This document shows positions 1 to 64,000 of a stretch of DNA of 64,000 nt, one piece after another (position 1 is the stretch's first letter; the number at the start of each line of letters is the position of its first letter). The stretch is from Paramoeba atlantica. Taxonomy: Eukaryota > Protista > Discosea. The stretch is taken from the NCBI GenBank assembly GCA_977017575.1, contig CDRNVI010000190.1:1-64000 (forward strand), in the 5' to 3' direction. Both the position numbers and the translations under genes were made by a program. The notes below the pieces were generated by a model that saw only the letters and a program-made list of their open reading frames with translations, had not been told where the DNA came from and did not search any database.

Positions 1-1122
1 GTGCCTTCATTCTCACTCTCAGAACTTGAAACAAACATACAAACACCAGATTTTTTTGTTCACCAACACAAACAATTCATTGAACAAAATGTGAAAAAAG
101 GAAGAATCCCTTCTTGGGTCAGACCTCTTCTTTGGTTTGTGTTACTTGGTTCTCTCTCTTCTGGAGATCAAATTTCGAGTGGTTGGTCTTCTCCTCTCCC
201 TGATGATCTCTCTCTTTTGATTGACATTGATGGATATCAGATTCTTTCTTTAAAGAGAAAGGGAAAAGAAAAGGGAAAAGGAGAAGAACAGAATGATGGA
301 GAAGAAGAAGAGAAAGATGAAGAAGAGAAAAAGAGATTCAAGGTAGCGAAGAGGTCAGGTGAACAAGCGTCGAGAGATATCCCTCGATTAGGTCTTACCG
401 AAAGAGAGATACAAGAAAGATGGGACAAGATAATGAAAGAGGTTTTTGTTTGTTATGCTTTTTTTGATCCTGAGGTTGGTTATGTAGATGGTGTATCACT
501 TGTTGCAAGAGATTTCTTTCGAGGTCTTGCCCCCTCTCCTTCCTCTCTTTCTCTCTCTTCTCCTTCTCCATCTCCATCTCCATCTTCTTCTCAACTAACA
601 AAAAAAGATTTCATGATTCTTGCTTTCGCAAAATTGTTTCATTCTCTTGGAACAAGAAATCTTTTCATTGTATCTGCCAAGTTTTCAGTGTTCTTGGTCC
701 TTCAAGCAATTGTCCCAAAATTTTGTCCAAAGTTTCAAAAATGGATAGATTTAGAGTTTGATGATGGTTCTGGGAATATCGTGATATCTTTTCTCTTTCG
801 AAAGGTTGTTCTTTTCTTTGAATCAACACCCATTAGTCCTTTTCTTTGGGATCGAGTATTATTTTATGGAATTTCAGAACTTTTTGTGGCGGTTGTTGCT
901 CTTCTTCAGCTCTGGGAGAACCCTCCACCTCCTGGTCCAGATTTTGGATCCAGTGCTCTTAATATTTTTGTACGAACTGTCGAAAAAGAGCGTCTCTTGA
1001 AAGTGATGGATAAGATGCAAGAACAAGTGAGAAATTATTTATTTGAAGAATGGCCTCAGCTTTTCTATGTGGGTTGTTCCTCTGGTGTTAATGTCAAAGG
1101 TGCAAAAGGAAACAAAAATTGA
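1..1122 (+). CDS. TBC (Rab-GAP) domain protein, probably 5'-truncated by the window edge; glutamine finger replaced
   Basis: TBC motifs RPLLW (RxxxW), ASRDIPR (IxxDxxR arginine finger), YAFFDPEVGYVDG (YxQG position reads YVDG) and FLWDRVLFYG...LFVAVVALLQL. No ATG at the start of the ORF. Confidence 0.7.
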   Translation: MPSFSLSELETNIQTPDFFVHQHKQFIEQNVKKGRIPSWVRPLLWFVLLGSLSSGDQISSGWSSPLPDDLSLLIDIDGYQILSLKRKGKEKGKGEEQNDGEEEEKDEEEKKRFKVAKRSGEQASRDIPRLGLTEREIQERWDKIMKEVFVCYAFFDPEVGYVDGVSLVARDFFRGLAPSPSSLSLSSPSPSPSPSSSQLTKKDFMILAFAKLFHSLGTRNLFIVSAKFSVFLVLQAIVPKFCPKFQKWIDLEFDDGSGNIVISFLFRKVVLFFESTPISPFLWDRVLFYGISELFVAVVALLQLWENPPPPGPDFGSSALNIFVRTVEKERLLKVMDKMQEQVRNYLFEEWPQLFYVGCSSGVNVKGAKGNKN

Positions 1123-1522
1123 AATAAAATTTGTTTTCTGCGGCAGGAGTTTTTTTTTAAAATCACCACAAACAAACGCTCACACTCTCTGGTGGGGAGG
1201 GGGTTGATGGAAGAGGAACCCATGATTCAACCAAGTTAGAAAAACGAAAAATGTCAGGTCGAAGCCATCACAAATGATGAAAGTCCAAAAATTGTTGCCG
1301 AGCGAAAAAGAAAAAAAATTTCTCTCCTTGAGACCAAATAAAACAATCCTTTTTCATCGAAAAATTCAGTTTAAATGTGACTTTATGAAAAGTCGTAACG
1401 ATTCGAAAAGTCCTAAAATCCAAATAAGGGAAAAATCCGGAAAATCAGAAAAGTGTTATTTTTATTTTTTTGGTCCCGTTCTCTTCTCTCCTTTCTTTCT
1501 CCTGTTTTTCTCCCTCTTTTCC

Positions 1523-3526
1523 ATGAAACCTTTTTTCTTTCTTTCTCTCCTTTCTTTGTTCCTTCTTGGAGCATCATCACAATCAATCCCTTCTCCTGAT
1601 CGTTCTCTCTTTGATTTCATCTCTGCTGGATCCACCCTTGCTTTTCCGATCGTCTCCGAATGGCTGTATTCGTACACCCTCTTACAACCCAAAAAAACAG
1701 TTGTCTATGAAGGTGGAGGATCAGGGAGTGGGATTCGAAGAACTCTCGAAAATTCAATCGATTTTGGGTTGACAGAGAGATTCCCTTCTGATGAAGATTA
1801 CGAACTGTTTCCGAACCTTATTACAATTCCGTACGTTGGAGCGACAGTGATTCTCATCTTTAATAATCCAACCATTGAAGAATATCTGAACTCTCTTCCC
1901 ATCAACGAAACAATAGGGACAAGAAACTACACCCCACAAAATTATCTCATTCTTGGAAGAGAAACAGTTGCTGATATTTATGGAGGAGAGATCAACTATT
2001 GGGATGATCCGCGAATTCTTGCAGACAACACCCCTGGGCTTGGTGAAGTAGGAGGAGGTTCTCTCTTTGAACATATCCCAATTTTTCGTTTTACTCGAAG
2101 AGACGCTTCAGGGACAACAACTCTCTTTATGGACGCATTGGGTTCCTTTTCAGAGTCTTTTGGAGATGATTATCCTGCAAGTTCTCGATTCCCTTCGAAT
2201 CTCACGTCTCTCCCTGACTTTTTCACTGCGTTTGGGAATGATGGACTTGCCCACGCATCTTTCAATTTGGAATATTCAATTGCGTACATTAGCTCTCCTT
2301 CCAACCTCAACATGGAGTTTGCTCTTATTCCCAATTTTCGAGGACAATTGACTTCTCCTTTGAATGACAACCCTGCTTTGACAGGACTTCTCGATAATGA
2401 AGTTCCAGTCGTCAACGAGAAGAATGAAATCGATGGAGTTGACTTAGACAGAGATCAAATCTACCCAATTTTTGGATTTTCTTATCTTTTAATCAACCCA
2501 GAGATTGCTGTGAGTTGCGAGGGAAGGAGAGAGGCTTTTCTCTTTTTGAGATATTCACTGTCCGATTCGAAAATCAGGCAGATTGGTGAATCGCTTGTTT
2601 TTTTATTACCTTCTCAGAACTACGATGAAGAAGCTCTTAAGATCTTGGAAACTGTTACTTGTGGAGAAGGAATTTTCCTTCTTGATCCCGTGATGGAAGA
2701 GATTCACGAATCAGCTGCTTTCCCTGTTTTCCTCAGTCTGGCCATGTTCTTTCTTGTTGTGACGATCACCAGCTCAGCTTACTTAATGTTCACTCAGCCT
2801 GGAACTCGAAAGGCTTCTATCCTTCCTTTTTCTGTTCTTCTTCTCTGTGGCGGGTTTCTTTGTTATTTTGTTCAGATATTTTGGTATCTTGTTCCAGATG
2901 AAGACTACATTTGTCAGCTTCGCCAATGGCTGACAGCTTTTGGGTTGACATTTGTAGTTATAGCAATGGCCCTTCGACAGTGGGTCTTACTCCAAATCTT
3001 TTTGAGACGAAAACACTTTACTTCTTATACTACATCTATTCGAGATGCTCTAATCTTCATGTGCATCGTGATACTTATTCAACTCATAATCATGCTCTGT
3101 TGGACAGAAATCGATCCGTACAGTTCCTCAAAGAGATCAGAGGACAATTTGAATCAAATTTTTTCTTGGGAATGTCGGTCAGAAGATTCGTGGATTTGGT
3201 TTGGCCTCGAGATTGCTTTTTTCGCCATAATGATCTCCTTTATGATGATCACTGTCTATTTTGTCTGGAAATTTTCTGCTGATCTACCTGGACACAAGTA
3301 CACTGTTATGTCCATCTATAACTTGGTCATGATCTTCATTGTCTTGGCGATTTTATACGCTACAACAATTGAAGGAGATGACGAAGTTGCCATCACAGCG
3401 ATGGTGTCCTTAACTGTTGTGACTCTTTCCTCAGTCGGTTTAAATTTCCAATTGACTGCTGCTACTCAAGCAACAGCGACTGCCAGATCCAGATCGCAGA
3501 GTGGGGTAGACAAAGGTTCCAAATGA
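1523..3526 (+). CDS. Class C (7tm_3, GABA-B/Grl-like) GPCR with N-terminal PstS-like phosphate-binding domain; intronless
   Basis: Signal peptide MKPFFFLSLLSLFLLGASSQ. PstS motifs AGSTL, YEGGGSGSG, IDFGLTE, RRDASGTT and SIAYIS. Seven hydrophobic segments from ~2711, with the class C signature P-x4-C-x2-R-x-W (PDEDYICQLRQW). Confidence 0.85.
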   Translation: MKPFFFLSLLSLFLLGASSQSIPSPDRSLFDFISAGSTLAFPIVSEWLYSYTLLQPKKTVVYEGGGSGSGIRRTLENSIDFGLTERFPSDEDYELFPNLITIPYVGATVILIFNNPTIEEYLNSLPINETIGTRNYTPQNYLILGRETVADIYGGEINYWDDPRILADNTPGLGEVGGGSLFEHIPIFRFTRRDASGTTTLFMDALGSFSESFGDDYPASSRFPSNLTSLPDFFTAFGNDGLAHASFNLEYSIAYISSPSNLNMEFALIPNFRGQLTSPLNDNPALTGLLDNEVPVVNEKNEIDGVDLDRDQIYPIFGFSYLLINPEIAVSCEGRREAFLFLRYSLSDSKIRQIGESLVFLLPSQNYDEEALKILETVTCGEGIFLLDPVMEEIHESAAFPVFLSLAMFFLVVTITSSAYLMFTQPGTRKASILPFSVLLLCGGFLCYFVQIFWYLVPDEDYICQLRQWLTAFGLTFVVIAMALRQWVLLQIFLRRKHFTSYTTSIRDALIFMCIVILIQLIIMLCWTEIDPYSSSKRSEDNLNQIFSWECRSEDSWIWFGLEIAFFAIMISFMMITVYFVWKFSADLPGHKYTVMSIYNLVMIFIVLAILYATTIEGDDEVAITAMVSLTVVTLSSVGLNFQLTAATQATATARSRSQSGVDKGSK

Positions 3527-3547
3527 AAAGAAGATTGTGAATGTTTT

Positions 3548-6500
3548 TTAATCCCAATATTTAATCAAACCATCCCACCCACAAGTCGCAATCCGAGATG
3601 GCTCAATGGGATGCCAAGCACACCCAATACAAACACCATCGTGTGCTTTCAACTTTTTCAAAATTCTGTTGAAAAAAGAGGGGGGGGGGTGTAAGAAGGC
3701 CACATAAGCAAATTAATTAATTGTTTTTTGTGTTTTTCTCAAAAATAAAAAAAGAAAAAAGAAAAAAAAAACCTCGTTGTTCGCCAATCCCATACGTAAA
3801 CTTGTCCTCCAGATGACCCAGAAATAACATACGCACAATCAGGGGAAAAGTTTACTTGACATGCATATCCTGTCCCAATTTTTGTTAATACAAACAAACC
3901 AAAATCTCTTGGAAACAATAATCCCCTCCCCCAAAAAAAAATCCAAAAAGCAGGTGCATCAAAAATAAAAGTAGAAGTTTTTCAGATCAAAACCAACCTG
4001 CCGTGAGATGGCCAGTGAATCGTTTTTTCTTGTTCAAACTAAATCGATTGTTCGCACTAAAAAAAAAAAAAATAAAAAAATTAACAAAAATTAAAAACTT
4101 GATTCAAAAATAATAAAAAAAAGAAATAGAAAAAGAAAAAGAAAAAGAAAAAGAAAAGAGCCAAACCTGTAAATCAAAACCTGATTATCCAAAGATTGAG
4201 CAGCAAACCACTTCTCCTTTGGATGAATTGCAACAGAAGGCATCGAATGCATATGGGGTTCTTGGATCACTTTAATATCAACAGGAATTCCATACTCCCA
4301 AATCCGGATGCTTTTGTCATCGGAAGTAGAGATAAATCTCCTTCCTTCATCGACAAAAAGGACTGTATTTACTGCCTGAAAAAGGAGAGAGAAATTTTTT
4401 GTTATTACATCAAAATTATCTTTTTTCTTTTTTGTGGTTCTTTTGTTTTTCTTTTTGTTGTATTTTTCTGAAAAAAACTCACAAAATACAAATATAAACA
4501 CAATATTTGAAAAGAGAAAGAGAGTAAAAGAAAAGAAAAATGTACCATCAAATGGCGATCATATTCCTGAACAACCTCTTTTGTTCGAGTATCCCACTAT
4601 TTTTCAAAAATGAATCCATTTTGTCTAAAGAAGAGAGAAAAGAAAAAAGAAAATAACTTGAATAATCTTATTATTTGAACAAGCAGCAAGAAATTCATTA
4701 TTATTTACAGGATAAAATTTCACACAAAAAGGGATTTTCTTATTGGTGAATCGATTGATACATTGTCCTGTTTCTGTATCCCACAACTAAAAAAAAAAAT
4801 CAGCAAACAAAAAAGAAATCTTCATTGTTTAAAAAAAAAAGAGATATCAAAATAAAATAAAAGAAAAAAGAAAAAACAGAAAGAAAAAAAAGAAAAAGAA
4901 AAAAGAAAAAAAAAAAACCTTAACAAATCGATCATAACTCGCACTCAAAAACTGTTTGCCATCATTCGAAAAATCAATGGAGCGAACAGCTCCCCCATGT
5001 CCAAGATATGTTCTCGCACATTGTCTTTTGTTGTAAACATCCCAAATCTATCATTTTTTTTTTGTGTCAATAAAAGATATTCATTTTTTTTTGATTTTTC
5101 TTTCTTTTTTTTTTTGATTTAAAATGATTTTGTTTTTTTTGGTTTTTTTGGTTTTTTTGGTTTTTTTGTTTTTTGTTTTTTGTTTTTTGTTTTTTGGTTT
5201 TTTTGTTTTTTTGTTTTTTTGTTTTTTTGTTTTTTTGTTTTTTGTTTTTGTATTGTTTTTTGTTTCTGTTTTTGTTTCATTTTGTTTTTAGGTTTATAAA
5301 AATTGTTTTGGAGATATAAAATCAGCATTAAAAAGGAACAAACCTTAATCTTAGCATCCATCCCAGCAGAAAGAATCAAATGACCACTCTTCGGGAAAAA
5401 CTGAATCGCAGAAACTCCCTTAGTGTGCCCAGACCATGTATGAATTGGTTTCTTTGGCAAGTAACATTCATGTTCCATATCAATTCGTGAAGTAAGTTCT
5501 GTGAATAAAATAAATTTGTTAAGTATTTGAAGAAAACCAGAAAAAAAAATGGAAAAAGAAATACAAAATCTCAACACCAAAAAAAATTCTCATTCAAATA
5601 AAGAAAAATTGAAAATAAAAAATAAAAATTAAACATCCCAAGAAAAAAAATAGAGAACAAAAAAAAAGAAGAACCTTTTGGAACATCAACAAAAGAGCGG
5701 CCAAGATAATCTTTCAATTCCTTTCCATGAAAGACAGTTTTTTCCTCTACATCTTCTGTTTCTTCTTCTTCTTTCTTTTCTTCAGGTTTCTTTTTATACT
5801 TTTCAACCATTTCTTCGGTCTGTCATATTCAGTTAGAAAATTTTCAAAAATCCTCTCTCCTTCTCTTCTATTCTCCAAAAAGAAAAACCAAAAAAAGAAA
5901 GAAAGATAAAAAAAAGATTAAAGAAAAGATAAACAAAAAGATAAACAAAAGAAAAATAAAACAAAACAACAAAAAAGAAAGAAAGAAAGAAAACAACAAA
6001 AAGAAAAACAAACCGGCTCAGGAACTTTATAAGCCTCCAACTCAGGATGAGGTTTCCAAGGACCCTGAAAACTATCCCCCGCAGGATCTTCTCTCTCTCC
6101 CTTTCTCTTTCTCTTTCTCTTTCCTTTCTCTCCCATTTCTTCTCCTTTTTCTTGGCCAGGTAAAAGAGAAGTGACTCGAGGATTGTCGTTTTGGATGAGA
6201 GTTGTTCCTCTTGAGGATGCTGATAATGCAGGATCTTCAGCAGTTCCTGTTAGAAAGAAAGTAAATGATTTTGTTTTTGTCAAAGATCAAAAAGGTGAAA
6301 AGAAAGAAAAGAAAATCAGAAAAAAAAGAAGAAAGGAATAAAAAAAAACAAAGGAATAAAAATCTAAAAAAAAAATAAAAAAAAAATAAAATAAAAAAAA
6401 ACCAGTATTCTGAAAAGAATGATACTGTTGATGAAAAGCAAATTCATCAATATGATCTCGTTCAACAAAACCATTCCAACAATTTTTAGTAAATTCATCT

Positions 6501-7118
6501 TCTACAGTTACTCCAGGTACTTTTGTTGGTCCTTTTTTTTTCAATTTGGATTTGAATTTGGATTTGGATGTAAATTATTTGCATTTCCTATTTGCTTCTC
6601 TCTTTTTCTTTCTTTCTTTTCTCTTTCTTTCTTTCCTTTTCTCCTTCTTTTTTTCCTGCCGCACCTCTTTTCCTTCCCTTCTCGTCTTAAAATTAAAAAA
6701 AAAAAAGAAAAAAATTACCTTGAACAGGAGCAAAGAGGGAATCATAAGAAGGGTTATGATAAACAACTTTCTCATCTGGTCGTTGTAAATGGGTGTGTTG
6801 TCCAGGAAGCGCAATCACATGTGGCGTCAAGTTGACATTTTGAGAAGAAACGGAAGAAAAATTGGTTTTGATCAAACTTCCTTCTGGTTTTTTTTTTTTT
6901 GAGTTTTTTTTTTGAAAAGTTTTTTTGTTTTTTTTTTATCACCCTCTCAGAACCAAAGCTATCATAACAATCAACCATCACCCATAAAGAACAAAAAACA
7001 AACCACTTTTTGGGGGAACTACGGAAGAAGATGAGGAGGAAGGAGGGGGAAGAGAGGGAGCGGGAATTGTTGTTGCTGAATCATCATCAACCTCTTCATA
7101 TGCAGATAACAACTCCAT
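3548..7118 (-). CDS. CDC40: Pre-mRNA splicing factor CDC40/Prp17 (WD40), multi-exon
   Basis: Exon peptides [72 protein letters not shown] and terminal [29 protein letters not shown]. Exon 1 is [13 protein letters not shown]... from 7118. GT-AG introns. Confidence 0.93.
5131..5285. repeat. Low-complexity (T6-7 G1-2)n microsatellite inside a CDC40 intron
   Basis: Direct reading of gtttttttgg/gttttttgt arrays. Confidence 0.85.
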
Positions 7119-7362
7119 TCAACAACAAAACGAACAAGCTCTTTTGAGAAATGAATGAACCAAAAAACAAAAACAAAAAAAGAAAGAAAAACAAAAAAGA
7201 AAAAGAAAAGTTTTTCGAAAACCAAAAACAAAAAAACAGAAAAAAAGAGAAAAAGTGGTCTTCACCGAATCCGAAAAGAGTTGATCTTTTTTCGAAGGTC
7301 TTTAAAATGATTTTTTGATTTTTTTGATGTTTTGTGAAAAATTGGTTTTGTTTTCTTGTTGG

Positions 7363-7809
7363 ATGGCGAATTGTGATTCATCAAAACCATTCGTTTTTGT
7401 GATTGGCAGTTCTTCGATTCTCAGTATCTTGGCAAAACTCCCAGGAGGAATAAGTTTTGAACCTCAAACTGACTTCTCCGAAAAAACTGATTATCGAGGA
7501 ATCCTTGTCTACCCCCAGACGTTCTACTTTGAAGAGGAAGGAGTGGGATCGGGAGTGGACGCAATTCTGGATGGAATTCAACTGACAATTTCCCAAGTTG
7601 GAGAGATCGCTGGGCAATGTATTTATGTTTGGGTTGATCCACTGGACATTAACCTCAAAGAAAAGGTGGTTGAAAGATTGAGATTAAGAGAAAGAGGGGG
7701 TGTGTGGGAGTTTGGTGCTGATTCTGAGGAGGATGAAATTCACAAGATTGAGAAATTTTTCAAAGAAAATTTGCAGGAAACTCAACTCAAACCAGCGAAA
7801 AGAAAATAA
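7363..7809 (+). CDS. Uncharacterised ~148-aa alpha/beta protein, family copy A1
   Basis: Intact intronless ORF from ATG 7363 (MANCDSSKPFVFV...KPAKRK). Paralogous to A2, A3 and the minus-strand array at 56348-59143. Confidence 0.8.
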   Translation: MANCDSSKPFVFVIGSSSILSILAKLPGGISFEPQTDFSEKTDYRGILVYPQTFYFEEEGVGSGVDAILDGIQLTISQVGEIAGQCIYVWVDPLDINLKEKVVERLRLRERGGVWEFGADSEEDEIHKIEKFFKENLQETQLKPAKRK

Positions 7810-7860
7810 ACGGTGACATTGTCAAACTTGAGGTGGGAAGGGAAACCATCGCCCAGAAAG

Positions 7861-7991
7861 AACAAAAACAAACCACTTTTGGGGGAACTACGGAAGAAGA
7901 TGAGGAGGAAGGAGGGGGAAGAGAGGGGAGGAGCGAGAATTGTTGTCGGTGCTGAATCACCAGCCCCTTCATGAGCAGATAACAACTCCAT
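7861..7991 (-). pseudogene. Degenerate duplicated copy of CDC40 exon 1
   Basis: MELLSAHEGAGDSAPTTI versus true exon 1 [18 protein letters not shown]. The frame shifts so that [10 protein letters not shown] is read as [11 protein letters not shown]. Confidence 0.8.
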
Positions 7992-8088
7992 TCAAAACAA
8001 TAAAACGAACAACCTTTTCAAAGGTATTGAAAATGATTTTTGATGTTTTGTGAAAAAAAAAAGGTTTTGTTTTTGTGTGTTGCGTTGA

Positions 8089-8526
8089 ATGGCGGATTGT
8101 GATTCATCAAAACCATTCGTTTTTGTGATTGGCAGTTCTTCGATTCTCAGTATCTTGGCAAAACTCCCAGGAGGAATAAGTTTCGAACCTCAAACTGACT
8201 TCTCCGAAAAAACTGATTATCGAGGAATCCTTATCTATCCCCAGACGCTCCACTTTAGAGGAAAATTGGGAGTGGACGCAATTCTGGATGGAATTCAACT
8301 GAAAATTTCCCAAGTTGGAGAGATCGCTGGGCAATGTATTTATGTTTGGGTTGGTCCACTGGACATTGATCTCAAAGAAAAAGTGGTTGAAAGATTGAAA
8401 TTAAGAGAAAGAGGGGGTGTGTGGGAGTTTACTGCTGGCGATGAGGAGGATGAAATTCACAAGATTGAGAAATTTTTCAAAGAAAATTTGCAGAAAACTC
8501 AACTCAAACCAGCGAAAAGAAAATAA
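8089..8526 (+). CDS. Uncharacterised 145-aa protein, family copy A2
   Basis: Intact ORF closely similar to A1 with a short in-frame deletion. Confidence 0.8.
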   Translation: MADCDSSKPFVFVIGSSSILSILAKLPGGISFEPQTDFSEKTDYRGILIYPQTLHFRGKLGVDAILDGIQLKISQVGEIAGQCIYVWVGPLDIDLKEKVVERLKLRERGGVWEFTAGDEEDEIHKIEKFFKENLQKTQLKPAKRK

Positions 8527-8580
8527 ATGGTGGCGACATTGTTAAAGTTGAGGTGGGAGGGGAAACCATCGCCCAGAAAG

Positions 8581-8711
8581 AACAAAAAACAAACCACTTT
8601 TGGGGAACTACGGAAGAAGATGAGGGGAAGAGAGGGGGAAGAGAGGGGAGGAGCGGGAATTATTGCCGATGCTGAATCACCAACCCCTTCATGAGCAGAT
8701 AACAACTCCAT
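8581..8711 (-). pseudogene. Second degenerate duplicated copy of CDC40 exon 1
   Basis: MELLSAHEGVGDSASAIIPAPP, with the same frameshifted tail as the 7861-7991 copy. Confidence 0.8.
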
Positions 8712-8792
8712 TCAACAATAAAACGAACAACCTTTTCAAAGGTATTGAAAACGATTTTTTAGTTTTTGTTTTCTTGTGTGTGAATTGATTGT

Positions 8793-9242
8793 ATGGCGGA
8801 TTGTGATTCACCAAAACCATTCGTTTTTGTGAGTGGCAGCTCTTCGATTATCGGTGTATTGAGAGAACACCCAGGAGGAATAAGTTTTGAACCTAGTCAA
8901 ACCGACCTCTCCGAAAAAACTGACTATCGAGGAATCCTTGTCTATCCCCGAACGTTCTACTTTGAAGAGGAAGGAGTGGGATCGGGAGTGGAAGAAAGTC
9001 TGGATGAAATTCAACAGAAAATTTCCCAAGTTGGAGAGATCGCTGGGCAATGTATTTATGTTTGGGTTGATCCACTGGACACTAACCTCAAAGAAAAAGT
9101 GGTTGAAAGATTGAGATTAAGAGAAAGAGGGGGTGTGTGGGAGTTTGGTTCTGGGGATGAGGAGGATGAAATTCCCAAGATTGAGAAATTTTTCAAAGAA
9201 AATTTGCAGGAAGTTCAACTCAAACCAGCGAAAAGAAAATAA
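8793..9242 (+). CDS. Uncharacterised 149-aa protein, family copy A3
   Basis: Intact ORF MADCDSPKPFVFV...KPAKRK. Confidence 0.8.
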   Translation: MADCDSPKPFVFVSGSSSIIGVLREHPGGISFEPSQTDLSEKTDYRGILVYPRTFYFEEEGVGSGVEESLDEIQQKISQVGEIAGQCIYVWVDPLDTNLKEKVVERLRLRERGGVWEFGSGDEEDEIPKIEKFFKENLQEVQLKPAKRK

Positions 9243-9383
9243 ATGGTGGTGACATTGTCAAAGTTGAGGTGGGAGCTTGACACCTCACCCCTGTCAAACA
9301 ACCAACAAAAAGGGATAACTCACTTTGTCAGAAATAAGAGAAAAAAAATCTTTATTAATACTCTGCTGGGTGGGACAATTTTT

Positions 9384-12114
9384 TCAATCATCCCATTCAT
9401 CCTCCAAAGATGGGATACTATTCGAAGGAAAAATTGTTAATACAACATCGGAAGAGCATATTCTCTGCAAAAAAAAAAATACCCTTCATCATCATGACCA
9501 CCACTTGTTTTCTGGACTTCAGGTTGATCTGTTCAAAGTAATGTTATGTGAGAAACACATAAGGGAAAGCCATTGAAAACAAAGAAGAGATTTACCAAAA
9601 GCTTTTCGACGAAGAGTGAGCTTGGTAATGAGATCTCCAAACAAGTTTCCTATGGAGAGGAGAGTTTAGTCACATTCAAGAAATATGGAAAGAAAGATCA
9701 ATCAAGACCAGGGCTAGCAGCAGCAGAAGATGATTTTGATTCAGCTTTCTTCGCTTCAGCTTTCGCCGATGGTTTTCTGTCCCCACAAATTGATGAGTTC
9801 ACTCTTACTTACCAAAGAAAAAAAAAGTTTAAAAATCCAACCTGTCTTTGGCTGCGCGAAGTCGCCCCGCGTGACCTTTTCGAATATCAGCCAACAAACC
9901 ACCTCTCCCTCCGCTCTCCTGTAACAAAATAACTCTCAACACAAGAAGAAAGGGGATGAATAAAAAGAAAAGAAGGAAAAGAGAATACAGCAGGTTCACT
10001 CGCAGGGGCTGGAGTTGGGGGTGCACCAGCTGCTGGGGGTGGTGGTGGAGCTGCTGAAGGTGGGGGAGGAGGAGGTGGTGCATTGGATGATGGAGGTGGT
10101 GGAGGTGGAGGTGCATTTGACGATGGTGGAGGAGGAGGTGGTGCTGCCGCAGATTCTGGTGGTGGGGGAGGTGCGGTTGCTGAATAGGATAACAATGAAC
10201 AATGAAGAAAATGGAGGTGGGAAGTTAGAAAATATTTTTTTAAATCGTGAAAAGGGAGAAGAAAAAAGAACCAGAAGCATCAGGATTCAAACTGAAAGAT
10301 GAATCTGAAGAAAGATCTCCTTCAAAATTAGTTGGAAGTTCTAAAGGAATAAAAGGGTGGTGATTAAAAAAACAACAATTTCAAAGAGAAAAGAATGTGA
10401 CAAAAAAAAGAGAAACCAGGGTAATTGGAAGATGGAGCAATAGATGAAAAATCAGATCCTTGAAAGGTAACATCAGCCACCAATAATCTGCAAAAAAAAA
10501 AAAAAATTCAGCAAAAATAGCACTCGCGAACTCAAAAAAGAAAAAAAAATTGAACTCTGGAAGATTGTCGGGGAGGTCAAAAGCAGGAAGCTCATCCGCA
10601 AGCAATTTTGGTTGATAGCCAACATCATTATCTAACCAAAAATTACTTTCAATAAGAGTGCAAAAATAAAACCACCAAAAAGAATTTAAAGAATAAAAAC
10701 AAAACCTTTTAAATCAGAGAGAGCGTAAACTTCAGGGTTGATAAAAGATTCAGGTCCTTCGCTCAGGGTTACATTTTCTGCGGGGTTTGATTTTTCTGGG
10801 CCTTCTACTCCCGCCAAATTATCCAGGGTCAAATATACTAAGAAAAATCTCAATAAATAGAAAAAGATATGTGAAAGAAAAAAAGTGTAAAGCAACACAC
10901 AATAGAGGGGAACACAAAATAGAGAAGAGAGAAATAGCTTACATTTGTAGGGATTATCTTTTGTATTAAAAAGAAGGAGATTTCCAACTGAGGACATATT
11001 CTATGAAAATAGAATTCAGAGAAGAGAGGAATGAGAGAGAAAAAACCAAAAAAAAAAAAAACATCTGGGAGACGACCAAGACCTTCCCATTCCAAGTCTT
11101 CTACGTCAGCAAGATCACTATTTGTATTCAAGAATTAATTGAGTTTTTTGGTCCAAAACTTTCAGAAAATCTTTTTTTCACAAACATGTGTTTCTTTTCA
11201 AAATTGAGGTTAATTCCTTTGGCAACAGGATCAACCCCATCACCAATTGGCAATTTTTGTAATTTCTGATGAGGGGGGAAAAAGGAAAGATGAGAGGGAA
11301 AGAAAGATTCAAAATTGGAAAGAGAAAAATACCAAATTTTCCTTGATTTCAAAGGGAGAAACTTGAATAGGTTTTCTTTTTCCATCAAAAAGAGCCTTTC
11401 CATTCATAATGTCCACGTTCCCTTTTTTTTGAAAAAAAAAAAAGAAATAAATTATTGGAATTCAGATTCCAGAAAGAAAACGAAATTTAAAAATACCTGG
11501 GTATTTAGCAGCAGAATGGACAACAGTTGCCTTGTTCATGAAACTTTTTCGAACATGTTCCACTAAAAGAGAATAACAAATCAGTTCACTCTAAACAGTT
11601 TGTCTTCTCGGTCTTTTGTTTGTAGCAGCAAACCTTTTGCATCAGCATCAGCGATCCTTTGATTCAATTCATGTAAACGATTTTGTTTTTCATCAACCTA
11701 ATCATACAAAAGAAAATTTTCATTCCATTCATAACTTTGGAAAGGTTTCTTTTCAATTGATTTCCTTTTTTCAAAACCAAATCTCTTGAAGAGCAAAAAA
11801 AGTAACTAACCTGAGAAGAAATTCGAGTAAAAATTTCATCAATCGTCTGATTCAGATTCATCAAAGAATCAGTAATTTGGAAATAGGCTTCTTGGGGTCT
11901 TAATCCCTATTTGTCATGAGAGATTTTGAGCAAATAAAAAAAAAAATTGTTTCTTTCTCAATTCCAAAAAAAAAAAATAAGGAACCAAAGAAAGAAGGGT
12001 TGTTCCATGAGGTCGGTCTGGAAGCTGTTTTCAAGAGTTTAATCAAAAAAAAGGTCAGAAAAAGGCACGAAAAGTCATGAAAAATACCAAGACATCACTC
12101 CCACCACCAGGCAT
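9384..12114 (-). CDS. WASHC1: WASH complex subunit 1 (WAHD, proline-rich, WH2, C, A), multi-exon; start approximate
   Basis: Exon peptides GLRPQEAYFQITDSL, KATVVHSAAKYP, SSVGNLLLFNTKDNPYK, LPAFDLPDNLPE, poly-Pro, WH2 GRGGLLADIRKG, C region GNLFGDLITKLTLRRKAFG and terminal acidic EDEWDD* (stop at 9384). Confidence 0.9.
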
Positions 12115-12412
12115 TTTTTTTTTTCAAGAAAGAGAAAAAAACAAAAAACAAAAAAAGAAAAGAGAAAGAGAAAGAGAAAGAGAAAAACGAAAAACAAATT
12201 CTTCTTCCTGTTTTTTTTCAGTGATTTCTTTTGTCTTAAATCGATTTTTCGAAGCAACTTTTATTCTCCTAACAAATAATTCACGGAATCTTATTTTCTC
12301 GCTTTTTTTTCACACCCATTTTTCCCCAACAAAAAGTTTTTCAAACCCACTTTTTTTTATTCGAAAACTTTTCTTTTTTGTCTTCTCTGTTTCTTCTTTT
12401 TCTGTTGGTAAG

Positions 12413-13079
12413 ATGAGTTCCTCTCAAGCTCCTTTTGTTTATCTCCAAAGAAGGGAGACATTCAGCTCCTCTCACAGGTTTTCTTCTTTCCATAAAAATG
12501 TTTTATAGAATCTTTTTTAATTTTTTTTGATTTTTGAACTTGTTGGGCGTAGATTGCACAGTTTTGATCTTTCAGAAGAAGAAAACAAAAAAATCTTTGG
12601 AAAATGTAACAATCCAAACGGACATGGTCACAACTACACCCTTCTAGTAACAGTTGCTGGTCGTGTCAACAAAACAACTGGAAGTTCTTTTTCTTTTTCT
12701 TTTTCTTTTCTTTCTCATCTCAAACTTTTTCTTATTTTTTCTTTTTTCTTTTTTCTTTTTTGTTCTCAAAAGTGGTAATCAATCTGTCGGACTTGAAAGT
12801 GATTCTCCAAGAGAAAGTTCTCTCTCTTGTTGATCACAAAAATTTAGATTTAGATGTTCCTTACTTCAAAGAAGGTTCTTTCATCTCTTCTCTTGTTTTC
12901 TCCCCATTTTTTCAATCTCTGATGATCGAATCGTAGGAAAAATCCCTTCAACAACAGAAAATTTGGCTGTTTTCATCTGGAATGAACTTTATCCAACTCT
13001 CTCTGATTGCTTATACGAAGTAAAAATTCATGAAACAGAGAACAACGTTGTTGTTTATCGTGGTCAGCTTCAAGAATGA
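12413..13079 (+). CDS. PTS: 6-pyruvoyl-tetrahydropterin synthase, 4 exons
   Basis: [32 protein letters not shown] and IHETENN. Catalytic Cys, His and Glu residues are present. Confidence 0.95.
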
Positions 13080-13218
13080 TCAACATTCTTTCAAGAAGTT
13101 CGAAGGTTCTTTTTGTGTGTGTGGTTCTGTGGTTTGAGTTTCAATTCAAAAGTATTTTTGTGTTGGGTGTATCTTGAGTCTTTTCATTGTTTTTTTTTTT
13201 CTTTATTTTTTTGTTAAT

Positions 13219-15089
13219 TCATTGATTTAGAAGAACCCCCTCTTCCTGAACTCCCTCTAGCTTTCTCTCTGGACCCAAAATACTTTTACTTAACACACAA
13301 TTACTAATCACCGCATTATTGCAGATAATACAGTTGGTAATTGAAGTCTTTTGCCCCTCTAATACAACACCATCCATCACCAAGGAGTTGATAATCTTCA
13401 CTTTTGAGCCTATTCGACAATTTGACCCAATAACTGATCGTCGAATTGTAACATCATCTCCAACTTCAGTTTCATCCCCCACAACTGACTCAGCTCCAAT
13501 TTGAACTTTTGTTCCAAGAACCACATTCTCCCCAATAAATGTCTTCTGTTCGGTCAAGCTCCCAACAGGCCGAAAGAAAGTCGATGATAGATGCGCAAAA
13601 TCTCTGTTGATATCCACCAAGTCCTGGATTGTCTTGACTTGGCCAATGTATCCATCTGTGTTTCGCCCAACGACACGAGCAAAGCATTTTACCCCTTTTT
13701 GATCCCCGAGATCCTCTCCTGTTTTCTCGTGATGGAGAATGTCTTGCAGAAACGCATCTGTATCTGTAATTGTTCCCAATCCACTTTTATGGAACGAAGG
13801 GGATGTAAATTGCCTTTTTACAATCTAAAAAGGAAAAGAAGATTTAAAAAATGTGAGAGAAAGAGAGACCAGCAAAAAAAAAAAAGAGGAAAAAATCGAA
13901 ACTTGAGGGAGAAGTTCTGTTTGAAAAGTCCTTTGAGTTAGCTTTTCGTTCTCTGAATCGATAAAATCTAAGACTCTATGACCACAAATGTAGACAATTG
14001 AATCGACCAATCGATGATAAACTTAAAGAAGGAGGAGGGGAGGTCAGTTTTTGAAGAAAGGAAGAAGGAAAAGAAAAAAGAAAAGAGAAACTTGTCAGAT
14101 TGGGGAATCGCCGTAACATTACTTTTGAAACTGGAACCCGAAGAGATCCAAAATCATCACCAACAGAAGCTTCTGATGGAACAGCAACCAAAAGACGATG
14201 TCGATCTAACCCTAAAATAGTTTGTGTTATATTTTTTGTTCAAAACATTAATTTGTGGAGTCAGAAAAATATTTTTTTTTTGAAATAGAAAGGGAATGAA
14301 AAGTTGAAGAGGAAGGACAAAATACCTATATAATGACTAACTGGTGTTGTAACAGACATAAAAGGCATTTTTAGTTGATCAAAAGACCATTGCTGCTGTT
14401 GTTGTTGTCTTTTTTTTTGTTGCTGCTGTTGAGCCGCCTTCTTTTTCTCTGCTTCTTTTTCTTTTAACTGTTGGGCCACTGTCTGTTGTGGTCGAATAAA
14501 AAGGCAAGACAAGAGAGATGAATGAGTCCGATGTAAATCAACCAAAGAGTGAAGGAGACTCGGATCGAGAAGCACATCCCAATTCAAGATAATAAAGTCA
14601 TTCTGAATTTTTCCTCGAATCTCTCGAAGCGCATCAGTTGCGTAGTAGTGTCTTGGAACAGCCACAACCTCGACATTTAATCTTGTATTTTCTTTTTCAT
14701 TCTGTTCTTCTTTTCCGCTCCCTTCCTCTTTCTTTTTCTGATCCCCAAAATGCAAGTCCACAAAAGTTCGAATGGAAGGAAGAGACCATTCATGAGTGAC
14801 AATAATCACATCCTCAAGCCCAACAGCACGTAAAAGAGAAAGTTGGTGGTAGATAAGAGGTTTTCCTCCGACTGGCAACAAACATTCCGGAATCTTTCCA
14901 TCACAAAGAGAGCTCAATCGTGTTTGCTTCAAATGTGCGTCTCCTTTATTTTGTATGAAACAATTCCAGGTTAAAAGAGAGAGAGAGAGAGACTCAAAAA
15001 AAAAAAAAAAAAGACTGGCCCAAACCTCCTTCTTCAGTTGTCCCAAGACCCATCTCTGATGAGAAGAGAACCACCTTGAGAGCAGCCAT
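13219..15089 (-). CDS. EIF2B3: Translation initiation factor eIF2B gamma subunit (pyrophosphorylase-like + LbH), multi-exon
   Basis: CLLPVGGKPLIYHQL, ATDALREIRGKIQNDFIIL and a C-terminal hexapeptide beta-helix (IRRSVIGSNCRIGSKVKIINSLVMDGV). Confidence 0.8.
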
Positions 15090-15320
15090 CACTCTTTCTC
15101 TTTCTCTCTTTCTCTCTTTCACCCTTTCTCGCTTTCAAAAAAAGAAAACGTTGGTGTCCCCTTGTTTGAAAGGGACACTTCTTTGGTCATTTTGACGAAA
15201 AGTGAAAGAAGCTTTCACAAACTTCTCTCTCTCTCTCTTTCTCCTCTCTTCGTTCTCGTTTGATCCTATTTTCGCATCTCTAGAGAACATCAAATTATCT
15301 CTTTTTCTTTTTTGTGAAAG

Positions 15321-17069
15321 ATGGATTATCTTTGCCCCCTCTGCTTTGACTCTTTGATCCCAAAAAAGAAACGACAGAATGAAATGGCACAGCTGGTCGG
15401 AAAAGAACAACCACAAATTGGGGCAATGGTACTTCAATGTGGCCACACTCTCTGTTCTCTTTGTGTTGATTCTCTTCTTCTTCAAGGGTCATTTGAAGTG
15501 AACGCTTGTCCCTTTTGTCTTCAGATTTCGTTTGCTGGTTTTCGTTTGAATTACGCGTTTTCTTCTTTGTTTGAGAAAGATCAGTGGGAAAGAAAGAAAC
15601 AAAAGAGAGGTCTAAGAGAAAAAGGAAGTGGTCTTGGTGGTCTTTGTGGTCTCTGTGGAGAAAAAGAAGGGACTATTTTATGTCTTCAATGTAAAGGAAG
15701 GAAGGGAGAGTATCAACAGCAATGTGTTCCGTGTTCATCTCTTCTTCATTCGTTCAAGAAGTTCCGACAACATCAACTATCATTTTTCTCTTCTTCCCCT
15801 TCTTCAGCTGTAACTTCTCATTTTTCATCTCTGTCTCTCTCTCCAACCTCTCACTCTTCATCTTCTTCGTCACCTTCGTCTTCTTTGTCTTTTCCCTCTT
15901 CCGAGTCCCCTGAAGTAATTCTGAAAAGATTAGTGAAATCAACAAAAGAAGAACCACAAAAAACACTCCCTCCACTCTCTCTTCTTGCACAACAAATCCT
16001 CTCTCTCCACAACAAAGGAAGTTTTGCTCTTTCATTTTCTCTAGCAACACAAGCAGCACTAGCAGACGGAGATGTTGCTGCTCTTCTCTCTCTTAATTTC
16101 AATGATGGGTTGGGAACACCTGTCGATAAAAGAGAAGGAGTAAGATGGGCAGGGCTTGCGGCAGAAACAGGGTCTCTCTTTGGGAAAGGAATCCACAATT
16201 ATTTGATCAAAGATGATCTTGTTGCTCTTGAAATTCTTCTTCCTTATGCTGTGGGTGGTCTGTCAACTGCACAGAGATGTGTTGGTTTCTTGTGGACGAT
16301 GATGAGGGGTCAAGGAATTTCTGACAAAGTAATTGACGATTTTAGTTTTGAGTTTGATAGAAGAGCAGCAAACCAAGGAGACCCCTCTGCGCTTAACAAT
16401 TTGGGAGTTAGTTATTATAAAGGGACTGGGACAGAAAAGAATCGAGAAGAAGCTTTTTCATGTTATTCTTTTGGAGCTTCGAAGCAATTTCCCAGAGCGA
16501 ATACTTGTGTAGCAGAATGTCTCGAGAGAGGTGAGGGGGTACACAAAGATCAAAAAAGACCGATTGTCTTCTTTCGAAGAGGCGCAGATACTGGCGATCT
16601 TGTCAGTCTTTATCGTTTTGGTGTCTGCCTCTACGAAGGAGATGGAGTCCCAAGACAAAAAAATTTAGGAATTCGATACCTTACAATTGCTGCAGAGAGG
16701 GAGTATGGTCCAGCATCCCTCTATCTCGGTTACATTTATTGTTATGCTTTTGAATTTGGAGGGGCTTCGAATCAAATTCGAGGTGTCGGATATCTTCGTG
16801 TTGCAGCAAGTTCAGGATCAGCAAATGCTTTTGAACTTCTTGCTCGTTGTTATCGACTTGGAGAGGGAGTAACCCAAAATTATGAGATTGCATATCAGAT
16901 GGCGTTGCGAGCTGTGGAGGCTGGTAGAGGCGATAAAGAGCTTGGCATATTGTTGTTAGAAGGAAAGGGCGTTCCTAAAGATCTTCAAAGAGCAAAAGCT
17001 CATCTCTCTCAAGCTGCTGAGGAAGGGGATGAAGAATGTTTTGAACTGTTACAAACGATCCCTGAATGA
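15321..17069 (+). CDS. RING-HC + B-box + SEL1-repeat protein (putative E3 ligase), intronless
   Basis: RING CPLC...CGHTLCSLC...CPFC. B-box CGLC..C..C...CVPC...H..FRQH. At least 6 SEL1-like repeats (ALNNLGVSYYKGTG, LYRFGVCLYEGDGV, ELLARCYRLGEGV). Confidence 0.85.
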   Translation: MDYLCPLCFDSLIPKKKRQNEMAQLVGKEQPQIGAMVLQCGHTLCSLCVDSLLLQGSFEVNACPFCLQISFAGFRLNYAFSSLFEKDQWERKKQKRGLREKGSGLGGLCGLCGEKEGTILCLQCKGRKGEYQQQCVPCSSLLHSFKKFRQHQLSFFSSSPSSAVTSHFSSLSLSPTSHSSSSSSPSSSLSFPSSESPEVILKRLVKSTKEEPQKTLPPLSLLAQQILSLHNKGSFALSFSLATQAALADGDVAALLSLNFNDGLGTPVDKREGVRWAGLAAETGSLFGKGIHNYLIKDDLVALEILLPYAVGGLSTAQRCVGFLWTMMRGQGISDKVIDDFSFEFDRRAANQGDPSALNNLGVSYYKGTGTEKNREEAFSCYSFGASKQFPRANTCVAECLERGEGVHKDQKRPIVFFRRGADTGDLVSLYRFGVCLYEGDGVPRQKNLGIRYLTIAAEREYGPASLYLGYIYCYAFEFGGASNQIRGVGYLRVAASSGSANAFELLARCYRLGEGVTQNYEIAYQMALRAVEAGRGDKELGILLLEGKGVPKDLQRAKAHLSQAAEEGDEECFELLQTIPE

Positions 17070-17236
17070 ATGAAGAAGAAGAAAAAAAGAGAGGGAAGGA
17101 ATTTGTAAAATTATTGTTGTAAAATCTTGGAATCAAAACAGTTTTATTAGCTGATAAGAAAAAAAAATATTATTTTGTCGTCTTGATAAAAGTAGACTTT
17201 TTTTTCCAATTTGATAAAACACCATTTTCCCTTGGT

Positions 17237-18795
17237 TCAAAATTTGAGAAAAGGAATCAAACGGCTGGTTGTTTGTTGATATTTTCGATACTCAGGATAC
17301 TTTCTTAAGGTGAGTTCCTCTGTGAAGTTTGTCGATCCTTGAAACAACAATGTGAGCAAGACAGCTCCAGTGATCGACCAATTGAACCACACGCCTGAAG
17401 AAAAATTATTAGGCAAAGAAAGAAAGAAACGGAAAGAAATACAGAATAGAAAAACCTGACGCAGCAACAGAAGATAAATAGACAGTCCACCAGATTGAAA
17501 TTTCACAAAAGAAATTAGGGTGTCGTGAATATCTAAAGAGTCCTTCTGTCAAAAATCCCTTTGCATAATCCCCTTTTAAGAATACAAACTGTGATGAGAA
17601 AGAAGGAAGTGGAATTATCAATTCAAAAAATAAGAATGTGAATCAACCTGTCAGTTTCTTCTTTTCTCTTCTCAATCGATATTTTTTATTCTGCAATAAA
17701 CCAAAAATTATTGATTAATCGAATAAAGATTCAACAGAGAAAAGAAAAAATACCTGAAAGACCCATTGTTGCTGATCGGCAATTGTCTCTCCAGCAAAGA
17801 AGAGACAAAAAAGACCAAACGCAATCCAATCAAGGACAAACATACGAGGGGATGATTGTCTTGCTTCATAACAGACTTGAAGAGGCAACACAATCAACAA
17901 TAACAACACATTTTGATAAAAAGCAATGAAAAAAATGTTGAAGATCTATTTGTTTTCCAATGTAAAGAAAGAGATTGGAAAGAGAAGATGGGAAGAGGAT
18001 AAAAAAGAAAAAGACATACTTGATAAACAATTGGGTTCATTCGTTTTCGAAGTTCCGGCCATCGATAATCTTCATCTTTCATATTATAACCTCCCTAAAA
18101 AAACAACAACAGAAAATCAGTTATTGTTTTCATTTCAGAAAAGATTGAAAGAAAATGAATCATTTTTTTGAAAATGGGAGAGAATATATCGAGACCTTAC
18201 GATAGAAGTTATAAGATAAACGAGCGCCCCAAAGGCAAATACCAAGAGTCCAAATCGAAATTCTTGAATTCTGGAAATGAATTGGCTTCAATTTTCGAAA
18301 AAAAAATGAAACTGGCAAGTCACTTTTTGAACCCAAACAAAAAAAAAACCTCAAGAAAATCAAAAAAACAATAAATGAGAGCATAAGTAGGTGGTAAAAT
18401 CGACCAAAGTCGATCAACTTGTGAGTAATTGTGTGTGATGACTGACACCAACCAACAAACGATTGCTGTTGTCAACCTAGAAAAGAGAGAGATGAATATG
18501 ATGAGAGAGATGAAGACAACATCACTTTTTTTTTGACACACTTAAAATATTGTTCTTTAGAGAATTGTTGGAGAAAAGAGAAAGGAAAATGGAAACGGAC
18601 ATTGTGGAAATGCATGTCTCGAATGGGGTTCGAGTTGAGAGTTGCGGACTCTCCCACAGATTCAAAATTTCATTTACTAAAAGAGAGGGAAAAAATATAT
18701 CAAAAAAAAGGGAGAGAAAGAAAAAAAAAAATGAAAAGAGAACATGGAGAATGCCAATCGGCTGAATCAAGAGAAGAACCAAACCAAGAACCCAT
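17237..18795 (-). CDS. DUF1295 / steroid 5-alpha-reductase-like membrane protein, multi-exon
   Basis: NYSQVDRLWSI, WGARLSYNFYRK, EDYRWPELR, ETIADQQQW, GLFRYSRHPNFFCE and EELTLRKYPEYRKYQQTTSRLIP. Confidence 0.88.
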
Positions 18796-18994
18796 TCTCT
18801 TCAAGAATCTCTTTCCTCTTTCTTCTTCTTTCCTCTTTTTTTTTTTGAAAAAATCTGTAAAGAATCTCAAAAGAAAAAAACAACAAAAAAGTCGTTTTTT
18901 GGTCTTTTTTCTTCCTTTTCTCTCTTTTCTCTTTTCTCTTTTCTTCTCTTCCTTCCCCTTTTCGTCTCTCGAAAAATTTGTATTCTCGAAGGCG

Positions 18995-20914
18995 ATGGTT
19001 CGAAAAAAGGGTGTCGAAAAAAAACAAAAAGGAACTCCTGTTCCTAGAAAATCAAGATACTCGATGAATGCTGAGGATATAGACGATGAAGTTGACAAAT
19101 TTACCGAACAAAGAAACAAAATCGGTTTCGACAGCGACGCTTCAGATGGAGAAGATGGGGAGGATGTTGGGGCCTTTGATCTCTCAGATGAAGATGATGT
19201 TGATGATGACGAGGGTGAATATGATGATGAAGATGATGATGATGAAATCGATTTTCGTTTTCGGGAAGAAGATGACGATGATGACTTTATGAAAAAAATT
19301 GATTCAAAAGACGTTGAAAATGTGATTCCAACAGGATGGGGAAAAAGTAAAAAGGGATATTATCTCGACTCATACGATGATGAAGTTGGTGATTCGAGTG
19401 AAGAAGAAATGGAAAAGGAAGAACTGGAAGAGGCAAAGCGACAACAAGCAAAGCTTTTTCGGACTTTTGATCGAACAGATTTTATCGATGATGAAGAAGA
19501 CCTCCCGTTGATGAACCAAAAACAACAAACAAAAATCGTAAAGGGGAAAAAGAAGAAAGAAGATTCAGAACTACTCGCCAATCTTGATCGAGATTTAGAA
19601 AAAGTCCAATTCGGGAAAAGTAAAGACGAAGAAGAAACAACAACAACTACAATCGATCCAGAACAAATTCTCCTCCTCGAAAAAAATATCGATCAGCTCC
19701 CAAGAGAAGAAAAACTTGAAATCTTAAAACAAGATTCCCCTGAGTTTATCGACTTAACTCGAGATTTTCGAAACAGTGTCGAAGAACTGCGAACAGTCAT
19801 CCTTCCCCTAATTGAGAAATTGAGAAAAACTCGAACACAGACAGCAAAGGGAATGAGCTATCTGGAACTGAAATATCACCTTCTTTTAAGTTATTGTACC
19901 AACATATCTTTTTATATGCTCCTTAAAGCAAGTGGTGAACGAGTTGAAGATCACCCGGTCATCAAACAACTGGTTCGAATTCGTGTGGTGTTAGAGAAAA
20001 TTCGACCTTTGGATCAAAAGTTGAAGTATCAGATCGATAAGCTTCTCAAAGCTGCCAACTCAACGGAACCTCTCATCGAGGAGTCAACATCTTCTTTGGT
20101 TGGCGAAGGGGGTGAGAGTGAATCTATTTCGAACCAAGGTCTTCATTACAAAGCCAACCCTTTAAATCTTGTTCTCGATTCAGCAGCAACATCTGGGGCT
20201 GGTGGCGATCAACAAACCTCTGATCAATCAATCTATCGTCCCCCTCGTTTAGCTGCTGTCCCTTATGAAGATGAAGGAGATATTGCGGAGCAAAAGAACA
20301 AAGAAAGAAGAAAGAAAAAAGTTGAAAAAAGTTCGATGATGAATTTTATTCGAGAGGAGTATGGAGATGAACCGTTGGAAATTCAAGATTTCTCTGGGAG
20401 TGGTATCGACACCTCTCGAACAAAAACGAAAGCATTTAAGGAAGAGGAAATGGAACGTCAACAATACGAGGAAGAGCGTTTTATTCGACTTCCTGTGACC
20501 AAGAAGGAGAAAAAAAAGAGAAAGGAGTTATCGAGTTTTTCCACAACAGAAGACGATTTTCTTGAAGACTTTAATGATATTGCTGATTTCGAACGCTTTG
20601 AGTCAAAAAAAACGAACAAGTCAGTTGCACAATATGCAGCAGAAGCTAACAGTCGTGGGAGTGGTGGTGGTGGTGGGAAGAAACGGGGTGGGGGAAGTTT
20701 TTCTTCTGGTGAACTCGATCTTCCTTATTCCTCTTCGGGAGAGAGGAGAAGAGGGGGTAGGGGTGGTGGTGGTGGTGGTGGGGGTGGTAGAGGTCGTGGT
20801 GGGGGTGGTAGAGGTCGAGGGGGTAGAGGTGGTAGAGGTGGTGGTGATGGTGGAAAAAGAAAACGACCAACAAGCTCCTCGAACTTCCAATCAAAAAGAA
20901 AAAAAAGGTTTTAA
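18995..20914 (+). CDS. SSU processome Sas10/Utp3/C1D-family protein; Sas10-like N-half, neuroguidin/Lcp5-like C-half, RGG tail
   Basis: GWGKSKKGYY, DSPEF and YLELKYHLLLSYCTNISFYMLLKA..HPVI, followed by LEKIRPLDQKLKYQIDKLL, YRPPRL and YEEERFIRLPVTKKEK. The track ORF's upstream 154 codons are probably not translated. Confidence 0.85.
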   Translation: MVRKKGVEKKQKGTPVPRKSRYSMNAEDIDDEVDKFTEQRNKIGFDSDASDGEDGEDVGAFDLSDEDDVDDDEGEYDDEDDDDEIDFRFREEDDDDDFMKKIDSKDVENVIPTGWGKSKKGYYLDSYDDEVGDSSEEEMEKEELEEAKRQQAKLFRTFDRTDFIDDEEDLPLMNQKQQTKIVKGKKKKEDSELLANLDRDLEKVQFGKSKDEEETTTTTIDPEQILLLEKNIDQLPREEKLEILKQDSPEFIDLTRDFRNSVEELRTVILPLIEKLRKTRTQTAKGMSYLELKYHLLLSYCTNISFYMLLKASGERVEDHPVIKQLVRIRVVLEKIRPLDQKLKYQIDKLLKAANSTEPLIEESTSSLVGEGGESESISNQGLHYKANPLNLVLDSAATSGAGGDQQTSDQSIYRPPRLAAVPYEDEGDIAEQKNKERRKKKVEKSSMMNFIREEYGDEPLEIQDFSGSGIDTSRTKTKAFKEEEMERQQYEEERFIRLPVTKKEKKKRKELSSFSTTEDDFLEDFNDIADFERFESKKTNKSVAQYAAEANSRGSGGGGGKKRGGGSFSSGELDLPYSSSGERRRGGRGGGGGGGGGRGRGGGGRGRGGRGGRGGGDGGKRKRPTSSSNFQSKRKKRF

Positions 20915-21109
20915 AAAAAAATAATAAAAGAAAAGTAATAATCAAATTGAAAATTGAAGAGAGGTCACAAAGGCGAGAAAACAAATTTGAAAAAATGAGA
21001 CAGAAAAATTGGGAGATGTTTTTTTTTTCAACCCACACACAGAACAAATGGAAAAAATATTTTTGAGTATTTTTTATTATTTTGGGGTAATTTTTGTTTG
21101 GGAATTTTC

Positions 21110-21526
21110 TTATCGGGCAGTGGAGAGGACCTGGGCGGTAACTTCCTCAAGAGCGATCTCGGAGAGGTCAGTGGCTTGGATTTCTTTTCCAATACCGACA
21201 AGCTTCTTCTTGACGGAGTCCTTGGTGGAGGTGATCAACATCTTTTGCTTGATCTTAGCGGAGTCTGGGGCCCAGACAACAAAGAGGATCTTGCTGCGCT
21301 CACCACCATCATCAGATTGGAAAGACAAATCGTAGATGGCATAACGGCAATCGTTCTTGGGAAGTTCAGCAACGAAGGTAGCGTAGTCGGGTTCGTTGGA
21401 GGTCTTCTCAACAATCACTTCCTCGAGGTTGTCAGAGATACGAAGAAGAGCGTACTTGTGCTTGTGGCCCATCTTGATCTCGTTGTAGACATTGACAACT
21501 TCATCAGTAACTTGGATTCCCGACAT
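21110..21526 (-). CDS. cofA: Cofilin / actin-depolymerising factor, intronless
   Basis: MSGIQV..., CRYAIYD and KILFVVWAPDSAKIKQKMLITSTK are the classic ADF-H signature. Confidence 0.96.
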   Translation of the reverse strand: MSGIQVTDEVVNVYNEIKMGHKHKYALLRISDNLEEVIVEKTSNEPDYATFVAELPKNDCRYAIYDLSFQSDDGGERSKILFVVWAPDSAKIKQKMLITSTKDSVKKKLVGIGKEIQATDLSEIALEEVTAQVLSTAR

Positions 21527-22181
21527 GTTTGCGTTTGTTGGTGTGTGGTCTCAAAGCCCAAAAAGAAAGCAACAAAAAAAAGAGAATGCGGTGACGAGGA
21601 CGCACTAAATCCTTTATTGGGCCTATTTAAAAGAACCAATCAAATTCTGCCATGTCATTGTATTTCTAACTCCAAAAAGACTGCAAAAAGGTTTCTGATC
21701 CCTTCGATTCCTGGCTAAAAAAGAAAAATACCTGATAATTTTTTGGCTAAATTCATTTATATGTTTTTTTCATACAAATGGATAAAGATCGGTTGAACTG
21801 TCATGCAAAAATAACCCTAAAAATGGAAAGAAAGGAACGAATTTTGGTGGTTCCGACCCAAAATAAAAATTCTTTTTCGTTTTTATGTTTTTTTCATACA
21901 TCCTCCCTTTTTTTTTTGTTCGTGGAGTCCAGACCCTTATCCTTTTCTTTGGTTTCGGGGTTGTTTTTTTTTTTGGTGAGGGTGTTGCTTCACTCACTCT
22001 CTCTCTCCTTTTCCTTCTGTTTGGGTGTGTGGAGCTTTTTCCTTTCTCCTTTCTCTCCTTCTCTTCTTCTTTTCTTTCTTTTCTTTTTGAGAGAGAGAGA
22101 AAGTTTTTGGTGAGTTTTTCCCAACGGTAAAAGAACCCTCCCACCACCACCAAATCTTCCCTCCAATCCATCACCCCAGAG

Positions 22182-25100
22182 ATGGCGGCTCCTCATCACA
22201 TGAGAAGTTTCCCTGTTGGGAGACCTGGTCCTCAAGATGTCAATTCTTTGATTCAAGCTGTTCAACGACAAGACCAAGAAAAAGCTGAAAAGCTTTCTGA
22301 TCGTATGTCTTTCTTTTTTTTTTTCTCTTTTTTTCTTTCTTTTCAAAATATGATTCCTCCTCCTTGTTGTCGATCAAACATTTGTGAATCATTCCTCTTC
22401 TTCCATCCAAAATCAATCTTTTTTGTGAACCATTTCACAAACAATTTCTTCTCAGAACAACAATTCTATGACTTAAAAAAGAAGATTTCTGTTTCAAGTA
22501 AAAAAAACTTCACAATTGAGAGAGAGGTCAGAAATCTTGATCAAAAGATTGCTCTTTTGATTCGAAATCGAATCTCTTTAGAGGTTAGTCGTTTTTCCCC
22601 TCCATTGTAGAATCCAAAATCAGAGTTTTTCAATTTTCTCTTTTCTGGTTCTCTCTTTTTTTATTTTAGGAAGTAATGGTTTCCTCTGGGGATATTTCTC
22701 TTATCAATCGAACCATTACTTTAAAAGATAAACGGGAAAAACAACTTTATGGTCGACTTTTCTATATTCTCCAAAACGAAACGACCTACATGGCATCTCT
22801 TGCTCGCTTGGTGAAACTGGGAGAGATTGATAACCTTCTTCAAACAGTCATGTTCACTTTGTATGGAAATCAGTATGATGAGGGTGAAGAACACTTACTT
22901 CTTTCTATGTTTGAGGTAAATTGATTTTTTTCCCCTCTTTTTTTGTGGTTGAATTGATTGATTTTGGTTGTATGTGATTGTAATTGTGATATTCCGGGTT
23001 CCCTTGTCCCTCTTCTAATTTTTTTGATTTCACAGCAAGTATTGAGGGCTGAATTTATGTCGGCAAAATCCACATCAAATTTGCTTCGATCAAATACTGC
23101 TTTAACTCGAATGATGACAACATACACAAGGTTGCAATTTTCTCAATTGTTTTTTGTTGTTGTTTGTTGTTTATTGTTTTGTTGTGTTTGTCAATAATTT
23201 CACACATTCCAATCTGTTATGATTATGATTTATGATTGATTTCGTTTTTTTTTTACTTTTAGGAGAGGTCCTGGTCAGCAATACTTAAAAGTTGCTTTGA
23301 CTGACGTTTTGACCAAAATCACTTCGGATGCCGAGATGGTGCTCGAAATCAATCCATTGAAAGTTTTTGAAGCAATGGTCAACAAAAGGGAAGCTGAAAC
23401 TGGTGTTAAACTGGAAATCAATCGTAAACCAACTGCCGAGGAAGCTGCTGAGGTACTTTTATTCTGACCTTTTTTTATTTGTTTTTATATTTTCCTATTG
23501 TTTAAGAAGATTTTTTCGTTATTAAAAAGAAAAATGGTAAAAGATATAATTCTTTTCTTGTAGAACCCAGATGTACAAGCGATTATTAAACCTCGAATTT
23601 CCAAATTAAAAGCGATTGCGGATGACTTTTTGACTGCCTTGATCAAATCTCTTGACTCAGTTCCGTATGGTATTCGTTGGATTTGTCGACAGGTTCCTTA
23701 TTCATTACTTTTTGGGGGATCTTCGAAAAAAGAGAGGAGAAAAGGAAAGGAGAGTTTTAAAACGGTCACCCGTCTCATCTTTTTTTTTTTATTGTTTGAT
23801 TAGATTCGAGCTTTAACTGTTCATCGATTTCCTGATGCGACACGTGAGCAAATTTGTTCTTTAATTGGAGGGTTTTATCTTCTTCGATTTGTGAATCCAG
23901 CAATTGTAACTCCCCAAGCTTTTATGTTGGTAGAAACAAAACTTTCGGCGAATACAAGGAGGAACTTGACTTTGGTATTTGATCTCTGTTTTTTTTTTTG
24001 AATTGAATATATTGTTCTAAGCACTTCTTCTTGTTGAGATATATCAATCATCATTTCATGTTTTAATTTTACTTTTTTTTAGTTGGCGAAAGTTCTTCAA
24101 AATCTTGCAAATAATGTTCAATTTGGTGGAGTGAAGGAATTTTTCATGGCTCCTTTGAATGAAGTTCTTGATTCGAATAAGGCTCGTGTCAACGAATTTA
24201 TGGAGCGTCTCACTGACGTCACAGATCTTGGAAAACATTTAAATGTTCTTTTTCTTTTCTCTTTTCTTCCTTCTTTTCTTCCCCCCCCCCCCTTTATCTT
24301 TTTGTCTGAAATTTCGATTTTTCTTTCTATTTCAGTTGGATAAATATATTGCGATGGGAAGAACTCAAGAATGTGTCATCAATATCTCTTTAAATGAAAT
24401 GTATTTTGTCCACGCTTTGTTTGATCAGCACCTTGATACTGTTTTATCAACCACTGAGGGAAAAAATAACGCAGGTTTTAATTTAATCTTTCACAAACAC
24501 CCTTCCCAAAATTTTTTGATAATTCATGAAGAAATTTTACTTTTTCGATTTATTTTTTAAAAAAATTTCTTTTCCTCTTAGTTATGAAACAAATCCTCTC
24601 TGATCTTGGGGTTGCTCCTCCTCAACTTCCCCGAAAAGAGAACGCAAATGTCGATCTTGTCTTGGAACGAAGCTTTGAAACAAATATAGATGAAGTGTCT
24701 CCTGAACAGTTATACAGTGACACTCAATTACTTGTATCTCTTTTATTCTTTCTTTATTCCGTTTTTCTAATTTGAGTTATTTTTTTTTAAAACTTTGTTT
24801 TGTTAGCTCTTAACAATTATCAAATCACTCCCAACGGGGTTTCGAGCACGAGATATCAAGGATTTAATTCGGAATGCAACCGCAACTGCCAAGAGTACAC
24901 GCAATGAGGTATTATTTTTAACAAAAATCACGACCCAAAGAACAACCAAAAGGAAACCTTAACTCACAATTTCTTTTTTTTTGTGAATGAAAAAAAGTTC
25001 ATTTGAATTCCTAATGAAAAATCATTAGGAATTGGAAACAAAATGTACCATGATGGTCACAAATTGTACAAAGTTGGTCGAGCTTGGTACTTTGAAGGAA

Positions 25101-26045
25101 GAAGACAATTATGATGCCCTTCGAACAGAGGCTTTTAAGGGTCTTCGTAACTTTGAACAGCAGTTAGATCGTGTTGACTCTGATATTCAACGGTACCCAT
25201 TTAATTCAATCTTCCTTTTTTCATCCCTTTTTTCCCTGAACAATTCTGTTAATTAATTCATTCCACCCTTCTTTTCCTTTGCCCCTTCCCTTTTTTCGGA
25301 ATATTGATCTCCTCTTTCTAGGTTAAAGGCGGTATTAGCAAACATTCATGAACATAATCACTTTCTTCAACAACAATTGAAGGCTTACAAGGAATATCTT
25401 GAGAATGTTCGGAAAAACTGTGGTTCTACAAAGTATGTTTCTTTTTTGAAGAATGAATCCATCTCTGATTTGAAAAAAAGATTCTTACTCTTTGGATAAA
25501 ACAGGGCTCCAGAGAAAGAAACGAAAAAGGAGAAAAAAGAAAAAAGGCCATCTGGGGTCAAGAAAATGGGTCCATTCAAATTTAGGTCAATTTATCTCTA
25601 TTATTTTTTCCTCCCTCTTCCCTTTCCTCCCCCCTTCTCTTTCTTTTCTAAAATGGGTGTTTGTAGCCATAAACAATTGGAGTCTGATGGAGTGATTATG
25701 ACATCTGATGTGCCGCAAGAACGCCGGAGTGGGATCAGTTTCTCTTTCACGTGTTCAAATCCTGGAATATATGATGTGGCTGTTGTGTATAAGATCAAAC
25801 AAATTACAACAATGCAGGTTCTTTTCTTTCTTTGGATTTGTTTTTTCTATGTCTTGAATATTTCTCCCTTTTACTTTCTGTTCCGTTTTCTGTTCTGTGT
25901 TTGTTTTGAATGGATCTTTTTGTAGCTCAAATTGGATGATTTGCTGGAAATGCAGCACCAAAATCAAGTTCAGTTCGAAACTGATTTCTTGACACTGAAT
26001 GTGAATCTGTTAATTTATCTCCTCAACAAACACTTCATGAGTTAA
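22182..26045 (+). CDS. IQGAP-related RasGAP (Dictyostelium DGAP1/GAPA-like; GRD + RasGAP_C), many exons
   Basis: [86 protein letters not shown] and LDDLLEMQ...[14 protein letters not shown]. Confidence 0.92.
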
Positions 26046-26284
26046 GGCTCCAACAAGTTCTCCTCTCTTATCTCTCTCTCCCTCTCCTTTCTTACCTTCC
26101 CTCTTCTCTTCTGCACATCCCTTCTCCCTGATTTCCTTGAGTTCTCAGTGTGTATTCAGAATGAATATTTTGTGAAGTATATTATTATTGCATTTTTCTT
26201 TTTGGGTTTGAATGTTAGGAGTTTTAGATCCAACTGTTAGATCAAGATCTATTTTTTTTTGTTCTTCCATTCATATTTTTATCT

Positions 26285-29200
26285 TTAATAATTCCCGAGA
26301 TGAACACGACCAGAATCAGAACCAGATGTCCCCACAACTCTTCCATTTGTTGAGATGACAGCTGTGTTTCTTCTCTTCTGATAGAGTTCAATCTCTTTTT
26401 TGAAGTCTGTTTCGTTCAGTTGTGAGTTTTTGTAACAAGTATCACAAACGCGTAATGGGTTGAGAAAGCTGCAGTTTGACGGGTCCATTGGAACAGGTCC
26501 ATTTGCAGGGACAAATTGCCATAAGATTGCCTTTTTTTTTATTAAGGTAAGAAGAAAAGAAAAAACAGATCAAAAAATGATAGAAAATTCTTTACCGTGT
26601 TGCTTGAACATGAATCACAAACAACAGCTCCACATCCTCTGCAATGATGCCGCCAAACGAAAAAAGAAAAGGCTGTTGTACAGACACCACAATTCGCAAA
26701 ATCTGCATCCAGTTTCCACGTTGGAGGAGAGACCAGCAATGTGCTTAGGGCAGAGACAGGAACACGTTTCTTTGGTTCTCCAGTGGAAGCAGGGTTAGAA
26801 GGATTTTTTTGTTGTGTGAAGAGGGTTTGTTTCAAAGCTGGTTGTTGGGTGGTGGATGAAGCTGGGGTTGAGGGGGTTGCTGGAGTTGCTGAGGTTGTTT
26901 TCGATGTTGGGGTTGGGGTTGTTGGGGTTATTTTTGTTGTTGGTGCACTGGTCGAACTGGCTGGAGTTGCTGAGGTTGTTGAACTGGCTGTTGGAGTTGG
27001 GTTGGTTGGGGTGGTTGAAGCGATTTTTGGTTGTTTTTGTTGTTGTTGGTCTTGTCCACCATCTCCTGGTCCAGGAGCTGGTGTTTTCTGTGGTTCTGCT
27101 TTCCGTGGAGGCACAACCCTTTTTTGGGGGGGTGCGTCTCCACTCCCAAAAATTGAGTCATCATCTTGATTTGATTCAAAGGGGAGAGAAGATGATTGTG
27201 TGAATTTCTTTTTTTGAGAGGTGGAGGAAGGGGTTGAAGGAGAAGATGAAGATGTTGTAGATGATGTACTTGTTGTAGGGGAAGGAGTTTTTGTTGATGA
27301 TGTCGAAGTTGTTGTTGTTTGGGTATTTGGTTGTGGTGAAGATGTTTGTGATGATGTTTTCTGTGGCTCACTCTTGCGAACCACAGGTTTTTTCTTAGCA
27401 GGTGCATCCCCGCCTCCAAAAATTGAATCATCATCTTCATTCCCTTCGAAAGGGAGAGAAGTTGCTTGTGTAAATTTCTTTTTTTGGGAGGCGGAAGAAG
27501 TTGAAGGAGTTGTTGAAGTTGAAGTGGTCGACGTTGAAGAAGATACGGGAGATTGTTTTGTAGTAGCAGGTGGCTTTGGTAATTGCCCTCTTTTAGGAGT
27601 ACTTTTCTGTGGTGGAGCTGAACCTCCAAAGATATCATCATCAGCTTTATTTGTCTCGAAAGGCAGTTTTGTTGAGGAAGAGGAAGTTGGTGAGGCTGTT
27701 GACGAAGTTGTTGATGAGGTTGCTGAGGGTTTTGAAGTTGGCTGTGTGGAGGGAGACACAATATCAGAACCCTTCGGTTTGGTTCGGCTCGGAGGTTGGC
27801 GTCCTGCTCGAACTGGGCGTGACTTGGTCACATGTTCTAATTTTGGTGCCTTTGCCGAAGCTTCCACATCTGTCATGGGAGCGCTCGATTCAGTTTTGCT
27901 TGTTGGAGGAGCTCCACTGGAGCTCAGTGAATCACCAATTGTGCCACCTAACTGATTCACTAAATTGCTCACCTTGCTTCCACCAACTTTCTTTGGTGCT
28001 GGTGCTTTAGTTTCAGTTTGTGGTGGCTCTTCTTTCTTCGTTTCAGGCTGAGGGGCAGGGTCTTTTTTTGGGACTGAGGAAGAGGGAGAAGAGGTTGAAA
28101 CTGTCGAGGCAGAGGAGGGATTTTTTGATTTTTCAATTATCTCTAAGAGAGCGATAAAAGTTTCGTCGACATTATCACCAGTAAAGGCAGAAGCTTCCTT
28201 GAAAGGACACCCCGTTTTCTACAGGACAAAATTATGAACACTCGAAAAAGATAGAATTTGATCAACAATTTTCTGAGGTATTGAAAAGAACCTTTGCAAA
28301 GGCAGCGAGATCAGCGTTTGTGACAGTGCGATCTGCTACTTTATCCAACTTATTCCCAACAATGATCATTGGAAGTGAATCTGAAAAAAAAATTGTTAAA
28401 AGTCCAGTAACAGACACAACCAAAATAACAGAAGCAAACCTTCCGAGCGAAGTTGATAAATAGAACGAATATCAAAAGGGAGATCTTCAAAACTCTCAGA
28501 AGATGTTAAATCACAAACACAAATATACCCTGATGCTCCTTTCATGTAATCAACAGATAACTGTTCCAGAAAAAACTCAGACCAAGCAAGCAAGATTCAT
28601 TATTATTATTCAATCTTCCATTGATCAATCAAAACAAATTCTTCTTCATTGATTGTCAATAAAGAGAAGAATAAGAGAAAAATACTCAACTGAACTCAAT
28701 CTTGGGCGAGTGTCATCTGGATGGATGTCGAAAACCTCAACTTCGAGACTTCTATCTGCGGAAATCATCAACAAAATAAATCAAAAAAAGAATATAAAGC
28801 ATTTCATTTTGATGGCAAACCTCCAACCAAGACTGATCTGAGGTAAATTTTAGAAGAAGGAGAGGTTTCACAGAAATGGCTTTCACAAAAACGAGTCGTC
28901 AAGGCAGATTTTCCAGCGTCTGAAAAAGAAAGGGTGTTAAATCGTCTGGTTGCCAGAAGAGAAAAGATAGGAAACCTCTTGCTCCAAGTAGGACAATTTT
29001 GTAACTTGCATCAGCTAATGCACTTCGAACAGCATTTTGAATCACATCACTACCATCACCATCAAAAGACATACCGGCTCCCCCACTCTCACTCCCAATT
29101 TGGCCTTCCGTTGAGCCCCAATTTGTTGTTGACATTGTTGTTGTTGGAGGAGGAGATAAAGATAAATCTTCCATTCCACCATGTGAGCTTCCTCCATCAC

Positions 29201-30102
29201 TTGCTCCTCCACTCATTCCATAGTACGACGAATCCCCATAAGAAGTTGTCGAAGAAGAATAACCAGTTCCACTATTACCCCACATATTCCCACCAGAAAG
29301 CATGCTACTACTCGAAGTACTGGCACCCCATGCATTTCCGGTGTTACCCCAACCCCCAGAACCACCACCACCACCACCACTACTGTAACTATCTCCTCCA
29401 AGACCAAGACCACTCCCACTATTACTACTCCCACCCCAATTTGTTGTTCCTGAATATCCACCCTGAGTCTCAGTTGTTCCTCCCCAACCACTTGAAGATG
29501 AAGTGGTTGCACCCCACTGGGAAATTGAAGAAGAACCTCCTCCTCCTCCACCTCCACCCATGAGATTGAATCCAGTTTGGACTGTGTCTGGGTGTGCATT
29601 TGCAAAGTTCATTCCTTGCTGAACTGTGAGTGAGAGAAAAAGAATGAGATTGGCCAATTATTTTTCAAGAAAGTTGGAGTAGCGAAATCAAACCAAGTTC
29701 TGGGTTTTGTTGGGCAAATTCAGCCCCTTGTTGGATGGTTTCTTTATTTTCGTAAGCAAACTGGGCTCCTTGTTGGAGTGTTTCTCGATTTTCGTAAGCA
29801 AATTCAGCCCCTTGTTGGACAGTTTCTCGATTTTCATAAGCATATTCTGCTCCCTAAAAAAGACAAACCATTCATTCAAAAAAAAGAATCAACTCCAAAC
29901 CAAAATCAAAAGAAAAAACACAAACAGCTTGGATCGTATCCCGATTTTCATAAGCAAACATCGCAGCATCCTTCGCCGTTTCACGATGTTCATAAGCAAA
30001 GTCAGCAGTCTTTTTCCCAGCAGAAGCAACAGCATCTTTATTTTCCCACAATTTCGAGCCAGCACCACCTACAACATCATCCCAATCATCTCCACCAAAC
30101 AT
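26285..30102 (-). CDS. Multidomain protein: N-terminal DDW + 14-aa repeats, Ser/Gly linker, atypical Ras-like domain, CPI motif, acidic LFa-like repeats, C-terminal FYVE
   Basis: Spliced reading YKIVLLGAR|DAGKSALTTRF, VEVFDIHP, YMKGASGYICVCDLT, IIVGNKLD and FKEASAFTGDNVDETF runs in frame into the 26542-27972 ORF. FYVE is WKLD..C..C..FSFFVWRHHCRGCG.VVCDSCS...RVCDTC. Confidence 0.8.
29700..29850 (-). repeat. Coding 42-bp tandem repeat (14-aa unit AYENRETxQQGAxF)
   Basis: Three to four units in one exon, with degenerate units in the flanking exons. Confidence 0.85.
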
Positions 30103-30355
30103 CTTCTTTGCGTTGCGTGAAGACAAACAACAAACAAAAAAAGAAACCCAAAACGCGAAAAAAACCCAAAACGCGAAAGAAATCCACCTTTTTTTTACTC
30201 CTTATTTTTAACGCCCTAAAATAATAGATCACTATTTTTATAGAGATCTAAATTAGCTTTTTTCGCTCTTTCGCCCTTTTCCTTTTTCTTTTGTCTTTCT
30301 TGTTTTTTCTTGTTGTTTTTCTTTTTTGGAAACCAAAAAAAACGATCACAAAAAG

Positions 30356-31494
30356 ATGGACGACGAAGAAAGGCAAATGTATGAGCACTTAGAGACACAA
30401 CAGTCTCGGGACTTCAATCCCTACACTGATTGTCGGATGTATGAAACTGAGTTCCCTGACACAGACGATCTTGTCATGGTTCGGGTGACTCGAGTGACAG
30501 ACATCGGTGCCTATGTGATGTTGTTGGAGTATAATAACAAAGTTGGAACTCCTTTTTTGAATTCTTTTTCCTTTTTCTCATTTCCTCTAAGAGATTGTTA
30601 CAAAAATAGGAAGGAATCATTTTGCTTTCCAATCTTTCTCGAAAACGTATCCGTTCTGTGAACAAACATATTCGTGTTGGTAAAATTGAGGTGCTCCAAG
30701 TTCTTCGTGTTGATACTGATAAAGGATACATTGATTTGTCAAAGAAGTTAATCCAGAAAGATGATATTGGATTGTGTGAAGAACGTTTCAAAAAATCCAA
30801 AACTGTCCACAGTATTTTGAGCAGAGTTTCCCAAAACAATTCGTTCCCTCTTCTTGAGTTGTACGAAAAAGTTGGTTGGCCTCTTTCCCGAAAGTTTGGA
30901 CACGCTTTGGAAGCTTTTCAGGCAATGGTCCAAGACGAAACAATTGTTTCTACCTTCGATATTCCCCAAGAAGTGAAAGATGATTTGTTGAAATTGGTCA
31001 AACATCGATTGGCCATTCACCCAGTCAAAGTCCAAGCGGAAGTCGAGGTTTTTTGTTTCTTTCAATTTTTTTTTTTTCACTATTTTGGTTTTTCGATTCA
31101 AAATTGAAATTTCATACTGATCAAAAACCTTCTCTTTTATATCAAATTAGGTGACTTGTTTCACTCCTGAGGGGATTGAAGCAATTAAAATCGCCCTCAA
31201 GGCAGGACTTGAAAAGGGATCGGAACAAGACTTTCCTGTCAAAATTCAACTCTTTTCCACACCGACCTATCTTGTCTATATTACGACACCTGATAAAACC
31301 CATGGAATTAACACATTAGAAGGGATACTTGAGGCAATTCAGAAAAATATTGAGGCACAAGGAGGAAACTTTTCTATGAAGAGTGAGGTAAATACTTTCT
31401 TTTAATTTTTTTTTCTGATCAGTTTTTTTTTTTTGAGAAAGAACTAACCCACCATTTTTTCCCCCCCCTCCAGCCACAAGTGATCCAAGTCTAA
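30356..31494 (+). CDS. EIF2S1: Translation initiation factor eIF2 alpha (divergent), 4 exons, ~293 aa
   Basis: CRMYETEFP..DDLVMVRV, GAYVMLLEYNN, EGIILLSNLSRKRIRSVNK, VLRVDTDKGYIDLSK and CFTPEGIEAIK.AL. Last intron 31388-31473 has branch point actaac. Confidence 0.93.
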
Positions 31495-31690
31495 ACACAA
31501 AACCAAGATATATAAATTACTGTCATTTTCAAAAAGACTCTTGATTTATTTTTGTAGTCTCATTTTTTTTTTTTGAAAGAAAACGTTCCATCCCACCACC
31601 AATTTTCTACAAAAATCACCAAATTATTTACAAAATAATATTATTCTTATTATTTACACCAAAAGAAAGCTTTTTTTTCTTTCTGGATCA

Positions 31691-34600
31691 TCAGTTTGGA
31701 TTAAAAGACTCATCAAACTCATAATCAGATGAGAGTGGCAGAGGAGTTGTTCCCTTTCGAAAATCTTTAAAGCAACTTTCTTTTGGTTCTTTTGTGAATA
31801 AGGGACCAGATGGGTCAAACTCAGTGGTTATTTTCAACACAGTGACACATTCCTTGAAAAGTGGAAGAGAAGAGAATTAATTAAAAAAAAGAAAAGGAAA
31901 GAAACAAAAAAAAAATAGAAAAAAAGAAGTAAAAACCGTTTTTTTCTCAAGAACTTGTTGCAAATGTTTTGGTGCTTCACGAGGACCATAGGCTAACAAA
32001 AAATGGGCTGCCTCATTCCTCTCCGTCTTTTCATTCCATTTCACATACGAAATAACAATTTTCCCGAAATTTCTCTCACTAAAACGAATTAAAAAGGTGC
32101 CTCTTTCTTCGTAAGACAGGAGGAGGTCCGCTTCTTTTCGAGTGATAAATCCGAGGACAAGACCTTTCATCCAAAGAGAATGAAAGGGCAATTGATGGCG
32201 AATACGACGACATGCTAATCCAAACCAATTCCAAAAATCATCATAATCTTCTTTACTGATCTTCTTCTTATTTTGAAATCGAGTTTTGGCCAAAAAATTC
32301 AAATCGTTAATCGAAAGAGGGCGTTCTGGCTTGACCATATCTTGTCTTGTTGAACGAATAAAATGGGATTGAATGAGATTCGCAAGATGTTCGAATGTGA
32401 TTTTATCCTTATCGAAAGCCTTGATCTTCATTAATAATCCCTCAGAATCACCCCATTGACTTTCATTTGTAATCACCACAAAAGGAGCAGAGGGAGGGCT
32501 TCGAATGGAGACTAAAGTTCCGTACTTATCCTCTGTCATAAATCGAACACGAACGGTAAAAAATAAATGAGCAATATTCAAACGAGTAGGTTTCGCGAAC
32601 TTCAAATCATAAAATGTTGCAAATCCCTCTTCGTCAAGAGATCGTTCCCCAGCAACAAAAACTTCCTCTCCTTTCTTTGAATCTTCTGAAACAACTTCTG
32701 CTGTCACTTTTGACTCCGTTGAATAGCATACCTTTCAAAAAAAAAAGGAAGTGAGTGATGATCAGAACACTCCTGAAAATTTAAAAAAACACACATCCAC
32801 ACACAGATAAAAAGAGGAAAAGAAACCTTGGAAGCAGTCAACAGTCGAACAAGGGTTGGTTCTTCATGCTCTCCATCCGCACCAGAAACTGTTGTCCCTA
32901 AAATTTTGCGAGTTAAGATTTTTTGAAAGAAAGAGAGAAGGAATTATTTTTTGTGTTATGTTAAAAGAGGGGATAAAAGTTCTAAAAAGCAAACCTTTCT
33001 TGATCGGCTTAGGAAAAGGCTGTTTGGCTATCACAAGCTTGGCAATACAATGAACATCAGTAGATCGTTTCTTTAAATGATCTAACTCTAATTCATACAG
33101 CTCTAATTGCTCCAATTCCAAGCGAAGATCTCTTTCAAGACAATTTGCTTCTTGAATGGTAAAAGGCATCAAAATGGATGACCTCAACAACGACGAACAT
33201 TTGTTTAAACAATCGCTGATGTATGAACGAGCCTTTGAATGCATTGCTACTAGCTTCATTGAATCATTTTTTCCAATCCTCGGATTCACTGGTGTTTGTT
33301 TTTGTTTTGTTCGAAGATCAGACATAAAAGGTTTGATCACTTCATTGTAGCTTTTGTACAACTCATTTAAGTCATAGACAGCGCTTGGTAAAATTTTCCA
33401 GTGATGATGTTGGGGAAAATAATAGGGGTTTTGAGTTTGACTTGAAGAAGAAGAAGAAGAAGAAGATGCTGATGATGATGATGGCGAAGGGGAAGGAGAT
33501 GGGATAGGAGAATGTAACATTGTCCCTCCCCCGTTTGGAATTTGAACAGAACGTCCATGATCTGTTGGAGAAGCGGAATACATGGAAGTGGAGGATCTTG
33601 TTGGGTATCTATTTTGCTGGACTGGATTACTTGTTGTCCCAGAAGATGTTGATGTGTTTGGGGTGGTAACTGAGACAGGAACTGACGTGAGAGTGAGAGT
33701 TGGGGGAGGTGGAGCTTGTGATAGGGACTGCGAGCTGTTTGAAGGGAGAGGTGAACGAAAGGTTGTGGATTTAGGCTGCTGGGATGTTCCTTCTTTTGCG
33801 GCTAAAGCAGCAGCTCTTGTCATCGGTCGCGAAAAAGGACTTTGATATAAAATTATTTAGTCTCAAAAAAAAAAAAAGACAATACAAAAAGAAAAAGAAA
33901 TAACATTGAATAAACAAGTAAAAAAAAGAAAAAAAAACTTGTCTCGAAGAGCGGACCGATCCTCTTGGTCCTCTTTCTTAACGGTTTCTTGGTCTAACTT
34001 CAACTTTTCCTTTCCTGCTCCATAGGATGTTTGCGGCTGAAAAGAACCTTCATCAACCTGGAGAGAGGATGGGGAAGCAGTAATCGAAGGGGAGGCAGAG
34101 AGGGATAACTCCGAATTTTCCAAGTTCATGAGCTGAGAAGAAGTTAAGACAATACCGGGTGGAACGCCACTCTTCATCTGTTCGAGAAACGCTTGCCATT
34201 CCTGCGGAGGGGGAGCATTCCAGCCATCGCTCAATGTGAGAGCACCACCACTTGTTGTTAAAGCAGGAGAATTTGAACTTGTTCGTAAAAAGTCGGAAAA
34301 ATCGATATTTCTTGAGGGTGATAATTTGTCTTCTACAAAAAGAAGATGAACACAAAAAAGAACGGGATTAAAAGAACAAAAAAAAAACAGAAAAATCAGA
34401 AAAGAAGGGGAGAAAAGAGAGAGAGAGAGAGAAAATTTCATACGTGGAGTTTGTGGTGGATTTAAACTTTCCCCATCAGATCCTTCAAAGCCTGTTTTTG
34501 TATGAAGTTCAGTCAGCCAGACTTGCCAAACTTGTCCCCTTCTTATCATCTCTCTCCCCCTTCTTTTTCCACACACACACACAAAACACCTTTGTTAAAG

Positions 34601-34740
34601 ACTAAAGAAAAGGACTTACGTCGAGCTTTTTTTGCTGGAGGAGGAAACCAAGACTTATTTTCTTCTTCACCCACATCACTTGATTTCAAAAACCCTCGCC
34701 ACTCACTGCTCCCCGAAAGGGGGCCCTCACCATTCATCAT
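31691..34740 (-). CDS. Dictyostelium-type STAT transcription factor (coiled coil, DNA-binding, SH2), multi-exon; single-base frameshift in last exon
   Basis: KLVIAKQPFP, PFVVITNESQW, RPLSINDL, FWNWFG and SH2 GTFLIRFSERN. The Tyr-containing tail (SSDYEF) is reached only with one extra base at ~31802-31804. Confidence 0.9.
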
Positions 34741-35083
34741 AATCACGTTCAAGGAACAAACAATAAAGCAACAAAAAAACGTTTCAAAAAACCAAAAAAG
34801 AAAAAGACAAATTCAAAAAACCAACAAAGGAAGAACAACAACAAAAAAAAAAGAAAAGAACAACAAAAAAAAAAACAGACACAAAAACCAAACCCAAAGG
34901 GGAAGTTGTGAAAATAAAAAAAAATAAGAGGCTCAAAAAAAGGAACAAACGAAGAAAAAGACGAGAGAAAAAAAAAATAAAAAAACGTCAAAACGAATTA
35001 CGATGTTTTTTGACGTTTTTTAGCTTTTTTTGGGTTGCGAAAACCTTTTCGTTTTTGAGCTGAATTTGTTTTGTCTGGGAAAA

Positions 35084-35936
35084 ATGGGGGAAGAGAAAGG
35101 ATGGAGAGAAGTCGTTGAGAGGGGATCATATTTTTTTTCAAAAGAAAAGATTTTTGAAAGTTCCCCAATCAACACACTTTCAAAAGTGGAAGAAGATGAT
35201 GAGAGTGGGGCGGAGGGAACCACTTTGGTCAAGCGCAAGTGGGTTTGGTCAAAAGACCAATGGCAAACAAGGGCTCTCCCTCTTGTTAAAACTCTTTTTT
35301 GTTTTGGTGGTTTGGCTGGTGCTGTTGTTGGTATTCGCAGGTTTTTTTTTCATATTTTTATCTTTTTAAAAGAAAAAAATTCTCGTCTTGTTGTCTCAGA
35401 CAAAAAAGAGAGGTCAACTTTATGGGTTACATCGCCAAATGGGAAATAAAGACACCCAAATGATGAGTCGAGGACGTTTTATTCTTAATTGTATGGCCAT
35501 TGAAGGAACTCGCACATCTCTCATCATGGCAGTCAAGTGGCCTTTCTTAGCGACTTCGTTTTTGACAACTCAGGTCTGTTTTTTTTCTTTCTCAAAGGAA
35601 AAAGGAGAAACAACAAAACCCATCCATTTTGAATTCGAATCAAGAAAATAAGCTCATGATTTATTTTTTTTTCCTTTGCAGATTGGAATGGAAGCGATCA
35701 GAGAAGTTGATGACTACAAAAATGGAATGGTTGCTGGTTCAGTTGTCCTTTCAATGTTTGCTTTCCCTTCCACTGGATGGATGGGTTCTGTTGCCGGAAT
35801 TTTCTTTGGCGCTCCTTTTGGGGCAATAGCCAGACCCTTGTTCTCTGGTTTTTCTCAATGGCGAGCTGATTGTTTGGATGATTTTTTGAACTCTTTTTTG
35901 TCTAAACAGAGCCAAAACATTGAAGAAGAAGAATAG
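35084..35936 (+). CDS. Tim17/Tim22/Tim23-family membrane protein (TIMMDC1-like), 3 exons
   Basis: Gly-rich TM segments FGGLAGAVVG and REVDDYKNGMVAG...GSVAGIFFGAPFG. Consistent GT-AG introns. Confidence 0.55.
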
Positions 35937-36156
35937 CTTTCTGTTTTCAAACTTTCCCTCCCCAAACTTTGATAGATCAAAAACATATATTGAGAGCTCC
36001 CAATGAATAAAGAGACATGGGATTCAGTTCTCCATTCCTTTCGACAATCTCATTATTCCTCGAAAGCAACAGTTTTCGTTTCGAAAAAATAGAGCCCCAA
36101 AAATTATTTAAGGCTTGGAGCGCACACTTTTCAAGTCAAGAAAAGAGAGAGAGGAG

Positions 36157-38967
36157 ATGAGCTCCAGTTCAAGTTCAGAGTCAGACTCTGATTTTGAACC
36201 ACCCCAGAGACCTCTAAAACGAAGTCTTGGGGGTGAAGAGAAACCTGTTGTTGGAACTGTGGGAGTTGGAGGTGAACGGAAAGAAGGAGGAGGGTTCCAA
36301 AGTTTGAAACCGAAACTGGATAATTTGAAAAGAAAAGGAGAGGAGAGGTATCGTGAGTTAAAGAGGAAAGGTGAAGATTTAAGACAGAGGGGATACTTGA
36401 GGAAAAGATTTTTCTTTATTCCCCTTGGGATTCTTCTTTTGCTTGCTTTTCTTCGGACAAGGGACGTGAAAAGGTATTTGTTCTCTTTCATTCACTTTTC
36501 TGATTCCCACTGATTCCCCTCCCATCACAACACACCCTTTTCTTTGTCAAAGAATTATTGGGGTTTAAAATCATAAAAAGAAATGAATCTTTTCGTTCTT
36601 CCTCCCCCAAACCTCAAACTTCAGAATGAATGTGAAAGAAAAGAAAAGAAGTTTGACCATTTTTTTTTTAGTGGGCTGGAAAACTCCAGAGAATTTGTTA
36701 AAAATGTGTTACCTCAGCCTGCTCCTCTCCGCCCTGGTGAAGAGCTTGGTTCATCTTTTCCCTTTTTTTTCTTTTCCTCTCTGATCAATTCTGACAGTCC
36801 CAAATAGCTGCAAAGGGAGCAAAACCAAAGTACCCAGTTTTGATGATTCCTGGTGTCATTAGTGGGGGTTTGGAGCTTTGGAAAGGAGAAAGGTTTTCTC
36901 GTTCATATTTTTTCTGTCCCTGTTAAAGGGATGATCTATTTATCAATCTGGAAATAGTTGTGCTTCTCATTTATTTCGTAAGAGGATATGGGGAGGAATG
37001 GCAATGGCCAAAGAGTTAATATCCAATCTTGATTGTTGGGAGCGGATGATGCGACTTGATCCAAAGACAGGTTAGTTTCCCAAACTTTATTCTTTTTTTT
37101 GCGACCATTATTCATTCTTTTACCACTCAGGATTAGACCCAGAAGGAATTAAAGTTCGAGGAGCTGTGGGGTTAGGAGCAGCTGATTACCTCTTTCCCGG
37201 ATTTTGGGTTTGGGCGAGGGTGAATTTTTCTTTTTATTCTCTCGATTTTTTATTATTCCTGATCCTTTTTTTTTGGGGGGGGGGGGTAGGTTATCGAAAA
37301 CTTGGGAGATCTTGGCTATGATTCAAATCAGATCGATTTAATTGGGTTTGATTGGCGTCTTTCTTTCCAAAATAGTGAAAAGAGGGATCTCCTAATGACT
37401 AAGGTTTGTGTGATGAATGAAGATATGTTAATTGATGGGTGTTAAATTTTTGCTGAAAAAAGACTTTCTTGTTGTGTTTTAGATTAAGCGAGCAATTGAA
37501 ATCCTGCGACAAACAATGGGTGAAAAAGTAGTTGTTGTGAGTCATTCAATGGGAAGTAATCTGTTCTACCACTTCATGAAATGGGTTGAGAGTGATGAGG
37601 GAGGTCAAGGGGGAGATCGTTGGGTTGATGAAAATGTTCAGAGTATATAATTTTCTTTCTTTCTTTCTTTTGTTGTTTCTTTTTGATTTATTTTTGTTTT
37701 GTCAGCGTTTGTGAGTATTGGGGGGTCTTTTCTCGGTTCACCAAAAGCCTATGCTGCTCTCCTTTCCGGTGAAATGAAAGATACCGCAATGTTGGGAAAA
37801 GGAGCAGTTCTTGTTGATCAATATGTCCCTAAAACAGATCGTGTCAAGATTATGAGAACCTTTCACAGTTTGATGAACTTGCTACCGAAAGGGGGATCTG
37901 CTCTTTGGGGGAATACCTCTTATGCACCAGATGATATTGGATGGCCATTAGAATCAAGCAACAAGATAACCGATAACGAAGAGACAAATTGTGTTGATGA
38001 ATTTGGATCCTTGGGGAATTTTTTGCAGATCAACAAGGGAAAGTGCAAAAAAGATTATTCAATCGAAGAGTCGTTAGAATTACTGTTAGATATTGGCGGT
38101 GAACATTTTCAAAATATGTATCAGAAACAGTATGCGCAAGATGGTGTTGTGTTGGATTTTGGGAAAGACGGAAAGACGGAGCCATCTTCCTGGGGAAATC
38201 CCCTTGCAAGCCCGCTTCCTTTCGCCCCAAATCTGACGGTTCATTGTTGGTATGGAATTAGCAAATTAACCGAACGTAATTATAATTATCGACCAGTTTC
38301 TGGAAGTGGATTCTTTTTCGGCAAGAAAAATACGCCAACTGAAGAAGAAGAAGATATTGGGCCAGGAGATGACTCTTGTACAAATACTGATGAAAATCAG
38401 CAGGATCTAAATGAAAGTGAGAGTCCTCGAAATTGCCAATTTTCGAAAAAGAAGGGAAGTTCTGAGGGAAATGATGTGTTTTATGAAATTGATATTGATT
38501 CAAAAGGGAGCCCTCAATGTGAGCGTGCGAGTGGAGTTGGTACAAGCGATGGTGATGGGACAGTCCCTCTTGTGAGTCTTGGGTATATGTGTGTGAAGGT
38601 TAGTTATTGTTCTTCTCAACTCCTTTTGATTCAAACCTATTTTTAAATCCCTTCCTTTTTTATTTTTTCGTCTGTGTTTTGAAATAACTTGGTTTTGTTT
38701 ATTTTGATTTAGGGATGGAGAGATTCCCAATTACCTTTCAACCCTGGAAAGGCAAAAGTTGTCACCAAAGAATACATCGATTCTCGTGGGACTTTCAAAG
38801 AAGACGGTTTTGATTTTCGAGGGAAAAAGAGCGGTGATCATGTTGATATTATGGGAAATCACGCGATGATCAGTGATTTGTTGAACGTGGTGAGCGGTTT
38901 TGAGGAAGTACATGAAGCAGTTTACTCGAAGATTCATGAAATTGCTGAAAGGGTGCATTTAAAATAG
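36157..38967 (+). CDS. PDAT: Phospholipid:diacylglycerol acyltransferase (LCAT/PDAT family), multi-exon
   Basis: N-terminal TM. KYPVLMIPGVISGGLELW, VVVVSHSMG (Ser), DGDGTVPL (Asp) and GDHVDIMGN (His). Confidence 0.92.
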
Positions 38968-39316
38968 TTTTTTTTTGTTGTTGAGAAAGGACATTTGAGG
39001 AATTTTCAGAGAATAATAGCTCTTCCAATCCAAGAGTATGTGAAAAACTTTTGATTTGGTTCTTTTTTTTTTTTCCTTCCTTGTTTTCTAAAAGCCACAA
39101 AGAAAGGGGATACACTTTTTGTCCAACAAATGTGCCCTCTAATCTCTTTTCGCTGGTTTGAAATTCTGAAAGGAGAAGAAAATTAATTCACAGAGGCATA
39201 AAAAGGTCAGAGAGAAAGAAACCTTCCCAAATAAGCTTTCTTCTCGTTCTTTGACACCCTGAAAGGAAATATAGTTTTCAAAAAAAAGAATTTTCACAAA
39301 TTTTCAATTGATTAAA

Positions 39317-40096
39317 CTACCTTTGAACTCGTTGCAGCAGCAAAACGTGCTTCCCAAACTTCCCATCCAGGGTTCCCTGAGAGGCTGTTCTTTCTTTTTC
39401 AATAATTGTCAAATTGTTGAAAAATAAGTAAATTGAAACTCAATTATTCTGATCAGGGCATTTTGCATGATGCTGTCATAAATCTGACTCAAACCTTCTT
39501 CTCCAATTTGATTGTCCCAAAGACTATCCCAAAATTTTGTCAAAAAGATTTTGATTTCGAAAGTGAAGAGAGAATAATTACAAAAGACGAAGAAGAGATT
39601 GGTTTTGAAGAATTTCTTTTGCAAGAGCAGCTGCGGTAAGGTCCCCAACTTGATTTTTACTGAAACTACATTGAAGAAGTGAGTCAAAAAAAGAGAAAGA
39701 AAGGAAGAAGACGAAATTTGGAACTGGATTGCTTTCAGGTTAGGGAGGAGGGGGAGGGCTTCAATAATTCGAATGGCCTTCTCATCATCAAGATTTTGAT
39801 TATACAAACTTTGTTCAATTTTTTAGACAGGTTATCAGGGAAAAAAGAGAGAGATGGAAAGGGGGAGGACTTGATTTGGTTGATCTCGTGAGAAAATTTT
39901 TTCATTGCTTCGATGAAAATGTCAATATCTTCGAGACTTTTTCCCCTTTTTAACCTGCCAAATTCATTCCAGAACAATCAATTTTTGGGAATCAAAAGAA
40001 ATGATGAGATCAAAAATTTCGAAACTTGAGAGTCTTGGCGGTACTGAGTACCCAAGAAGATCCCTCGCCCAATTGCTCTTGGTGATTGAATGCCAT
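39317..40096 (-). CDS. Small RNI-like leucine-rich-repeat protein, copy 1
   Basis: LYNQNLDDEKAIRIIEAL, NQVGDLTAAALAKEI and LWDNQIGEEGLSQIYDSI, split by GT-AG introns. Confidence 0.65.
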
Positions 40097-40601
40097 CACA
40101 CTTCCAGAACCTGGATCCTCAACTCCTCCGAAGATTGCTCCCTTCAGCAAACAAGAAAAAGAAAGAGAGGGGAGGAGAAAACTGTGACAGACTCAATTTT
40201 TCTCACCCTCCTTCGGAGAGTGCATTATTTAATTTTAATTTAATCTTGTTGTTGAGAAAGGATATTTGAGGAATTTTCAGAAAATATAGCTCTTTCAATC
40301 CAAAATTATGTGAAAAACTTTTGATTTGGTTCTTTTTTCCCCCCTTTTCTGAAAAAACCACAAAGAAAGGAGGACACTTTTTGTCCAACAAATAATTGTC
40401 CTCTAGTCTCTTTTCGCTGGTTTGAAATTCTGAGAGGAGAAGAAAATTAATTCACAAAGGGATAAAAGAGAAAAAGGTCAGAGAGAAACCGTCCCAAATG
40501 ACCTTATTTCTTCTCGTTCTTTGACACCCTGAAAGGAAATATAGTTTTCAAAAAAAATGAATTTTTTCACAAATTTTCAATTGATTAAAATACCTTTGGA
40601 C

Positions 40602-41364
40602 TCATTGCAGCAGCAAAACGGTCGTTCCAAACTTCCCATCCAGGGTTCCGTGAGAAGCTGTTCTTTCTTTTTCAATAATTGTCAAATTTTTGAAAAAAAA
40701 TAAGTAAATATGAAACTCAATTGTTCTGATCAGGGCATTTTGCATGATGCTGTCATAAATCTGACTCAAACCTTCTTCTCCAATTTGATTGTCCCAAAGA
40801 CTATCCCAAAATTTTGTCAAAAAGATTTTGATTCGCAAAAGTGAAGAGAGAATAATTACTAAACACGGATAAGAGATTGGTTTTGAAGGATTTCTTTTGC
40901 AAGAGCAGCTGCGGTAAGGTCCCCAACTTGATTTTTACTGAAACTACATTGAAGAAGTGAGCCAAAAAAGAGAAAGAAAGAAAATGAAATTTGGAACTGG
41001 ATTGATTTCAAGTCGGGTGTGAGGGAAAGGGCTTCAATAATTCGAATGGCCTTCTCATCATCAAGATTTTGATTAAACAAACTTTGTTTAATTTTTTAGA
41101 CAGGTTATCAGAGAGAGAGAAGTAAAAGAGATGAGAAGGGAGGAGGACTTGATTTGGTTGATCTCATGAGAAAATGTGTTCATTGCTTCGATAAAATTGT
41201 CAATATCTTCGAGACTTTTTCCCCTTTTTAACCTGCCAAATCGCAAATTCATTCCAGTACAATAATCAAAAGAAATGAGCTCACAAATTTCGAAACTCGA
41301 GAGTATTGGACTTCAATATCCAAGATGGAGACTTCTCCCCTTCACCAGATTTCGATGCTGCCAT
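40602..41364 (-). CDS. Small RNI-like leucine-rich-repeat protein, copy 2
   Basis: Same exons as copy 1. Ends slightly earlier through CGA>TGA at 40602-40604. Confidence 0.65.
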
Positions 41365-41533
41365 CACGCTTCCAGAACCTGGAACCTCAACTCCTCCGAA
41401 GATTCAGCAAACAAGAAAAAGAAAGAGAGAGGGGAGAAGAAAACTGTGACAGACTCAAATTTTTTCTCTTTCCTTTTCACGTTCGTTCCTGCTGCTCGTT
41501 TTCGGGAAACGGCCTTTCTCAAACTCCCAAAAG

Positions 41534-42778
41534 ATGAGCTCTGAAGAAATCCCCAACACAATGAAAGGACTTTGCTACAAAGAATATGGAGAAGCAACCA
41601 AAGTTATCGAATTTCTGGACAATATCCCCGTTCCAAAACCAGGGGCTGACCAACTCTTGATTCGTCAATACGCGAGTGCTATTGATCCGGTGGATTACAA
41701 AATCATGTGTGGGAACTTGAAGATTGTTGAACTTGGAAGAGATTTCCCTATTATTCCAGGGTTTAATATATCTGGCGTTGTTGTGGCTCGTGGTAGAGGT
41801 TGTAAACGAGAGGATATCGAAGTTGGTCATCCTGTTATCGCGTATGCCAAAGCTCGAGAACGTGGAGCCCTTGCTGAGTATGTTTGCATCTCAGAAAATC
41901 TATGTACTCCTCGTCCAAATGGAATGTCTTTTATTGAAGCTGCTACTCTTCCACTTGTGGGAACGACATCTTGGCAAGCTCTCTATGATGTTGCAAAACT
42001 TTCTCTTGGTGAAAGTGTTCTTATTCTTGGAGGGACAACAGCCACTGGAATGGCTGGTATTCAAATTGCTGCTGCTCTTGGTGCTGCTCGTATTTCTTGT
42101 ACATGTTCTGAACGTAATTTTGAGTTTGTTCGGAACCTTGGTGCAACCGATCCCATTGATTATCGATCTTCTGATTGGCGTGAAGATCTTAGGGAAGCCT
42201 GTTTTGATGTTGTTTATGATTGTGTCGGAGGTTTTGAACCTTATGAGGCGTGTTGCGATGGAGAACGCCAACTAATGAACCTTAATCGAAACGGAGAGCG
42301 TCATTGTTATGTAACCATCTGTGGAGATCAGCAAGGATATCTTGGGGTTGCAAGGATGGCAAAGTCAGGAGCGCAAATTTTGTCTCGAAAAATGGCAAGC
42401 ATTGTACCAACTTCCCTTGGAGGTACTTCTCCAAACTATGATCTTATGACTGCAAAGCCGACGTTTCAAACAATCGAAACAGTTGCTGCACTTGCGGAAG
42501 GGGGAGCTCGTGCCAATCTGGTGATGCAGAAGCTCGTTGGGGTTGGAAATTTCTCCTTGCCAGAAAATCCACTGCGAGTTCTTGTTGAGGAATGTTACCC
42601 AATGAATGAGATAGAACGTGTTCGGGCAGCCTTTGAACGTTTGATGAGTGGTCGATCGAGAGGGAAGCAAGTAATTGTGATTCATGATGAAGAGAATGAA
42701 GGCGAGAAAGAGGTGGTGGAGAAGAAGAAAGAAGAAAAGGAAGAGGAGGGAGGTCAAGAAATGAAAGAAGAAAAGTGA
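41534..42778 (+). CDS. Zinc-independent MDR-family NAD(P)H quinone/alkenal oxidoreductase, intronless
   Basis: AIDPVDYKI, IPGFNISGVV, GALAEYV, EAATLPLVGTTSWQAL, SVLILGG, FDVVYDCVGG and SGRSRGKQVI. Confidence 0.88.
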   Translation: MSSEEIPNTMKGLCYKEYGEATKVIEFLDNIPVPKPGADQLLIRQYASAIDPVDYKIMCGNLKIVELGRDFPIIPGFNISGVVVARGRGCKREDIEVGHPVIAYAKARERGALAEYVCISENLCTPRPNGMSFIEAATLPLVGTTSWQALYDVAKLSLGESVLILGGTTATGMAGIQIAAALGAARISCTCSERNFEFVRNLGATDPIDYRSSDWREDLREACFDVVYDCVGGFEPYEACCDGERQLMNLNRNGERHCYVTICGDQQGYLGVARMAKSGAQILSRKMASIVPTSLGGTSPNYDLMTAKPTFQTIETVAALAEGGARANLVMQKLVGVGNFSLPENPLRVLVEECYPMNEIERVRAAFERLMSGRSRGKQVIVIHDEENEGEKEVVEKKKEEKEEEGGQEMKEEK

Positions 42779-43588
42779 AAAGTGATTTTGGAAATCACTC
42801 GATCAATTTTGAAAGAAAATAATATTTATTTCAAAGAGCTCGAATAAACCCCCTCCCAAGTTCATGATGGGGGAAAACCTGAAATCTTCCCTGTTTTGAT
42901 TCCTTGAAGTCCTTCCCTCTTGTTTTGAAGGTGTTTTGAGTTCCTGAGACAAGTTAAAATTGGATTAAAGGGAGAGGGGGGTTGGTGTTATTCTTTTCTT
43001 CTCTTACTCTTGGATTTTTGACCGTTTCTCATCATCTCCTCTTTTCCGACGAGTTTTTTTTTTGGGAGGGTGCTTTTTCGTGTTGTTTTTCTTTCCCAAA
43101 AACGATTTGGACCAAGACCAAAAATCCAAGGAGAACAAAAGACCTGTGAATGGAGAAAAGAAGATAGAGAAAGCAAAAAAGATGAAGGGGGGTTGAGAAG
43201 GCGAAAGATGGTCGAAAAAGGTATTGCTTTTTCTCATTTTGACGAATCCCTTTTTTGTCAAATTTTTTCTTTTCCGATTTCAATTTTCCCTTCTTCCATA
43301 GATCACCACCACACCGAACCAAAAACGTTATTCGGACCACGAAATCGGGTCCGGAACATTCTTCAATCATTCAAATTTTTTTTGAGGATCCCCAAAAAGA
43401 GCAAAAAAAGCTTCTCGCCGATTTTCAATTTTTGTGGTTTCTGCGTTTTTGCGTGACTCTTTCGAGGAACGGGGTTAAATAATTGATAACCCGACCTTCC
43501 TCTTAAATCCTTCTGTGAAAATCCAGACCCTCGTTAGCGCGCGGGTTTCGTTGGTCTGCTGTTTCTTTTGTTTCCCGTTTTACGAATT

Positions 43589-46500
43589 ATGCGATCGTGT
43601 TACTTGCTCGCTCTTTTTTCCCTCGTTTCTCTTGTTGCGGGAGATCCTGGTTCTGCCGCGATTGGGGCTGCAGAAAATATTTTTGAGGTCATCAATGGAC
43701 GAGGTCAGTTTGCAGAAATTCAAAGGATTATGTCAGAACAGGTTTGTGTTGTAGTTGCACCCCACAATTATTTGTGGTTTTTTCTTCTTTTTTCGTTCAC
43801 CAATTAATTTTTCTTTTTTTAGATTGTTTCCAACTTAAACATTGATGGAAATGTGGAAGCCGCTTCTGTTGGTTCCTCACTTGATGCTCTCATCCGCCCA
43901 CAAAGGGACGCTTTGTTTTCGATGCGAGATTGCATCGTCGCACAACAAACAGATACAAGGGGAGAGGACATCGCAACCGCCTCTTACCACGGGGTTTACA
44001 GTGATGAAGGTTGGGATCGAACCAAAGAAGAAAACGCGGTCGATTGTGCGTGTCTCGCTCCAGTCTGGAATCAATCCGTTACGGGAACCACAGTTTTACA
44101 AGCCTTTTTGGGTTCCAGTGGGTTCATTGAAGGATATTTTACGGATTTGGCATTGAATACAGCAGAGTCTTCGATTGGCGAAACCTCTGATGCTCGCACA
44201 AACCCGAATTTCGTTTCTTCAACAACTTTTCAAAAACAGGTCATCATCATGTTGGATTTCTCGAACCTTCCCGAGGAGGATGGGGTCGATTTTCTCGCTG
44301 CGATGAAACTTGGGAGTCATGCTGTGATTCAAGGTTTGTCGGATTTGGACTCCATTCAAGTCGTCACTTCGGTTCCTGGATTCGATAAGGGATTTGATTG
44401 TGGTGGAGAACAGCTTCTTCGTGGGACTGAGAGTAACAAGAAGGCCATCATGGATTACGTTGATACTCTGACCTCCCCTGGGCCAAATGATCCCTCTCAT
44501 CTTACTCCACTTGAAATCTTTTCGAATGCCTTCAACTTGACCCCGATTGCTGGATCTGCGCCCTCTTGTCAGCCATTATTTTTGTATGTTTCTGCCAATC
44601 AGTTCGCGAAAGGGAACGTGAGAGAAATTACGGTTTTGAAGAATTTGGTGCTAGGATCTTTACTTTTGCGATTCAGTCTGCAACCGATCCGGAAGGGTAC
44701 TTGGGAGGAGGTTCGATGTACAATCTGGCTTGTGAAAATGATGGATCGTGGTACAACGTTCAAAACGATGATGATATGCCAAACAAAATGATTCAGTATC
44801 AAATGCTTGTTCAACGTTCACGTACAATCACTGAGCCAACTTGGCGGGTGAATCTCCCTTCTTATGGAGGGTTGCACGGTCTTGTGATTTCGGGTGCATT
44901 ACCTGTTTTTCTTCCATCTGAAAAAACAGTCAAAAGTACTTTGGTTGGTGTTGTTGTGGTTGAATTTACTTTTGCTGATATCCAAGAATACCTTTTGTCT
45001 CTGAAGGTCGGTTTATCTTTTGCGTTTTTGACGACTTGGAATGCTGACTTGTTGATCCACCCAATTTATCGTGACCCAGAAGTTGTTTCAAATCTTCCAC
45101 TTTATTATGATGTTACCCATGTCGAAAGTTCTGAGAACTTTGTGAACGAGGTTCGCGGGCTTCTTGTGAGCCAGAGATCTGGAGAAAAGTCAGTGCTTGT
45201 AGATCGACCACTTCCAAGAGGAGACACTGGAACAGTGGGTTACTCAACAACATCAGTGAACACTACCTTTTTCTGGTCCCAATTACAATCTCTTCCATTT
45301 ACAGTGGTTCTTGCTTTCACAGAGTCACGATTACGTTCTCCTTTCTTTACTGCAAACGACGAAACTGATCCTGTCATGACAACGAAAATCGGTCGTCTCT
45401 TGGATCAACCTGATGTTTTTGATTACGTTCCTGATGACTACTTTGATTATTTGACAGATCATCCAGGCCGTGTTCAATTTAACTATGGATATGTTCATTG
45501 CAGGGACACAGTTAGGAGTTATGACAACATATTAGCAAAGGCAGCTCTTTCTGAAATGTCTGGAGGAGTTTTAAATGACAACAATATTTTGGAACAACCT
45601 GATACAATTCGAGCGATCCAAACCTATTTGAACAATTTCAACAGACCCTTTAACGAGAATCCGGGTTTCCTTGCAGATTTCAGATCGAACTCTCGAATTG
45701 GTAGTCAATTTTTCAAGAAATGGCGAGAGGATAGTGCGTTGGGTAATGATGTTGATGGTATGTTTCGGTTTGCTGGATTTTATACGGATAGTTCCGTGAC
45801 TTTTCCTGGTCTTGTGTATCTTCCTTCGACTCTGTTTTCCTTTATTTCACAACGACCTTGGTATCAAAAGGCGGAAAGTAATCCTCGTGTGACTGCCATT
45901 TCGAGTCCCTATTCCGATCTTAACCATGGACATAAAGTTTCGACTGTCTCTCAAGCAATCCTTGAAGATCCTAATGTACCATTGGAGGACATTTTTATTT
46001 TTGGTGTGATTGGTGTTGATTTCCCTTACCCAGCTCTCCATCAAGGATTCGTTGATGCCACTGGTTGTGCTTATGATTGGGAACAGGCAATGAATGATGG
46101 TACTCCGATGTGTTACTTAATGGATAATTCTGGCTTTCTAGTTATTACACCTGACTTTTTAGCCCCCGGTTTTAATACCTATGATAAAACCAATAGTGAT
46201 ACTCTTCCAGTGGGAGTTGCTGAACCTTATTTGACTCTCGACTTATTATCCAAAGGAATTATGACTCGTAATGTCTTTACCAATTTCCGTGGAGAAACAA
46301 CAACACTGATTTACGATGATGAGGGGAATGTTGAGGGAGTCAATATCTCTCCAATCGATATTCCACAAACAGTTCCACAATTTGAAGTGAATGAAACCGC
46401 CCTCGAGGAAGCTGGTGGTTTCGTTTCAGGAATTCTCGAGAAAGTGGACGGTTATTGTACTTCTGGAACATACACCATCACAAAAGTTACCGGAACAAAT

Positions 46501-47586
46501 TCCTTTTTGATCTATGTTGAAGATTATTCCTTGGATAACAACGAGGATTGTCGAGTTTTTGACTTGGATTCAACCGAAAACATTACGTTTGGGATTTGTG
46601 AGGAAGCAGGATATAATTATTCCCAGTTTTACCCAGTTTGTCCAAATTCTGATGAAAGACAAAGCACAACTGAGAGGAACCGACCAGAGGATGCTCAATG
46701 CGATTTGGTGCCTCCAAAAGAGGCAGATTTTGTTGCTTGGGGAGATCCAGCTGCGATTGCGATGGTGACTGTGGCTTCTGTGTTGATATTTGTGACTTTG
46801 ATTATGTGGGGAATTATTCTAAAGTACCGTGGTACCCCTGTGATTATGATGGCCTCCCCTGTCTTTGTTTATCTTCAGTTTTTTGGTTTTATTTTGGGTT
46901 ATTTTAATATTTACTTGTGGACTGGAGAACCAACTGATGTGCAGTGTGGTTTGCGGCCTTGGATAGCTTCAATTGCTTTTGTTTTAATTGTTGGACCCAT
47001 GTTTGCTAAAACATATCGTATTTGGAAACTCTTCTCTGGAAAAGGATTCTTTGCAAAGAAGATCTCTGACACCACTGTCTTATTTTATGTTGGTTTGATG
47101 TTGGTCGTTCCATTGATTATTTGTATTATTTGGAGTGCCTATGAGATGCCTGAGCCAACGTACAATGATGACGATTTCGATGATGATAAGAGAACTTATC
47201 GATGTGATGGTGATAATTGCCGAATTTTCGAAGGTATTATGATTGGTTATTGTGGTTGTTTATTGGCATTGGGGTCTTTCTTTGCTTTCCGTTCTCGAAA
47301 AGGATCTTCTTATTTTAATGAAGCGAGATTCATTGGTGTTTCCATCTATATGATCTCTTTTTGTGGGGTTGTTGGTGTCGTTCTGACATATGTCCTTCTC
47401 GGCCTTCCGATTGCGTACTATCTCGTGTTTTGTGTTTCTGTGATGTTTGCGATTTTCTTCACAACTCTGGTTGTTTATTACCCCAAAATCAGAGTTTGTC
47501 TTTTCAAACCAGCAAAAAATGTCTACAAGAGTTCTACTCGAAATGGGAGTACAAATACACCAACCGCAAGTATGATGGACGCTTGA
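43589..47586 (+). CDS. Class C GPCR with alpha2delta/CACHD1-like ectodomain (VWA + two dCache); intron 43742-43822; one-base frameshift at ~44609-44614
   Basis: Signal peptide MRSCYLLALFSLVSLVAG. VWA KQVIIMLDFS...CQPLFLYV...RIFTFAI. Cache motifs GLVISGALPVF..LVGVVVVE, FAFLTTWNADLLIHP and QRPWY..SSPYSD..GVIGVD. 7TM motifs PVIMMASPVF, CGLRPW, FAKTYRIWKLF and FNEARFIGVSIY. Confidence 0.85.
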
Positions 47587-47740
47587 TGAACTGTTACCTA
47601 ACCTTTCTCCATTTGTAAATAAACAGTCTCAGATGGTAGTCCCATTTGAGTTCTTTTTCTGGAAATCTGTTTTTATTTTTCTTAAATTGACAGTAACCTT
47701 TTTCAACTTACGGATGAGAATGGGGTCATCAATCATGGGG

Positions 47741-47837
47741 GTGATTTTTCTTGGATTTTTCTTTTTGAATTCTGACTAATTTGTTCCAAGAGGAAATTCT
47801 TTCTTGACCAGTCGAACTTTTCTGACCAAACTTTTCT
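47741..47837. repeat. 97-bp direct repeat, copy 1 (partner at 53547-53643)
   Basis: Manual alignment shows 4 mismatches in 97 bp. Confidence 0.95.
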
Positions 47838-48220
47838 CAACTCAGACCAGCATTGCTCTCAATAAAAGGGAAAGCAATTGTCTCCAGAGTCGTGAATCTC
47901 ATTCGAAAAACACTCTCTCCAAATAAAGCAGTTAGGACCTCGAAACGCGGTTCAAAAAAATTAAAATCTTCTTTCTCAAAAATGTATGAGAAACACTCCA
48001 CTTTCCAAAGGGACCATTTAAAAGGTCCCTTTAAGGCCGGCGGCACCAAGTTTTGTCACGATGTAATTCCTAAAAGGGAGTGTTTTTTTTCGAAAATCGG
48101 GTTTCAAAAAATATCGTGTTTCACGCAGAAAAAAAAAATCCCAATTTTCCAAATTTTTGGGACTGATCGATATTTGGGCCAATCAACTTATCTCGATTTT
48201 TTTTTGGTGGAGTTGGAAGG

Positions 48221-49746
48221 ATGTGGTTTTCACGGTGGCGTTTGGCGATTTCCATTGCCGCGCTGTTATTAATTTTTGGCTTTGTGGGTGTCGTTGAGAG
48301 CGGGACGGTTGTAATCGATGAAATTCTCCCTTATTGTATTGATGAGACAGGAGCAAGTTCGATTTTCCACCTGTTTTTGTGTTTTTTTTTTGACTTTTTT
48401 TTGACTTTTTTTGGGTTCCAGAAAGAAGAGATGATGAGTGGCTTTCTTGGAAAACTGGCAAGAAAAGAGATTTTCTTCTTTCAAACCCAATCGAAACAAG
48501 TTTGAGTTTCTTCGATTTTTTTGAATCAATTCCTTTTCTGAAAATCTTTAACAAAAAAGGTTCACCAAATTTTGAAAGTGTTTCCTTCTCGGAAGAAGAG
48601 TACGGAGAATTAGGATATGCATCAACAGCATCAGCTGGTGAGTCTTTTTTGTTTGAGTTTTGATTGAGTTTTTTGTTCATTTTGTGTTCTGGTTTTAGGT
48701 GCTTACAAAGTTGGGTTGGCACGTGAGGTTTCGGTTGCTTTTTCAGAATCAGGTCATTTTTTTTTATTATTTTTTTTTTCAACGTTTTTTTTTGACCAAT
48801 CGAATTTCAAAACAGGAATTGCAAAAGTCGAATGTCCAGAGACAACAAGCTCTATGAGATTAAAAATGGCTGGTCCTTTAACCGGTTCTCAAACCTTTTG
48901 GGTTATGAGCGATTTGAATGGTTCCAACATTTTTTTTTTTTTGAAAGAGAAAGAAGATTTATGCAGAAACAATCAACAAAGAAATGGATAATCTCTTAAA
49001 TGGGACACCATTGAGACACCATTGAGAACACTTTTTTGACTGTTTTCTCTCTTTTGTAGATGGGAACGAGGAGGTCTTGGGGCCTTTTTCTGGTGATTAT
49101 CTGAATTCTAAGGGCGGTTTTATTCGCTCAGTTCCAGGTATTGATATCGAAAAATTCTTTTTTCTTTCATTTATTTTCCTTCACCATTTTTCTCACACAT
49201 TCTTATTTTTTAAAGGTTACAAAGCAACTGTTCACGTTGAAGATGAATCTGGGATTTCGGAAGTGGGAGATCTGAAAGTTGCTTCGGTTTCTTGTCGATT
49301 TCCGGATCCAAAGATTGTTGAGCGAGTTGCTGAAGTAAAGAGAAGAGGATTGCGTCGTGAGTGGGAAGAGATAAGGGGCGATAACAAAGCTATTTTATCA
49401 AAGAGGGACTTTTGTGACTGGAATGAAGCATGTACAGTTAATGCAAACTGTTTTGAAGATTCTGATTTTCCTTTTGATCGAGTGATCTCTGAAGGTGCAA
49501 TTGCTCAAATGGTCTTCTTTTTTTCTCTTGTTTTTCTTAGATATTTTATTAATCAACTCTTTTAATACAGTTGTATGAGAGAACTACAGGATCTTATATT
49601 TGTACTGGCAGTCTCATTGGAGATGCTCTAAGTTCAATTTTATATTTACTCCTCTTATCCTTTCTTTTTTCTAATTTTTTTTTTCCTTAAGGAACTGCGG
49701 ATTCTCGGTTGTTTATCACTGCAAATCATTGTCTCAACACCGATGT

Positions 49747-49779
<33 letters not shown>

Positions 49780-52700
49780 CTAAACTTTTTTACTCCAGGC
49801 TGAGGCTGACTCTCTTGAACTTCATTTTAATTATTCTGTTGAATGTGGAGCAGATTGTTACCCGGTTTTGCTTTTCAATCTTTTTTTTTCTTCTTTCCAT
49901 TGAGCTCATGAACCTTTCTTTTTTTTTTTGAATTTTTTCAGACTGAAGGTGATATATACAAGCCTTTCAATGACCCTTATGCTTTGTATGTTGCTGGAGC
50001 AGATCTTCTTGTTTGTTTTCATAACCCTCTCTCTTTCTCTCTGATTCTCATTTTTAAACAATCACTAATTAGGCAACTGGAACCTATGCTGATTATACCT
50101 TAATGGAACTTGATGTGATTTTTCCCCTTTTATCTCTTTTTTTCATCCTTTTTTCTGAGACTCATAACTGTAGGACATTCCCGAGTATAGATGTTATTAT
50201 GGTTGGACAAGTGATGAAGATTATGCGGAGCACTACAACGAAGTGGTTTATCGATTCTCTCATCCCAAGGGATCTCCAAGGGTTAAAACTTCATTTTTTT
50301 ATAATGTTTTTTTATTTATTTATTCAATAATCTTTCCTTTCTCCATCAGATTTTTTCGAATCAATCAATTCTATACAATGTTGATTTCTATTGTTCCTCT
50401 CTTCCTCGACCCCGATTCATCTATTCGGAGCAAATTACCACAGTGGAGGGCGATTCAACAATGGGTCTGTTTCTTCTTCTCTCTCTTTCTTCTTTCTTTT
50501 TCTTTCTTTTTCTTTTTTCCTCTCAGATTCTGAGAAAAAATCAACAGATGGAGGGAGCTCAGGGTCAGGGTTATTTAATGTTGATAACCAGTTAGTTGGA
50601 ACTCTTTATGGGACTTGCGGTTATCGAAATGCTGATCTTTGTGACTTTTCCCAGTATAATCTTATTGGTATTTCTCTCTTTCTCTCCTTCTCTTTTTTAT
50701 TTCCCTCCTTTTCTAAAAAGTGGTTCAAAAAAATAGATGGATCATTTTATTATGCATACGAAGCTGATGTCGAAGATGTTCTGAACCCCACCCCATCTCC
50801 CATTGTCCCATGTGGGCCTGTGAAGGTTTGGGAATTGGACTTCAATACATATCCTGATGGCTCCTCAGTGCCCAATGGACTTATAAGTGGCTTGCCCAGT
50901 GCATGGGGCACAAGCTCCTACGGGAATTTGTATATCAGCACGGCTAACGAAGAGACAGCAACGGATTATTGCTATGGTCGCTATTACGATTGGAGAATTT
51001 GCCATCCCCCTCAAATCTTTGACAGCGCCGTCCCAACTTATGATCGAGATCTTGGGACCCCGAATCAGCAATTTGGTGGACCAGGAAAAGGTTCAGGAGG
51101 AAGTGCCCCTCCGGGAGAGAATAGGTATGCCAAAGGGAACCTTATCATTATTTCTGAGCACAACAACGTAAATCAACCTGATGATGAGGCTAATGGCGGA
51201 GATGTTTGGTTTCGCTGGGGTATTGATGTCCCACTCGCTTATGTTGAGATTATCGATATTGATCTGAATGAAGTGGATGGTTACCTTGAAATTTATGACG
51301 AACATGATAATGTGGTGTTGTGGCAACAACTTTTGGCTTTTGGAGAAAATTGCTACTTTCGCGGTGATTTTCCCGCTGGGACTTGGGGTCGGTCTATGAA
51401 AATTCATTTCCCTGGCAGTGGAGGTCGATTTTTTTTTTTGAAATGAGTTTTAAAAAATAATTCTCTAACTTGTTTTTATCCTTTTCTAGGAATTGCATCT
51501 GTGGGTTATTGTTCTGACGCCACTGCTCAAAACGCTATTGGAGACTTAGTGTGGCTTGATCTGAACAGGAATGGATTGCAGGATGGTTATGAGTGGGGTG
51601 TTGGAGGTGAGGGATTTTTTTGAGGCTTTGTTTTTTATTTTTACTTTTATTTTTTTTTTAAAATCCCTTGTCAGGCGTGACTGTGACCTTGCATCAGCAA
51701 GGTTCTACTGGAACAAGTCAAAGACTCGGGCAACAGGAAACAGATCAATACGGAAAATACTATTTTGGCAGTCTACCAGATGCCTCTTATCAAGTGGCGT
51801 TTATTGTTCCCTCAACCGTCCTTCCCAGCGATTTTTCGTTTACAACTGAAGGTGAATCTCCAAATGATGAGAACAGCGATGCTGGCCCAGTTTCCTACCC
51901 TTCACCTTCTATTAGAGGTAACATTTTCTTTCTTTCTCTTGAGTTTGGTGAATTATTTTCCTCACTTTACTTCTTAAAGGTGTTACTGATGGAATCAGTG
52001 TTTCTGGAGGAGAGGAGGACTTGACTTGGGATGCTGGATTGGAACTTGATGCTGCTGTGGACTGTGTGTACACCCCTGCCTACCTTGCCGCACACCCAGA
52101 AATTTGGCCCATTGATGAAATTTTTATTGGCCAAACTTCTTATGACTCATCCGAAATCTCTTCTTATCTCTCCACAACTAGCACAGATGAGACAGATCAA
52201 CTGAAAAAATACTACTTTGCTTCCCTCTTGAGTGTGTCGACTGGTGCGAATGACGAGGAAGCTCGGACAGCGCTTGATGATTCACATGATACATTAAATG
52301 GCTCACCTACCCCAACACCTACCCCAGACCTCACCAACAGCTTACATGATTTCACGGATGGGTATTATGAATACCCAGACAATTGTATTGATCCATTTTC
52401 TTTTGAGTGTGATTGTGCAAGATCCTTTGATACAACTTGTGTTGATGGAATCGAGGTTTCCATAACAGAATTGACCGAAACAGAAATTGTTTACTCAATC
52501 TGTGCAGATGAAAATAATGCTGCTTGCGAAGCTACTAAAGATCTCAGCCACTTTGACTTTTCACTTGTACAAGATCCTGCCTGTGTAGTTATGGGGGAGA
52601 GCTATACTTCTTTGTTCGGGGAGACGTGCCTTTCCACATATCCGGTGGGATCACCCCCTCCCCCTTGGTCAGATTGTTCTTCTGCTCAAAGTTGTGAAAT

Positions 52701-53274
52701 TAAGCCAGGAGGTGACCCTTCATGTAAGGATTTCGATACGGGTCCTGTAGTAAAATGCAACCAAGAGCTCGATATTGGCAAATGCAGGTTGGCTCACTTA
52801 ACGTTCCCTGAGTCTTGGGAAATTGGACCTACCTTTTTCGTTTCAAAGGATCAAAACTGTATCCCTGGATGCATTCTTGGACCTGCTTGTCAATCTTGCC
52901 AAACTGATTACTTTCTCAATTGTTCACACACTGATGGAATTGAGACAACAGTCGCTCGACCGTCGACTCTCAATTTTGAAGGCTGTGATGTGACGACGAC
53001 AGTGGAGACAGGAGACACCTCCACAGACTATTATCAAGTTCTGATTGATAATGGTGGAACGAAATGCGCCTCCGATTTGAATAAGTGTGGGGAATTTTTG
53101 GTGGGTTGTGGTTCTTTTGGGAATGATCTTCGAGGGATCATTTTTGAGCAAGTCATCACTGAGTGGCTTATGACTGTTAAAGTGAAGTGTCATTGTACCG
53201 AATTTGAGTCCACTGATTCGCAATATGATATTGATATTGATCCTACTATTTGTCCTGCCTTTACTCCTTCTTAA
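48221..53274 (+). CDS. Secreted trypsin-fold serine protease (lysyl-endopeptidase/Arg-C-like) fused to bacterial-type beta domain, SdrD B-like repeat and Cys-rich C-terminus; many exons
   Basis: Signal peptide. CTGSLI, LFITANHC (His ~49727), DYTLMEL (Asp ~50091), FSHPKG and TDGGSSGSGLF (Ser ~50559). SdrD B reads [29 protein letters not shown]...TDQYGKYYF...TWDAGL. Confidence 0.8.
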
Positions 53275-53546
53275 ATTAATTTGGTTTCTTCTTTTTTTAT
53301 TAAAAAATAAAATAAATCTTTTCAAAATGCAACCTCAAGTACAAACAAACAACCCCCTCGAAAGCCTTTTGTAAACATTAAAAACTCTTTTTCTGGAAAA
53401 AGAGTTTTTTATTTTTCCAAAATTTGAAAAGAACCCACAAGAAAATGAAGAAATTGTTCAAACCCGTCCGACAATCCTTTTCTTCTTTCTTCGTTCTCTT
53501 GTTCTTTTTCGAGGAAAAAAGTTGCGGATGAGGATGAGGTCATGGG

Positions 53547-53643
53547 GTGATTTTTCTTGGATTTTTCTTTTTGAATTCTGACTGATTTGTTCCAAGAGAA
53601 AATTCTTTCGAGACCAGTCGAACTTTTCTGACCAAACTTTTCT
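53547..53643. repeat. 97-bp direct repeat, copy 2
   Basis: Matches 47741-47837 with 4 substitutions. Confidence 0.95.
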
Positions 53644-53737
53644 GCTTTTTGTCCCTCTTTTCGTCCTTTCGTCCTTTCTCTTTTCGTCTCTCCTCTTTTC
53701 ATTTCGTGACAAGAACATTGTTCGGATTTGGAGCTCA

Positions 53738-56184
53738 ATGGCAGTGGAACTGGAAGGAAATTGCTGGAAACCAAAAGAGAGACGACCAAAGACAGAGGAT
53801 GAAGAAGAAGCAGTTCAAATTTTTCGAGATTTTCTTCGAATCGATTCTGTTTCCAATCCTGGTCCCCTCGGCTCTTATCGGTCTCGTTTTGTTTCTCTCC
53901 TCTCTCTCTCTCTCTCTTTCTCCTCTCTCTCTCTCCTCTTTTCCCTCTCTCTTCCCTCTCTTCTCTCTCCCCTCTTTGATCTTTTCTGAAAGGGAAAAAA
54001 CAGAAGAGCCACAGATTTTTTAAAGGAACTCTGTTCAAAGAATGGATTACAAAATGTTAGAGAATTCGAACTTGTAAAAGGAAAACCAATCGTCGCTGCC
54101 ACTTGGCCTGGATCTCAACCTGTATATCAATCTTCTTTCTCTTTTTCTCTTTTCTTCTTTTCTTTTCAATAATTATTGAGATTTTTGTTGTAAAAAAGGA
54201 GTTGAAAGGAATTTTATTGAATTCACATTATGATGTTGTACCAGTTGTTCTTTCTGAGTGGCGTACCGATCCCTTTGCGGCTGAATATGATAGGTTTTTC
54301 CTTCTAATTTCAGATCATTTTTTTTGAAATCTTCATCTTTTTCTATCTTTTCTCTTTTTCTCTTTTCTTATTCGCACATCTCATTTTCAACAATAGTGAA
54401 ACAGGCCGAATTTATGGGCGAGGAACACAAGATATGAAGGTTTTTCTTTTTCTGATTGAATTTTCTTCTTGTCCAATCTTTTGTTTGAAAATCCTTTCCT
54501 GAACTATTTTGTCTTTTTGCTCTCTCTTCAATATTTCAGAGCGTTTGTATTCAATATGTATTGGCAATTGGGAGATTGATCAAAGCAAATGTTAAGCCTG
54601 TTCGAACATTTCATCTCAATTTTGTACCAGATGAAGAGGTTTCTTTTTTTATCTTCTCTATCTCGTCTTGTTGTTCATTTTGAGAGATTGTTTCAGTTCT
54701 TTGTTGCATTAGTTCAGAGCCTAAATGAGTAAAACCAATGAATAGGTTGGTGGAAAAGACGGTATGGCCAAATTTGTTAATAGTCACTACTATCGTGAGC
54801 TCAATGTTCTCCTTCTTCTCTCTTTCTCTTCTCTTCTTCTTTCCACTCTTCTCATTCCCTGATTCTCATAGATTGGAATGGCATTGGATGAGGGGTTAGC
54901 AAACACAGAAGATGCATTGACTGTGTTCCATGGTGAGAGAACTGGCCGTTGGTTCTATGTTACTGCAAAAGGTCCAACTGGTCATGGAAGTCGTTTTATT
55001 CCTGGTGAGTTTTTTCTCTTTCTCTTCATATCTTCATTTTTATTTCTCTCTTTTATTCATTATTTTCGTTTATCAGATACTGCTGTGTCAAAATTAATCA
55101 AATTCTGTAACAAAGCGATGGAGTTTCGAAAGGAACAAGAAGAACTTCTTGGATATCAGGTTTTTATTTTTATTTTGAAATGGCAATGAAATAAAAAATT
55201 GAATGGCTCCAATAGGGAGAAGGATGTGCACATGCTCAAGCTAAAAAATTGGGAGATGTGACAACCATCAATTTAACAATGCTTGAAGCTGGTGTGACTT
55301 GTGATGGTGGCAAAACTTACTCTCTCAATGTCATTCCAACGGGTTTGTTTGGATCACCATTTTCCTCAAATTGGATTTTATTGTTATTTTTATTATTATT
55401 TTATTTTTGTCAAATGAAATAAATTTTGTTGATAGATGCTCGTGCTGGGTTTGATATGAGAGTGACACCCAGTTACCCTCTCGATGAGATGCTTTCCAAA
55501 CTTGATGAGTGGGCGAAAGAGGCTGGGGAAGGTGTTGAATGGGCTGATGGTCCAACTTATGAGGTTTTTTCTTTTTTCATTTTGTTTTTTGGGTACAATT
55601 CTTTGAAATCGCTTTGTTTTCAATTTTATTTTTTTTCTGAATGACTGATTCTGATAATTGTTTTCATTGAGAGTAGCCCACAAACCGCCATTTGGTGAGC
55701 AGCATTGGGGAAGACAGTGTTTGGTGGCCAATTGTTGAGAAATCGCTCGTCGAAGTTCTTATTTCTTTTGACATTCTCTCCTTTTTTCAATTTTTAAGAA
55801 ACTTTATCAGGCCAGTGGAAAAGTTGTGATTCCAGAGATTTTCCCTCTGGCCAGTGACTCTCGTTTTGTTCGTCAGGTTTCTCTCTCTCTCTTTGTCATT
55901 TGTTATTATCTAAAAGAGAAATTGGATGACGGAAGACGAAACTGACTGAAAAACATTCAGGTTGATGTGCCCGCTTTTGGTTTCTCCCCAATGGCAAACA
56001 CTCCAATGCTCCTTCATGAGCACAATGAGTATATTGATGTTGGGGTTTACCTTGAGGTTTTTTCACAAACAATATTCATTTATCTCTTTAGATTGATGTT
56101 AATGAGGGATATTTTTAGGGAATCGACATTTATGAGAAGTTTTTACACCAACTCGGAGTGGTTGAAAAACTCAAAGGTGAATGA
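53738..56184 (+). CDS. ACY1: Aminoacylase-1 (peptidase M20A), many exons
   Basis: AVQIFRDFLRIDSV, LLNSHYDVVPV, IYGRGTQDMK, FVPDEE, ALDEG, GPTGHGSRF, LLHEHNEY and terminal GIDIYEKFLHQL...KGE*. Confidence 0.93.
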
Positions 56185-56347
56185 AGATGCTTGAGTTATG
56201 GTAAGAAAACTCAGGAAAATGAGAGATCAAAAAAAACATTGATTCCAAGAAAAAAATAAATTACAATTCAAAGAAGGAACAGCAAGAGAAGAACAGAAAG
56301 AAAGGAAAATCACTAGTCAGATTGTTCTTTGAAAACAGCAGCAGGTT

Positions 56348-56791
56348 TTATCCCCTTTTTGCTGGTTTGAAGAGAACTTCGCGTAAATTCTCTTTGAAAA
56401 ATTGTTCAATCTTTGGAAATTCTTCAATTTCTGCTCCCGCACCAAATTTCCAAACACAATCTCTTTCTTTCAGTTTTAACTTTTCAATCAAATCTTCTTC
56501 CAGTTTCGCATCACCCGGATCAACCCAAAAATACACAAATTTTCCTTCGAGACCCCCTAAACGAGATATCTCATCCTCAAAGTGCTTCAGTGTCCCTTCT
56601 ATCATTCTTGGATTCGTCGAAAACACATGGTCTGGGAACAAAAGAATTCCTTCTATTTCATCAGAGAAGGAACCTCGGAATTCAAGATCTACTTTGTGGC
56701 GTTCGAAAAATGACAAATCATCTTCTTCTGAAGGATCATGCAGGACAAAAATAACAGGTTTGGAATCAGAATCTCCTTTTGGATCTGCCAT
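56348..56791 (-). CDS. Uncharacterised 147-aa protein, family copy B1
   Basis: Intact ORF sharing DSKP..FV, GILLFP, YFWVDP.D, ER..VWKFGA and KIEQFFKENL...KPAKR with A1-A3. Confidence 0.8.
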   Translation of the reverse strand: MADPKGDSDSKPVIFVLHDPSEEDDLSFFERHKVDLEFRGSFSDEIEGILLFPDHVFSTNPRMIEGTLKHFEDEISRLGGLEGKFVYFWVDPGDAKLEEDLIEKLKLKERDCVWKFGAGAEIEEFPKIEQFFKENLREVLFKPAKRG

Positions 56792-57090
56792 CTTAATCTT
56801 CCCTCCACCTTGGAGGATCTCTTTGATTGGAATTTGGAAGAAAACAGAAGAAAGAGAAAAAAGCTCTTCTCAGTCTGTGGGGGTGATTATTAATTCGTGT
56901 GGCGAAAAGAAGAAAACAGAAAAAGAAAGAAAGAGTGGTCTTTTAAATTATTTCCGTTGCTTATTTTTGGCGACTCAAAAGGATTATGAACAAAATGATT
57001 TTAAAAAACTGTGAACAAGGAGATCTTCCCTCTTCTCGAGTTTTCTCTTCGCCATTTGAGACACAAAGATCTGACATTCAAAAAAGAGAT

Positions 57091-57532
57091 TTAGTCTCTT
57101 TTTGCTGGTTTGAGGGAAAATTGTTGCAAATTCTCTTTGAAAAATTGTTCAATCTTTGGAAATTCTTCAGTGTCTCTTCCAGCACCAAATTTCCAAACAC
57201 AACCTCTTTCTTTCAGTTTTAACCTTTCAATCAAGTCTTCTTCCAGTTTCGCATCACTCGGACCAACCCAAAGATACACAAATTTTCCTTCAAGACCCCC
57301 TAAACGAGATCTCACCCTCAAAATGCCTCAGTGCCCTTTCCAGTGTTTTTCGATTCGTTGAAAGGACAGTGTCTGGGAACAAAAGAATTCCTTCTGTTTC
57401 ATCAGAGAAGGAATCTCTGAATTCAAGATCCAATTTGGGGCGTTCGAAAAATGGCAAAAAGTCTTCTTCTGAAGCATCGCTCAGGACAAAAATAACAGGT
57501 TTGGAATCAGAATCTCCTTTTGGATCTGCCAT
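57091..57532 (-). pseudogene. Family copy B2, frameshifted
   Basis: 2-bp deletion near 57310 (gagatatctcgt in B1 versus gagatctcgt) splits the ORF into 57290-57532 and 57091-57321. Confidence 0.7.
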
Positions 57533-57950
57533 CTTAATCTTCCTTCCACCTTGGAGGATCTCTTTGATTTGAATTTGGAAGAAAACAAGAAGAAAAGAAA
57601 AAAGCTCTTCTCAGTCTTGGGGGGAGAATTAGTTCGTCGTGTGGCGAAAAGAAGAACAGAAAAGAAACGAGAGAGTGGCCAAATTTTTTTGTTTTCCCTC
57701 TGATTTGTGGACATTTATTTGTGTAATTTTGTCTCTTTAGTCTTTGGTTCGTTGGTTTGCAAATTCTTCTGAAAAGAAAAACAGAAAAAGAAAGAAAGAA
57801 AAGGAGAGAGTGACCAATTTTTTGACATCAAAAAAATGACTCTTTTGTGTTATTTTTGAAATAGGATTTCAAAAAACTGTGAACAAGGAGATCTTCCCTC
57901 TTCTCGAGTTTTCTCTTCGCCATTTGAAACACAAAGATCTGACTTTCATA

Positions 57951-58391
57951 TTAGTCTCTTTTTGCTGGTTTGAAGAGAGCTTGGCGGCAATTCTCTTTGA
58001 AAAATTGTTCAATCTTTGGAAATTCTTCATTTTGTGCTCCAGCACCAAATTTCCAAACACAACCTCTTTCTTTCAGTTTTAACCTTTCAATCAAGTCTTC
58101 TTCCAGTTTCGCATCACCCGGATCAACCCAAAAATACACAAATTTTCCTTCAAGACCCCCTGAACGAGATATCTTATCCTCAAAATGTTTCAGTGTCCTT
58201 TCCATCGTTCTTGGATCCGTTGAAAGCACATTGTCTGGGAACAAAAGAATTCCTTCTATTTCGTCAGAGAAGGAATCTCTGAATTCAAGATCCACTTTGG
58301 GGCGTTTGAAAAATGACAAACCGTCTTCTTCAATATCGTTCAGGACAAAAATAACAGGTTTGGAATCAGAATCTCCTTTTGGATCTGCCAT
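57951..58391 (-). CDS. Uncharacterised 146-aa protein, family copy B3
   Basis: Intact ORF from ATG 58391, MADPKGDSDSKPVIFV...KPAKRD. Confidence 0.8.
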   Translation of the reverse strand: MADPKGDSDSKPVIFVLNDIEEDGLSFFKRPKVDLEFRDSFSDEIEGILLFPDNVLSTDPRTMERTLKHFEDKISRSGGLEGKFVYFWVDPGDAKLEEDLIERLKLKERGCVWKFGAGAQNEEFPKIEQFFKENCRQALFKPAKRD

Positions 58392-58714
58392 CTTGGCCTT
58401 CCCTCCACCTTCGAGGATCTCTTTGATTGGAAATTGGAAGAAAACAAAAGAAAGAGAAAGATCTTCCCAGTCTGAATAATTCGTGTGGCGAAAAGAAAAC
58501 AGAAAAAGAAAGAAAGAGTGGCCAAATTTTTTTGCGTTGATTATTTTCGCTGAGCATTTTATCTCAAAAAGAAACTTGTTTTCCCCCTCTTTTTTGACAA
58601 TTCCAATATGATTCATGTTGAACGTGATGTAAATGTGATTTCAAAAAACTGTGAACAAGGAGATCTTTCTTCTTCTCGAGTTTTCTCTTCACCATTTGAA
58701 ACACAAGGATCAAA

Positions 58715-59143
58715 TTAGTCTCTTTTTGTTGGTTTGAGGAAAACTTGGCGTAAATTCTCTTTGAAAAATTGTTCAATTTTTGGAACTTCTTCATAATCTT
58801 CTCCCACACCAAATTTCCAACACAACCTCTTTCTTTCAGTTTTAACTTTTCAATCAAGTCTTCTTCCAGTTTCGCATCACTGGGATTAACCCAAACATAC
58901 ACAAATTTTCCTTTAATGTCGCCCAAAGAAGATAACTTCTCTTGAAAAAATTCCAGGGCGCTTTGGTACTGCCTTTTCCCCAATCGCAAGAACATCGGAG
59001 GGGTAGAGAAGAATTGCTTCTTGGTTCGAGAAAGACTCCTCTGCTTTCAAAGAGAATTGGTGTTGCATTAAGACCCCAAGAACAGCTTCTGATTCACTTA
59101 TGACATAAACTGTGACTTTTGGCTCTTCCATTTCTGCGATCAT
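58715..59143 (-). pseudogene. Family copy B4 (most divergent); two single-base homopolymer frameshifts (pseudogene or assembly error)
   Basis: One extra base in ggggaaaagg near 58975 and one missing base near 58819 (ttccaacac versus ttccaaacac in B3). Correcting both restores colinearity with B1 and B3. Confidence 0.6.
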
Positions 59144-59466
59144 ACACCTCTCTTTCTGTGTTCGTGAGCAAAAGTTTTTGGATGAAACAAACAAAATTTT
59201 TAAACAAATTTCAAAAAAAACAAAGACAAAAATCGACAAAAAAATTCTTTTCAGCACCAAAAAAATTCAGAAAAAAGAATTTTCAGGGCCGAATTCAACG
59301 CAGAAACGAAAAAGAGGGGCTAATATTTTTGCTGACGTCATTCTTTTTTTTTGTTTCCTTTTGTTTTGTTTTTTTTTGGATTTTTTTGGATCCGCTTTTT
59401 TAAACTTGGGACGACGAGAAAAGAAGAGAGAGAGAAAGAAAATAGAAGAAAGAGAGAGATAAAAGT

Positions 59467-61725
59467 ATGATTGGAAAGAAACAAAGAGAAGAAAAGAAGG
59501 CGAGATGGAGGGATGAAGTGAGTAGATTACCCGGAGAAGTGGAAGAGGTGGCGCTGGATGTTTACTATTTGCGCCACCTTCCTTCCGAGAGTGGTTCTGT
59601 TTCTGTTCAGTTGAAGATCTCAAATTATAGAATTTGGACAATTGGTTCTGTTCAGGTTTTTTTTTGTTCTCATTTTGTGTGTTTTGATTTGGGATTTTTT
59701 CTCAATCAAAAATAGATTTCGTTTTATCTTGGGGACGTGTCAAGGTTTGAGGTGGAGGAGAGAGGATCGTCAAACATTTTGACTCTTCATTTTCGAGATA
59801 CCCACATTGAGAGATTTCAGGTAATTTCATTTTCAAAAAAAATCGATTCATTTAAAAGGCTCACTTGTAAAATCACAGTTCCCATCCAAGTTCCAAAAAG
59901 TAATTCAAAGCAAGTTTCTCAAGAATATCTCTCCAAAATCGATCTCAAATTTGTATGCTTTTCAGTACAGCAAAGCAAAATTTGGGCAAAAGAGAGATCC
60001 TTTGTGGAATTTGTTTGATCTCCGCCAAGAATTTGAAGTGCGGATGGGTGTTTCTGGTCAATGGATTTTGAATACTGAAGCTAACCGGTACCATTTTTTC
60101 TTTCTTTTCAAACAAAAGAACAAGAAGAAATTGAAAGGATCAAAGACAACTCTTTTTTTTTTTTGAAAGAGGTCGGAAAGAGTCTTTGCCAAACTGATAT
60201 TTCCCCTTCCCAAGGTCTTATGAACTCTGCCAATTTTATCCCCAACGATTTTATGTTCCTGCAAATGTCCAAAATCACGATTTATTTCGAGCTTCATTTT
60301 ATAGGTTTGTTGAATCATTCGTTCTTCTCTCTTTTCTTTCTCAACATTGAGCGTGAAAGTTTTATTCAATTTGGTTCTCTCATTCTTGTAGAGTCGAAGG
60401 GAGAGTTCCTTTGTTATGTTGGAGGTCTCCAGGGGCAGTTATTTGTCGTGCATCTCGCCCTGATCCTCTTTTATTAGTTGATTTGGTTTGATCTTGTTTT
60501 CTAGTTTTTGTTTTGTGCAACCTCCATTTTATTGTGTGTTTTTCCAATTGTTTTTCGAAATATATTTCTCAAATTAAAGAATAATTTTAGGTCGGGATGA
60601 CACCAGTCCGGAATGAGCCTGATCGAAGAATTATTCAACATATTCGTCAAGCTTCACATTCAAAACAGGTTTTTTATCGAGTTGTACTTGTTTTTTCCCT
60701 TTTTTTGTTTTCTTATTTTTTTGAACAGCTTTGGATTTTAAATGTAGTTGGTCTGGAGGAGGAGACAGTCGAAAACAAATGGAATTTGGAACGAAAATCG
60801 AAGAATATTCTTCAATATCAATATTTTTCTTCGGGAGAAACGAATGCACAACTTTTTGTCGAGTTACATGAAATGCGTGCATGTCGGGGTGACTCTCGAG
60901 AACTCACGAGTAAAAATGGATGGTTTCAGAATCTCGACAAATTGCTGGTAATTACATCCGAGTTTGCCAGGCGAATCCGTGATGATTCCACTTCTTTAGT
61001 AATTCAGAGTCAGAAGAATGATGAGATTTGTGCTCAACTTTCCTCTTTGATTCAGGTTGAGTTTGAAAAAACTTTTTTGTCGTTTCCTCTCAATTTTTTA
61101 TTCATATTTTTGGTTATGATAATAGTTGATGGTTGATCCATATTATCGTACAATGAAAGGGTTTGGAGTCTTGGTGGAAAAGGAGTGGATGTATTTGGGT
61201 CATAAATTCTGTGATTTCACAGAACCTGAAGTTTCTTTCCTCGACATGTTAATGAACTGGAAGGATCCTCAACAAGAACAACCTACCTATGCAGCGACAT
61301 GGTTCCTCTTTCTTGATGCTGTGTCTCAACTTTTAAGATCTCATCCTGAGTTCTTTGAGTTTAATGAAAGTTTTTTGGTTTTTCTTGTGGATCACACATT
61401 TTCTTGTCGTTTCGGAAACTTTTTGACTTCTTGCGAGAAAGAACGTCGAAGTGCTAAAATTGTTCAAAAGACTGGTTTCTCTTTTTTTTCCCTTTTTCTT
61501 TCTTTTTCTTCTCCTTTTTTTAATTATCTTTTTTTAGCTTCAATTTGGGGTTATCTCTTCGAAAACGCAAAAGACTTCGTAAATCCGTTTTACCAATCAG
61601 AGACCCTGAATCTAAAGAAAGATTTCCCACTTGAAGTTGTTGGGGGTATGAATGTTGGACTTTGGGATTCACTCTATTTTCGCCACGCTTTTGTGGATCC
61701 TCTTTCTTCACAAAATAATGATTGA
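59467..61725 (+). CDS. Myotubularin-related pseudophosphatase (GRAM/PH + inactive PTP), multi-exon
   Basis: LPGE...LKISNYRI, DPYYRTMKGFGVLVEKEW..GHKF, FLDAVSQL...FEFNE and SCRFGNFL..CEKER. The P-loop reads QSQKNDEIC instead of HCSDGWDRT. Confidence 0.88.
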
Positions 61726-62149
61726 GGAAGGTGGGGGGGGATGTTGAAGTTTGGAATATATCCGATATGAGATTTCTTGTAGTGTGAGCTGGAAGAAATT
61801 TTGATGAAGGGAAAGGGATTGCGATATCTGTTCTTTCATTTTTTTGTGAGTGTGATCTTTTGGAACAAAAATCCTATTTAATTTTTAATTATCGTCAATA
61901 TTTTTTTGTGTTTTGTTTGGATAAAATAAAAAGGTTTAGATATTATCAAAAAATGATTGTGGAGAAAGTCAAGGGTGAAGCTTTAAAGTGATTTTATGTC
62001 ATGATATTCCAAAACTGTTTAAGTTTCGATTCTCCAAACTCACCACTCATTTTTTCCAATTTCGAGAGTGATAAATCCTCCAATTCTTCGATCATCATTA
62101 TGAATACACAAAACAAAATAAAAAATCCTTTTTCTCCCTGATAAAAAAT

Positions 62150-63775
62150 CTATTTAGAAATAGGAGGAGTATATTTCCACACCCTCATCGTCTTATCAGC
62201 AGAACCACTCAAAATGAGACCACTCGGCATCGCAAACATAGCTGTCACCCCATCCAAATGTCCCAAGAATTTGCACACAATTTTTCCGGTCTCTAATCCC
62301 CACATAACAATCGACGAATCATAAGAAGCACTAACAATATACAAATTTTTGGAGATAGCAACTTGTGTGATGGCCTCTTTGTGTCCATTCAGAGCTGCAA
62401 GGAACTTCGGGACCCCTGTTGGGCCATTCGGTGTTTCAGAGACCACAACTTTCCAAATTCGAAGAGATGTATCTGATGAACCACTCACAAAACATCCTTG
62501 TGTCCCTGTTCCAATCTTTTTTGTCAGAGATTTATGGGGGGAAAATGGGATTTAAATAAAAACAAAAATAAACCAGGAATTAAAGCAATTGAATTCACAG
62601 GGCCAGTGTGCCCACTCAAAGTTGCCAAACAGGCGTCAGAGGTCAAATCCCAAAATCGAACTGTTTGATCAGAGCTTCCACTCATCAGATAGTTGCTGTT
62701 TTCATGAAGCTCCATGCAATTTACTGTATCAGTATGTCCCTTTAATGTCGAGATACACTCGATCGCGTCTTCATCTTTCGTCACTCGGCAAACGAGAATT
62801 TGTCCGCCTGATGTACCACACAAGATTCGCTTGTCAGCATTAACCATCACACATTTAAGTCCGTCTGAACAACGAAGAGTTCCATAACAATCCACTTCTA
62901 TTTTATTTTATTTTGATCGCTTATTAATGATTGAAAAAAGAAAGCGAAAATAAAAGCGAACTCTTGGGAGAAGGGGAAAGAAAGAAAAGAAAGAAAATTG
63001 TAAAAAAAAAAAAAAGATACCAACACCCCCTTTCCGCAGCTCAACAATCTTCCAGACCTTCATAGTTTTATCCAGGGAAACAGACACAATCCGAGAAGGT
63101 GCTAACTCTGCAGCACCTGTCACTGGGCCAGTATGACCACACATTGTCGCAATACACTGTCCACCACTCGCATCATCAATCTCCCACATGATTTCCCATA
63201 ATCGAATTGTCTTGTCTGTAGAAGTTGAAACGACTTCTCCTGTGGAAAGAGATGTGATACTTAAGATGGCGTCTGTGTGAGCGTCAAATGTGTCAGCGGA
63301 ATAGCAGAGACAACAAGCTCGAACTGGGAAGTTGTGGTTCAAGATTGCTGGAAATGGAACTTCTTTATTTGGAGGACAACAATCATTACAAAATATTCTT
63401 CCACAAAGACGGCAGTGATGCTGTTGTTCTTCGATGGTGAGTGATCCATTCTTGATCAATCAAAAAGAAGAAGAAAAAAACTTACCCGTCGAACAACAAC
63501 AGAGAAATTAGTGTGACAATGAAAACAAGATTGATGAGCATCATCATCTGCCCATTCTAAGCCCCTCATTTTGAGATTTTGAATATCCCTTGCTCTTAAT
63601 GATGCATCTCCTCCTCCCACTCGAGATTTAGGTGCTTCTTCAACCACTTCAAACTCCGCTATTAGTGTTTGTTTGAAATGATCGAAAGGAATAAAAAGAA
63701 AAAAAGAAAGAAAAAAAAAAGAAGAGAAAAAAAGAAAAAAAAAGAGTTGGGAGAAAAGTGGGTACCATTCGGCAT
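62150..63775 (-). CDS. FYVE + WD40 repeat protein, multi-exon
   Basis: WADD..C..C..FSVVVRR|HHCRLCGRIFCNDCC...RACCLC, followed by about 7 WD repeats (GHTGPV, DKTMKVW, GHTDTV, SDQTVRFWD, ADKTMRVW). Start at ATG 63775 is tentative. Confidence 0.85.
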
Positions 63776-64000
63776 GGGGGAAGGAGAGCGATTTGAAGAA
63801 GAGGAAGAGGAAGAGGAAGAGGAAGAGGAAGAACAAGAAGGGGCCGCGAGAGAATCAGAACCACCAAACCATCGAGAAATCGAAGCTTCAATTTGTTGTT
63901 CTTTTGATTTTGATTGCTTCTTTTCGACAATTGACACTCTCACTGGCTATTGTTTTTTTTTTTTCCTTTCAGTTTCTTTTTCTCTGTTTGTTTGATCTTT

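What the first reader, a model, noticed from the sequence alone, without database searches (positions are those of the whole stretch)
1523..3526. Candidate phosphate-sensing GPCR: PstS domain fused to a class C 7TM
Seen: signal peptide, then a PstS-like domain, then 7 TMs with class C motifs, all without introns. Established: E. coli PstS binds phosphate through T10, S38, D56, R135, D137, S139, G140 and T141. The equivalent positions here read GSTL, GSG, LTE (D>E) and RRDASGT, so almost all are retained. Class C receptors normally use a Venus-flytrap (type I periplasmic-binding) domain, whereas PstS is type II. Inference: a bacterial high-affinity phosphate-binding module has been rewired as a G-protein-coupled sensor of inorganic phosphate or a related oxyanion.
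Basis: partly seen in the sequence, partly recalled or inferred. Interest (0 to 1): 0.8.

Follow-up and report, generated by a model that had tools for sequence, protein, structure and literature searches.

The report
Amoeba receptor with phosphate-binding ectodomain
An intronless, transcribed gene of a marine amoeba-type protist joins a bacterial-style phosphate-binding (PstS) domain, with its phosphate pocket intact, to a class C G-protein-coupled-receptor membrane domain; it is a plausible but untested cell-surface phosphate sensor, and this type of protein has been listed in databases and in one 2012 survey.

Summary
Window 1523-3526 (+) is one uninterrupted 667-codon gene. It encodes a signal peptide, a PstS-type domain, a short Cys-containing stalk and a class C 7TM domain. 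Pfam gives PBP_like_2 at E 6e-15 and 7tm_3 at E 2e-27. The AlphaFold model of the ectodomain (pLDDT 89.7) matches E. coli PstS (TM-score 0.88); the 48 best PDB matches are all phosphate-binding proteins. The 7TM model (pLDDT 90.2) matches GABA-B2, CaSR and mGlu receptors. All eight phosphate-contacting side-chain positions of E. coli PstS are kept, with D56 changed to E. RNA contigs cover the gene without splice joints.

The architecture is not new. About 49 of the best 150 cluster representatives span the domain junction. Named members come from Amoebozoa (Stygamoeba, Sappinia, Mayorella, Flabellula) and Paulinella. ESM Atlas holds three such clusters, and Krishnan et al. 2012 listed one in a chytrid. 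The eukaryotic PstS domains separate from bacterial-type PstS in a tree, so this is an old eukaryotic module rather than a recent transfer.

No functional study was found. Phosphate binding and G-protein coupling remain inference. The scan's index held no earlier PstS-GPCR note on other DNA.

The parts
1523..1579 (+). Start codon and predicted signal peptide (aa 1-19)
   Evidence: Hydrophobic N-terminus straight after the Met. The in-frame stretch upstream (1274-1522) is low-complexity and has no counterpart in the homologues.
1580..2575 (+). PstS-type (type II periplasmic-binding-protein) ectodomain, aa 20-351
   Evidence: Pfam PBP_like_2 E 6.4e-15. TIGR00975 PstS E 3.5e-30. AF2 model pLDDT 89.7. 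Foldseek versus E. coli PstS gives E 1e-27 and TMt 0.88, and the top 48 hits are all phosphate-binding proteins. Three N-x-S/T sites at N128, N135 and N226.
1634..1639 (+). T38-L39, equivalent to PstS T10-F11 (phosphate contacts)
   Evidence: HMMER alignment to 1ixh; column counts.
1721..1723 (+). S67, equivalent to PstS S38
   Evidence: S in 16 of 18 fused and 29 of 30 stand-alone PstS.
1775..1777 (+). E85, equivalent to PstS D56 (Asp changed to Glu)
   Evidence: D in 30 of 30 stand-alone PstS; E only in fused receptors (5 of 18).
2096..2116 (+). R192-R-D194-A-S196-G197-T198, equivalent to PstS R135, D137, S139, G140, T141
2576..2713 (+). Stalk/linker (aa 352-397) with family-invariant Cys380. 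Its likely partner Cys332 lies at 2516-2518, inside the PstS part.
   Evidence: C332 and C380 are invariant in 23 family members. Short strands in the model lie ahead of TM1. No NCD3G cysteine-rich domain is found.
2714..3442 (+). Class C 7TM domain (aa 398-640), TM1-TM7
   Evidence: Pfam 7tm_3 E 2.3e-27. phmmer versus GABA-B2 E 5e-11. Seven hydrophobic helices. AF2 pLDDT 90.2. The Foldseek top 50 are all class C receptors, with GABA-B2 at TMq 0.77. Cys464 (TM3 top) and Cys551 (ECL2) are invariant and align with the GABA-B2 pair.
3443..3526 (+). Short cytoplasmic tail (27 aa) and stop codon
   Evidence: RNA contig X5 #30 runs on to 3636, which indicates a 3' UTR.

Best explanation
This is a functional, transcribed gene for a cell-surface receptor of the class C GPCR type. 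Its ligand-binding module is a PstS-type phosphate clamp instead of the usual type I Venus flytrap. The most likely mechanism is as follows. Extracellular orthophosphate binds in the cleft between the two PstS lobes, held by T38, the L39 backbone, S67, E85, R192, D194, S196, G197 and T198. Hinge closure of the clamp is passed through a short, probably disulfide-pinned stalk (C332-C380) that packs against the ECL2 hairpin. This changes the state of the GABA-B-like 7TM domain, probably within a dimer, and the 7TM domain activates one of the organism's heterotrimeric G proteins. The result would report phosphate availability, for nutrient status or for finding prey. Shown here: domain identities, both folds, retention of the pocket, topology, intactness, transcription and family breadth. 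Inferred: the ligand, the coupling of closure to the 7TM domain, dimerisation, G-protein coupling and the physiological role.
For: Both domains score above the Pfam cut-offs. PstS is the best NCBIfam and PDB sequence match. The ectodomain model superposes on phosphate-bound E. coli PstS with TMt 0.88, and the 48 best PDB matches are all phosphate-binding proteins. All 8 side-chain contact positions are compatible with PstS, while the ectodomain as a whole is only about 22% identical to E. coli PstS. The same positions are kept in most of 18 fused relatives at 20-39% overall identity, which indicates selection on the pocket. The 7TM model matches solved class C receptors, and the TM3-ECL2 cysteines are invariant. 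The positive-inside loops fit an N-out topology. Several G-alpha genes are present in the genome. RNA contigs lie on the gene. Full-length ORFs are conserved in relatives at 46-50% identity. For precedent, class C receptors already mediate responses to phosphate species: Dictyostelium GrlD for polyphosphate (PMC6724513) and human CaSR for inorganic phosphate (PMC6795806).
Against: There is no binding or signalling data for any member, and no functional paper was found. The PstS equivalog score is below NCBI's cut-off (105 vs 205 bits), so this is a diverged PstS. D56, invariant in 30 of 30 stand-alone PstS, is Glu here; that residue helps PstS tell phosphate from sulfate, so affinity or selectivity may differ. 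Several family members have lost most pocket residues, so the family is not uniformly phosphate-binding. A homodimer of the ectodomain got no support from the complex predictor, which counts neither way. Between two near-identical strains there are 8 non-synonymous and 4 synonymous differences, too few to show constraint.
Confidence: 0.6

Rival explanations
1. The receptor is built as described but has a different ligand: another tetrahedral oxyanion or phosphorylated compound (arsenate, sulfate, pyrophosphate or a polyphosphate end, an organophosphate). The D56E change and eukaryote-specific loop insertions would have retuned the pocket.
For: E at the D56 position occurs only in fused receptors, never in 30 stand-alone PstS. 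There are inserts with lower pLDDT around aa 129-139 and 290-300. The score is below the PstS equivalog cut-off. Some relatives have clearly changed pockets. In Dictyostelium the phosphate species known to be sensed by a class C receptor is polyphosphate.
Against: Every other contact residue is retained. Glu keeps the carboxylate that accepts the phosphate proton. All close structural matches are orthophosphate binders.
Confidence: 0.2
2. It is a membrane-tethered phosphate-capture protein or transceptor rather than a G-protein-coupled sensor. The 7TM part would serve mainly as an anchor or partner for a phosphate transporter, by analogy with bacterial substrate-binding proteins that are lipid-anchored or fused to their transporter.
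For: The cytoplasmic tail is very short (27 aa) and the loops are short. G-protein coupling is not shown. PstS domains also occur in other eukaryotic multi-domain proteins that lack 7tm_3 (Thecamonas, Chromosphaera).
Against: 7tm_3 is kept in 23 of 23 relatives, together with the class C cysteine pair and TM3/TM6 motifs. A mere anchor would not need this. The 7TM fold best matches a G-protein-bound GABA-B2 structure. G-alpha genes are present.
Confidence: 0.1
3. It is an artefact or dead gene: a chimeric assembly of bacterial PstS DNA with a eukaryotic GPCR, or a decaying pseudogene.
For: A near-identical public contig (L002) has one extra C in a C/A run at about window 1690, which shifts the frame of its N-terminus. 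The strain comparison gives 8 non-synonymous to 4 synonymous changes.
Against: The same junction is present in contigs of four runs and in L002. Three runs keep the window's frame at 1690. The same fusion is found in dozens of distant eukaryotic sequences. The gene shares the local base composition and is transcribed.
Confidence: 0.02

Closest known systems
PBP_like_2 + 7tm_3 receptors of other eukaryotes (Spizellomyces punctatus SPPG_06488 in Krishnan et al. 2012; transcripts of Stygamoeba, Sappinia, Mayorella, Flabellula, Paulinella; ESM Atlas clusters)
   Same: They have the same two-domain architecture and the same invariant stalk cysteines, and most have the same phosphate-pocket residues.
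   Different: Identity is only 21-46% apart from one near-identical strain. None has a tested function. This copy has Glu at the D56 position.
E. coli PstS (periplasmic phosphate-binding protein of the PstSCAB importer; PDB 1ixh/2abh)
   Same: The fold matches (TMt 0.88) and all phosphate-contacting side-chain positions are kept.
   Different: Identity is about 22%. D56 is Glu. There are eukaryote-type inserts with N-glycosylation sites. It is covalently joined to a 7TM domain instead of docking on an ABC transporter. It scores below the equivalog cut-off.
GABA-B receptor (GB2 subunit), class C GPCR
   Same: It is the best sequence and fold match of the 7TM part. The TM3-ECL2 cysteines are shared, and the binding domain joins TM1 by a short stalk with no cysteine-rich domain.
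   Different: GABA-B uses a type I Venus flytrap (ANF_receptor) and works as an obligate heterodimer with long coiled-coil tails. Here the ectodomain is type II and the tail is 27 aa.
Dictyostelium GrlD (class C receptor needed for polyphosphate binding and response; PMC6724513)
   Same: It is an amoebozoan class C receptor linked to sensing of an extracellular phosphate species.
   Different: Its ligand is long-chain polyphosphate. No PstS domain has been reported for the Grl ectodomains, which are described as BMP-type, ANF-type or unassigned. GrlD itself was not compared here.
Human calcium-sensing receptor as phosphate sensor (PMC6795806)
   Same: It is a class C GPCR whose activity responds directly to extracellular inorganic phosphate.
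   Different: Phosphate acts there as a modulator at anion sites of a type I flytrap whose main ligand is Ca2+. Here the whole ectodomain is a dedicated phosphate clamp.
Ionotropic glutamate receptor ligand-binding domain (own knowledge, not tested here)
   Same: It shows that a type II periplasmic-binding fold has been recruited as the sensor of a eukaryotic membrane receptor.
   Different: The output module is an ion channel rather than a 7TM domain, and the ligand is an amino acid.

Membership tests
Class C (glutamate-family) GPCR | 7TM domain matching the 7tm_3 profile above the curated cut-off | tested here: met
   96.7 bits against a 33.5-bit cut-off, aa 398-640.
Class C (glutamate-family) GPCR | Seven helices with the fold of solved class C 7TM domains | tested here: met
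   AF2 pLDDT 90.2. The Foldseek top 50 are all class C receptors, with GABA-B2 at TMq 0.77. Hydropathy gives 7 TM helices.
Class C (glutamate-family) GPCR | Conserved cysteine pair between the top of TM3 and ECL2 | tested here: met
   C464 and C551 are invariant in 36 sequences and align with the GABA-B2 cysteines.
Class C (glutamate-family) GPCR | Large extracellular ligand-binding domain of the type I Venus-flytrap kind (ANF_receptor) | tested here: not met
   The ectodomain is PBP_like_2/PstS, a type II fold. Non-metazoan class C receptors with other binding folds are documented, so this feature defines the metazoan subfamilies, not the 7TM class.
Class C (glutamate-family) GPCR | Cysteine-rich domain (NCD3G) between flytrap and 7TM | tested here: not met
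   There is no NCD3G hit. It is also absent in GABA-B receptors and in all non-metazoan members.
Class C (glutamate-family) GPCR | Constitutive dimer | tested here: inconclusive
   The ectodomain homodimer prediction gave no answer.
Class C (glutamate-family) GPCR | Activation of heterotrimeric G proteins | not testable with these tools
   All that could be shown is that G-alpha genes exist in the genome.
PstS phosphate-binding protein family | Profile match (Pfam PBP_like_2; NCBIfam PstS equivalog TIGR00975) | tested here: inconclusive
   PBP_like_2 scores 56 bits against a 27-bit cut-off, so that test is met. TIGR00975 is the best hit but scores 105 bits against a 205-bit cut-off, so that test is not met.
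PstS phosphate-binding protein family | Two-lobed type II fold of PstS | tested here: met
   TMt 0.88 and E 1e-27 to E. coli PstS; the top 48 hits are all phosphate binders.
PstS phosphate-binding protein family | Phosphate-contacting residues T10, S38, D56, R135, D137, S139, G140, T141 | tested here: met
   Seven are identical and D56 is Glu.
PstS phosphate-binding protein family | High-affinity, selective binding of orthophosphate | not testable with these tools
   This needs ITC or thermal shift on the purified ectodomain.
PstS phosphate-binding protein family | Works with a PstCAB ABC importer | not tested
   It is fused to a 7TM domain instead. PstC, PstA and PstB were not searched for in this genome.

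The most novel reading that the evidence does not exclude
These PstS-7TM proteins are the first dedicated extracellular orthophosphate receptors of eukaryotes. They would form an ancient family (Amoebozoa, chytrids, green algae, Rhizaria) in which closure of a type II phosphate clamp drives a class C 7TM domain and G-protein signalling. Members with altered pockets would have moved on to other anions.
Probability: 0.4. Interest if true: 0.75.

Novelty: new member of a known kind. Interest (0 to 1): 0.5.

Why it matters
How eukaryotic cells sense phosphate outside the cell is poorly understood. The known routes are transporter-based or intracellular (SPX/inositol pyrophosphate), or involve side effects on receptors for other ligands such as CaSR. 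A receptor whose whole ectodomain is a PstS clamp with an intact pocket is a concrete candidate that is easy to test. The ectodomain is soluble and well modelled, and there are four decades of PstS mutagenesis to guide controls. It would also show whether a type II binding fold can drive class C 7TM activation, which bears on how modular class C receptors are. The family could supply parts for phosphate biosensors. The limit on novelty is that the architecture is already visible in public domain databases and in a 2012 survey; only the functional reading is new.

Tried and rejected
1. The ectodomain homodimer prediction gave "no answer". It is not evidence either way.
2. The search for related loci with the ectodomain alignment failed because no stretch was conserved enough. 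The genome search among relatives is impossible because the genome has no relatives in the prokaryote collection. The bacterial side of the PstS tree is therefore unnamed cluster representatives plus one Xanthobacteraceae MAG, and no donor lineage can be named.
3. The 7TM tree did not resolve whether all PstS-fused receptors share one fusion event. The genome's own ANF and Bmp paralogues fall among long-branched fused members, so a single origin is neither shown nor excluded.
4. The synonymous/non-synonymous count against the 99%-identical strain has too few changes to be useful (4 vs 8). Comparison with the 50% orthologue would be saturated and was not attempted.
5. Chimeric assembly or contamination was rejected (see rivals).
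6. The scan note of an OpuAC-type class C receptor in this genome was checked with a Pfam OpuAC search of the whole genome. Nothing was found at E <= 0.001.
7. Literature searches for PstS with 7tm_3, GPCR or class C found only catalogue mentions.
8. The organism could not be named outright. See the full report for the indirect inference.

Full report
**What is there.** The window is AT-rich eukaryotic nuclear DNA (GC 27-43% per 2 kb). Its genes include RabGAP-TBC, RING/Sel1, Sas10/Utp3, FYVE and ADH types. One open frame runs from 1274 to 3526 on the + strand. The Met at 1523 is followed by a hydrophobic stretch typical of a signal peptide. The 83 in-frame codons upstream are low-complexity and have no counterpart in the homologues.

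**Domain identity.**
- Pfam finds PBP_like_2 at aa 34-348 (E 6.4e-15, 56 bits, cut-off 27) and 7tm_3 at aa 398-640 (E 2.3e-27, 96.7 bits, cut-off 33.5).
- NCBIfam's best model is the PstS equivalog TIGR00975 (E 3.5e-30). At 105 bits it is well below the 205-bit equivalog cut-off, so this is a diverged PstS.
- Against PDB sequences the N-terminal half matches M. tuberculosis PstS-1 and E. coli PstS (E about 1e-11). The C-terminal half matches GABA-B2 (E 5e-11), then mGlu and CaSR.

**Folds.**
- An AlphaFold2 model of aa 20-392, built on a 48-row alignment, has mean pLDDT 89.7 and pTM 0.89.
- Foldseek against the PDB puts E. coli PstS structures first (E 1e-27, TM-score 0.88 normalised to PstS). 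The 48 best matches are all phosphate-binding proteins, including DING proteins and cyanophage PstS.
- A model of aa 376-660 has pLDDT 90.2, seven long helices and a beta-hairpin in ECL2. Its 50 best PDB matches are all class C receptors, led by G-protein-bound GABA-B2 at TMq 0.77.

**The phosphate pocket.** The HMMER alignment to E. coli PstS and column counts on my alignments give these pairs:

| E. coli PstS | This protein |
|---|---|
| T10 | T38 |
| F11 (backbone contact) | L39 |
| S38 | S67 |
| D56 | E85 |
| R135 | R192 |
| D137 | D194 |
| S139 | S196 |
| G140 | G197 |
| T141 | T198 |

- Overall identity to E. coli PstS is about 22%, so keeping all eight side-chain positions is not a by-product of general similarity.
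- D56 is Asp in 30 of 30 stand-alone PstS in my alignment. It is Glu in 5 of 18 fused receptors. The substitution is therefore peculiar to the receptor family and may tune affinity or selectivity.

**Receptor features.**
- Hydropathy gives a signal peptide and seven TM segments, at aa 398-416, 432-450, 466-490, 505-527, 564-582, 595-613 and 622-640. Basic residues lie in the predicted cytoplasmic loops, and the tail is 27 aa.
- Cys464 at the top of TM3 and Cys551 in ECL2 are invariant in 36 sequences and align with the class C disulfide pair of GABA-B2. The TM3 C-x-x-R-x-W, the TM4 CW-x-x-DP and the TM6 K-Y-x-x-M-S-x-Y-N stretches also align.
- There is no cysteine-rich NCD3G domain. The PstS domain joins TM1 through about 45 residues carrying a family-specific T-C-x-G motif.
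- Cys332 and Cys380 are invariant in all 23 family members aligned. I infer a disulfide pinning the stalk to the PstS body.

**Is the gene real and used?**
- A public contig from another sample (L002) is 99.4% identical over 2.8 kb.
- Contigs of four sequencing runs cover the gene.
- Run X5 carries two joints with CT..AC ends, which read GT..AG on the minus strand, in the neighbouring minus-strand genes at 3868-3997 and 5498-5675. X5 therefore holds spliced RNA.
- X5 contigs lie on 2235-2386, 2425-2589, 2624-2815, 3070-3358 and 3429-3636 with 0-1 mismatches and no joints. This fits a low-level, intronless transcript with a 3' UTR of about 110 nt. DNA carry-over in that run cannot be excluded.
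- L002 has one extra C in a C/A run near window 1690, which explains its shorter gene call. Three other runs keep the window's frame there.

**Family and distribution.**
- An exhaustive HMMER search of 1.84 billion cluster representatives gave 1660 hits at E <= 0.001. By my count from the table, 49 of the best 150 are single alignments that span the PstS/7TM junction.
- Of 23 full-length members aligned, 23 carry 7tm_3 and 22 carry PBP_like_2.
- Named members are transcripts of the amoebozoans Stygamoeba regulata, Sappinia pedata, Mayorella sp. and Flabellula baltica, a Paulinella micropora model, and a protein annotated in a Schistocerca gregaria assembly.
- ESM Atlas holds three clusters auto-named for this architecture, with 51, 52 and 68 members. 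The commonest recorded taxa are Discosea and Chlorophyta.
- Krishnan et al. 2012 listed PBP_like_2 on a class C receptor of the chytrid Spizellomyces (SPPG_06488). They listed it beside LysR_substrate, OpuAC and SBP_bac_1 ectodomains in other fungi (PMC3251606).
- De Mendoza et al. 2014 note that OpuAC and Bmp configurations are conserved across lineages.
- A type II binding domain on a class C 7TM is therefore an established theme outside animals. I found no paper that tests or even discusses the function of the PstS version.

**Origin of the PstS module.**
- I built an IQ-TREE tree of 50 PstS domains. A split with 97% bootstrap and 89% SH-aLRT support separates 29 stand-alone, bacterial-type PstS from a set holding all 18 fused ectodomains, PstS domains of multi-PstS proteins of Chromosphaera perkinsii and Thecamonas trahens, and one short unnamed sequence.
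- This fits an old eukaryotic PstS lineage rather than a recent transfer into this organism. The root and the donor are unknown.
- The 7TM tree does not resolve whether the fusion happened once.

**Genomic context.**
- The genome is 45.7 Mb in 248 contigs. It has at least eight 7tm_3 loci but only this one PBP_like_2 match.
- The other class C loci carry an ANF_receptor ectodomain, two Bmp ectodomains, or no recognised ectodomain. One more lies in this window at 44566-47586.
- Several G-alpha genes are present.
- The assembly also holds tandem arrays of an HSP90 gene. That gene is 99% identical to a transcript labelled MMETSP0151 and about 80% identical to Perkinsela HSP90. From memory, Perkinsela-type kinetoplastids are the endosymbionts of Paramoeba/Neoparamoeba.
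- I therefore infer that the assembly is such an amoeba together with its endosymbiont. The window, with its spliceosomal introns and GPCR genes, would be host DNA. This is inference, not a tool result.

**Mechanism and confidence.**
- Best reading (0.6): a class C-type receptor that senses extracellular orthophosphate by PstS clamp closure, passed through a disulfide-pinned stalk and ECL2 to a GABA-B-like 7TM domain and on to G proteins.
- Rival readings: a retuned ligand (0.2), a tethered capture protein or transceptor (0.1), and an artefact or pseudogene (0.02).
- Six of the 23 aligned relatives retain only one to three of the eight pocket positions (P0010, P0018, P0024, P0034, P0037, P0112), and P0048 retains four. 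The family seems to have diversified in ligand, and phosphate looks like the commonest state. That scan read the S38 equivalent at S69 rather than S67, so each count may be off by one; the corrected columns are.

**Verdict.** The architecture is a new member of an already catalogued, uncharacterised kind. It is worth a bench test because the ectodomain assay is simple and the question of eukaryotic extracellular phosphate sensing is open.

Noticed in passing
window 44566-47586 (+): This is a second class C receptor gene in the window. 7tm_3 scores E 3e-53 at aa 724-974 of a 1006-aa ORF, behind an ectodomain of about 720 aa with no Pfam hit at E <= 0.001. Another scan note reads that ectodomain as VWA-dCache.
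   Followed up: partly
G000 contigs C12, C48, C88, C90 (e.g. L012): There are more than 25 tandem HSP90 copies spaced about 2587 bp apart. They are 99% identical to an MMETSP0151 transcript and about 80% identical to Perkinsela HSP90. The assembly seems to include a kinetoplastid endosymbiont beside the host.
   Followed up: partly
L002:6050 region, equivalent to window ~1690: A near-identical public contig has one extra C in a C/A homopolymer. This shifts the N-terminal frame of its copy of the gene, whose gene call is shortened to 629 aa. Three sequencing runs keep the window's frame. It is probably an assembly error but could be a strain allele.
   Followed up: partly
P0048 / P0168 (XP_049849891, XP_049849890): A family member is annotated as an uncharacterised protein of the locust Schistocerca gregaria, on a 426-kb contig. 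All other named members are protists, so that contig may belong to a protist living in or on the locust.
   Followed up: no
P0012 (Chromosphaera perkinsii, 2386 aa) and P0063 (Thecamonas trahens, 1757 aa): These are giant eukaryotic proteins with three or four PstS-like stretches and no junction-spanning match to the receptor. Their PstS domains group with those of the receptors.
   Followed up: partly
A1 members P0010, P0018, P0024, P0034, P0037, P0112 (and P0048): In the site scan, six members of the PstS-7TM family retain only 1-3 of the 8 phosphate-pocket positions, and P0048 retains 4. All keep the fold-level match and the stalk cysteines. They are likely to have other ligands. That scan misplaced the S38 column by two residues, so the counts may be off by one.
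   Followed up: partly
window 201-400 and 4401-4600: These are purine-rich low-complexity stretches with a 10- to 30-fold excess of contig depth in all DNA runs, and with many loose ends and false joints. They are dispersed simple repeats.
   Followed up: no
window 3868-3997 and 5498-5675 (- strand): RNA contigs show two spliced introns (128 and 176 nt, GT..AG on the minus strand) in the neighbouring WD40-like gene or genes.
   Followed up: no

Follow-up and report, generated by a model that had tools for sequence, protein, structure and literature searches.

The gene described here lies on the minus strand of the window, i.e., the whole 64,000-nucleotide (64-kb) stretch of Paramoeba atlantica DNA that was analyzed. 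The predicted nine-exon model runs from the start at 30102 to the stop at 26285 and has 1075 codons without an in-frame stop. Its eight predicted introns are all of the GT..AG type and 56-130 nt long. These sizes are consistent with the Paramoeba host genome (PMC5601477), and the gene belongs to the nuclear genome of a Paramoeba-type amoeba. The neighboring gene, which codes for eIF2-alpha, begins ~220 bp upstream on the opposite strand. The exons and the regions of the predicted protein are as follows.

26285..30102, minus strand: whole coding region, 9 exons, stop included, ~1075 aa
30102-29926, 29853-29694 and 29623-28976, minus strand: exons 1-3 (predicted splice model)
28919-28821, 28755-28691 and 28560-28440, minus strand: exons 4-6 (predicted splice model)
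28380-28292, 28218-26596 and 26530-26285 (stop included), minus strand: exons 7-9 (predicted splice model)
30076..30096, minus strand: GGDDWDD, acidic Trp motif, aa 3-9 (sequence only)
29562..30006, minus strand: seven 14-aa repeats FAYENRETxQQGAx, at aa 35, 49, 63, 77, 91, 105 and 119 (sequence reading)
29061..29561, minus strand: Gly/Ser-rich low-complexity region, aa 134-300 (sequence reading)
28126..29006, minus strand: divergent Ras/Rab-like domain, aa 319-484, exons 3-8 (Pfam and PDB, piecewise)
26737..28125, minus strand: Ser/Thr/Pro-rich, probably disordered region with short motifs, aa 485-947, ~460 aa (composition)
26429..26736, minus strand: FYVE zinc finger, aa 948-1028, interrupted by the last intron (26595-26531) (Pfam, PDB, sequence)
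26288..26428, minus strand: C-terminal tail with a short conserved stretch F/YxKxIxxYxKR (comparison with P. aestuarina)

An earlier note on this DNA had assigned a Ras-like domain, a capping-protein-interaction (CPI) motif, acidic repeats and a FYVE domain to one protein, and the exon structure agrees with it. Exon 8 (28218-26596) alone holds the C-terminus of the Ras-like domain (G5/alpha5), the CPI-like motif, three acidic repeats and the FYVE finger's N-terminal half. Thus, the fusion is independent of the splice model. Exon 3 is open throughout and joins the beginning of the P-loop to the low-complexity region, and the Ras-like fold is spread across exons 3 to 8. The splice sites of predicted introns 1 and 2 are supported by the N-terminal repeats, whose exact 14-residue period is unbroken over both. 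The orthologous transcript from Paramoeba aestuarina is continuous across the exon 8/9 junction. By this model, the locus is one gene encoding one protein of ~1075 aa. It is very improbable that the model is an artefact, with at least two separate genes at the locus or with exons 1 and 2 outside the transcript. Such an artefact would fit the read data, from which no spliced RNA was obtained: three deeper runs yielded DNA contigs with introns retained, and the one possible RNA run yielded a single 171-nt contig (27697-27867), wholly inside exon 8 and covering the CPI-like motif. It would also fit the protein collections, which hold no annotated protein of this genome. However, exons 3 and 8 each physically connect adjacent modules, the Ras-like fold runs through exons 3-8, the register of the 14-aa repeats is intact across two introns, and the start of the eIF2-alpha gene leaves only ~220 bp upstream.

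At the N-terminus, the acidic Trp motif GGDDWDD has a possible link to Arp2/3-binding acidic motifs. The 14-aa repeats had no Pfam, Atlas or meaningful PDB match. In the Gly/Ser-rich region, all seven Trp residues (7/7) are in an xWG context, and several GY/SY dipeptides are present. The 14-aa repeats and the xWG-containing Gly/Ser region may mediate self-association.

The Ras-like domain is divergent and is split over six exons. Its nucleotide-binding and switch sites were located as follows.

28985-28906, minus strand: G1, GARDAGKS, intron-split (sequence reading)
28732-28712, minus strand: switch II site, FDIHPDD (sequence reading)
28354-28343, minus strand: G4, NKLD (sequence reading)
28191-28183, minus strand: G5, SAF (sequence reading)

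Three exon pieces match the Pfam Ras family (PF00071), at profile positions 11-28, 66-93 and 105-132, and each Ras-like piece scores 11-15 bits, below the Pfam cutoff of 21.6. PDB matches of the exon pieces were Rap1A (15-31), KRas (70-102), Rab12 (75-107), EhRabX3/Rap2A (109-135) and Sec4 (137-165). Altogether, four exon pieces match Pfam Ras and Ras/Rab/Rap PDB chains at colinear positions. GARDAGKS, NKLD and SAF agree with the consensus sequences of G1 (GxxxxGK[ST]), G4 (NKxD) and G5 (SAx), respectively. These motifs, together with the colinear matches, confirm the Ras-like domain that had been read upstream of the other modules.

In G3, FDIHPDD replaces DTAGQE. DIHP stands in the place of DxxG, and both the glycine and the catalytic Gln are absent. 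In a by-eye alignment to Ras numbering, R and D of the P-loop fall on the positions of Ras G12 and G13. Given these changes in G3 and the P-loop, a normal on/off cycle with GTP is unlikely for this domain. The description of the protein as GTPase-gated, read against the same residues, is not upheld.

The FYVE finger is, by its signatures, genuine and EEA1-like. Its N-terminal half, at the end of exon 8, matches Pfam PF01363 with E=1.4e-11 (44.7 bits versus a cutoff of 27.8). The FYVE of P. aestuarina matches over profile positions 1-64 with E=2.3e-19 (69.7 bits), and EEA1 is its best PDB match. The PI3P signature consists of WxxD, (R/K)(R/K)HHCR and RVC, and the protein has WKLD, WRHHCRGCG and RVCDTCY; the WxxD, RHHCR and RVC elements reported earlier are thus all present. 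The Cys pattern is also that of EEA1-type FYVE. The differences from EEA1-type FYVE are Trp in the place of the first Arg of RRHHCR, seen in both species, the loop FSFFVW preceding RHHCR, which is unusually hydrophobic, and an insertion of ~10 residues before RVC. The Trp substitution may alter the affinity to PI3P.

Between the Ras-like domain and the FYVE finger, S, T and P make up 51% of the 460-aa tail. Hydrophobic residues are few and clustered in motifs. The sole His of the tail sits within the CPI-like motif.

27790..27840, minus strand: CPI-like motif LEHVTKSRPVRAGRQPP, aa 580-596 (regex, PDB and Pfam)

A six-frame scan with the regular expression L.H.T..RP.{7}P gave only one occurrence in the 64-kb window, LEHVTKSRPVRAGRQPP at 27840-27790 on the minus strand. 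The chance expectation of the pattern is 0.0017 per six-frame window and ~0.07 per proteome of 5 million residues. Compared with the CPI consensus LxHxTxxRPK(x)6P (PMC10381072, PMC5491179), six of the seven fixed positions are kept (L580, H582, T584, R587, P588 and P596). The seventh, K589, is Val, and apart from this substitution the consensus match of the earlier note stands, within a few bases of its position there. With a 47-aa piece around the motif, the PDB search returned only CARMIL1 capping-protein-binding chains (best, 3lk2_T with E=0.018; also 3lk3, 3aa0, 2kz7 and 9ec0, all weak). The Pfam search with the same piece returned only CARMIL_C, at its CPI region, with a sub-threshold score (E=0.0013, 18.9 bits versus a cutoff of 25). 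These two unbiased library searches, although their matches are weak, suggest that the motif specifically resembles the CARMIL type. A WH2-like reading of KVSNLVNQLGGTIGDSL, upstream of the CPI motif, was rejected as too weak; it has no basic end of the LKKV type.

Downstream of the CPI-like motif, the tail has three acidic Phe repeats.

27628..27666, minus strand: repeat 1, LPFETNKADDDIF, aa 638-650 (six-frame regex scan)
27418..27456, minus strand: repeat 2, LPFEGNEDDDSIF, aa 708-720 (six-frame regex scan)
27148..27186, minus strand: repeat 3, LPFESNQDDDSIF, aa 798-810 (six-frame regex scan)

The three LPF-(acidic)-IF repeats of the earlier note were recovered at 27666-27628, 27456-27418 and 27186-27148, shifted by a few bases at most. 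In repeat 1, an acidic run is followed by D-I-F, which is the aDLF pattern (10.1101/2023.08.15.553351). Repeat 2 is embedded in a conserved unit of ~32 aa, QKKKFTQ..SLPFE..IFG.GDAP. Over 51 codons, repeats 2 and 3 show nine synonymous differences, and all nine lie in the conserved core formed by the first 32 codons. Repeat 3 is identical to SLPFETNEDDDDLFG of P. aestuarina at 11 of 15 positions, and LPFE.N.DDD.IF is the best-conserved element between the two species: the identity is 73% in the repeat motif, 47% in the N-terminal half of FYVE and 25-29% in the flanking tail. The acidic Phe repeats are, judged by sequence, under constraint. When the three repeats, L-P-F-E-x-N-x-DDD-(S)-I-F, are compared with the LFa pattern, [L/I]F-[D/E]3-10-[L/I]F, agreement is found in the acidic run and in the second pair, but Pro interrupts the first pair. 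A PDB search with one acidic repeat unit gave no meaningful match. By inspection, the clathrin-box, NPF, DPF, FxDxF and gamma-ear patterns do not fit the repeats.

The protein has one detectable relative. An exhaustive search of 1.84 billion representatives gave 1546 matches, nearly all via FYVE alone, and only one of them aligned beyond FYVE. It is a transcript fragment from P. aestuarina, which begins downstream of the position of the CPI motif and whose 90% cluster has one member. No other protein with the same layout was found among the 1.84 billion representatives, in line with the architecture having been unfamiliar to the author of the earlier note. Word-based protein searches with exon 8 and with its first 215 aa, which cover 0.55-1.75 times the query length and in which low-complexity words dominated, gave nothing new. 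The same type of search with the P. aestuarina fragment gave no new relative. Two metagenome scans gave no relative, and the Atlas search with the P. aestuarina fragment returned only generic FYVE clusters. We conclude that the protein is real and lineage-restricted, and that it is a new variant among membrane-targeted CPI-motif proteins.

The reading we prefer, with a rough probability of 0.55, is that on endosomes, phagosomes or macropinosomes the protein serves as a scaffold for actin capping protein and is anchored there through PI3P. From the architecture and the motif matches, we infer the binding steps as follows. The C-terminal FYVE finger would dock on PI3P membranes, as suggested by its EEA1-like signature and the hydrophobic FSFFVW loop. 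The long disordered tether would then present the CARMIL-type CPI motif and recruit capping protein. As in other membrane-targeted CPI proteins, the motif would allosterically loosen the grip of capping protein on barbed ends or on V-1. The three acidic LPF...DDD-IF motifs may together bind a partner on an endosomal coat, multivalently and with low affinity, which is the weakest step. By analogy with FAM21, the candidate sites would be a pocket of the VPS35 type or a basic, FERM-type aDLF pocket. The Ras/Rab-like domain retains nucleotide-binding motifs, and it is likelier to be an interaction module, constitutive or of the pseudo-GTPase kind, than a timer. FYVE-Rheb and PX-Rheb (PMC5869587) are precedents for joining a Ras-family GTPase to a PI3P module.

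It is rather unlikely, although worth weighing, that the protein is a PI3P-anchored divergent Ras/Rab-like GTPase in which an expanded hypervariable linker forms the 460-aa tail and FYVE replaces the prenyl anchor. The CPI-like match would then be fortuitous, and the acidic Phe motifs would bind something that has no connection with actin or retromer, for example adaptor ears or a protein specific to this lineage. Fusions between Ras-family GTPases and PI3P modules have indeed arisen repeatedly, as FYVE-Rheb and PX-Rheb (PMC5869587). FYVE-Rheb of Euglenozoa and PX-Rheb of Cryptista resemble the amoeba protein in that a Ras-family domain without a prenyl tail is fused to a PI3P-binding module. 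Arg at the G12 position of Ras is also a trait of Rheb. However, the PI3P module of FYVE-Rheb and PX-Rheb is N-terminal and directly adjacent, and their GTPase is a bona fide Rheb, whereas in the amoeba protein FYVE is C-terminal and 460 aa away, and switch II is degenerate. No Rheb chain was among the best PDB matches of the exon pieces. The sub-threshold scores of the CARMIL matches would also suit a fortuitous motif, and several unrelated pockets recognize acidic [LI]F motifs (PMC3374753; 10.1101/2023.08.15.553351). Against this, a pattern expected only ~0.07 times per proteome is found in a disordered tail beside a membrane anchor, which is the known context of CPI motifs, and two libraries return only the capping-protein-binding region of CARMIL. 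For a GTPase without the switch residues, moreover, a purely GTPase-centered function is not obvious.

Among known systems, the proposed scaffold for capping protein is compared first with the CPI-motif proteins, which include CARMIL, CD2AP, CIN85, CKIP-1, CapZIP, FAM21/WASHCAP, twinfilin and Bsp1. As in CARMIL (LRRC16A) and the other members of this set, the motif lies in a disordered region of a protein with its own membrane-targeting module, and CPI proteins are generally membrane-targeted (10.1101/2020.02.06.936211). CARMIL1 gives the closest sequence match, KLEHvTKsRPvR...Q.P versus KLEHFTKLRPKRNKKQQP. Unlike CARMIL, the amoeba protein has neither LRR nor PH (no Pfam matches) and no dimerization domain. 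It has Val for the Lys of RPK, and its membrane module is FYVE. Unlike higher CARMILs, it has no CSI motif (RxDEGxEEFFxKR); no EEFF-type sequence is present in the translated model. A CARMIL ortholog was ruled out, as there is no LRR or PH domain. The literature search found no other eukaryotic CPI protein with FYVE as the membrane module.

The earlier note had also called the tail FAM21-like, which holds at the level of motifs only. As in the tail of FAM21/WASHC2, a CPI motif and repeated acidic [L/I]F motifs are combined in a long disordered tail (PMC3374753; 10.1101/2023.08.15.553351), and acidic-D-[L/I]-F is seen in repeat 1 and in the copies from P. aestuarina. In contrast to FAM21, the amoeba protein has no WASH-binding head, has three repeats versus 21, with L-P-F in place of [L/I]F as the first pair, has CPI ahead of the repeats, and brings a lipid anchor of its own plus a Ras-like domain. 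None of the exon pieces matched a Pfam family related to FAM21, the N-terminus being composed of the 14-aa repeats, the Gly/Ser region and the Ras-like domain. A FAM21 ortholog was ruled out, as there is no head domain. The protein could still be a functional stand-in of this lineage for the FAM21 tail, in line with the adaptor proposed in the earlier note. Its acidic Phe repeats would then bind retromer VPS35/VPS29, and the protein would link capping protein to retromer domains independently of the WASH complex. That a single disordered tail contains both a CPI motif and acidic [LI]F repeats, as in FAM21 (PMC3374753; 10.1101/2023.08.15.553351), speaks for it, as does the exact acidic-D-[IL]-F in repeat 1 and in the P. 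aestuarina copies. We nevertheless consider it improbable: there are just three repeats, with Pro interrupting the first hydrophobic pair, and no FAM21 head; the genome may also encode WASH or FAM21; and for most FAM21 repeats themselves, binding to retromer in solution is weak or absent.

The design proposed for our preferred reading, a scaffold for capping protein anchored at PI3P, has a bacterial parallel. The Legionella effector MavH binds PI3P and, with a CPI motif, brings capping protein to endosomes (PMC10381072). MavH of Legionella pneumophila and the amoeba protein share the combination of a PI3P-binding domain and a CPI motif, the CPI-like motif and FYVE of the latter being read from sequence. 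MavH differs in that it is a small bacterial protein, its PI3P domain is not described as FYVE, and it has a WH2-like actin-binding helix; no convincing WH2 was found in the amoeba protein. No homology is expected between the two. More tentatively, and with odds well short of even, the protein may be a eukaryote's own PI3P-anchored recruiter of capping protein, a non-cycling Ras-like scaffold. Through FYVE, the CARMIL-type CPI motif and the FAM21-like acidic Phe repeats, it would bring barbed-end control directly to a sorting coat and to PI3P domains of endosomes or phagosomes, alongside the WASH complex. Amoebae would then have, for the first time on the host side, a counterpart of the MavH design.

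CPI-motif proteins are thought to set the sites of capping-protein activity in the cell, with a different membrane address for each known family. If the motifs are inert, the locus would still be another case of a Ras-family domain with a PI3P-binding domain in place of the prenyl tail. If our preferred reading is true, a new adaptor has been built by recombining a degenerate Ras domain and a lipid anchor with short motifs, CPI and the acidic Phe repeats. A CPI protein addressed by FYVE would put the control of capping protein directly on the PI3P compartments of a phagocytic amoeba, an arrangement of PI3P and CPI for which the only example so far is a bacterial effector hijacking amoebae.

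The minus-strand locus 30102..26285 was built into a 9-exon gene model with a stop-free reading frame of 3228 nt and a product of 1075 aa. All introns are GT..AG introns of 56-130 nt, and GTTTG is the majority donor. These sizes agree with what is described for the host nucleus of Paramoeba, in whose genome introns are abundant and 75% of them are 50-150 bp; the Perkinsela endosymbiont has no introns (PMC5601477). The neighboring gene at 31880-32707 (minus strand) encodes a Dictyostelium-type STAT with STATa_Ig, EF-hand_12, and SH2 domains, which supports assigning the window to the nucleus of an amoebozoan host. From such sequence features, the window is taken to be amoeba host nuclear DNA. 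The repeated and short motifs of the product are as follows.

Repeats and short motifs of the predicted protein
30006-29562, minus strand: seven tandem 14-aa repeats (FAYENRETxQQGAx), aa 33-133, with an exact period across two introns
29561-29061, minus strand: Gly/Ser-rich low-complexity region, aa 134-300, with 7/7 Trp as xWG, plus several GY/SY
27840-27790, minus strand: capping-protein-interaction (CPI)-like motif LEHVTKSRPVRAGRQPP, the only match to L.H.T..RP.{7}P when all six frames of the window were scanned by regex
27666-27628, minus strand: acidic Phe repeat 1, LPFETNKADDDIF, six-frame regex scan
27456-27418, minus strand: acidic Phe repeat 2, LPFEGNEDDDSIF, six-frame regex scan
27186-27148, minus strand: acidic Phe repeat 3, LPFESNQDDDSIF, six-frame regex scan

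The scan placed the motifs within a few bases of the positions in the earlier note. That note had also assigned all the modules to one protein, and the predicted gene model agrees, as exons 8 and 3 each join modules in an open frame. In exon 8 (28218-26596), a single frame covers the G5/alpha5 end of the Ras-like domain, the CPI motif, the three acidic repeats, and the N-terminal part of the FYVE finger up to its midpoint. Exon 3 (29623-28976) links the Gly/Ser-rich region with the beginning of the P-loop strand. The Ras-like fold is spread over exons 3-8 with colinear matches, the 14-aa period is exact across predicted introns 1 and 2, and the transcript-derived Paramoeba aestuarina orthologue is continuous across the last exon junction, which joins ...CSSNT to AILWQFVP.... 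Thus, the domain architecture is independent of the splice model. Three sequencing runs cover most of the locus, all as DNA contigs with introns retained. A possible RNA run contributes one 171-nt contig (27697-27867), which spans the CPI motif within a single exon. Single-base differences at 27707, 28107, 28109, and 28347 among DNA runs with the same species label are presumably strain or allele variants. The eIF2-alpha gene (S1 and EIF_2_alpha domains) lies on the opposite strand and starts ~220 bp upstream, leaving scant space for an additional start. The gap between the two divergent genes (30103-30325) is probably a shared bidirectional promoter.

The CPI consensus is LxHxTxxRPK(x)6P (PMC10381072; PMC5491179). 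The match proposed earlier holds at six of the seven fixed positions and fails at the Lys, which is replaced by Val. The chance expectation of the pattern is 0.0017 per six-frame window and ~0.07 per 5-million-residue proteome. The sole His of the 460-aa Ser/Thr/Pro-rich tail is inside the motif. A 47-aa piece (27885-27745) was used for unbiased queries of two libraries, which agreed on the CARMIL capping-protein-binding region. The all-PDB search returned five matches at E<=10, all of them CARMIL1 (LRRC16A) capping-protein-binding chains (3lk2_T, E=0.018; also 3lk3, 3aa0, 2kz7, and 9ec0), with CARMIL1 KLEHvTKsRPvRagrQpP aligned to KLEHFTKLRPKRNKKQQP. The Pfam search returned CARMIL_C only (profile 200-227, E=0.0013, 18.9 bits with the cutoff at 25). 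These matches are specific, yet under formal thresholds. A small hydrophobic patch, KVSNLVNQLGGTIGDSL (27990-27940, minus strand, ~aa 536-552), precedes the motif by ~30 aa in a tail that is polar elsewhere. The first half of the patch resembles WH2, but the basic LKKV end is missing.

The sole relative recovered in the collections searched was the P. aestuarina fragment (UniRef A0A7S4NXQ6), which begins downstream of the CPI motif. It carries SLPFETNEDDDDLFG plus a second ...EDNDLF. Identity between the species is 11/15 in the repeat motif, 16/34 in the N-terminal half of FYVE, and 25-29% in the flanking tail. The repeat units follow the pattern [ST]-L-P-F-E-x-N-x-(x)-D-D-D-(S)-I-F-G, and a core of ~32 aa (QKKKFTQ..SLPFE.N.DDDSIFG.GDAP) is common to units 2 and 3. 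Of the 51 codons compared between these two units, 9 differ synonymously, and all 9 lie in this core, which has few amino-acid changes; therefore, the units are not simply recent copies. Judged by sequence, the repeat is a genuine, constrained short linear motif.

The FAM21 LFa motif is L-F-[D/E]3-10-L-F, with I/V/M tolerated and Ser frequent in the acidic run (PMC3374753). A later consensus gives [L/I]F-[E/D]3-9-[L/I]F for VPS35 and acidic-D-[L/I]-F for the SNX27 FERM pocket (10.1101/2023.08.15.553351). The acidic run and the second hydrophobic pair of the amoeba repeats fit LFa, whereas the first pair is broken by Pro. Retromer as a partner is suggested by analogy, not by a result.

The FYVE finger has WKLD, WRHHCRGCG, and RVCDTCY. 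Its N-terminal half alone matched Pfam FYVE with 44.7 bits (E=1.4e-11); the orthologue reached 69.7 bits across the full profile. Among solved proteins, EEA1, RUFY1, Hrs, and Vps27 are the closest. Both species have Trp in place of the first Arg of RRHHCR, after a strongly hydrophobic loop (FSFFVW in P. atlantica). Binding to PI3P is likely but not certain.

In the Ras-like domain, G1 (GARDAGKS), G4 (NKLD), and G5 (SAF) are all intact. Exon pieces matched three segments of the Pfam Ras profile (11-28, 66-93, and 105-132) and, at corresponding positions, solved chains of Rap1A (15-31), KRas (70-102), Rab12 (75-107), EhRabX3 and Rap2A (109-135), and Sec4 (137-165). In the P-loop G-A-R-D-A-G-K-S (28985-28906, minus strand), Arg and Asp stand in for Gly12 and Gly13 of Ras, and D-I-H-P-D (28732-28712, minus strand) is found where Ras has DTAGQ. 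Changes at Gly12, Gly13, and DxxG-Q abolish GAP-stimulated and intrinsic GTP hydrolysis. The domain is therefore read as a module that is either constitutively loaded or a pseudo-GTPase; the proposed gating by a GTPase is not upheld.

The 14-aa repeats begin at residues 35, 49, 63, 77, 91, 105, and 119, and have no match in Pfam, PDB, or Atlas. The xWG region resembles GW/WG "hook" or aromatic-sticker regions. The N-terminus, MFGGDDWDD, includes an acidic Trp motif (30096-30076, minus strand, aa 3-9). Motifs of this type bind Arp2/3 in cortactin and WASP-family proteins. This lone occurrence could be due to chance. Arp2/3 activation by acidic regions is described for amoeba CARMILs (PMC5491179).

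Because it has neither the FAM21 head domain nor the LRR, PH domain, and CSI motif of CARMIL, the protein is an orthologue of FAM21 no more than it is a CARMIL. FYVE-Rheb and PX-Rheb are Ras-family GTPases fused to PI3P modules (PMC5869587); unlike the amoeba protein, they have an N-terminal PI3P module and a genuine Rheb. CPI proteins are otherwise mutually unrelated, and their own domains target each to membranes (10.1101/2020.02.06.936211). The literature search found no eukaryotic FYVE and CPI protein; the sole work it returned on FYVE, CPI, and capping protein concerned Legionella MavH, which carries capping protein to endosomes with a PI3P-binding domain and a CPI motif (PMC10381072).

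The FYVE finger would quite likely dock on PI3P membranes, where the CPI motif would, somewhat less surely, recruit and allosterically modulate capping protein. The acidic Phe units may bind an endosomal coat or FERM-type pocket multivalently, by analogy, with retromer specifically a doubtful candidate. The Ras-like domain would probably be an interaction module without switching. The observation in the earlier note is confirmed, and its reading as a FAM21/CARMIL-like endosomal adaptor is supported in part. As predicted from its sequence, the protein is a lineage-restricted new variant among membrane-targeted CPI-motif proteins, and it is readily testable.

Follow-up and report, generated by a model that had tools for sequence, protein, structure and literature searches.

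Glu49 and its neighbours in eIF2-alpha lie in one of the most conserved regulatory switches of eukaryotes, which is the target of GCN2, PERK, PKR and HRI as well as of viral mimics. The mimics K3L and vIF2-alpha possess an S1 fold and a KGYID-like kinase-docking motif. In yeast, any mutation of Glu49 is reported (in a 2005 abstract by Dey) to block translational control, so that normal regulation cannot simply be assumed for a protein in which that residue is changed. Together with R88 and V89, Glu49 is among the sites of yeast Gcn- alleles; the yeast protein also carries an acidic tail beyond the residues PPKAVTA. Viral mimicry of eIF2-alpha is mentioned in PMC11946776. In the literature on eIF2-alpha in Paramoeba and Acanthamoeba, no description was found of either the loop variant treated below or a tailless form in amoebae.

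The locus described here lies in a 64-kb stretch of amoeba DNA (‘the window’, by which the whole of that stretch is meant), and encodes an eIF2-alpha that departs from the canonical protein both at position 49 and at its C-terminus. These departures are considered below in the light of related proteins, of public sequencing runs and of the regulatory surface on which they fall.

Gene structure and family identity

The gene occupies positions 30356-31494 of the plus strand, where four exons encode a 293-amino-acid product; all three introns are of the GT..AG type and of phase 0. Its parts are as follows (X1 to X4 denote public sequencing runs, described further on):

30356-30541, plus strand: exon 1, 62 amino acids, with the start codon, an N-terminal extension of about 20 amino acids and the N-terminal half of S1; last residues ...LLEYNNK
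30542-30609, plus strand: intron 1, 68 nt, GT..AG; joint 30541>30610 found in X3 and X4 contigs
30610-31047, plus strand: exon 2, 146 amino acids, with the Ser51 loop ILLSNLSRKRIRS, KGYIDLSKK, the helical domain and the first part of the C-terminal domain
31048-31150, plus strand: intron 2, 103 nt, GT..AG; joint found in X3 and X4 contigs
31151-31387, plus strand: exon 3, 79 amino acids, C-terminal alpha/beta domain with last residues ...QGGNFSMKSE; positions 65-114 of the PF07541 model
31388-31473, plus strand: intron 3, 86 nt, GT..AG; joint found in a single contig, X3 record 17, in which 25 letters follow it
31474-31494, plus strand: exon 4, PQVIQV and the TAA stop codon (31492-31494), without an acidic tail

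The translation of exon 2 is EGIILLSNLSRKRIRSVNKHIRVGKIEVLQVLRVDTDKGYIDLSKK, in which the loop portion reads EGIILLSNLSRKRIRSV and is followed by KGYIDLSKK. Codon 49 is AAT (Asn; 30631-30633) and the codon for Ser51 is TCT (30637-30639); besides N49, the loop harbors one further change, a Lys in place of R53.

Homology searches, in which the exons served separately as individual queries or rows, bear out the identification as eIF2-alpha that an earlier note on this DNA had made. The Pfam S1 domain (PF00575) matches exon 2 with an E value of 8e-7, exon 1 aligns with the N-terminal half of S1 in the homologues, and the PF07541 (EIF_2_alpha) model is complete: its positions 1-64 match exon 2 and its positions 65-114 match exon 3, each part scoring above the cut-off. 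The best solved relative, over exon 2, is yeast SUI2 (E 1e-42). Both LSNLSRKRIRS, which places Ser51 in a basic loop, and KGYIDLSKK, the kinase/eIF2B docking motif, are present in the protein and are kept throughout its clade; the KGYID motif is intact in exon 2, as that note had also read it.

The regulatory surface in amoebae and across eukaryotes

The rarity of an altered position 49 was gauged from the best 150 representatives of 50% clusters, 148 of which align at this column. Glu is found in 132 of the 148, Asp in 9, Asn in 4, and His, Gln and Ala in one each, and at least 10 changes are required at the position on the tree of these representatives of the eukaryotic eIF2-alpha family. 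Judged from this alignment, Glu49 is very strongly, though not absolutely, conserved, and because 132 of 148 representatives retain it, the Asn of the window protein is a genuine departure. Lys at position 53 occurs in 11 of the 13 representatives lacking Glu49, versus 23 of the 123 that have it (Fisher p 3e-6, on raw counts). A phylogenetically independent-pairs test for coupling between the two positions gave no signal, with only 2 usable pairs and hence without power, and co-evolution of positions 49 and 53 was dropped, the raw association being unsupported by that test.

Relatives of the protein were recovered by a profile made from the first N49 matches together with the window exons, each exon entered as a row of its own, and represent three kinds of protein:

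Group A: loop EGIILLSNLSRKRIRSV; tailless, ending in ...EPRVVQA; Paramoeba aestuarina, Vexillifera abyssalis, Stygamoeba regulata and at least about 18 environmental sequences
Group B: loop EGIILLSELSRRRMRS; the same tailless end; Acanthamoeba castellanii Neff (XP_004340095.1), Balamuthia, Luapeleamoeba and Dracoamoeba
Group C: canonical loop; acidic tail; fungi, Physarum, Cavostelium and the discoseans Stenamoeba, Sappinia and Dermamoeba

Among the matches listed, the loop EGIILLSNLSRKRIRSV and the tailless end occur together in 20 of the 21 members of the group with Asn or Gln at position 49, and the acidic tail is absent from 36 related amoebozoan-type sequences. The survey of position 49 in amoebae that had been called for now gives Asn in Paramoeba, Vexillifera and Stygamoeba, and Glu in Acanthamoeba, Balamuthia, Luapeleamoeba and Dracoamoeba.

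Identity to these relatives varies along the protein, amounting to 72-77% for exon 1 (against the N-termini of the sequences P0155, P0163 and P0160), to 79-81% for exon 2 (against P0155, P0154, P0157 and P0160; 79% against Paramoeba aestuarina) and to 64-70% for exon 3. The closest relative among the matches listed, P0155 (80% over exon 2), has Gln at position 49, encoded by CAA at positions 243-245 of its cDNA-type contig L001. That contig reads ...NEPRIVQA-TAA and then continues into 190 nt of untranslated sequence, and so read is an independent confirmation of the tailless end. The step from AAT to the CAA of P0155 takes two base changes; within the clade, position 49 is still shifting from one uncharged polar residue to another, with no return to Glu.

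Column counts over 21 proteins of group A, 15 of group B and 83 of the canonical kind were used to sort the changes on the regulatory surface. Common to groups A and B are M44I, L61H, V70L, V71Q, R87K, R88L/N, V89I/L and S90Q/K, while E49N and R53K are specific to group A. Kept in group A are S51 (20 of 21), R52, R54 and I55 (21 of 21 each) and R56 (20 of 21), and likewise S57, K79 (19 of 21), G80, Y81, D83, L84 and K86; the stretches S51-R52-x-R54-I55-R56-S57 and KGYIDLSK are near-invariant in proteins that are otherwise 40-50% identical. Strict conservation of this kind, of the Ser51 loop and of KGYID alike, argues against a dead switch. In the structural paper on yeast eIF2-eIF2B, whose numbering is one higher than the classical one, L62 (classical L61) is part of an eIF2B-only contact (PMC6513899). 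The changed L61 therefore falls in a contact made with eIF2B only, and the kinase-docking motif is intact.

Trees were built from the exon-2 region only, with columns 49 and 53 removed. In a 60-row tree the canonical group stands on a 99% branch and group B on a 96% branch, and the window protein falls, with Paramoeba, in the clade starred there. In a 30-row tree made up mostly of named species, the split between tailless and canonical proteins has 100/100 support and a branch length of 0.5 changes per column, the window protein pairs with P0155 (95/90), and the clade of these two with Paramoeba has support of 100/97. The N49 label corresponds to a single change on the tree, with the N49 group as a whole weakly supported (54/0), and the tailless proteins of Centramoebia form the sister grouping to the window's clade.

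Several further sequences were encountered in passing. P0153 (MDP2439172.1) bears the label ‘MAG: S1 RNA-binding domain-containing protein [archaeon]’; its sequence is that of a eukaryotic eIF2-alpha of the discosean type, N49/K53 loop included, and probably comes from a mis-binned contig. An intronless eIF2-alpha with N49 and K53, P0234, lies at 3001-3795 of locus L002 (GCA_040384165.1, contig JAWVHB010000437.1), and in the tree forms a long branch close to the N49 clade of amoebae; its contig is very compact (92 kb, 20-23% GC), its small neighbouring genes are without Pfam matches, and its source might be a giant virus, or some other reduced genome, to which the gene passed from an amoeba host. 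A very long-branched environmental trio (P0100, P0166 and P0167; stem of 1.6 changes per column) is tailless and has N49, K53, H61 and D88, and its placement is unsure.

Stress control, copy number and the evidence of the reads

The explanation that we prefer, and consider reasonably probable on the strength of the comparisons above, is that the protein is the regular eIF2-alpha of its amoeba, still a substrate of the kinases, with a remodelled eIF2B-facing surface to which the eIF2B partner has co-evolved. It would then be the housekeeping eIF2-alpha of a dactylopodid-type discosean close to Paramoeba, expected to join the beta and gamma subunits into eIF2 and to deliver initiator tRNA; a normal function in initiation is suggested by its three domains, by its expression and by how deeply it is conserved. 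Its present form may have been reached in two steps. On the stem of Centramoebia and Dactylopodida/Stygamoebida, the acidic C-terminal tail would have been lost and the S1-surface changes M44I, L61H, V70L, V71Q, R87K, R88L/N and V89I/L acquired; the branch of Dactylopodida and Stygamoebida would later have fixed E49N along with R53K. Ser51 is presumed still to be phosphorylated by eIF2-alpha kinases and still to be read by eIF2B, because Ser51, R52, R54, I55, R56 and K79-GYIDLSK have been kept across an old clade, and the regulatory pocket of eIF2B probably co-evolved, as the changed eIF2B-facing residues suggest.

A broader proposal is advanced more tentatively: that the discosean branch comprising Dactylopodida, Stygamoebida and their uncultured relatives might run its integrated stress response via a rewired eIF2-alpha/eIF2B interface (N49, K53, H61, L88 and no acidic tail), built on change shared with Acanthamoeba-type amoebae. 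If that is true, then either eIF2B of these organisms reads phospho-Ser51 in a manner that differs from all eukaryotes studied so far, or phosphorylation has ceased to inhibit eIF2B and has a different role.

The second of these outcomes is at the heart of a rather unlikely alternative, the strongest of the rivals, according to which the protein is the same sole orthologue and the eIF2B-inhibition arm has been weakened or lost in the clade. With E49N, R53K, L61H and R88L, phosphorylated eIF2 would then no longer trap eIF2B, and the retention of Ser51 and KGYID would have some other cause (for example, contacts with the ribosome or with tRNA). Such a loss would fit the clade-wide fixation of the changes, the long stem branch of the tree (0.5 changes per column, 100/100), which represents an episode of fast change, and the positions involved, which include the yeast Gcn- sites E49, R88 and V89 as well as L61 with its eIF2B-only contact (PMC6513899). 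Against it, the near-invariance of the Ser51 loop and of KGYIDLSK is what a recognition surface still in use predicts, and position 49 has varied at least 10 times among the 148 representatives, so that its change is tolerated in nature. The protein may escape inhibition of eIF2B, but this would be a property of the whole clade.

Less probable by a wide margin is the proposal of the earlier note that this gene is an extra paralogue beside a canonical eIF2-alpha, acting as a K3L-like kinase pseudosubstrate or as a stress-insensitive bypass. The Asn49 and the missing tail on which that proposal was built are genuine, and it is the 64-kb window of this genome that was read for a canonical copy. 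The protein nevertheless retains all three domains and Ser51, unlike K3L-type mimics, and is expressed and correctly spliced; the features by which K3L and vIF2-alpha pseudosubstrates are recognised (S1 with or without the helical domain only, no Ser and no gamma-binding domain) do not describe it. It also belongs to a clade of probable orthologues, from Paramoeba, Vexillifera, Stygamoeba and the environment, that have an identical N49/K53 loop and tailless end, and its position in the tree follows the groupings of the amoebae. Because N49 and the tailless end are common to this whole group, they are most simply taken as a lineage-wide variant rather than a private decoy.

Copy number points in the same direction. 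Among the matches listed, no named species was seen with two types of eIF2-alpha, and queries with canonical proteins (from Physarum and Stenamoeba), for which the matches listed reached down to about 63% identity and included many without a species name, brought up nothing of the canonical type in Acanthamoeba, Paramoeba, Vexillifera or Stygamoeba. The tailless type appears, among the matches listed, to be the only eIF2-alpha of Acanthamoeba castellanii, because the genome of that species is annotated and only tailless matches from it were listed. The copy described here, read in the 64-kb window, is probably likewise the sole eIF2-alpha of its genome.

The codon and the 3' end were checked in contigs of four public runs (X1 to X4, from two studies); 9 of the 11 public runs listed contain all or part of the stretch. 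At 30631-30633 the contigs of all four runs read AAT, with no alternative letter, and the Asn49 claim therefore stands where it had been placed, neither GAA nor GAG being found. Spliced contigs in X3 (study P2) and X4 (study P1) skip 30542-30609 and 31048-31150. Record 17 of X3 additionally skips 31388-31473 and continues to 31496 through the stop codon, so that the acidic tail is missing at the mRNA level too (PQVIQV-TAA); the far side of the intron 3 joint in this record comprises only 25 letters, and the last joint rests on this one contig. Exon 1 is covered by an RNA-like contig, X3 record 16, which spans 30343-30541. The AAT codon and the short C-terminus are real at both the DNA and the RNA level, because four runs show no other letter and a spliced contig reads the stop.

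Downstream of the eIF2-alpha stop codon, no D/E-rich open reading frame that might serve as a hidden acidic exon was found. Contigs of a minus-strand neighbour's transcript cover 31593-31853, and there is therefore no room for a further acidic exon. With the last joint supported by a single contig on the one side, and on the other an unchanged AAT in four runs of two studies, a spliced contig that reads the stop, cDNA-type contigs of relatives that terminate at the same place and a neighbouring transcript that fills the downstream DNA, an artefact of assembly or gene model (a sequencing error in codon 49 or a missed 3' tail exon) has next to no probability and is essentially excluded.

The samples differ at one coding position only, a synonymous GAA>GAG at 31321. 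Run X2, which has the same organism label and comes from another sample, shows this A>G change together with 1-base homopolymer deletions at 31461 (intron 3) and 31563 (3' UTR), of which the latter is common to X1 and X2; these differences look like strain-level polymorphism. The neighbour itself (31593-32707, minus strand) is a Dictyostelium-type STAT with Pfam matches to STATa_Ig, EF-hand_12 and SH2, whose 3' end is separated from the stop codon of eIF2-alpha by only about 100-150 bp. In X3 and X4, contigs cease to match the window at 31853 and continue with sequence apparently further along the STAT gene; this points to an intron at about 31854 to 31929.

Significance and comparison with known systems

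The protein is a conserved new variant of a very well-known protein, the sequences of which were already public, and probably not a built-in bypass of stress control. An ancient and selectively maintained Asn49/Lys53 version with an altered surface towards eIF2B provides a natural test of which residues of the Ser51 loop are indispensable, and offers yeast geneticists a defined set of substitutions to try jointly; matching changes are predicted in eIF2B, and should be readable from the same genomes. For annotation, the gene is best described as the ordinary eIF2-alpha of its organism, and the label of decoy is inappropriate.

Set beside the systems already described, the protein resembles poxvirus K3L and ranavirus vIF2-alpha in its S1 fold and its KGYID-like docking motif. 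In those mimics neither the phospho-acceptor Ser51 nor the C-terminal domain that binds gamma is present, whereas the window protein has both, and its gene, in contrast to theirs, is cellular and contains introns. Archaeal aIF2-alpha likewise has three domains and no acidic tail (PDB entries 2aho and 1yz6 match at E values of 1e-8 to 1e-9), but is far more distant and is without the Ser51 loop or KGYID; on this comparison the window protein clearly belongs with those of eukaryotes. The tailless eIF2-alpha of Centramoebia shares with it the absence of the acidic tail along with I44, H61, L70, Q71, K87 and L/N88, and differs in having E49, R53 and M55 where the window's clade has N49, K53 and I55. 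With canonical eIF2-alpha (yeast SUI2 and human EIF2S1), finally, it has in common the S1, helical and C-terminal alpha/beta domains as well as Ser51, R52, R54, I55, R56 and KGYIDLSK, and it departs from that protein by N for E49, K for R53, H for L61 and K-L-I for R87-R88-V89, by an N-terminal extension of about 20 amino acids, and by terminating, without the acidic tail, at the point that corresponds to PPKAVTA of the yeast protein.
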